Assembly: GCF_000014265.1 (NCBI RefSeq) | Contig: NC_008312.1 | Coordinates: 720,001 to 752,000, forward strand | DNA: 32,000 nt | Direction of reading: 5' to 3' | From: Trichodesmium erythraeum IMS101 | Lineage (GTDB): Bacteria > Cyanobacteriota > Cyanobacteriia > Cyanobacteriales > Microcoleaceae | Part shown: one piece after another, positions 1 through 32,000 of the stretch | Layout of the letters: each line of letters begins with the position of its first letter | Numbering within the stretch: the stretch's first letter is position 1 | The notes under the pieces: model-generated | What the model saw: the letters and a program-made list of their open reading frames with translations, nothing else | What the model was told of the DNA's origin: nothing | Databases searched by the model: none | Translations under genes and position numbers: made by a program

Positions 1-174
1 TCAACTCGTCCAGTATTAGAAAAGTTGGAACTTTAAATAATTCACTAGTTACTACTAGATAATTGAGATACTTTAAGTTTTTCAACAATGTTTATCAGTG
101 ATCAGAACCAGTAAGGTAAACTAAATCGAGGCATTAACATCTAAAAACTTGCTGTTATATCTGCCTTTGAGTAG

Positions 175-456
<282 letters not shown>

Positions 457-527
457 TACTAACTTCCCTCTATTAATTTTTGGTTGGAAATTTAATAGGA
501 GGGAGGGAAAACCTTATGTGACATACT

Positions 528-566
528 CCCGCACTAAGCTGAGGCTATAGTGTGGGCTTTTTGTTT
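528..566 (+). terminator. Candidate intrinsic terminator downstream of psaC
   Basis: CCCGCACTA (528-536) pairs with TAGTGTGGG (548-556), a 9-bp stem with one G-T pair. It is followed by CTTTTTGTTT. Confidence 0.5.
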
Positions 567-1507
567 CCCAGTACTCCTCAATAGGTTAAATAAACTCCAA
601 GATTTTTCAGGACTCAACGCCCTGTCGCTGTATTTTTTATATTTATTGCCACCTTTAGATCGTGGTCTATATACTATGGCACAAGGCCAAAATTAGTTTT
701 GTGGGATACAGCATTTGGCCACAGTTAGAGCGGAGAATGCTTAACTATTTCTTTAAAAATAACAAAAAAAGTTTAGTTATTCAAAGTAAAATTTGCTTCG
801 TTTGAATTGAAGGATATTTCAATTCACCAATGGGCATATATTTTTAGTTAATTTACTTAATAAAATTAAACCATGTTTTTTCTAATTTTTTTTCTGATTA
901 CCACTAGAAAATGACTGGTATTAAAAATTAGGTAAAAGTAAGACTAGGGTCAAGTCTGCCGATCGCTACTTAAGTTGCATAAACTCTGTGAAAAGTCAAC
1001 TCCTATCACACCTTTGAGTGGCTATAACTCCTCACGGCTAATAGCTCGGGAGGATGTTAAATGAAACATAAATTCTGTGATTCTTAAATGGAGAATGGTT
1101 TGAGCTATTTGCATCTATTTTCCGGCCCTAAAATAATCAACTGGCAGATGGTGTTGTAGTTCACTCTCTAGTTAGGGATGCTGGAGCCCTTGCTCCTATA
1201 AGTGGCCTAATTTCTGATAAGTCAAAACCGATCTGGGTTTTGCCAATTAACTGTTTTGAGTGGTAAAAGCACTTACAAAAAGAGCTTGTCAACTTTGGGA
1301 GATACCCTATCAGTAGACAGCTTTCTACTGTGTATTGTTAAAAATTTAGAGGACACTAATACTATCGGGACTAATTTACCCCTATTTTTTGATTTTTTTG
1401 GCCATTGGTCATAATTCCATAAACATTTAACTTATCCTGTGGAATAAGTAAATTTGAGGGAATATATCTTAAATAGTGATTAAAAATTAATAGGAGTAAA
1501 AAATTAA

Positions 1508-3409
1508 ATGTGTGGAATTGTTGGTTATGTTGGTACACAGTTAGCTACAGAAATTTTACTATCAGGATTAGAAAAACTAGAATATCGGGGTTATGATTCT
1601 GCTGGTGTGGCCACTATTTGTAATGGTCAAGTTAAATCTGTTCGTGCTAAAGGTAAGCTATACAACCTACGGGAAAAATTGGCAGGAGTGGAAATGTTAG
1701 CTAATGTTGGCATTGGTCATACTCGTTGGGCAACTCATGGTAAACCGGAAGAATATAATGCTCACCCCCATACGGATGATACGGAGCGAGTCGCAGTAGT
1801 AGAAAATGGAATTGTAGAAAATTATCGGGAGTTACGCAAAGAATTGGAAAGTCAGGGGCATAAGTTTGTTTCTGAGACGGATACGGAAGTTATTCCTCAT
1901 TTAATTGCAGAATTTTTATCTAATTTTGCGGGAAACGAGAAAGGGAGAACGAAGAACAGGGAAAATTTTTTAGAGGCAGTGCGTCAGACTGTGAATAAGT
2001 TGGATGGGGCATTTGCGATCGCTGTTGTTTGTGCAGACTATCCGAATGAAATTATTGTTGCTAGACAGCAAGCACCTATATCTATCGGTTTAGGTCAAGG
2101 GGAGTTTTTTTGTGCTTCTGATACTCCTGCTCTTATATCTCATACTCAAGTTGTTGTCAGTTTGGACAATGGAGAAATGGCACGGTTAACTCCTCTGGGA
2201 GTCGAAGTTTATAATTTTGATGGCGATCGTATCAATAAACTACCTCGTATTCTTAATTGGAGTCCAAATTTAGTTGACAAAAACATTTTTAAGCATTTTA
2301 TGCTTAAGGAAATACATGAGCAACCAAATGTTATTAGGAATTGTTTAGAAACTTATATTAATAGTGATTGGGATGTGAAAAATATTCAGATTTCTCCTAC
2401 TAATTTAAACTTGTCGTCATCTTTATATAAAAATTTGGAACAGGTGGAAATTTTTGCCTGTGGTACTAGTTGGCATGCGAGTTTGATTGGTAAGTATTTA
2501 TTAGAACAATTAGCAGGAATTTCGACTACGGTAAATTATGCTTCTGAAGCTCGTTATGCTCCTTCTCCTCTGAGAGCAAATACTCTAACAATTGGTGTTA
2601 CTCAGTCTGGTGAGACGGCTGATACTTTGGCAGCTTTAGCAATAGAACAACAGCGTCGTTTAGATAAACCTGTTGAATTCACGTCAAGATTATTAGGAAT
2701 TACTAACCGGGTAGAAAGTTCTATTGCTAGTTTAGTGCATCAAATTATTGATATTCGGGCAGGTGTTGAAATTGGGGTTGCTGCAACTAAAACATTTGTG
2801 GCACAGGTAATAGCTTTTTATTTTTTAGCTATAGATTTAGGATGGCAACGAAAATATTTATCTGGGGAAAAAATCGCAGAAATTATTAATGGTTTACAAA
2901 AAATTCCGGCACAGATGGAACAGATTTTAGATTCTCAAAATAGTCAAATTGAAGATTTTGCTCACCAGTTTAATAACACTCAAGATTTGATTTTTATAGG
3001 TAGGGGAATTAATTATCCAATTGCTTTAGAGGGTGCTTTGAAATTGAAGGAAATTAGTTATATTCATGCGGAGGGATATCCAGCGGGTGAGATGAAACAT
3101 GGTCCGATCGCTTTGTTGGATGATCAAGTACCTGTGGTGGCGATCGCTATGCCTGGTTTGGTTTATGAAAAGGTGCTTTCTAATGCTCAGGAAGCTAAGG
3201 CGAGGGATGCGCAGTTAATTGGGGTGACTCCTGAAAGTACGGAGGTGGATATGTTTGATAATGTGTTGGCGGTGCCGGCAGTGGATGAGTTGTTGTCGCC
3301 GATGTTAACTGTTATTCCTTTGCAGTTGTTAGCTTATCATATTGCTGCTCATCGTGGTTTGGATGTGGATCAGCCACGGAATTTGGCGAAGTCGGTGACA
3401 GTGGAGTAA
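1508..3409 (+). CDS. glmS: Glutamine--fructose-6-phosphate aminotransferase (isomerizing), 633 aa
   Basis: N-terminal MCGIVGY Ntn-amidotransferase start, two SIS domains (GTSWHAS, SQSGETADT), C-terminal KSVTVE. AGGAG lies upstream of the ATG. Confidence 0.95.
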   Translation: MCGIVGYVGTQLATEILLSGLEKLEYRGYDSAGVATICNGQVKSVRAKGKLYNLREKLAGVEMLANVGIGHTRWATHGKPEEYNAHPHTDDTERVAVVENGIVENYRELRKELESQGHKFVSETDTEVIPHLIAEFLSNFAGNEKGRTKNRENFLEAVRQTVNKLDGAFAIAVVCADYPNEIIVARQQAPISIGLGQGEFFCASDTPALISHTQVVVSLDNGEMARLTPLGVEVYNFDGDRINKLPRILNWSPNLVDKNIFKHFMLKEIHEQPNVIRNCLETYINSDWDVKNIQISPTNLNLSSSLYKNLEQVEIFACGTSWHASLIGKYLLEQLAGISTTVNYASEARYAPSPLRANTLTIGVTQSGETADTLAALAIEQQRRLDKPVEFTSRLLGITNRVESSIASLVHQIIDIRAGVEIGVAATKTFVAQVIAFYFLAIDLGWQRKYLSGEKIAEIINGLQKIPAQMEQILDSQNSQIEDFAHQFNNTQDLIFIGRGINYPIALEGALKLKEISYIHAEGYPAGEMKHGPIALLDDQVPVVAIAMPGLVYEKVLSNAQEAKARDAQLIGVTPESTEVDMFDNVLAVPAVDELLSPMLTVIPLQLLAYHIAAHRGLDVDQPRNLAKSVTVE

Positions 3410-3445
3410 TATTTTGTTAATTTGCGTTACTGATGTGGGAGGATA

Positions 3446-3482
3446 GACATATTCCCTAGTGTAAACGCGCGGGGAATATGTC
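3446..3482 (+). other. Perfect 11-bp inverted repeat (stem-loop) about 37 nt after the glmS stop
   Basis: GACATATTCCC (3446-3456), a 15-nt loop, then GGGAATATGTC (3472-3482). There is no adjacent T-run, so it is not a classical terminator. Confidence 0.35.
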
Positions 3483-4334
3483 AACAAAACTGGTGTTTTC
3501 TTTAAGTGATAAAGCATGAAATGGGAGTAAATGCAAGTAGCAATGGGGGGTTAAAGTTAGTTTTTTGCACTCTGTGGGAATTTGCTGAATAGTTTGATCA
3601 ATATATAAAATTTTTCCCAGCAGATGGAGGCAAGTTATTAGGTGATGCTGCCAATAATTTTATTGTTATAGGCTTTCAGGTGGTTGCGTGTCCATTGCTC
3701 TATTTTGCTGATCAAATCATCTGATAAAATAGTAGGCTGGTTAGTTTGCTTAGTAATAATGAAAATAAGTAGCTTATCGGTTGTGATATAACACTGAATA
3801 ATTGCTACACGATCGCTTAAATTTGAACTACATGGCTCAAATTGAAAACCTGAAATAATAGGCTGGTATTGGTTTTGCAGTTTGTTATGCTCTTGTCGAA
3901 GTTGTTGGAGATGTTGAGCTAAGTTTGTTGTGTTTCACTTTGTTCTACAAGGGCTGATATTTTTCTTGAGATACTCACTGCATTTTTCTTGACATACTCA
4001 CTGCATTGGCTTTAATATTATAATGTGGGGTTATGAGCTCAGATAATCAGGACTTGAGTATAGTCGCAGGTAGTGCGTTATTTATGGGTTGGTGTAAGTT
4101 CTGACTATTAGACTTTGTTTGGTTTCACTTTTTCTGCCTAACCTACACATAAAATTACAGATAAGACTCTTGAAAATATGGTTCAAAATATTCAATAAGG
4201 GCTAATAGTAATTTGTTTATAGTTGATGATATTTGAGGGTGAACTTTTGCTCAGATATTATTTATAATTGTTATATATGATAGACTAGGATAAATGTAAA
4301 TTTTTTTTATCAATATAAGTCTATTGAAAGTAAA

Positions 4335-5195
4335 ATGACTAATTACACAAGCTTACACAGTGATAAAGAATGGTGGACTCAGCAATGGATAGATTTGTTA
4401 AATTCTTATCGGTATAAAAAACGATTAGAACGAGCTAGAAATTATGCTCGGCAAGGCAATGTTCTCAGCTTAGAATTTAAGGATCAAAAAATTATTGCTG
4501 AAGTTCAAGGTACAGCACCTGAACCCTACAAGTTATTTTTATGGTTAGATACTTTTACTGATGAAGACTGGAGTTATATTATTCAAACTATGTCAGAAAG
4601 AGCAATTTTTACTGCTAAATTATTGGCTGGAGAAATGCCTCAAGATATAGAAGAAGTTTTTGCTGCTAATGGTTTAAGATTATTTCCTTTTACATTAGAT
4701 GAAATTCATTCTAAATGTAGCTGCCCAGACCCAGCTAAAGTTTGTAAACATATTGGAGCAGTTTATTATTTATTAGGCGATCGCTTCAGTGATGACCCAT
4801 TTTTATTGTTTCAATTAAGGGGTCGTACTAAAGAAAGAATTTTAGAAGAATTACGTCAAAAACGTGGTCAAAGTGAAGATGAAAAAGTTCCAGAAGCGAA
4901 AAATTTTAAGTCTAAAAAAACCAAGGTTTCGGATTCCTTAACTGTGGCTTCAGCTACTCAAGAATCTCTAAGTTTTGAGAATTTTTGGCAATATAATCAA
5001 CAGTTAGATCCTTCCTTAGTAGTGATTAGTCCATCCCCTAGTAATGAAATAGTTTTAGATGTTTTGGGGGATGTTCCTTTCGGTTCATCTGCTAATGTTG
5101 TTATGAATTATTTCCAGAAAATTTATCAGAATATTAGTCAACAGGCGGTAATGACAGCGTTAAACCAGGGAGAAGATAAAAAAAGAGGTTTTTAA
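4335..5195 (+). CDS. SWIM zinc-finger family protein, 286 aa
   Basis: CxC-Xn-CxH motif (SKCSCPDPAKVCKHIGAVYYLL), typical of the SWIM domain. Single long ORF in an otherwise ORF-free region. Confidence 0.8.
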   Translation: MTNYTSLHSDKEWWTQQWIDLLNSYRYKKRLERARNYARQGNVLSLEFKDQKIIAEVQGTAPEPYKLFLWLDTFTDEDWSYIIQTMSERAIFTAKLLAGEMPQDIEEVFAANGLRLFPFTLDEIHSKCSCPDPAKVCKHIGAVYYLLGDRFSDDPFLLFQLRGRTKERILEELRQKRGQSEDEKVPEAKNFKSKKTKVSDSLTVASATQESLSFENFWQYNQQLDPSLVVISPSPSNEIVLDVLGDVPFGSSANVVMNYFQKIYQNISQQAVMTALNQGEDKKRGF

Positions 5196-5803
5196 TAGGA
5201 TAGCTAAAAAAAACTTAAAAAAAATAAAAGCGCTTTTTTTTATATCAATAAAAAAAGAACGCTTGCTTTATTTTATATTACCCAGATATTTGAATGTACT
5301 TATAGTACTGGAATATTTTAAAAAAGTCAAATCTTTTTCCCAAAAAATTAAGTAAAGTTATGTGAGGAAAAAAGTCCAAATCAATTATATTAAAATTCAG
5401 TAATATTAAGGACCAAAATAAAATTGCTTTACCCAAAATTAACTACTGGTTTTGGAGGGTTAAAAGCCTCTATCTCTAAGGTTATATTTGATTAATATTT
5501 TTGTTTTTTTGAACATAAAAATTGACAAAGGCAAGAAAATATGTTAGCTGCTATTAAACAAATATTTCAGAAGAGTAAATATATGGAAAAAAATGGTTTG
5601 AAATATATGTTTTCTCCCATACTATAATTTGACGCTTTCTTTACCGCCTACCCCCCCATTCCCTGGGCAGATAAGGGAAGTAGTGGGGATATTTTAAACC
5701 AACTACAAAAATGAACAAACTATTAATTTGTCACTTCCTCATCAACTCCCCTTAATACACCAAACCCTTCCCTATTTTTTTGATTAAGTTAATACTTTCA
5801 TTT

Positions 5804-6748
5804 TCAATTTAACCAAGGGCGAGTAATTTGTTCTAATTGATTAAATTCTTCTTGAGTCATTTCCCAACCTATTGCTCCAATATTTTGTCGAACTTGCTCA
5901 GAATTTTTACAGCCAGCAATAGGAATTACACTATCTTGAAAAACTAACCAATTAAGTGCAACTTGTGCCGGAGTTTTGTTATATTTTTCCCCAATTTGGT
6001 TTAACAAAGACATAACGGGAGCAATTTTTTCTAAACCACTCTTTTGAAAACGAAAATCAAATTGGCGAGCCCCAGTAGGTGACTTTTCTAAAGTGTATTT
6101 TCCAGTTAATAACCCTTGAGCTAAAGGACTATAAGCTAAAATTGTAATTCCTAATTTTTTGGCTGTATTTAAAATTCCTTTAGTTTCTATTTTACGGGAA
6201 AGCAAAGAATATTTCACTTGATTTGTGGCTAATATTACCCCTCGTTTTTCCAAAATTTTATGAGCTTGACTCATCTCTTCCTCAGAATAATTACTAACAC
6301 CAACCGCTTCAATTCTACCCTGCTTAACTTCATCTGCTAAAGCATTTAATAATGTTTCCTGACTCATCAAAAATGTAAAAGGCCAATGTACTTGATAAAG
6401 AGTAACTTTGGGAACTATTAATCGTTTTAGACTAGCAGTCACAGCATCAGCAACTGAGTCTGGAAAAAGTCGCCAAGGTAGAGGACCATATTTAGTAGCA
6501 ATTTGCACAGGTCTTTCAGTTTCTTGCATAAATTTTCCCAGCAATTCTTCTGATAAACCATTGCCATAAACTTCGGCAGTATCAAAGAAATTTACCCCAG
6601 CTTCTAGGGAGGTTTTAAAAGCGGCTTCTACTTCATTTGCTCCATAATTACTGCCATAATTCCAAAAAAGTTTATCCCCCCAAGCCCAAGTGCCGATACA
6701 AATTGGGTTAACAGTTATTCCTGTTGTACCTAGAGTAGTTGTTGCCAT
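5804..6748 (-). CDS. Aldo/keto reductase family oxidoreductase, 314 aa
   Basis: AKR hallmarks: GTWAWG, FFDTAEVYG, QVHWP, GVSNY, LAYSPLAQGLLTGKY. Confidence 0.9.
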   Translation of the reverse strand: MATTTLGTTGITVNPICIGTWAWGDKLFWNYGSNYGANEVEAAFKTSLEAGVNFFDTAEVYGNGLSEELLGKFMQETERPVQIATKYGPLPWRLFPDSVADAVTASLKRLIVPKVTLYQVHWPFTFLMSQETLLNALADEVKQGRIEAVGVSNYSEEEMSQAHKILEKRGVILATNQVKYSLLSRKIETKGILNTAKKLGITILAYSPLAQGLLTGKYTLEKSPTGARQFDFRFQKSGLEKIAPVMSLLNQIGEKYNKTPAQVALNWLVFQDSVIPIAGCKNSEQVRQNIGAIGWEMTQEEFNQLEQITRPWLN

Positions 6749-7052
6749 GGTAAAAGTTTTCCTAATTACTGTATAATGTCTGGAAATTGACGATGAATTG
6801 TCGGTTATATTTCCATCTAAATAGATGTTAATTCAGTTCTCTTAATATGGCTATGGCTAAAAAGTAGGTTCTGAGGTTTTTCCTTTTACCTAAAGCAGTT
6901 GTTGCCATTGTAAAATTTTTATTAATTAATTTTCTCAATTACTGTATAATGTCTGGAAATTGACGATAAGTTGTCGGTTATGTTTCTATCTATAGATGTT
7001 AATTCAGTGCTCTTAATATAGCTATGACTAAAAGGTAGGCTCTGAGGTTTTC
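6738..7052. repeat. Tandem duplication (about 145-155 bp, 2 copies, period about 160 bp) of the AKR 5' end and upstream region
   Basis: Copy A (6738-6881) starts AGTTGTTGCCATGG, which includes the AKR start codon. Copy B (6898-7052) starts AGTTGTTGCCATTG, where the start codon is destroyed. Both contain ACTGTATAATGTCTGGAAATTGACGAT and TTAATTCAGT.CTCTTAATAT.GCTATG.CTAAAA.GTAGG.TCTGAGGTTTT. Confidence 0.85.
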
Positions 7053-7130
7053 TCTTAGATAGGAGATAAAAAAAATAAGCTTCTATATTTTTAGCTGATG
7101 ATTTTAGCTAGAAATGCTTATAAATAATGA

Positions 7131-7172
7131 CTGATAACTGATAACTGATAACTAATAGCTGATAACTCATAA
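7131..7172 (+). repeat. Heptamer tandem repeat (CTGATAA)n, 6 units of which 4 are perfect
   Basis: CTGATAA CTGATAA CTGATAA CTAATAG CTGATAA CTCATAA, ending 6 nt before the ATG at 7178. Resembles cyanobacterial STRR-type heptamer repeats. Confidence 0.85.
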
Positions 7173-7177
7173 ATGAA

Positions 7178-8614
7178 ATGACAAGTAAAGATTTAAAAGG
7201 TACAAAAATCGATAATATTGATATGGAAAAAAATTTTCCTAAACTTAATTTATTCACTATGTTTAGATTGGGTTTCTATCAAATGGGATTAGGAACAATG
7301 TCAGTTTTAACTCTTGGAGTTTTAAACCGAGTTATGATTGCTGAATTAAAAATTCCTGCCACAATAGTAGCCATAACTTTATCGTTATATCAATTTATGG
7401 CTCCAGCAAGGGTTTGGTTTGGTCAAATGTCTGATACTAAGCCTTTGCTTGGTAAACATCGCACTGGTTATATGTGGATAGGAGCGGTTTTTTTTACGGT
7501 AACTGCTTTTTTTGCTGTGCAAGCTATGTGGCAGGTTGGTGATAGTTTAAGGGTTAATGGTTGGTCTAATTCTACTTATTTTTGGATTGGTATTTTAGGC
7601 TTAATGTTTATATTTTATGGTTTGGCTTTAAGTGCAAGTTCTACACCTTTTGCTGCTTTATTAGTAGATATTTCTGATGAAGATAATCGTTCTAAGGTTG
7701 TCGGTATAGTCTGGTCAATGTTGATGGTGGGAATTATTATTGGGGCTATTACTAGTAGTTTTTTATTGAAACAAGTTGGTGTGGATGCTCCGTTAGAAAC
7801 TGTTCAAGTTTCTATTAATAATTTGTTTATTATAATACCGGCAATTGTTTTGGTTTTTGCTTTTATTGGTACTGTGGGAGTTGAGGAAAAATACTCTCGT
7901 TATGGCAGTCGTTCAACTATTGCTAACCGGGAGGATCAAGTTACTATGGGAACAACTTTAAAAATTTTAAAGGCTAATAGACAAACTGGTTTGTTTTTTA
8001 CTTTTGTGTTTGTATTAATTATTAGTTTGTTTATGCAGGATGCTGTTTTGGAGCCTTATGCTGGGGAAATATTTCTGATGCCAATTTCTGAAAGTACTAG
8101 GTTGAATGCTGTTTCGGGAATAGGAACTTTAATTGGGTTAGGTACAACGGGTTTTTTAGTAGTACCAAGGTTGGGAAAGAAAAATTCTTTGAAGGTTGGA
8201 TGTGTGGCAACAACAATTAGTTTTATTTTGATAGTTATGTCTGGGTTTACTGGTAAGCTTTCTTTGTTTTTAAGTGCTTTATTTTTGTATGGTTTGGCTG
8301 CAGGTTTAACTACTACTGCTGCTCTTAGTTTAATGTTAGATTTAACGGCGGCGGAAACGGCGGGAACTTTTATTGGGGCTTGGGGTTTAGCACAGGCAAT
8401 GGCACGAGGTTTATCTACGGTTATTGGTGGTGTGACTTTGGATGTTGGTCGCCGTTTATTTAATGTTTCAATGTTGGCTTATGGGTTGGTTTTTCTATTA
8501 GCAGGAGTGGGAATGATACTTTCTATTTTCTTGCTCAATAGGGTTAATGTTAGAGAATTTCAAGATAATGCTAGTGTGGCGATCGCTACTATTTTAGAGG
8601 GAGAATTAGATTAG
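7178..8614 (+). CDS. BCD/PucC-LhaA family MFS transporter-like protein, 478 aa
   Basis: About 12 predicted TM segments. The N-terminal motif LGFYQMGLG...VLNRVMIAEL and QFMAP.RVWFGQMSD are typical of the PucC/BCD family. Confidence 0.8.
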   Translation: MTSKDLKGTKIDNIDMEKNFPKLNLFTMFRLGFYQMGLGTMSVLTLGVLNRVMIAELKIPATIVAITLSLYQFMAPARVWFGQMSDTKPLLGKHRTGYMWIGAVFFTVTAFFAVQAMWQVGDSLRVNGWSNSTYFWIGILGLMFIFYGLALSASSTPFAALLVDISDEDNRSKVVGIVWSMLMVGIIIGAITSSFLLKQVGVDAPLETVQVSINNLFIIIPAIVLVFAFIGTVGVEEKYSRYGSRSTIANREDQVTMGTTLKILKANRQTGLFFTFVFVLIISLFMQDAVLEPYAGEIFLMPISESTRLNAVSGIGTLIGLGTTGFLVVPRLGKKNSLKVGCVATTISFILIVMSGFTGKLSLFLSALFLYGLAAGLTTTAALSLMLDLTAAETAGTFIGAWGLAQAMARGLSTVIGGVTLDVGRRLFNVSMLAYGLVFLLAGVGMILSIFLLNRVNVREFQDNASVAIATILEGELD

Positions 8615-9601
8615 AAAGTTAGGGTTTTAATTTGCTGGGAGTTTTACTTTTCTCAGACTTATTTTGTTTGTTTATTTCTGACTCTGGATATGGCAAAGAA
8701 TGGGTTGAAAATTGTTGAGGTTAAGTTTAAGTATGAAGGCTATAACTAGACTGTTTTTTTCTGATATTTTTTGTCTCTGAGGGTTTTTGGTCTGGTGATG
8801 ATCTTGCTGACAATGTTCAGGGTCAACACCATGACTCTGCTTTTCCTGACTATACAAATGACTATGGTTTTGACTCTAATATTTCACTACCTAGCTATGT
8901 GGGTGATATTGACTGTCTTTTTTATTTCTTAAATTGAATTTAGAGGACGACGACTACAGGGCTGATGGTTTCAGCGACTATGGTTGGGTAAATAATGATT
9001 TTGACTCTGGTTCTTTTTCTGGTCATTTTTTGATATTACAAGGGCAAGTTATGAAACGGATGTCTATTTAGATATTGAGAATAATTGAGTTCAGGTTCGC
9101 GATAGTCCTGTTCTCTGCTTCAGGGAGGGGTTAGCTGCTGTTGTAGGTCGTTGCTATTACTATCCCCAGAAAATACTTTTAGATAATTCTTGGGAAAATG
9201 GTGGTGATGGTTACTGATCATAGTATCGCCTCTGCTTTGAATATTTCTTTTTGAGTAACTGCTGTTAAGTCTTCCGGAGTCGGTTGTAGAAAATCTCAAG
9301 TATTGGCAGAATTTTCTGAAAAAGCAGGGTCTAAAATGACTATTACCCTCTTGGTGGTCGGTCTTGTAGCAGCGATCGCCTGTTTATTTTGGGAGTTGTC
9401 GGCTTTTCTTGAGCCCTCCAGTTTTCTTCTAAAGTTTCAGTCAGACTTTGCCTAGGCATCACCATTCGTTTTTCTCACTCACTTTTCCCCATGTTCTTTT
9501 TGATCAAATATTCAGGCTTTAACTGCCATAGCTGTGAACCCCTCTTTCTATCTAGATGTTTTGTATAATTTGCTACATTGTCTCTGAGTCTAAAAAAATT
9601 T

Positions 9602-9618
9602 TTCCCGCAGAGCGGGAA
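9602..9618 (-). terminator. Hairpin after copy 1 of the kinase array: candidate intrinsic terminator, or alternatively a DGR target-associated hairpin
   Basis: The minus strand reads TTCCCGC-TCT-GCGGGAA (7-bp perfect stem, 3-nt loop) followed by AAATTTTTTTAG. It lies 38 nt past the stop codon. Confidence 0.45.
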
Positions 9619-9655
9619 GGAACCACAAAGGGCAAGAGGGCAAAAGGGCAAAGGG

Positions 9656-11518
9656 CTATTCAAAAGTCCTGGGGGGGAAACTCACAAGACGAAAACCAAC
9701 AGAGTAGTTGTCCGCCTCGCCCGAGAGATAGCTGTCGCGGTCCGCAGAGCGACACCTCCTAGGAAAGTAGTCCCAGGAGCCGCCACGACAGACTCTGCTA
9801 CTACTATCACCTCCAGTTTCCCAGGCACTGCCATCAGTAGGTGCTCCATTATAGTTTTCATGCCCAACATCCTGACACCACTCGTACACATTCCCATGCA
9901 TATCGTACAAACCAAATGCATTCGGTGGAAAAATTCCCACATCTGTTGTTTCTTTTCGATATTTTCCTTTCGGAGCATCAGCATAAGTATAGTTGCCATT
10001 GTAGTTAACTAACTCAGAGGTTATAGTTTCTCCAAAATAAAATGGTGTTGTTGTTCGGGCTCGACAAGCATATTCCCATTGGCTCTCACTGGGTAGACTA
10101 TATTGTTTTCCTGTTATTCGTGAGAGTTTCCGACAAAATTCTGTCGCATCATTCCAACTTACTTTTTCCACAGGACGGTTTGCACCTTTAAACCTAGCAG
10201 GGTTATTTCCCATAACTGCTTCCCACTGTGCTTGAGTAACTGCATACTTTCCCATCAAAAATTCTGGCACATCTACATAATGTTGGGGACCTTCATCATT
10301 CTTTCTTTCTGCTTCCGTCTCTGGAGACCCCATCAAAAACCTACCTCCGGGAATTTTTACCATTTCTAGAGAAACTCCATTACCAATATTTTCTGTTATT
10401 ACTTCTGCTTCACCTGGAGCGCGGCTTATTATTTCTCCTCTGCGGTTAACTTTCACCGTAGTAAATAGCTGAACGGGAATTTTTGGTGGTGGTGGAGGAG
10501 TTGGTGATGGTGTCGGCTGGGGTGTTGAAATATTTTCCCTAGGAGTTTCTTTTCTCAGGTCAGAACTAGAAATATTTTCTGGAGATGGTTTCAATTTTTC
10601 ATTTAATAATGCTCCCACAAACCCACTTCCGGCTAAACCCACTAATATCAATATTTTTCTTCTCGTTTTATTACCTAACCTTAGTTTTCCTGAAGTTTGA
10701 ACATTTAATGCTTCCATAGCTTCCATCGCATTTTGATAACGTTCTGAAAAATACTCCCGCACCATCTTATCTAATACATTTGCCAGGTCGTTACTTACCT
10801 CCGCTTTATTTCGCCAAATTATATTTCCTGTTTTTGGGTCTGTTGGTAAACTTTGTGGGTCTTTTCCCGTCAGTGCTTTTATTCCCACCATCCCCACTGC
10901 ATATATATCGCTACTTAACTTCGGCTTACCGTTACTTTGTTCACTCGGGATATAACCAGGAGTTCCCACTGCAACTGTTAAAGTTGTTGCACCTTGTTGG
11001 GTAATAGTCAGTGTGCTTATTTCCTTTACCGCCCCAAAGTCTATCAATATCACTTTATTGTCTGAGCCGCGACGCATCAAATTTTGGGGTTTTATATCTC
11101 GATGAATTATATTATTTTCATGAGCCACCACTAATGCTTCTAATATTCCTTTCAATAAAGCGATCGTATCCGACTCACTTAATTTTTTCCCCGGCGTCAG
11201 TTCTCGACTTATGTCTTGCCCTTCTATATATTCTTGTACTAAGTAAAATTCTTTTTCTTCTTGAAAATGGGCCAATAATCTAGGTATTTGGTCTGAGTCA
11301 CTACCTAACTTGTATAAAGTCTCCGCTTCTCTTTCAAATAATTTTCTAGCAATATTTAGAACTATAGGGTCTGAGCTTTTCGGAGATAAATGTTTAACCA
11401 CACATTTAGGTTTTCCTGGTAAATCTGAATCTTGGGCCAAATAGGTATCCCCAAAACCTCCACTACCCAAGGGTTTGATGATTTTATAATGGTTTCTCAA
11501 AGTGGTTCCAGACTGCAT
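9656..11518 (-). CDS. Receptor-type Ser/Thr protein kinase fused to an FGE-sulfatase (C-type-lectin fold) domain, array copy 1, 620 aa
   Basis: Kinase motifs GSGGFG, VVKHL, HRDIKPQN, DFG, GTPGYIPSEQ. One TM helix (ILILVGLAGSGFVGALL) and a Pro-rich linker (PQPTPSPTPPPPPK). FGE motifs: FLMGS, YAVTQAQW, PVE.VSW, LPSESQWEYACRA, YDMHGNV.E.C.D, RGGSW, CRSA.R, GFRLV. Confidence 0.92.
   Translation of the reverse strand: MQSGTTLRNHYKIIKPLGSGGFGDTYLAQDSDLPGKPKCVVKHLSPKSSDPIVLNIARKLFEREAETLYKLGSDSDQIPRLLAHFQEEKEFYLVQEYIEGQDISRELTPGKKLSESDTIALLKGILEALVVAHENNIIHRDIKPQNLMRRGSDNKVILIDFGAVKEISTLTITQQGATTLTVAVGTPGYIPSEQSNGKPKLSSDIYAVGMVGIKALTGKDPQSLPTDPKTGNIIWRNKAEVSNDLANVLDKMVREYFSERYQNAMEAMEALNVQTSGKLRLGNKTRRKILILVGLAGSGFVGALLNEKLKPSPENISSSDLRKETPRENISTPQPTPSPTPPPPPKIPVQLFTTVKVNRRGEIISRAPGEAEVITENIGNGVSLEMVKIPGGRFLMGSPETEAERKNDEGPQHYVDVPEFLMGKYAVTQAQWEAVMGNNPARFKGANRPVEKVSWNDATEFCRKLSRITGKQYSLPSESQWEYACRARTTTPFYFGETITSELVNYNGNYTYADAPKGKYRKETTDVGIFPPNAFGLYDMHGNVYEWCQDVGHENYNGAPTDGSAWETGGDSSSRVCRGGSWDYFPRRCRSADRDSYLSGEADNYSVGFRLVSFPPRTFE
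9698..9808 (-). other. DGR-like variable region (VR) of copy 1
   Basis: 111-bp patch encoding D-SSSRVCRGGSW-DYF-P-RR-CRSA-D-R-DSYLSGEADNYSV. It is bounded by sequence invariant in all four copies: ACTGGAGGT on the 5' side and GGTTTTCGTCTTGTGAGTTTCC on the 3' side. The block CGTGGCGGCTCCTGG inside the patch is also invariant. See the first finding for the codon-position pattern. Confidence 0.7.
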
Positions 11519-11556
11519 AGTATTTTTAATCTATAATGAACGGGCAAAAGCTGAAA

Positions 11557-11584
11557 ATTATAGCCTTGTGGGATAACTTATCAA
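11557..11584 (-). promoter_or_regulatory. Candidate sigma70-type promoter of array copy 1; an identical copy at 13664-13691 serves copy 2
   Basis: The minus strand reads TTGATA-N16-TATAAT about 40 nt upstream of the ATG. Copies 3 and 4 keep the TATAAT (15781-15786, 17920-17925) but lack the 21 bp that carry the -35 element. Confidence 0.35.
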
Positions 11585-11759
11585 AATATAGTTACACAAG
11601 ACATCCTTTTATTTTATAGCTCTTATCCTAACTCGGTGAACTACAACACCCATTTTTATAATGAAATGCACAAAGCAGGTGAAACGTCATAATTTTTTAA
11701 CTGCCCCCGGAAAAATTTCCCAATATTCGGAAAAAAAAAGCCAGGGTAAAAGTCAGTGG

Positions 11760-13625
11760 TTATGTGGTTGAAGTCCTGGGGGGGAAACTCACAAGACGAA
11801 AACCAATATAGAAGTTGTCCGCCTCGACCGAGTTATAGAGGTTGCGGAGCGCAGAGCGACACCACCAAGGATAGTTGAGCCAGGAGCCGCCACGATAGAC
11901 TCTTCTACTACTATCACCTCCAGTTTCCCAGGCACTGCCATCAGTAGGTGCTCCATTATAGTTTTCATGCCAAACATCCTGACAAAACTCCCACACATTC
12001 CCATGCATATCGTACAAACCAAATGCATTCGGTGGAAAAATTCCCACATCTGTTGTTTCTTTTCGATATTTTCCTTTCGGAGCATCAGCATAAGTATAGT
12101 TGCCATCGTAGTTAACTAACTCAGGCGTTATAGTTTCTCCAAAATAAAATGGTGTTGTTGTTCGGGCTCGACAAGCATATTCCCATTGGCTCTCACTTGG
12201 TAGACTATATTGTTTTCCTGTTATTTGTGAGAGTTTCCGACAAAATTCTGTCGCATCACTCCAACTTACCTGTTCCACAGGACGGTTTGCACCTTGAAAC
12301 CTAGCAGGGTTATTTCCCATAACTGCTTTCCACTGTGCTTGAGTAACTGCATACTTTCCCATCAAAAATTCTGGCACATCTACATAATGTTGCGGGCTTT
12401 CATCATCATCTCTTTCTGCTTCTGTCTCTGGAGACCCCATCAAAAACCTACCTCCGGGAATTTTTACCATTTCTAGAGAAACTCCATTACCAATATTTTC
12501 TGTTATTACTTCTGCTTCACCTGGAGCGCGGCTTATTATTTCTCCTCTGCGGTTAACTTTCACCGTAGTAAATAGCTGAACGGGAATTTTTGGTGGTGGT
12601 GGAGGAGTTGGTGATGGTGTCGGCTGGGGTGTTGAAATATTTTCCCTAGGAGTTTCTTTTCTCAGGTCAGAACTAGAAATATTTTCTGGAGATGGTTTCA
12701 ATTTTTCATTTAATAATGCTCCCACAAACCCACTTCCGGCTAAACCCACTAATATCAATATTTTTCTTCTCGTTTTATTACCTAACCTTAGTTTTCCTGA
12801 AGTTTGAATATTTAACGCTTCCATAGTTTCCATCGCATTTTTATAACGTTCTGAAAAATGGTCGCGCACCATCCTATCTAATACATTTGCCAGGTCGTTA
12901 CTTACCTCCGCTTCATTTCGCCAAATTATATTTCCTGTATTTGGGTCTGTTGGTAAATTTTGTGGGTCTTTTCCCGTCAGTGCTTTTATTCCCACCATCC
13001 CCACTGCATATATATCGCTACTTAACTTCGGCTTACCGTTACTTTGTTCACTCGGGATATAACCAGGAGTTCCCACTGCAACTGTTAAAGTTGTTGCACC
13101 TTGTGGGGCAATAGTCAGTATACTTATTTCCTTTACCGCCCCAAAGTCTATCAATATCACTTTATTGTCTGAGCCGCGACGCATCAAATTTTGGGGTTTT
13201 ATATCTCGATGAATTATATTATTTTCATGAGCCACCACTAATGCTTCTAATATTCCTTTCAATAAAGCGATCGTATCCGACTCACTTAATTTTTTCCCCG
13301 GCGTCAGTTCTCGACTTATGTCTTGCCCTTCTATATATTCTTGTACTAAGTAAAATTCTTTTTCTTCTTGAAAATGGGCCAATAATCTAGGTATTTGGTC
13401 TGAGTCACTACCTAACTTGTATAAAGTCTCCGCTTCTCTTTCAAATAATTTTCTAGCAATATTTAGAACTATAGGGTCTGAGCTTTTCGGAGATAAATGT
13501 TTAACCACACATTTAGGTTTTCCTGGTAAATCTGAATCTTGGGCCAAATAGGTATCCCCAAAACCTCCACTACCCAAGGGTTTGATGATTTTATAATGGT
13601 TTCTCAAAGTGGTTCCAGACTGCAT
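11760..13625 (-). CDS. Ser/Thr kinase-TM-FGE-sulfatase domain protein, array copy 2, 621 aa
   Basis: Same architecture as copy 1. The 5' part and the upstream region are identical to copy 1. Confidence 0.92.
   Translation of the reverse strand: MQSGTTLRNHYKIIKPLGSGGFGDTYLAQDSDLPGKPKCVVKHLSPKSSDPIVLNIARKLFEREAETLYKLGSDSDQIPRLLAHFQEEKEFYLVQEYIEGQDISRELTPGKKLSESDTIALLKGILEALVVAHENNIIHRDIKPQNLMRRGSDNKVILIDFGAVKEISILTIAPQGATTLTVAVGTPGYIPSEQSNGKPKLSSDIYAVGMVGIKALTGKDPQNLPTDPNTGNIIWRNEAEVSNDLANVLDRMVRDHFSERYKNAMETMEALNIQTSGKLRLGNKTRRKILILVGLAGSGFVGALLNEKLKPSPENISSSDLRKETPRENISTPQPTPSPTPPPPPKIPVQLFTTVKVNRRGEIISRAPGEAEVITENIGNGVSLEMVKIPGGRFLMGSPETEAERDDDESPQHYVDVPEFLMGKYAVTQAQWKAVMGNNPARFQGANRPVEQVSWSDATEFCRKLSQITGKQYSLPSESQWEYACRARTTTPFYFGETITPELVNYDGNYTYADAPKGKYRKETTDVGIFPPNAFGLYDMHGNVWEFCQDVWHENYNGAPTDGSAWETGGDSSRRVYRGGSWLNYPWWCRSALRNLYNSVEADNFYIGFRLVSFPPRTSTT
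11805..11915 (-). other. DGR-like variable region (VR) of copy 2
   Basis: Homologous 111-bp patch encoding ...GGSW-LNY-P-WW-CRSA-L-R-NLYNSVEADNFYI. About 19 differences from copy 1 by hand count, against none in the 759-bp identical stretch elsewhere in these two units. Confidence 0.7.
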
Positions 13626-13866
13626 AGTATTTTTAATCTATAATGAACGGGCAAAAGCTGAAAATTATAGCCTTGTGGGATAACTTATCAAAATATAGTT
13701 ACACAAGACATCCTTTTATTTTATAGCTCTTATCCTAACTCGGTGAACTACAACACCCATTTTTATAATGAAATGCACAAAGCAGGTGAAACGTCATAAT
13801 TTTTTAACTGCCCCCGGAAAAATTTCCCAATATTCGGAAAAAAAAAGCCAGGGTAAAAGTCAGTGG

Positions 13867-15744
13867 TTATGTGGTTGAAGTTCTGGGGGGGAAACTCACA
13901 AGACGAAAACCAATAGCGTTGAGGTTGGGCACGACAGAGCCAAAGCCGATGCGGTCAGCGGAGCGACACCTCCCGGGATAGATGATCCAGGAGCCGCCAC
14001 GACAGACTCTTCTACTACTATTACCTCCAGTTTCCCAAGCACTGCCATCAGTAGGTGCTCCATTATAGTTATCATGCCAAACATCCTGACAAAACTCCCA
14101 CACATTCCCATGCATATCGTACAAACCAAATGCATTCGGTGAAAAATTTCCCACATCTGTTGTTTCTTGTCGATATTTTCCTCTCGGAGCATCAGCATAA
14201 GCACCGTTGCCATTGTAGTTAACTAACTCAGAGGTTATAGTTTCTCCAAAATAAAATGGTGTTGTTGCTCCGGCTCGACAAGCATATTCCCATTGACTCT
14301 CACTTGGTAGACTATATTGTTTTCCTGTTATTTGTGAGAGTTTCCGACAAAATTCTGTCGCATCACTCCAACTTACCTGTTCCACAGGACGGTTTGCACC
14401 TTGAAACCTAGCAGGGTTATTTCCCATAACTGCTTTCCACTGTGCTTGAGTAACTGCATATTTTCCCATCAAAAATTCTGGCACATCTACATCATGTTGC
14501 GGGCTTTCATCATTCTTTCTTTCTGCTTCTGTCTCTGGAGACCCCATCAAAAACCTACCTCCGGGAATTTTTACCATTTCTAGAGAAACTCTATCACCAA
14601 TATTTTCTGTTATTACTTCTGCTTGAGCTGGAGTGCGGCTTATTATTTCTCCTCTGCGGTTAACTTTCACCGTAGTAAATATCTGAACAGAAATTTTTGG
14701 TAGTGGTGGAATAGAAATATTTTCCCTAGAGGTTCCTGTTATCAGTTCAGAACCAGAAAAATTTTCTGGAGATGGCTTCAATTTTTCATTTAAAAATGCT
14801 CCCACAAAACCACTTCCGGCTAAACCCACTAATGTCAATATTTGTCTTCTCGTTTTATTACCTAACCTTAGTTTTCCTGAAGTTTGAATATTTAATGCTT
14901 CCATAGCTTCCCCTGCAGAAGTTTGAACATTTAACGCTTCCATAGCTTCCATCGCATTTTTATAACGTTCTGAAAAATGGTCGCGCACCATCTTATCTAA
15001 TACATTTGCCAGGCCGTTACTTACCTCCGCTTCATTTCGCCAAATTATATTTCCTGTGTTTGGGTCTGTTGGTAAATTTTGTGGGTCTTTTCCCGTCAGT
15101 GCTTTTATTCCCACCATCCCCACTGCATATATATCGCTACTTAACTTCGGCTTACCGTTACTTTGTTCACTCGGGATATAACCAGGAGTTCCCACTGCAA
15201 CTGTTAAAGTTGTTGCACCTTGTGGGGCAATAGTCAGTGTACTTATTTCCTTTACCGCCCCAAAGTCTATCAATATCACTTTATTGTCTGAGCCGCGACG
15301 CACCAAATTTTGGGGTTTTATATCTCGATGAATTATATTATTTTCATGAGTCACCACTAACGCTTCTAATATTCCTTTCAGTAAAGCGATCGTATCCGAC
15401 TCACTTAATTTTTTCCCCGGCGCCAGTTCTTGACTTATGTTTTGCCCTTCTATATATTCTTGTACCAAATAAAATTCTTTTTCTTCTTGAAAATGGGCCA
15501 ATAATCTAGGTATTTGGTCTGAGTCAGTACCTAACCTGTATAAAGCCTCCGCCTCTCTTTCAAATAATTTTCTAGCAATACTTAGAACCATAGGGTCTGA
15601 GCTTTTCGGAGATAAATGTTTAACCACACATTTAGGTTTTCCTGGTAAATCTGAGTCTTGGGCCAAATAGGTATCCCCAAAACCTCCACTACCCAAAGGT
15701 TTGATGATTTTATAACGGTTTCTCAGGGTTGTTCCAGACAGCAT
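13867..15744 (-). CDS. Ser/Thr kinase-TM-FGE-sulfatase domain protein, array copy 3, 625 aa
   Basis: Same architecture. The Pro-rich linker is shortened (IPPLPK). There is a 13-aa in-frame duplication before the TM helix. Confidence 0.9.
   Translation of the reverse strand: MLSGTTLRNRYKIIKPLGSGGFGDTYLAQDSDLPGKPKCVVKHLSPKSSDPMVLSIARKLFEREAEALYRLGTDSDQIPRLLAHFQEEKEFYLVQEYIEGQNISQELAPGKKLSESDTIALLKGILEALVVTHENNIIHRDIKPQNLVRRGSDNKVILIDFGAVKEISTLTIAPQGATTLTVAVGTPGYIPSEQSNGKPKLSSDIYAVGMVGIKALTGKDPQNLPTDPNTGNIIWRNEAEVSNGLANVLDKMVRDHFSERYKNAMEAMEALNVQTSAGEAMEALNIQTSGKLRLGNKTRRQILTLVGLAGSGFVGAFLNEKLKPSPENFSGSELITGTSRENISIPPLPKISVQIFTTVKVNRRGEIISRTPAQAEVITENIGDRVSLEMVKIPGGRFLMGSPETEAERKNDESPQHDVDVPEFLMGKYAVTQAQWKAVMGNNPARFQGANRPVEQVSWSDATEFCRKLSQITGKQYSLPSESQWEYACRAGATTPFYFGETITSELVNYNGNGAYADAPRGKYRQETTDVGNFSPNAFGLYDMHGNVWEFCQDVWHDNYNGAPTDGSAWETGGNSSRRVCRGGSWIIYPGRCRSADRIGFGSVVPNLNAIGFRLVSFPPRTSTT
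13912..14022 (-). other. DGR-like variable region (VR) of copy 3
   Basis: Homologous 111-bp patch encoding ...GGSW-IIY-P-GR-CRSA-D-R-IGFGSVVPNLNAI. Confidence 0.7.
14879..14956 (-). repeat. In-frame 39-bp tandem duplication inside copy 3
   Basis: 14879-14917 and 14918-14956 are near-identical (GAAGTTTGAA.ATTTAA.GCTTCCATAGCTTCC...). The protein reads AMEALNVQTSAGE-AMEALNIQTSGKL. Confidence 0.9.
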
Positions 15745-15969
15745 AGTACTTTAATCTATAATAAACGGCCAAAGCTGAAAATTATAGCCTTGTGTTACAC
15801 AAGACGTCCTTTTATTTTATAGCTCTTATCCTGACTCGGCCAACTACAACACCCATTTTTATAATGAAATGCACAAAGCAGGTGAAACGTCATAATTTTT
15901 AACTCCCCCCGGAGAAATTTCCCAATATTCGGAAAAAAAAGCCAGGGTAAAAGTCAGTGCTTATGTAGT

Positions 15970-17883
15970 TTAATTTCTGGGGAGGAAACTCACAAGACGA
16001 AAACCAAGACCGTTGTTGAACGCCTCGATGGAGACATAGTAGCCGCGGAGCGAAGAGCGACACCACCTAGGAAAGAAGTCCCAGGAGCCGCCACGAAGGA
16101 CACTGAAACCACTGTTACCTCCAGTTTCCCAAGCAGTGCCATCAGTAGGTGCTCCATTATAGTTTTCATGCCAAACATCCTGACACCACTCGTACACATT
16201 CCCATGCATATCGTACAAACCAAATGCATTCGGTGGAAAAATTCCCACATCTGTTGTTTCTTTTCGATATTTTCCTTTCGGAGCATCAGCATAAGTACCG
16301 TTGCCATTATGGTTAACTAACTCAGACGTTATAGTTTCTCCAAAATAAAACGGTGTTGTTGTTCGGGCTCGACAAGCATATTCCCATTGGCTCTCACTGG
16401 GTAGACTATATTGTTTTCCTGTTATTCGTGAGAGTTTCCGACAAAATTCTGTCGCATCATTCCAACTTACACTTTCCACAGGACGGTTTGCACCTTTAAA
16501 CCTAGCAGGGTTATTTCCCATAACTGCTTCCCACTGTGCTTGAGTAACTGCATATTTTCCCATCAAAAATTCTGGCACATCTACATCATGTTGCGGGCTT
16601 TCATCACTAGATCTTTCTGCTTCCGTCTCTGGAGACCCCATCAAAAACCTACCTCCGGGAATTTTTACCATTTCTAGAGAAACTCCATTACCAATATTTT
16701 CTGTTATTACTTCTGCTTGATATTCAGTGCGACTTATTATTTCTCCTCTGCGGTTAACTTTCACCGTAGTAAATATCTGAACAGAAATTTTTGGTGGTGC
16801 TGGAGAAGTTGGTGATGCTGTTGCCTGGGGAGTTGAAATATTTTCCCTAGAGGTTTCTGTTCTCAGTTCAGAACTAGAAATATTTTCTGGAGATGGTTTC
16901 AATTTTTCATTTAATAACGCTCCCACAAAACTAGAAATATTTTCTGGAGATGGTTTCAATTTTTCATTTAATAATGCTCCCACAAACGCACTTCCGGCTA
17001 AACCTGCCAATATCAATATTTTTCTTCTCGTTTTATTACCTAACCTTAGTTTTCCTGAAGTTTGAATATTTAACGCTTCCATAGTTTCCATCGCATTTTT
17101 ATAACGTTCTGAAAAATGGTCGCGCACCATCCTATCTAATACATTTGCCAGGTCGTTACTTACCTCCGCTTCATTTCGCCAAATTATATTTCCTGTGTTT
17201 GGGTCTGTTGGTAAACTTTGTGGGTCTTTTCCCGTCAGTGCTTTTATTCCCACCATCCCCACTGCATATATATCGCTACTTAACTTCGGCTTACCGTTAC
17301 TTTGTTCACTCGGGATATAACCAGGAGTTCCCACTGCAACTGTTAAAGTTGTTGCACCTTGTGGGGCAATAGTCAGTATACTTATTTCCTTTACCGCCCC
17401 AAAGTCTATCAATATCACTTTATTGTCTGAGCCGCGACGCATCAAATTTTGGGGTTTTATATCTCGATGAATTATATTATTTTCATGAGCCACCACTAAC
17501 GCTTCTAATATTCCTTTCAGTAAAGCGATCGTATCCGACTCACTTAATTTTTTCCCCGGCGTCAGTTCTCGACTTATATCCTGCCCTTCTATATATTCTT
17601 GTACCAAGTAAAATTCTTTTTCTTCTTGAAAATGAGCCAATAACTTGGGTACTTGGTCTGAGTCAGTACCTAACCTGTATAAAGCCTCCGCCTCTCTTTC
17701 AAATAATTTTCTAGCAATACTTAGAACCATAGGGTCTGAGCTTTTCGGAGATAAATGTTTAACCACACATTTAGGTTTTCCTGGTAAATCTGAATCTTGG
17801 GCCAAATAGGTATCCCCAAAACCTCCACTACCCAAAGGTTTGATGATTTTATAACGGTTTCTCAGGGTTGTTCCAGACTGCAT
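15970..17883 (-). CDS. Ser/Thr kinase-TM-FGE-sulfatase domain protein, array copy 4, 637 aa
   Basis: Same architecture. A 19-aa in-frame duplication spans the TM/juxtamembrane region. An earlier stop gives the C-terminus LVSFLPRN. Confidence 0.9.
   Translation of the reverse strand: MQSGTTLRNRYKIIKPLGSGGFGDTYLAQDSDLPGKPKCVVKHLSPKSSDPMVLSIARKLFEREAEALYRLGTDSDQVPKLLAHFQEEKEFYLVQEYIEGQDISRELTPGKKLSESDTIALLKGILEALVVAHENNIIHRDIKPQNLMRRGSDNKVILIDFGAVKEISILTIAPQGATTLTVAVGTPGYIPSEQSNGKPKLSSDIYAVGMVGIKALTGKDPQSLPTDPNTGNIIWRNEAEVSNDLANVLDRMVRDHFSERYKNAMETMEALNIQTSGKLRLGNKTRRKILILAGLAGSAFVGALLNEKLKPSPENISSFVGALLNEKLKPSPENISSSELRTETSRENISTPQATASPTSPAPPKISVQIFTTVKVNRRGEIISRTEYQAEVITENIGNGVSLEMVKIPGGRFLMGSPETEAERSSDESPQHDVDVPEFLMGKYAVTQAQWEAVMGNNPARFKGANRPVESVSWNDATEFCRKLSRITGKQYSLPSESQWEYACRARTTTPFYFGETITSELVNHNGNGTYADAPKGKYRKETTDVGIFPPNAFGLYDMHGNVYEWCQDVWHENYNGAPTDGTAWETGGNSGFSVLRGGSWDFFPRWCRSSLRGYYVSIEAFNNGLGFRLVSFLPRN
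16006..16116 (-). other. DGR-like variable region (VR) of copy 4
   Basis: Homologous 111-bp patch encoding ...GGSW-DFF-P-RW-CRSS-L-R-GYYVSIEAFNNGL. It retains AAC AAC at two of the variable codons. Confidence 0.65.
16873..16986 (-). repeat. In-frame 57-bp tandem duplication inside copy 4
   Basis: 16873-16929 and 16930-16986 differ at one base. The protein reads FVGALLNEKLKPSPENISS twice. Confidence 0.95.
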
Positions 17884-18394
17884 AGTACTTTAATCTATGA
17901 TAAACGGCCAAAGCTGAAAATTATAGCCTTGTGTTACACAAGACATCCTTTTATTTTATAGCTCTTATCCTGACTCGGCCAACTACAACACCCATTTTTA
18001 TAGCCAAATACATAAGTTACCTGCTTTTCTTAATAAAACTTAAAATAAGCCTTCAGATAAATATTTGATTAATCCTTTCCTGGCGCCAGGATACTATTTT
18101 CATTTTATTATTGCTACACAAAAAGCAAGTAAATTATCATTAAATTTAATATTAGTAATCAGCAAAACAGAAGCAAAACAAATAATAATAGACATTAAAT
18201 TGCTTTAAATAAATAAAAAAGCATTAAACTAATATTTATTATTTAATAGCTGAAGTTGCATTAAAGAGTAGCTTTTTTTTTAGAATATTTGTACTAAATT
18301 CTAAAAAACCTACAATTATTTATATCAACCTTTGATAATATTTAGATAGGCTGTTCTATTCCTATTTCTACCTGGCAACGTCCGAATTTCCAGA

Positions 18395-18565
18395 GCCTCC
18401 AGCACACGGGGAAAAACTACCCGCCTGAGCTTAATTCAAACTAGCATTTAAATCTTGAGCGCAACTAAAACCACAATTTTCACCGTTCATCAAACGCCCC
18501 GTTCAAGACAGAAATTATTTCAGTTTTTCACAGTTAGAGCAAGTCTTAAAACTAGGAAACCATCA
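18395..18565 (-). pseudogene. TnpB (IS605 OrfB family) C-terminal remnant
   Basis: The minus strand translates with stops as WFPSFKTCSNCEKLK*FLS*TGRLMNGENCGFSCAQDLNASLN. This matches the TnpB zinc-ribbon/RuvC-III pattern FPSSKTCS.CG...C..CG...DRD.NAA.N. About 300 N-terminal aa are absent. Confidence 0.5.
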
Positions 18566-18641
18566 CTCAAAAATTCCAAACATAAAAAGCCACACCAAAG
18601 TGTTAAACTACAAAGTTTTTTGCAGGTTATTTGAGTGTAGT

Positions 18642-19301
18642 TTAGCTTTTAATTTTAGTAATATTATTATCAATATTTCTCACAACTGTATTAACTTCTT
18701 CTTGTAATCTTTGTAATAGTGCTTTAGACTTTTTCGATTTAGAATTGTAAAGCCTAGCCGAAAAAGCCGTGATAACTTCTAGTAAATCTTGAGCTAGTTC
18801 TTCTTCAACAAAACGTAATTGCTCACCTTTATTAATAACAACTATCTCGATCCCCTGAAGTTCACAAACAGAAAATATCAACTCAGCACCAAATCTTAAC
18901 AACCTATCTTTATGAGTTAATACTAATCGTTTAGTTTGCTTTCTTAAGATTTTTTCTAATAATTTTTGTAACCCACTTTTGTGATAGTTCATACCAGAGC
19001 CTAAATCTTGAATCATTTCAAATTTCCACCCTTGACTAACACAATAAGCCTCTAGTATTCCCTGTTGCCTTTCTAAATCTAATTTTAGCTCGTGGCTACT
19101 GATCCTCGCATAACAAATAGTAGGACTATCTGCACTTCCTAAATTGATAAGCTTAGAAGAATCATAGAACCTAGTACCACCCTGACTTTTTCGGTCTGGT
19201 ATCAATTCTCCAGACACCTCCCATTTTCGGAGTGTATCAACAGACACCCCTAATAACTCTGCAGCTGCACCTATTTTAATAAATCGACTAGTCATGATCA
19301 T
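18642..19301 (-). CDS. tnpA: IS607-family transposase (MerR-type HTH plus serine recombinase/resolvase catalytic domain), 219 aa
   Basis: N-terminal HTH (IGAAAELLGVSVDTLRKWEVSGEL), the resolvase motif YARISS...DLERQ, and LVLTHKDRLLRFG. Confidence 0.8.
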   Translation of the reverse strand: MIMTSRFIKIGAAAELLGVSVDTLRKWEVSGELIPDRKSQGGTRFYDSSKLINLGSADSPTICYARISSHELKLDLERQQGILEAYCVSQGWKFEMIQDLGSGMNYHKSGLQKLLEKILRKQTKRLVLTHKDRLLRFGAELIFSVCELQGIEIVVINKGEQLRFVEEELAQDLLEVITAFSARLYNSKSKKSKALLQRLQEEVNTVVRNIDNNITKIKS

Positions 19302-19437
19302 AAACTGTACAAAATAACCAAAGATTATAAAAGATAATCATAGATTCTGTCAACCTTTTATTTACCCTCCTACCTCATCATAAGAGCTTCCCAAGGGTAA
19401 CTATTCAACCAATAACCAATAACTAAAAACCAAAAAC

Positions 19438-19468
19438 TAAAAAAGGGGCGATAAATAGCGATCGCCCC
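19438..19468 (-). terminator. Intrinsic terminator of glsF
   Basis: The minus strand reads GGGGCGAT-CGCTATTT-ATCGCCCC (8-bp GC-rich stem) followed by TTTTTAGTTTTTGG. It lies 26 nt after the stop codon. Confidence 0.65.
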
Positions 19469-19493
19469 CAAATTATTTAATAATCAACAGAAG

Positions 19494-22400
19494 CTATACC
19501 TTAACAACAGCCTGACTTCCAGTCTCAACCTTTGCTACAGCCGTATCAGCTTCAGAAGGAGGTACAACTTGATAAAACTTCGGCAAACACTCAGACCAAT
19601 TAGCCCAGATCATCTTTGCCTTTGGACTACCAGTCTTTCCAAAATGTAATGAAATCAACTCTTTCAACTGCGCCTCACCTGCTGATGTAGACACCCGCTG
19701 AATAGAAACAATTTCATTATTCACCCTAGCCGGAAAATCACCATCCTCATCAAAGAAATAAGCAATTCCCCCAGTCATACCAGCACCAACATTACGGCCC
19801 GCCTTACCCAAGCAAACAATAACACCACCAGTCATATACTCACAGGCATGATCTCCAACACCTTCAATAACAGCCTTAGCCATAGAATTACGAACAGCAA
19901 AACGTTCCCCAGCTTGACCATTAGCCAAGAGAATACCACCAGTCGCACCATATAAACAGGTATTACCAACAATCACATTTTCCTCTGAGTTATAACGTCC
20001 CTCTGCAGGTGGTTTAATAATAATCTCTCCACCATGCATTCCCTTACCAACATAATCATTAGCCTCACCTTCCAATACTAACGTCATTCCTGGCAAATTA
20101 AACGCACCAAAACTCTGACCAGCACTACCATTAAACGTGAGATTAATCAACCCTTCAAAACCAGTATTCCCATAACGAGAAGCGATCGCTCCTGCCAACC
20201 TTGCTCCCACAGTACGGTCAGTATTAACCACCTTTATTCCCGTCTTATAAACAATACCCTGGTTGCAAATTGCACCTTGAATTTTCTCATCATCCAATAG
20301 CACATCATCTAAAACCGGACCATTGCTATGAACAGTATCATGGTTTAACCAACCACGGTTATTACGAGTATCTGGCAACTTAAGCAAACAACTTAAATTC
20401 AAACTTTCTGTCTTAACTAACTTCACATTTTCCCGTGCTTTCAGCAAATCAGCACGGCCTAAAATTTCATTGAGGGAACGATAACCCAACCTAGCCAAAA
20501 TAGTTCGTACTTCCTCAGCAATAAACCAGAAGAAATTGACTACATTTTCAGGCACCCCAGTAAACTTATTACGCAACTTCTCCTGCTGAGTTGCCACACC
20601 AACTGGGCAAGTATTAAGATGACAAATTCTAGCCATAATACAGCCTTCAGCAATCATAGCAATAGAACCAAAACCAAACTCTTCAGCACCCATCAAAGCA
20701 GCCATAACTATATCCCAACCAGTTTTTAGGCCACCATCTACCCGAAGAAGAACGCGATCGCGCAGTTGATTTTCCATCAATACCCGATGTACCTCAGTCA
20801 AACCTAATTCCCAAGGACCACCAGCATGCTTAATTGAACTCAGAGGAGAAGCACCAGTACCCCCATCATGACCAGATATCTGAATAATATCAGCGTTAGC
20901 TTTAGCTACACCAGCCGCAATAGTACCGATACCAATTTCTGCAACTAACTTCACAGAAACACCAGCATTAGGATTAATTTGGTGGAGATCAAAAATTAAC
21001 TGTGCCAAATCCTCAATAGAATAAATATCATGGTGAGGAGGAGGCGAAATCAAAGAAACCCCAGGTTTAGAACCACGTAGTTTAGCAATATAAGCACTCA
21101 CCTTTTTACCAGGTAAATGACCACCTTCACCCGGCTTTGCCCCCTGAGCAATTTTAATTTCAATCTGTTTAGCACTCATCAGATATTCTGGAGTCACACC
21201 AAACCGACCAGAAGCAACCTGTTTAATAGCAGAAGAAGCAGTATCATCATTTCGCAGTCCCTTGAGATGAGGGAATAACTGAGACAAACCTTGATTATCA
21301 ACATCATTTAAGATTTTAAATCTTGTAGGATCTTCTCCACCTTCCCCAGAATTAGACTTACCCCCTATTCGGTTCATTGCGATCGCCAAAGTTTCATGTG
21401 CCTCCCGTGACAACGATCCCAAGGACATTCCACCAGTACAAAAACGCTTCATTATTTCTGCTGCCGGTTCCACTTCCTCAAGAGGTATAGAAGGCGAAGA
21501 GCTATGAAAATCTAACAAATCCCGCAAAGCCGTTATTGGTCGCTCTTGCAAATATTTCCGGTAAACTTCATAGTGATCATACTCCGTTAGATCTATATTT
21601 TTACCATTACCATTACTACCATTAATCGCAGTAACTGCCTTATGAAGCTCTTTTGCCATTGCCGGACTATTCATGTGATATTCCCCAGTAGGGCGATATT
21701 GCACAAACCCATAATTTTCCAGCTTTTTAATATTCAGTTCTAAGAACCCCCGACCGTGGAAAGAAATCACCTCTTGTGCCAACTCTGGCACAGTTAAACC
21801 ACTTATCCTAGAAGTAGTTCCTCGGAAAGCTAACTCTAATAAATCTCCACCAATACCAATAGCCTCAAAAATCTGTGCCCCCTGATAAGAAGACAACAAA
21901 GAAATTCCCATTTTCGACAGAATTTTTAATAACCCTGCTTCCACTGCTTGGCGATAATTTTTCTGAGCTTCCTCAATAGTAATTTTTGTAATTTTACCCC
22001 GTTCCATTTGGTTTTGCACCTTGGAACTAGACCACCAAGCACGCACAGACTCTAATGCTAAATAAGGATAAACCGCACTAGCTCCATAACCAATTAAACA
22101 AGCAAAGTGATGAGTACTCCAACACTGACCTGTTTCCACCACCAAAGATGCTTTCATCCGCAACCGTTCTTGAATCAAGTGATGGTGAACCGCACCTACA
22201 GCTAACAGAGGTGGAATATAAGTAAAATCTGCATTTATTCCCCCGTCACATTTGTCAGATAAAATCAGAATTTCCTTACCATTCTCAACCGCTTTTACTG
22301 CGCGATCGCACAAACTCTTCACTGCCCTGTTCAAACCTTCTGGCCCATCAGCTACAGCAAATATAGTAGAAATAGTTTCTGTAGCAAATTCTGAATCCCG

Positions 22401-24134
22401 AATTGCTTTTAATTCTGACTCATTTAATACAGGTGATTCCACCTTTAATAACCGTGCATTTTCCCCACTAACCTCTAATAAATTACCACGCTTACCCAGC
22501 AACATATTCAGCGACATAACCATTCCCTCCCTCAACGGATCAATAGGAGGATTTGTCACTTGAGCAAACCTTTGTTTAAAATAGTCATATAGCAAATGAG
22601 GACGTCCCGAAAGCACTGCTAAGGGAATATCATCACCCATACAAAATGTTGGTTCTTTCCCTAAATTTGCCATATCAGTAATGATTAGATCCAGATCTTC
22701 TAAACTATAACCAAATGCTGTTTGTAGTTGCAGTAAACTTTGTGATTCTAGTTGAGAATTTGCTATAAATGGTTGCTTTATGATCTGCTTTCTGTTTTTT
22801 AACCATTCTCTATAGGGTTGTTGTCCACTGATGCGTTTTTTAATCTCCCAATTTTTGAGAATTTCATTAGTCCTTAAATCTACAGCAATCATTTGTCCAG
22901 GACCGAGGCGACCTTTTTCAAGTATTTCTTTTTCTGGTATCTCAACTACTCCTGCTTCCGATGCTACAATAACTAGATCATTATTAGTAATGCAATAACG
23001 TGCTGGTCGCAGACCATTCCGGTCTAGAGCTGCCCCCACTTGTTTACCATCACTAAACGCTAACAGTGCCGGACCATCCCAGCCTTCCTGCAAACCGCTA
23101 TAATATTCGTAAAAATCAGTAATTTCTGGATAGTCTATCAAATCTGGCTGATTTTTATATGCTTCTGGCACCATGATCATCAACGCTTCTAGTGGACTAC
23201 CTCCTGAACGCACCATTAATTCCATCACATTATCTAGATTTGCCGAATCACTATTTTGATTATCAACAAAAGGTTTCAACTCATCTAGTCGTGACTCCCA
23301 TAAAGAAGAACTCAGACTTGCCTCCCGTGCTCTCATCCAGTTAATGTTTCCCAATAGAGTGTTAATTTCTCCATTGTGACCGAGTAAGCGCATAGGTTGG
23401 GCAAGAGGCCATCGGGGCATCGTATTCGTACTAAAGCGTCGATGATAAACCGCAAACGAACTTTTATAAGCTGGATTTTTCAGGTCTGTGTAAAATTCTC
23501 CCAGAACCGCAGAGCGCACCATACCTTTGTATACAATAGTGCGACAAGAAAATGAACAAATATAAGTATCTATTCCCCAGCTCAAACCTTCTTCTTCTAT
23601 CACACGTCCAATATTACGACGGATTAAATAAAGCGATCGCTCCAACTCATCCCCTTGCAACTTATCTGAACTGACAACAATTTGTTCTATCTGTGGTTGA
23701 TTTATTTTAGCTTGTACTCCTAATCTTTCTGGTACAACTGGTACAACTCGCCAACCCACGACCTCTAGACCTTCGTTCCTGATTTTTTTTTCAATTATCT
23801 GACGTACTATTGCCGCCTTTTTTTCCGTTTGGGGCAAAAATATCATTCCTACACCACAGTTATCAGGGTTTAACTCTAAGTTTTCTGACAGCAACTCCCA
23901 AGGAATTTGAGTCATTAGACCCGCTCCATCCCCTGAATCTTTATCTGCGCTGCAACCACCGCGATGCTCTAAGCAAGTTAAAGCAGGCAAAGCTTTCAAT
24001 ATAATTTCATGGCTTTTTTTCCCTGATGGGTGAGCAATAAAACCTACTCCACAGGCATCCCGTTCTTCTACCAACCATCTTTGGCCTTGATAAGTTCCTT
24101 GATCCGCTTTGAGATTTGTATGAGATTGATTCAT
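19494..24134 (-). CDS. glsF: Ferredoxin-dependent glutamate synthase (Fd-GOGAT), 1546 aa
   Basis: ACGVGF Ntn-amidotransferase start after a short leader. Central FMN/3Fe-4S domain ([13 protein letters not shown]) and C-terminal GXGXG beta-helix domain. The length is typical of cyanobacterial/plastid Fd-GOGAT. Confidence 0.95.
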
Positions 24135-24352
24135 GTCAGTTATAAGTTATCATTAATCAACTATCAGCACCTTCAACTCAAACTAGAGCCTGCAAATACT
24201 GAATCGAATGTTTTTTCATTCCCTTAAAAGGGCACAGAGGCTTGAAACCTTATTTTTTTTCTCTTCCTTTATATAGAAGTTTTCATTTGACATACTTTCA
24301 CATTAACCTTGCAGTATAATGTAAGTTTATCCCTTACTAGCCCGGCTGTTGC

Positions 24353-24655
24353 CTAGGATACAGGCGATATGCGAAGGACGAGATGCCCCACCCCCCTATA
24401 TTTTATATTTCTGTTTGCCTCTTCATCGCGACACATAACAATGTCACAGTATAGACAGGAATAGCTTCTCCCTAATAAGTCTTTAGGGACTATTTCTCGA
24501 CAATTTGAGCAATCTTGACTTATAGCATTTGGAGTTACAGTTATTGTTTTTTGTCCAGCATTTTCAGCTTTGACAGTCAAAATAGATAGGAACTGTCCCC
24601 ATCCTGCATCATTAATTAGAGCTAGCTGAATAAACATAGAATCCTGATGAAACAT
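24353..24655 (-). pseudogene. TnpB (IS605 OrfB family) C-terminal fragment, 100-aa ORF
   Basis: [62 protein letters not shown] matches the TnpB C-terminal region (KAE..G..V..V.P..TSQ.CS.CG ... C..C ... DRD.NAA.NI). Catalytic and zinc residues are degraded and no N-terminal part is present. Confidence 0.6.
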
Positions 24656-25029
24656 CAGTTTAAGTCCTGCTCAACCTTGATAAAAGTGCCAAAAAACTAC
24701 AAAATTAATATTTAAAAATTGGCTAAAAATTAGTATTTTCCCTGACCTGAGTGGGAAAAATGCAGAAAAATTAACATCCTGCAACCATTGAGCATTACTC
24801 ATTCCTTAGCCTCACTAATCAGACTTTTTTGGCAAACCCTAATTGATTTACTCAAATTGAAAACTTGGCCAATTGTTTTGTGAATTCCTTAAAGCAAAAC
24901 TACATAACAAATTGAACAATAGAATGAATTAGATTTTAACGTTATTTGAAACTTGATACAATGGAGAGCAACTTAATAATCTTAGCCTCCAGTTAGCACC
25001 CAAGTCAATACTACTATTTTTACCTTAAA

Positions 25030-25700
25030 CCTACTCAATGACGCCATGATGAGCTCCAGCATTTTCATATTCTAGGAGAAGACCTTTATTTTTCCCCTAA
25101 AGCGAGCAAGCCAATACTTATTGTTTCAGTTATTCCTTCAATTTTCTTAGTTTTTGTTTTGGTTGCCAAATGATGCGCATCTTTCTTTTCTCCAAGACAA
25201 GTTTCAAAGCCCTTCCAATAATCTGTACAATACACTGTCGTCTCCTATTAATCAAGGGTTCGAGCAGTCTTCATTAAGTCTCACTATCACGATCTCTTAA
25301 CCCCCTATCCATTAGTCACTGATGATCACGGTCATAGTATATTGAGATCCAAACCCGTTTTTTTTGACTCCACAAAATACCATAACTGATTCAACTCCAC
25401 TAAAATTATCTTTTCCGGCTCCCGCTTTTCACGAGTTACCTCTGGGAAAGTTCTTTACCCAATACAGGGCTGATTAAGTAAAAACCTCAAGATTTTGAGA
25501 AATAGCATTCTTCTAAAGACCACTTATGTAGAGGAGAACTACTTCAAGATTCATCCATAATTTCACCCCCACTTTATATTTTCAGTTATGAACTAGTAGC
25601 ATCAGGATTTGCACTTGAAGCTTGATTTTTGTCCCACAAATCTATCCTTAGCAACATGAGGGCGACTACACTTGGGACAACATTCAAATATTGAACTATA
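25030..25700 (-). pseudogene. Decayed IS1-family-like DDE transposase
   Basis: Minus-strand pieces lie in three frames separated by stops. They read CCPKCSRPHVAKDRFVGQKSSFKCKS (zinc ribbon), ELNQLWYFVESKK, RVWISIYYDRD and YCTDYWKGFETCLGEKKDAHHLATKTKTKKIEGITE. These fit the IS1 pattern ELDE.W.FV.KK...W.W.A.DR ... YCTD.W..Y ... H...K..T..IE..N. Confidence 0.4.
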
Positions 25701-27174
25701 CTTTACGCTCAACAATGGAAATCTATTTTAGAGCATCATTACTAGCTAGATTAAAACTCTCTGATTTTGAATTCTTCATAATACCCAAAATATCCCAATA
25801 TACCCAAGACCCACCATAATATAATTTGGCTAGCTGACGTCCTCTTCTTCCCATAGCTTCACTTTCCTTTAGCCTAGACTATAAGTAATCTGCATTATTT
25901 TCTGTAAACGCACCCGTATTTTAATAACATATAATTACAATACTATTTTTCCCTAGAATAATTACTTTTGGATTTCCCTCTCTAGCAGTAGTAATGGCAC
26001 ATAGTCCAATTATCATGGCCTCACTATGCCCTCCAGCTAGAGGCTCCTTCCATCTAGATACACATACAGATGTATAATCTAAAAGGCACTAGCAATTTTG
26101 TACAGACTAATAGTATCTTTAATGTTATCAATTTTAACTTAATATTTTCTTTATCATTATAACATATTTTACAACATTTTTTATCAGCCACAAAAAAAAT
26201 TCGACAACAGACAATAATGGAATAAATTAGATCTTCAAATAATAATTCTTGATTCTCAACAACTAGCAAGTTTAGCAAGTACTAAGTGAACTAATAGCAT
26301 AGCTAGAGAGATATTTGAGGTCAGATAGCAAAACAAGTTTAAGCACCCCCCCCCTGTAAGTGATGGACTATGAAGTTAGAATTTTTTTTTATAAATTATA
26401 GTCCAGTGTTTCCTCTATCAACCGAAGCTCATATAATACTTTTTCATTTTTTCACTAAAGCTATATTTGTATTTTAGATTTTATCCAAAATCCGGCTATT
26501 ATATAATGCTTAACTCAATACAACACTTACTCCCAACTTTGAGGTCAAATTTACGGGAAAAATAGCCACAATACAAGAGTTTTACTATTCACCTTTCGTA
26601 CTTATGATATCCGATCATATGCTGTATCTAAATCTTGATCAGACAAATGTTTTGAATTTTTAGAATATCTCTTTATGTCTGTATCCAACTTATCATAATA
26701 CATTTAAAAGCCTTTTTTTTCCTTGATTCCTTATTGAACAAGGGCTGTAACTTTAATAAAACCTTCTCACACTTCTTGCTGATTTGGTATTATACTTACA
26801 ACTTTATTGATTACAGCGGTTTCTTATGGGTAGACTACAATAGTAGAGATGTTCCATGGGAACTCCTGAGAAGGAATTGAATATCAGCTCCAATAATTTA
26901 TTTGGGCGAAAAGCGATCTTAAAATTAATCTCAAAACTCTTACTACATGGTTCGCTGAAAAAACATGCATGAGTTAGTCTATCCGTCAAGGCTCAGGAGC
27001 ATCAACTTATAACTCAGGAAAGATGGGAATTAATTAGGAGGCAGTCCGATATATTTGTCCTTTGCCATCCTTTACCATGGTCAAACCAAAATACTAACAT
27101 GGACAACAAACCTTATCCTTCAAACAATGTGCACTCTTTCCTCAACGAAATAGTAACATGGGTGAGTTTCTTGC

Positions 27175-27435
27175 ACTGAAACAATTAGAGATATCAGAAG
27201 TTATTCCTCTAGTATTAATTGAGTTAAAAAATAAAGAGTATCTTAGAGAGGATGACATTATTAATTGTCAAAATAATTATCCTCGAACAAACTCCTTAAA
27301 TATACTTGTAAGTAAAAAAAAATTTTTAATGATTAACTTAAGTGCACCAGCAGCCCAAGAGATTATTCCTCTTCAGTCCAAACAAAATCATTCAAATGTC
27401 TTATTTCATCTAAAAGTTAAACCTAGTGGTTCCTA
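27175..27435 (+). pseudogene. Degenerate duplicate of the cupin-gene 3' end plus the iscA/hesB 5' end (left part, interrupted by the intron)
   Basis: About 80 percent nucleotide similarity to 30555-30811. Encodes VIPLVLIELKNKEYLREDDIINCQNNYPRTNS and MINLSAPAAQEIIPLQSKQNHSNVLFHLKVKP. The intact versions are VIPLVLIEVQNGEYLGEDDIIRFQDDYARTNS and MINLSATAVQEIIRLQSKQNQPNILFRLRVKP. Confidence 0.65.
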
Positions 27436-27479
27436 GTTAAACATTCGCCAGTTAAGCTAACCTACCCGACTCGTCTTCA

Positions 27480-27513
27480 GAACCGGACGTGAGACTTTCA
27501 CCTCATCCGGCTC
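27480..27513 (-). ncRNA. Group II intron ribozyme domain V
   Basis: The minus strand reads GAGCCGGATGAGGTGAAAGTCTCACGTCCGGTTC. It has the AGC catalytic triad, a GAAA tetraloop, a 2-nt AC bulge and fully paired stems. Confidence 0.85.
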
Positions 27514-27701
27514 CTCTCTTAAACGTCCTTTTGCATAGGTACATCCTTGTCTCAGAGTTAACATATCGTTTACCCATAAATACTCATCAGGTAAGTCCTG
27601 TAATTTTAGGTTTTGGATATGTTTTATTGTCTAAGGCAGTTTTAGTATCGTGACAATGTCGGTGCAACAGTTGCTTATTTTTAAGTGTGTTGTCACCACC
27701 T

Positions 27702-29348
27702 TTAGACCTTGTTTTTATATGATCTACTTCCCATTTGGTCGGTTGACCTAAAGGTTAATCCGCAGAATGCGCATTTATTCTTTTGCCGTTTTAACAGCGT
27801 TGTTACTTCTTTCCTTATGCCTGGATGCTTTCCAATTCTACTACTCCAATAAGTCCAATCGCCGTCATAAGGAGATTTATTGCCTTTCACTTTAACGTGC
27901 CTTATTATGGCCACGTCGTTAAGTATCCAGTTTCTGGTTATTTTGCAGTGAGGGAAATACTTTTTCTTTACCCATTTGGCTAACTTGTTTGGGTGCCTCC
28001 TCATTGCCCATTGACCTATTCTTTTCCACAAAAGCATATCCAGCTTGCTGAATGTACTTTTACTAACTATGGCAGAGAAGTAATTGGCCCATCCCTTTAT
28101 TACCGGATTAAGTTTAGTTATTAAAGCTTTTGTGGAGGCATTTTTGTATTTATCACATATATCCGCCAGTTTCCGATAATGAGTTTTTATACTCTTGGAT
28201 GATGGTTTTATGATTGTTTTAAATCCTTTATTGGCTGTCTTAACCTCATATTGCCTAATATAGAATCCCAAAAAGTCAAATCCGGGTTTATTTCCTTCAT
28301 ATTCTTCTAAGGTGTGAGCAATTTAATTTTAGTTTTTTCTGGTTTTAGTTCTAATCCTACCTGGTTTAACCATTCCTGTATTACGGTTTTTGCTTGAATT
28401 ACTACTTTGATGTCTTTGTGTAGGATGACAAAATCATCAGCATAGCGTATTATAGCGTATTAAGGATAGTGCCTTTTTATTGCCGTGTTTTTTTCCCGGT
28501 AGGGTTTCGGCGTATTTTTCTAGGCACTTCTCCATACCGTGTAAGGCGATGTTTGCTCTTTAAGGACTAATAACCCCTCCTTGTGGTGTACCTTCCACAG
28601 TTTTTGAGAATTGCTTGTTGTCGAACACTCCAGATTTTAACCATTGTTTGATTAATCGTCTGTAAGGTGTTTGACCCATTTTTCTCAACAAAGCATCATG
28701 ATTAATTCGGTCAAAACATTTGGATATGTCAGCATCTAATACATATTTTGGTTTCTTATTAATGCTGAGATAGATTGCAATAGCATCATGTGTTGACCGC
28801 CCTGGTCTAAAGCTATAACTGTTAAATTCAAAGTGTGCCTCCCACTCTGGTGACCTACCCAACTTAACCAAGGCTTGTAGCGCCCTATCATACATAGTAG
28901 GTATGCCTAATGGGCGTTTTTCATTCCTCCCTGGTTTTGGTATCCAGACTCTGCGGGTTGGGCTTGCTTTTAATCGGCGTCTTTTTAATAAATTTACCAG
29001 GTTTAATCTTTGCATTGGGGGTAGATTCTTTATACCATCTATACCCGCAGTTTTTTTACCCTGGTTATCCTGAGTCACCCGTCTAACAGCTAGCAACAAG
29101 GCGTAGTAACTTTTGGTCAGAAGTTTTTGGTATTTACGCATCTTGCGGATTTCGCCACGGCTGGATGCTCTGTAAATTAATTTTTGCAACTTAAACACAT
29201 ACTTTTCTACCTTTTTCCAGTTAATGTCTTTCCATTTAAGATTAGGATTAACACTACATGGATCTGGTATATCGTTTGTATCCCATGCCACGCTTAAAAA
29301 TGGTTTAGGATTTTCTAAACTTCTTTTTAGGGTTTTAGCTTTATTCAT
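27702..29348 (-). pseudogene. Group II intron reverse transcriptase/maturase/HNH endonuclease (IEP), inactivated
   Basis: N-terminal RT domains 0-4 (WKKVEKYVFKLQKLIYRA, RRVWIPKPGRNEKRPLGIPTMYDRALQALV, FRPGRSTHDAI, LDADISKCFDRINH, GTPQGGVISP). An in-frame TAA at 28557-28559 follows. A 10-bp tandem duplication (AATACGCTAT twice, about 28442-28461) lies at the YADD motif. There is a further frameshift near 28320. The maturase X domain (LNPVIKGWANYF) and the HNH domain (KNKCAFCG) are in ORF 27702-28271. Confidence 0.85.
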
Positions 29349-29942
29349 AGCTAGTTATTACTTTACATTACGTCTAACAGTGATTACGTCTGCATTAATA
29401 TGCTTCTTACTCAATCCTACTCTCCTTAAGACCTACAACTTTTGTGCAGATTGACCTTGAATGGCTTCCTAAGTTTTCGACCTATTTACTTAGGTGTCTT
29501 AAAGAGGTTTCCTCGTTCCCTTATTCCTTTATTACGATTGATTTAGTGGGGTAAATTCTCCCGAAGGGCGCTATATGGTTGTTAACTTAAGCAAAAAAAT
29601 ACTTATGTTCATTAACCCTTTGACTTTCGTCCTACATCCCATAGCTACCTTTGGAATGGTTGCAAGTTACGAGAGTTTTATTACCTTCCTGTTTGTCCAC
29701 TTTGTCAACCTTTGCTTGCGGTATCGTTCCTCGGTAACTGGTATTTTCCCGCTTTTAAACCAGCTTCAGGGATTGATGTTCATTCGCTACCCTGTGGTCT
29801 ATGCTGTCAACCTAACAACAAGGTGGATGGGATTTCACCATCAAGGTAATAAGAGTTATCTCCAAGTTGAGGTTGTCCTCATGTGTTACTTGGGACGGCC
29901 ATGTATACCTAGTTGTATGGCTTAGTGGCCAACGAGTCGTAC

Positions 29943-30025
29943 TAATTTATCTTACATAATGAATCCAATTTGATACATAACAGAATAGTAATGATCGAGT
30001 TTATGATTATGGCCAAGTAAAAATA
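29943..30025 (+). pseudogene. Degenerate duplicate of the iscA/hesB gene (right part, after the intron)
   Basis: TAATTTATCTTACATAATGAATCCAATTTGATACATAACAGAATAGTAATGATCGAGTTTATGATTATGGCCAAGTAAAA aligns to 30812-30893 of the intact gene. Similarity ends near 30025. Confidence 0.65.
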
Positions 30026-30261
30026 GCCCATGTAAAGATTTGATATAAATTATAGAAAAATTTCAAATAGGGAATGATAGTAGCAGAGGTAACTTTACTA
30101 TGGTTGATATAAATTCCCATTTAACTCGAAAAATATTTATCTATCAGTATGTAATCTGATAATACCTCATATAAAATTTATATTCATACTATATCATTAA
30201 TAGTCCATCAGTAAAGTGGACAAGTTTAACATTACTATTGTTTTTTGGAGAGCGTCAAAGA

Positions 30262-30672
30262 ATGGTAAAATATAATCAAGCTAACCTTGCTCCTAAATTA
30301 TCTATACCTTCTAACTTACAAGGATTTACTCCTACAGAACGTCCTTGGGGATCATTCACAATTTTAGAAGAAGGAAATAGATACAAAATAAAGCGCATAG
30401 AAGTAAAACCAGGCCATCGACTTAGCCTACAAATGCACTACCACCGTAGTGAACATTGGGTTGTAGTGTCAGGAACTGCTAAAGTTACCTGTGGTAACAA
30501 AGAAGAAATCCTCGAAAACAATCAATCTACCTATGTACCTCAATGTACTCCACATCGCTTAGAGAATCCAGGAGTTATTCCTCTGGTATTAATTGAGGTA
30601 CAGAATGGGGAATATCTTGGAGAGGATGACATTATTCGTTTTCAAGATGATTATGCTCGAACAAACTCATAA
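30262..30672 (+). CDS. Cupin-domain protein, mannose-6-phosphate isomerase type II (ManC C-terminal domain-like), about 136 aa
   Basis: ERPWGSF, KRIEVKPGHRLSLQMHYHRSEHWVVVSGTA, PHRLENPG, LIEVQNGEYLGEDDIIRF.DDY.R. I prefer the ATG at 30262, preceded by GGAG, over the TTG at 30238 used by the ORF track. Confidence 0.75.
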   Translation: MVKYNQANLAPKLSIPSNLQGFTPTERPWGSFTILEEGNRYKIKRIEVKPGHRLSLQMHYHRSEHWVVVSGTAKVTCGNKEEILENNQSTYVPQCTPHRLENPGVIPLVLIEVQNGEYLGEDDIIRFQDDYARTNS

Positions 30673-30704
30673 ATTATACTTGTTGTAAGAAAAAAAGATT
30701 CTCA

Positions 30705-31028
30705 ATGATTAACTTGAGTGCAACAGCAGTCCAAGAGATTATCCGTCTTCAGTCCAAACAAAATCAACCAAATATCTTATTTCGCCTAAGAGTTAAACCT
30801 GGTGGTTGCTGTAGTTTATGTTACACAATGCAATTTGATACACAACAGGATAGTAATGATCGAGTTTATGATTATGGCCAAGTAAAAGTTGTAGTGGATT
30901 CTCTACAACTTAACTACCTGAATGGATTAATCTTAGATTATTCTGAGGATCTTATGGGTGGAGGATTCCGATTTAATAATCCGAATGCTAAAGTAGCTTG
31001 CGGTTGTGGTAATTCTTTTTCTGTTTAG
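30705..31028 (+). CDS. IscA/HesB-family iron-sulfur cluster insertion protein, 107 aa
   Basis: GGC in the N-terminal half and the C-terminal CGCGNSF motif. The length and layout are typical of the HesB/IscA family. Confidence 0.85.
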   Translation: MINLSATAVQEIIRLQSKQNQPNILFRLRVKPGGCCSLCYTMQFDTQQDSNDRVYDYGQVKVVVDSLQLNYLNGLILDYSEDLMGGGFRFNNPNAKVACGCGNSFSV

Positions 31029-31461
31029 TATTGACAAATATATCTCACTGATTTAAGATAAAAGACTGTCTGTAAACTTATAGGAAACTAACCCTGTTAT
31101 TTTCCCGAGACTTCCTAAAAATTGCGCTGTTGCACCAAATAACCCTATGAGTGTAACCATAATAAATGATGAATTTAACCGAGAAATATACCTCATAGCA
31201 AGCTGTAAAATCTTGTGGCAGGTTTTTCTGTTATGTTCCTAAAAAAATAGGAGGCTTAAAGCACTTTAAATATTGGCACTGGGGTCATTCGATGCAGCAA
31301 AGTTAAAATTGCGCTTTGGGGATTTTCCTCAAAGCGTTGTGATTTATATAATGTGTGATAATTATGCTGTATATATGGCTATTAAGAGTTTGATCATTTT
31401 GTAGGTAAAGCAGGGTGAGATTAATTTAAACTAGTGAATTATTCCCAAATCTGATAATTTA

Positions 31462-31583
31462 ATTAGGGTTGGTAGAAAAAGTGTTACGGCTGAGGGCCGC
31501 AAATGGCTCTTAAAGCTCTATGATTAGGGTTAGCAGAAAAAGTGTTACGGGTGAGGGAGGGCAATGGCTCTTATGCACTATAG
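31462..31583 (+). repeat. 61-bp tandem direct repeat, 2 copies
   Basis: 31462-31522 reads ATTAGGGTTGGTAGAAAAAGTGTTACGGCTGAGGGCCGCAAATGGCTCTTAAAGCTCTATG. 31523-31583 reads ATTAGGGTTAGCAGAAAAAGTGTTACGGGTGAGGGAGGGCAATGGCTCTTATGCACTATAG. Confidence 0.8.
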
Positions 31584-31966
31584 TAATGGTTGGAATGTTA
31601 ATTTTTCTACATTTTTTCTTCTGGAATACTAAGGTAAATATCTAATTTTTAATATGAGTTAACTAATTTTATAATACTTTCAGTCAGTAAATTTAGCACT
31701 TAAAACTTGGAAAATTCTGTGTTTGTATATTTATTCAGCAGACCTTTAATTAAAATTCCCAGGATTTTAGGTATTATGCAAATAATATAACTTTACTTTC
31801 GAGAAACAACAAAATATATCAGTTCACAAACTGAGTATCATAATAGTAATTGGCCTAAATGTATAGATTCGGTTTTGAGAGTATAGAGAAAAAAATTGGT
31901 CAAGTAAACTTGCCTAGAATTATTCTGTGGCGAAAATATAAAAACAATTAGACAAAACTGTTGCTA

Positions 31967-32000
31967 ATGCCCACAATTCAACAACTGATTCGTTCAGCTC
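31967..32000 (+). CDS. rpsL: 30S ribosomal protein S12, first 11 codons only (runs off the window)
   Basis: ATG CCC ACA ATT CAA CAA CTG ATT CGT TCA GCT encodes MPTIQQLIRSA, the near-universal S12 N-terminus. Confidence 0.7.
   Translation, partial: MPTIQQLIRSA

Follow-up and report, generated by a model that had tools for sequence, protein, structure and literature searches.

The DNA analysed herein, a window of 32,000 nt, corresponds to positions 720001-752000 of the Trichodesmium erythraeum IMS101 chromosome and harbours four tandem genes, termed g1-g4, which were assigned to Tery_0460-0463 by exact-sequence look-up, their proteins being identical to ABG49918-49921.

g1, Tery_0460 (ABG49918.1): 9656..11518, reverse strand, 620 aa; defined by ORF, Pfam scan and exact-sequence look-up
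g2, Tery_0461 (ABG49919.1): 11760..13625, reverse strand, 621 aa; g1-like architecture by alignment
g3, Tery_0462 (ABG49920.1): 13867..15744, reverse strand, 625 aa; g1-like architecture by alignment; apparently a decayed target
g4, Tery_0463 (ABG49921.1): 15970..17883, reverse strand, 637 aa; g1-like architecture by alignment; apparently a decayed target

From N- to C-terminus, g1 comprises a Ser/Thr kinase, a hydrophobic TM-like segment, a Pro-rich linker and an FGE/CLec domain that ends in a variable region (VR). The Pfam scan, which covered g1 alone among the four copies, returned Pkinase (1.3e-32) and FGE-sulfatase (4.8e-52, residues 385-612 of 620), with the domains of g2-g4 assigned by alignment to g1; both families are likewise listed in the gene tables for the GBRTRLIN201 orthologues. 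The Pkinase domain contains the motifs HRDIKPQN and DFG, and the hydrophobic stretch KILILVGLAGSGFVGALL was taken, by eye only, as a TM helix. Tery_0460 is a known type II STK (PMC7517822, Fig. S1). Homology (E=1.8e-22) links the C-terminal domain of g1 to TvpA (2y3c), a solved variable protein of a DGR-type retroelement, in agreement with the fold that an earlier note on this DNA had assigned to it. This architecture suggests a receptor kinase, in which the specificity of the sensor would be what a DGR diversifies.

Hypervariability is located in a patch of 111 bp in 4/4 copies, which lies between ACTGGAGGT and the 22-mer GGTTTTCGTCTTGTGAGTTTCC; both flanks are invariant, and the 22-mer occurs exactly 4 times against an expectation of 0. 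The patches and the VR cores within them, the latter placed by alignment to the template TR2 described below, are as follows.

g1: patch 9698-9808, reverse strand; VR core 9698..9772, reverse strand, 25 codons matching TR2 AAC AAC TAT ... AAT ATT
g2: patch 11805-11915, reverse strand; VR core 11805..11879, reverse strand
g3: patch 13912-14022, reverse strand; VR core (putative fossil VR) 13912..13986, reverse strand
g4: patch 16006-16116, reverse strand; VR core (putative fossil VR) 16006..16080, reverse strand

When the four copies are aligned, variable columns fall at codon positions 1, 2 and 3 in the numbers 20, 16 and 8, reproducing exactly the patch, flanks and counts given in the earlier note. 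The 8 third-position columns are either non-adenine sites or lie in the 5′ 36 nt, beyond the core. Adenine is found in at least one copy at 31 of the 44 variable columns, such that the description of 'almost every' column as containing A was overstated. The mutagenised core, moreover, is confined to the 3′ 75 nt (25 codons) of the patch; in its 5′ 36 nt ordinary paralog divergence is seen, chiefly in g4. For g1 and g2, the approximately 19 patch differences claimed were indeed counted as 19, but the two genes also differ at 45 sites outside the patch and their longest identical run is 503 nt, rather than there being no difference over 759 bp elsewhere.

The origin of this pattern becomes apparent upon comparison with TR2, the sequence of which was taken from PMC8867640 Table S1, with 113 nt compared (27 TR adenines and 86 non-adenine sites). 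The TR2 core, NNYPRRCRSANRNNYNSDEADNNNI, has 17 adenine-containing codons with 26 adenines, none of them at a third position, and the template predicted by hand in the earlier note is identical to published TR2 at 84/87 positions (97%). All 13 mismatches between g1 and TR2 are at TR adenines, with 0 at the 86 non-adenine sites, and the same is true of all 12 mismatches in g2. In g3 there are 16 adenine-site and 7 non-adenine mismatches, most of the latter being synonymous third-position changes upon reading of the aligned codons, and g4 has 17 and 5, respectively, across the 113 nt, with 4 of the 5 in the core and 1 in the 3′ element. Mismatches are thus strongly enriched at adenines, as the earlier note had anticipated (Fisher p 5e-10 to 1e-7). 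Amongst the four copies, 26/27 TR adenines vary compared with 10/86 non-adenines (p=2e-16), and within the core the figure is 26/26. A cognate TR has been published, the mismatches fall on its adenines, this variation is kept to codon positions 1 and 2, and a C-type-lectin/FGE-fold domain carries the VR at its C-terminus, all of which are features of a DGR variable region. The comparison confirms the central claim of the earlier note, namely four tandem receptor-kinase genes with hypervariable C-termini of DGR-type adenine pattern.

In positively selected tandem paralogs, changes can also be overrepresented at codon positions 1 and 2, and ordinary substitutions are present in g3 and g4; it might thus be proposed that the patch reflects ordinary paralog divergence, with diversifying selection on the ligand-binding face and no retroelement. 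Such an explanation has almost no chance of being correct, and the restriction to adenines in effect refutes it: within the 113 nt, 17 sites distinguish g1 from g2, every one at an A of an independently published template and 0/86 elsewhere, with all of the core adenines varying, a base specificity beyond what selection alone would produce. The same scaffold and variable columns are, in addition, found in Trichodesmium MAG_R02 and MAG_R03, where the FGE domains are only ~80% identical but the non-variable VR columns are nearly identical. In public assemblies, this scaffold carries 53 different VR peptides, albeit with locus assignment that is unreliable in short-read assemblies; codons with adenines have an entropy of 1-3 bits, and those without adenines one near 0.

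At the end of each VR is a conserved, IMH-like 3′ element of 29 nt, GGTTTTCGTCTTGTGAGTTTCCCCCCCAG, common to TR2, as is found in DGR variable regions.

g1: 9669..9697, reverse strand; no difference from the corresponding 3′ portion of TR2
g2: 11776-11804, reverse strand; intact
g3: 13883-13911, reverse strand; intact, with a G-to-A change at the next base (CAGAACTT)
g4: 15977-16005, reverse strand; C-to-T change in the C-run, and two more changes in the following bases (AGAAATT)

VR-TR2 homology stops directly after GGTTTTCGTCTTGTGAGTTTCCCCCCCAG in g1, and the G-to-A change of g3 is inside a longer conserved stretch described in PMC4143802. Because their mismatches are at adenines only and their 3′ element is intact, g1 and g2 look like targets that are still homing-competent. 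The other two copies, g3 and g4, look like decayed former targets that have lost this competence, and would since then have undergone ordinary, apparently mostly synonymous, mutation, so that their specificities would be frozen. This division into live g1/g2 and frozen g3/g4 matches the hypervariability reported from metagenome read recruitment in PMC8867640, which is yes for Tery_0460 and Tery_0461, and no for Tery_0462 and Tery_0463. The array would hold live and fossil DGR targets side by side.

With regard to the source of the diversity, sensitive blastn of the window with the VRs and the predicted TR returned only the four VRs, and no DGR RT is present in the window, both in accordance with the earlier note. 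The sole RT in the window is, as also noted there, a group II intron IEP in split ORFs.

28560-29348: group II intron IEP, RVT_N/RVT_1 part (Pfam)
27702-28271: group II intron IEP, GIIM part (Pfam)
27451-27516: intron domain V/VI

TR scans of three sequence collections similarly found no TR. In the published descriptions, TR2 is at ~2.63 Mb and adjoins the RT Tery_1728/1729, ~1.9 Mb from the array at 0.73 Mb (PMC4143802, PMC8867640). The DGR2 RT lies at 2632880-2633791, is annotated as Tery_1728/1729 and has a stop at codon 39 in IMS101 (PMC4143802, PMC8867640), whilst an intact copy is present on a wild Hawaiian scaffold (PMC4143802). It had been supposed that the machinery was either remote or extinct, and both hold, the RT being pseudogenised (PMC4143802). 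The papers cited here on the locus make no mention of an Avd for DGR2.

The explanation we favour, and hold with high confidence, is that Tery_0460-0463 are remote (trans) targets of T. erythraeum DGR2. In the mechanism described in the literature, the 265-nt TR2 RNA is reverse-transcribed with misincorporation opposite adenines, and in any gene with the matching 3′ homing sequence, GGTTTTCGTCTTGTGAGTTTCCCCCCCAG, the cDNA takes the place of the final 25 variable codons. Rewriting thereby reaches as many as 26 bases, at the first and second positions of 17 codons, on the ligand-binding face of the FGE/CLec domain. Since the RT carries a premature stop, all four copies are presumably static at present in IMS101. 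DGR RTs are in general considered specific for the TR RNA of their own element, as established in the BPP-1 system, and it is accordingly very improbable that diversification is ongoing in IMS101 by use of TR2 RNA in trans by the intact RT of DGR1 (Tery_1035). TR1 and TR2 are, furthermore, dissimilar in sequence (PMC8867640), although IMS101 does encode another DGR RT, for which there is a protein accession (ABG50407.1; PMC7517822, PMC8867640), and TR2 RNA is highly expressed (PMC4143802).

The designation of these genes as DGR2 targets is not new, as their C-termini are already published as remote DGR targets; the finding is nonetheless real and was correctly read. The system has been on record since 2014, and tables in the literature name these four genes (Pfreundt et al. 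2014, PMC4143802; Vallota-Eastman et al. 2020, PMC7517822; Paul et al. 2022, PMC8867640). The first of these reports the 265-nt TR RNA and 12 VR genes, along with the stop codon in the RT and the counts of 26 adenines and 17 codons; Table S3 of the second lists the four accessions as remote variable proteins; and Tables S1/S2 of the third give the TR2 sequence and enter the four genes (729656-737883) by locus tag among the remote targets of TR2. Coordinates in the latter equal window coordinates + 720000, and g1 is entered as RVP_729656. The earlier note missed this prior publication, as well as the non-equivalence of the copies, g3 and g4 being apparently decayed. Its reasoning from raw sequence was sound, and the details sharpened here are which copies appear decayed and how VR comparisons based on MAGs are to be read. 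New in the present analysis are the mismatch counts for each copy, split into adenine and non-adenine sites, and a caveat on chimeric VRs in short-read assemblies.

This caveat stems from comparisons with other strains. Between GBRTRLIN201 and IMS101, g3 and g4 show no difference in their VRs, but 24 and 18 differences, respectively, elsewhere in the genes. Its g1 orthologue, by comparison, bears a VR identical to that of another IMS101 paralog, Tery_2829, and on a LEEM17-1 scaffold a Tery_2829-like gene has the exact g2 VR DNA followed by a g1-type 3′ flank. Both cases, together with the homology for recombination offered by the conserved flanks, could indicate that, besides DGR mutagenesis, whole VR cassettes are shuffled among paralogous kinase genes by gene conversion, giving part of the differences between copies and strains. 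We consider this unlikely, as both derive from short-read assemblies of multi-copy repeats, in which chimeric joins of paralogs are to be expected; the LEEM17-1 protein is a mosaic outside of the VR too, and the four VRs within the finished IMS101 window are all distinct. The GBRTRLIN201 g1 change is thus unreliable, and may be an assembly chimera or gene conversion, which illustrates how VR comparisons based on MAGs can mislead. Likewise improbable, though conceivable, is the proposal that the array records a 'diversify, then freeze' route, with DGR rewriting whilst the homing element is intact, followed by lock-in through element mutation (g3 and g4) and purifying selection, and possible exchange of VR cassettes by gene conversion. 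A diversify-then-fix idea for cyanobacterial paralogs is already discussed in PMC7517822, and, were the route correct, novelty would be confined to the gene-conversion component and the dissection of individual copies.

Viewed alongside known systems, Tery_0460-0463 are the same object as the remote variable proteins of IMS101 DGR2, with nothing different in kind. The DGR of Bordetella phage BPP-1 (Brt, TR, Mtd VR and IMH) similarly has adenine-specific TR-to-VR transfer, places its VR at the very C-terminal end of a protein with a C-type-lectin fold, and carries a GC-run within a conserved 3′ element at the limit of VR/TR homology. It acts, however, in cis on one adjacent target, a phage tail fibre, whereas in Trichodesmium the targets, 12-18 in number, are scattered across a chromosome of 7.75 Mb and are cellular receptor-type kinases. 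In this cyanobacterium, a nitrogen fixer of global importance, the sensor domains of at least a dozen signalling proteins are rewritten by a single retroelement. Treponema denticola TvpA has the FGE-type CLec fold to which the g1 domain is homologous, with its VR at the C-terminal end of the fold, but is a lipoprotein and lacks a kinase domain. The trans-acting DGR targets of Thiohalocapsa PB-PSB1 (PMC10907252) belong to another phylum and are mostly NACHT/STAND-type conflict proteins. The kinase-CLec DGR proteins of other cyanobacteria, namely Nostoc, Anabaena, Microcystis and Arthrospira (PMC7517822), share the two domains and the C-terminal VR; these are mostly DGR-proximal, whereas Trichodesmium has a remote tandem array of four, two of them apparently decayed. 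Canonical cassettes of FGE gene, Avd and RT were also found on cyanobacterial plasmids.

The kinase array consists of four paralogous open reading frames, arranged head-to-tail on the minus strand:

9656-11518, minus strand: g1, ABG49918.1, Tery_0460 (locus tag from the tables of PMC8867640)
11760-13625, minus strand: g2, ABG49919.1, Tery_0461 (exact-sequence look-up)
13867-15744, minus strand: g3, ABG49920.1, Tery_0462 (exact-sequence look-up)
15970-17883, minus strand: g4, ABG49921.1, Tery_0463 (exact-sequence look-up)

The g1 product, which matches a T. erythraeum IMS101 protein at 100 % identity, has a Pkinase domain in its N-terminal part (Pfam, E=1.3e-32) and an FGE-sulfatase domain in its C-terminal part (Pfam, E=4.8e-52, residues 385-612 of 620). 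Between them lie a hydrophobic segment and a linker rich in Pro, which may together form a membrane anchor. The C-terminal domain is homologous to PvdO and FGE, and also to the DGR variable protein TvpA (2y3c, a solved structure; E=1.8e-22), as expected from the earlier note, which had assigned it a known DGR variable-protein fold. Alignment of the four paralogs gives 87-93 % protein identity, with scrambled residues in the last ~30 positions ahead of an invariant GFRLVSF. Internal tandem duplications of 13 residues in g3 (~14900-15000) and 19 residues in g4 (~16930-17000), covered by protein-alignment columns 266-278 and 313-331, lie before or within the hydrophobic segment.

The hypervariable patch described by hand in the earlier note is real and far above chance. 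It is bounded by ACTGGAGGT and GGTTTTCGTCTTGTGAGTTTCC, measures 111 bp in all four copies and had been placed correctly, with the 3′ flank GGTTTTCGTCTTGTGAGTTTCC occurring exactly four times in the window against zero expected. Variable columns at codon positions 1, 2 and 3 number 20, 16 and 8, identical to the hand count, and within the patch 19 sites separate g1 from g2, where about 19 had been reported. Other statements required correction: g1 and g2, said to be without difference over 759 bp elsewhere, have a longest identical run of 503 nt, and adenine, said to be present in almost every variable column, occurs in only 31 of 44. In addition, only the 3′ 75 nt of the patch are DGR-written; its 5′ 36 nt show ordinary divergence, mostly in g4.

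The published template repeat of DGR2 (TR2), located ~1.9 Mb away, reads in coding sense GCGGCTCCTGG AAC AAC TAT CCT AGG AGG TGT CGC TCT GCG AAC CGC AAC AAC TAT AAC TCG GAC GAG GCG GAC AAC AAC AAT ATT GGTTTTCGTCTTGTGAGTTTCCCCCCCAG CACTC (PMC8867640), and the template predicted in the earlier note matches it at 84 of 87 bases. Using this published sequence, each variable region (VR) was compared with TR2 over 113 nt of homology. The expectation that mismatches would fall at template adenines is borne out completely by g1 (13 adenine, 0 non-adenine) and g2 (12 and 0), whilst g3 (16 and 7) and g4 (17 and 5) are enriched but carry extra, non-adenine substitutions (Fisher p 5e-10 to 1e-7 for adenine enrichment). 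All 26 core TR2 adenines vary among the four genes, the single adenine of the 3′ conserved stretch is invariant, and g1 and g2 differ from each other over the 113 nt at 17 adenine sites and at zero others. The extra substitutions of g3 appear, from codons aligned by eye, to be mostly synonymous third-position changes; changes in or beside the IMH-like 3′ element give CAGAACTT in g3 and CCTCCCCAGAAATT in g4.

This system is already known, as far as these four locus tags. Pfreundt et al. 2014 (PMC4143802) described a 265-nt TR RNA downstream of a DGR RT, Tery_1728/1729, that a stop codon divides in two. That study aligned 12 VR genes to the TR, counting 17 codons and 26 adenines, and recorded five VRs with accumulated non-adenine mutations and lesions in the 35-bp 3′ conserved stretch, unchanged VRs upon culture resequencing, and an intact RT and TR on a wild Hawaiian scaffold. 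ABG49918-49921 were subsequently listed among remote variable proteins (Vallota-Eastman et al. 2020, PMC7517822), and Tery_0460-0463 were named as remote targets of TR2, with Table S2 gene coordinates (729656-737883) equal to window positions plus 720000 (Paul et al. 2022, PMC8867640), which places the window at 720001-752000 of the IMS101 chromosome. Tara Oceans read recruitment found Tery_0460 and Tery_0461 hypervariable, and Tery_0462 and Tery_0463 not (PMC8867640). The substitutions and 3′-element changes of g3 and g4 fit both the published decayed targets and this pattern of hypervariability.

The DGR interpretation of the earlier note is correct, and the remote or extinct machinery it called for is DGR2, with an RT that is broken in IMS101 according to these papers; the TR2 sequence, RT pseudogene and TR transcript are all known here from the literature (PMC4143802, PMC8867640). 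We consider it very probable that DGR2 acts in trans, retrohoming into the VRs of all four genes. Under this scheme g1 and g2 would be competent targets and g3 and g4 former targets that are now frozen, and the broken RT would leave all four of them static in IMS101.

Within the window, a sensitive blastn search with the VRs and the predicted template returned only the four VRs, as the search by eye had, and the sole RT is the IEP of a group II intron, divided between two ORFs:

27451-29348, minus strand: group II intron remnant (domain V/VI and split IEP)
27451-27516, minus strand: intron domain V/VI (Rfam RF00029 and RF04357)
27702-28271, minus strand: IEP part, maturase domain
28560-29348, minus strand: IEP part, RVT_N and partial RVT_1

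Beyond it, a genome-contig scan with an N-masked VR pattern yielded no TR and only three VR loci, from Trichodesmium MAG_R02 and MAG_R03. No match was obtained in metagenome contigs, scanned with a 27-mer specific to the TR and with the conserved 22-mer of the 3′ side, or in two scans of viral contigs. The loci of two further looked-up proteins held no RT, nor did the end of MAG_R03 contig 275, where an unrelated ORF follows an 885-aa FGE protein. The peptide encoded by TR2, used as a protein query, recovered only VR-bearing gene fragments and no TR-overlapping ORF. DGR cassettes were found on cyanobacterial plasmids.

The MAG_R02 and MAG_R03 VRs reside in FGE domains only ~80 % identical to those of the window; their non-variable columns are almost perfectly kept and the same columns vary. 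The retrieved proteins include 53 distinct VR peptides on a common scaffold, whose adenine codons have an entropy of 1-3 bits against ~0 for the non-adenine codons. The exception is VR codon 20 (9713-9715 in g1), which is Ala in 27 and Thr in 18 of these 53 public peptides. This codon is GCG, a non-adenine codon, in IMS101 TR2 and ACG in the MAG_R02 and MAG_R03 VRs, suggesting ACG, and hence an extra adenine, at this position of the template in other Trichodesmium species.

In the GBRTRLIN201 assembly, with flanks 99.9 % identical to the window, the array (L010:5743-11863) contains three kinase genes versus four in IMS101, which could be true copy-number variation or an assembly collapse of g1 and g2. 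Its g3 and g4 orthologues have the same VRs as IMS101, whilst its g1 orthologue (L010:10001-11863) differs from IMS101 g1 at 18 VR sites. Fresh DGR rewriting was considered for these 18 differences and dropped, as this VR is identical to that of a different paralog, Tery_2829. Likewise, scaffold_73 of LEEM17-1 (L017:7392-9173) harbours a Tery_2829-like gene with g2 VR DNA and a g1-type 3′ flank. Both cases come from short-read assemblies and reflect either chimeric joining of paralogs during assembly or gene conversion, and on either reading VRs matching other paralogs cannot count as evidence of fresh mutagenesis.

Predicted folds of the sequence past the VRs were not significant overall (z -1.3 to +1.7); the one feature was a short GC hairpin and T-run after g1, probably a terminator. 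The g1 3′ flank (9570-9668) is as in other Trichodesmium species, reading TGAATAGCCCTTTGCC... and then a 7-bp GC hairpin and T-run ~50 nt past the stop, whilst the g2-g4 flanks (11677-11775, 13784-13882, 15878-15976) are common to these three, unlike that of g1, and begin directly after CCCCCCCAGGACTT. Mobile-element genes also lie nearby:

18642-19301, minus strand: IS607-type serine recombinase (MerR HTH and resolvase), adjoining the kinase array
24353-24655, minus strand: TnpB C-terminal fragment, separated from the recombinase by gltB

The MAG_R02 locus opens with a gene fragment that bears a VR, and a similar recombinase (L001:1098-1673) lies just downstream of it.
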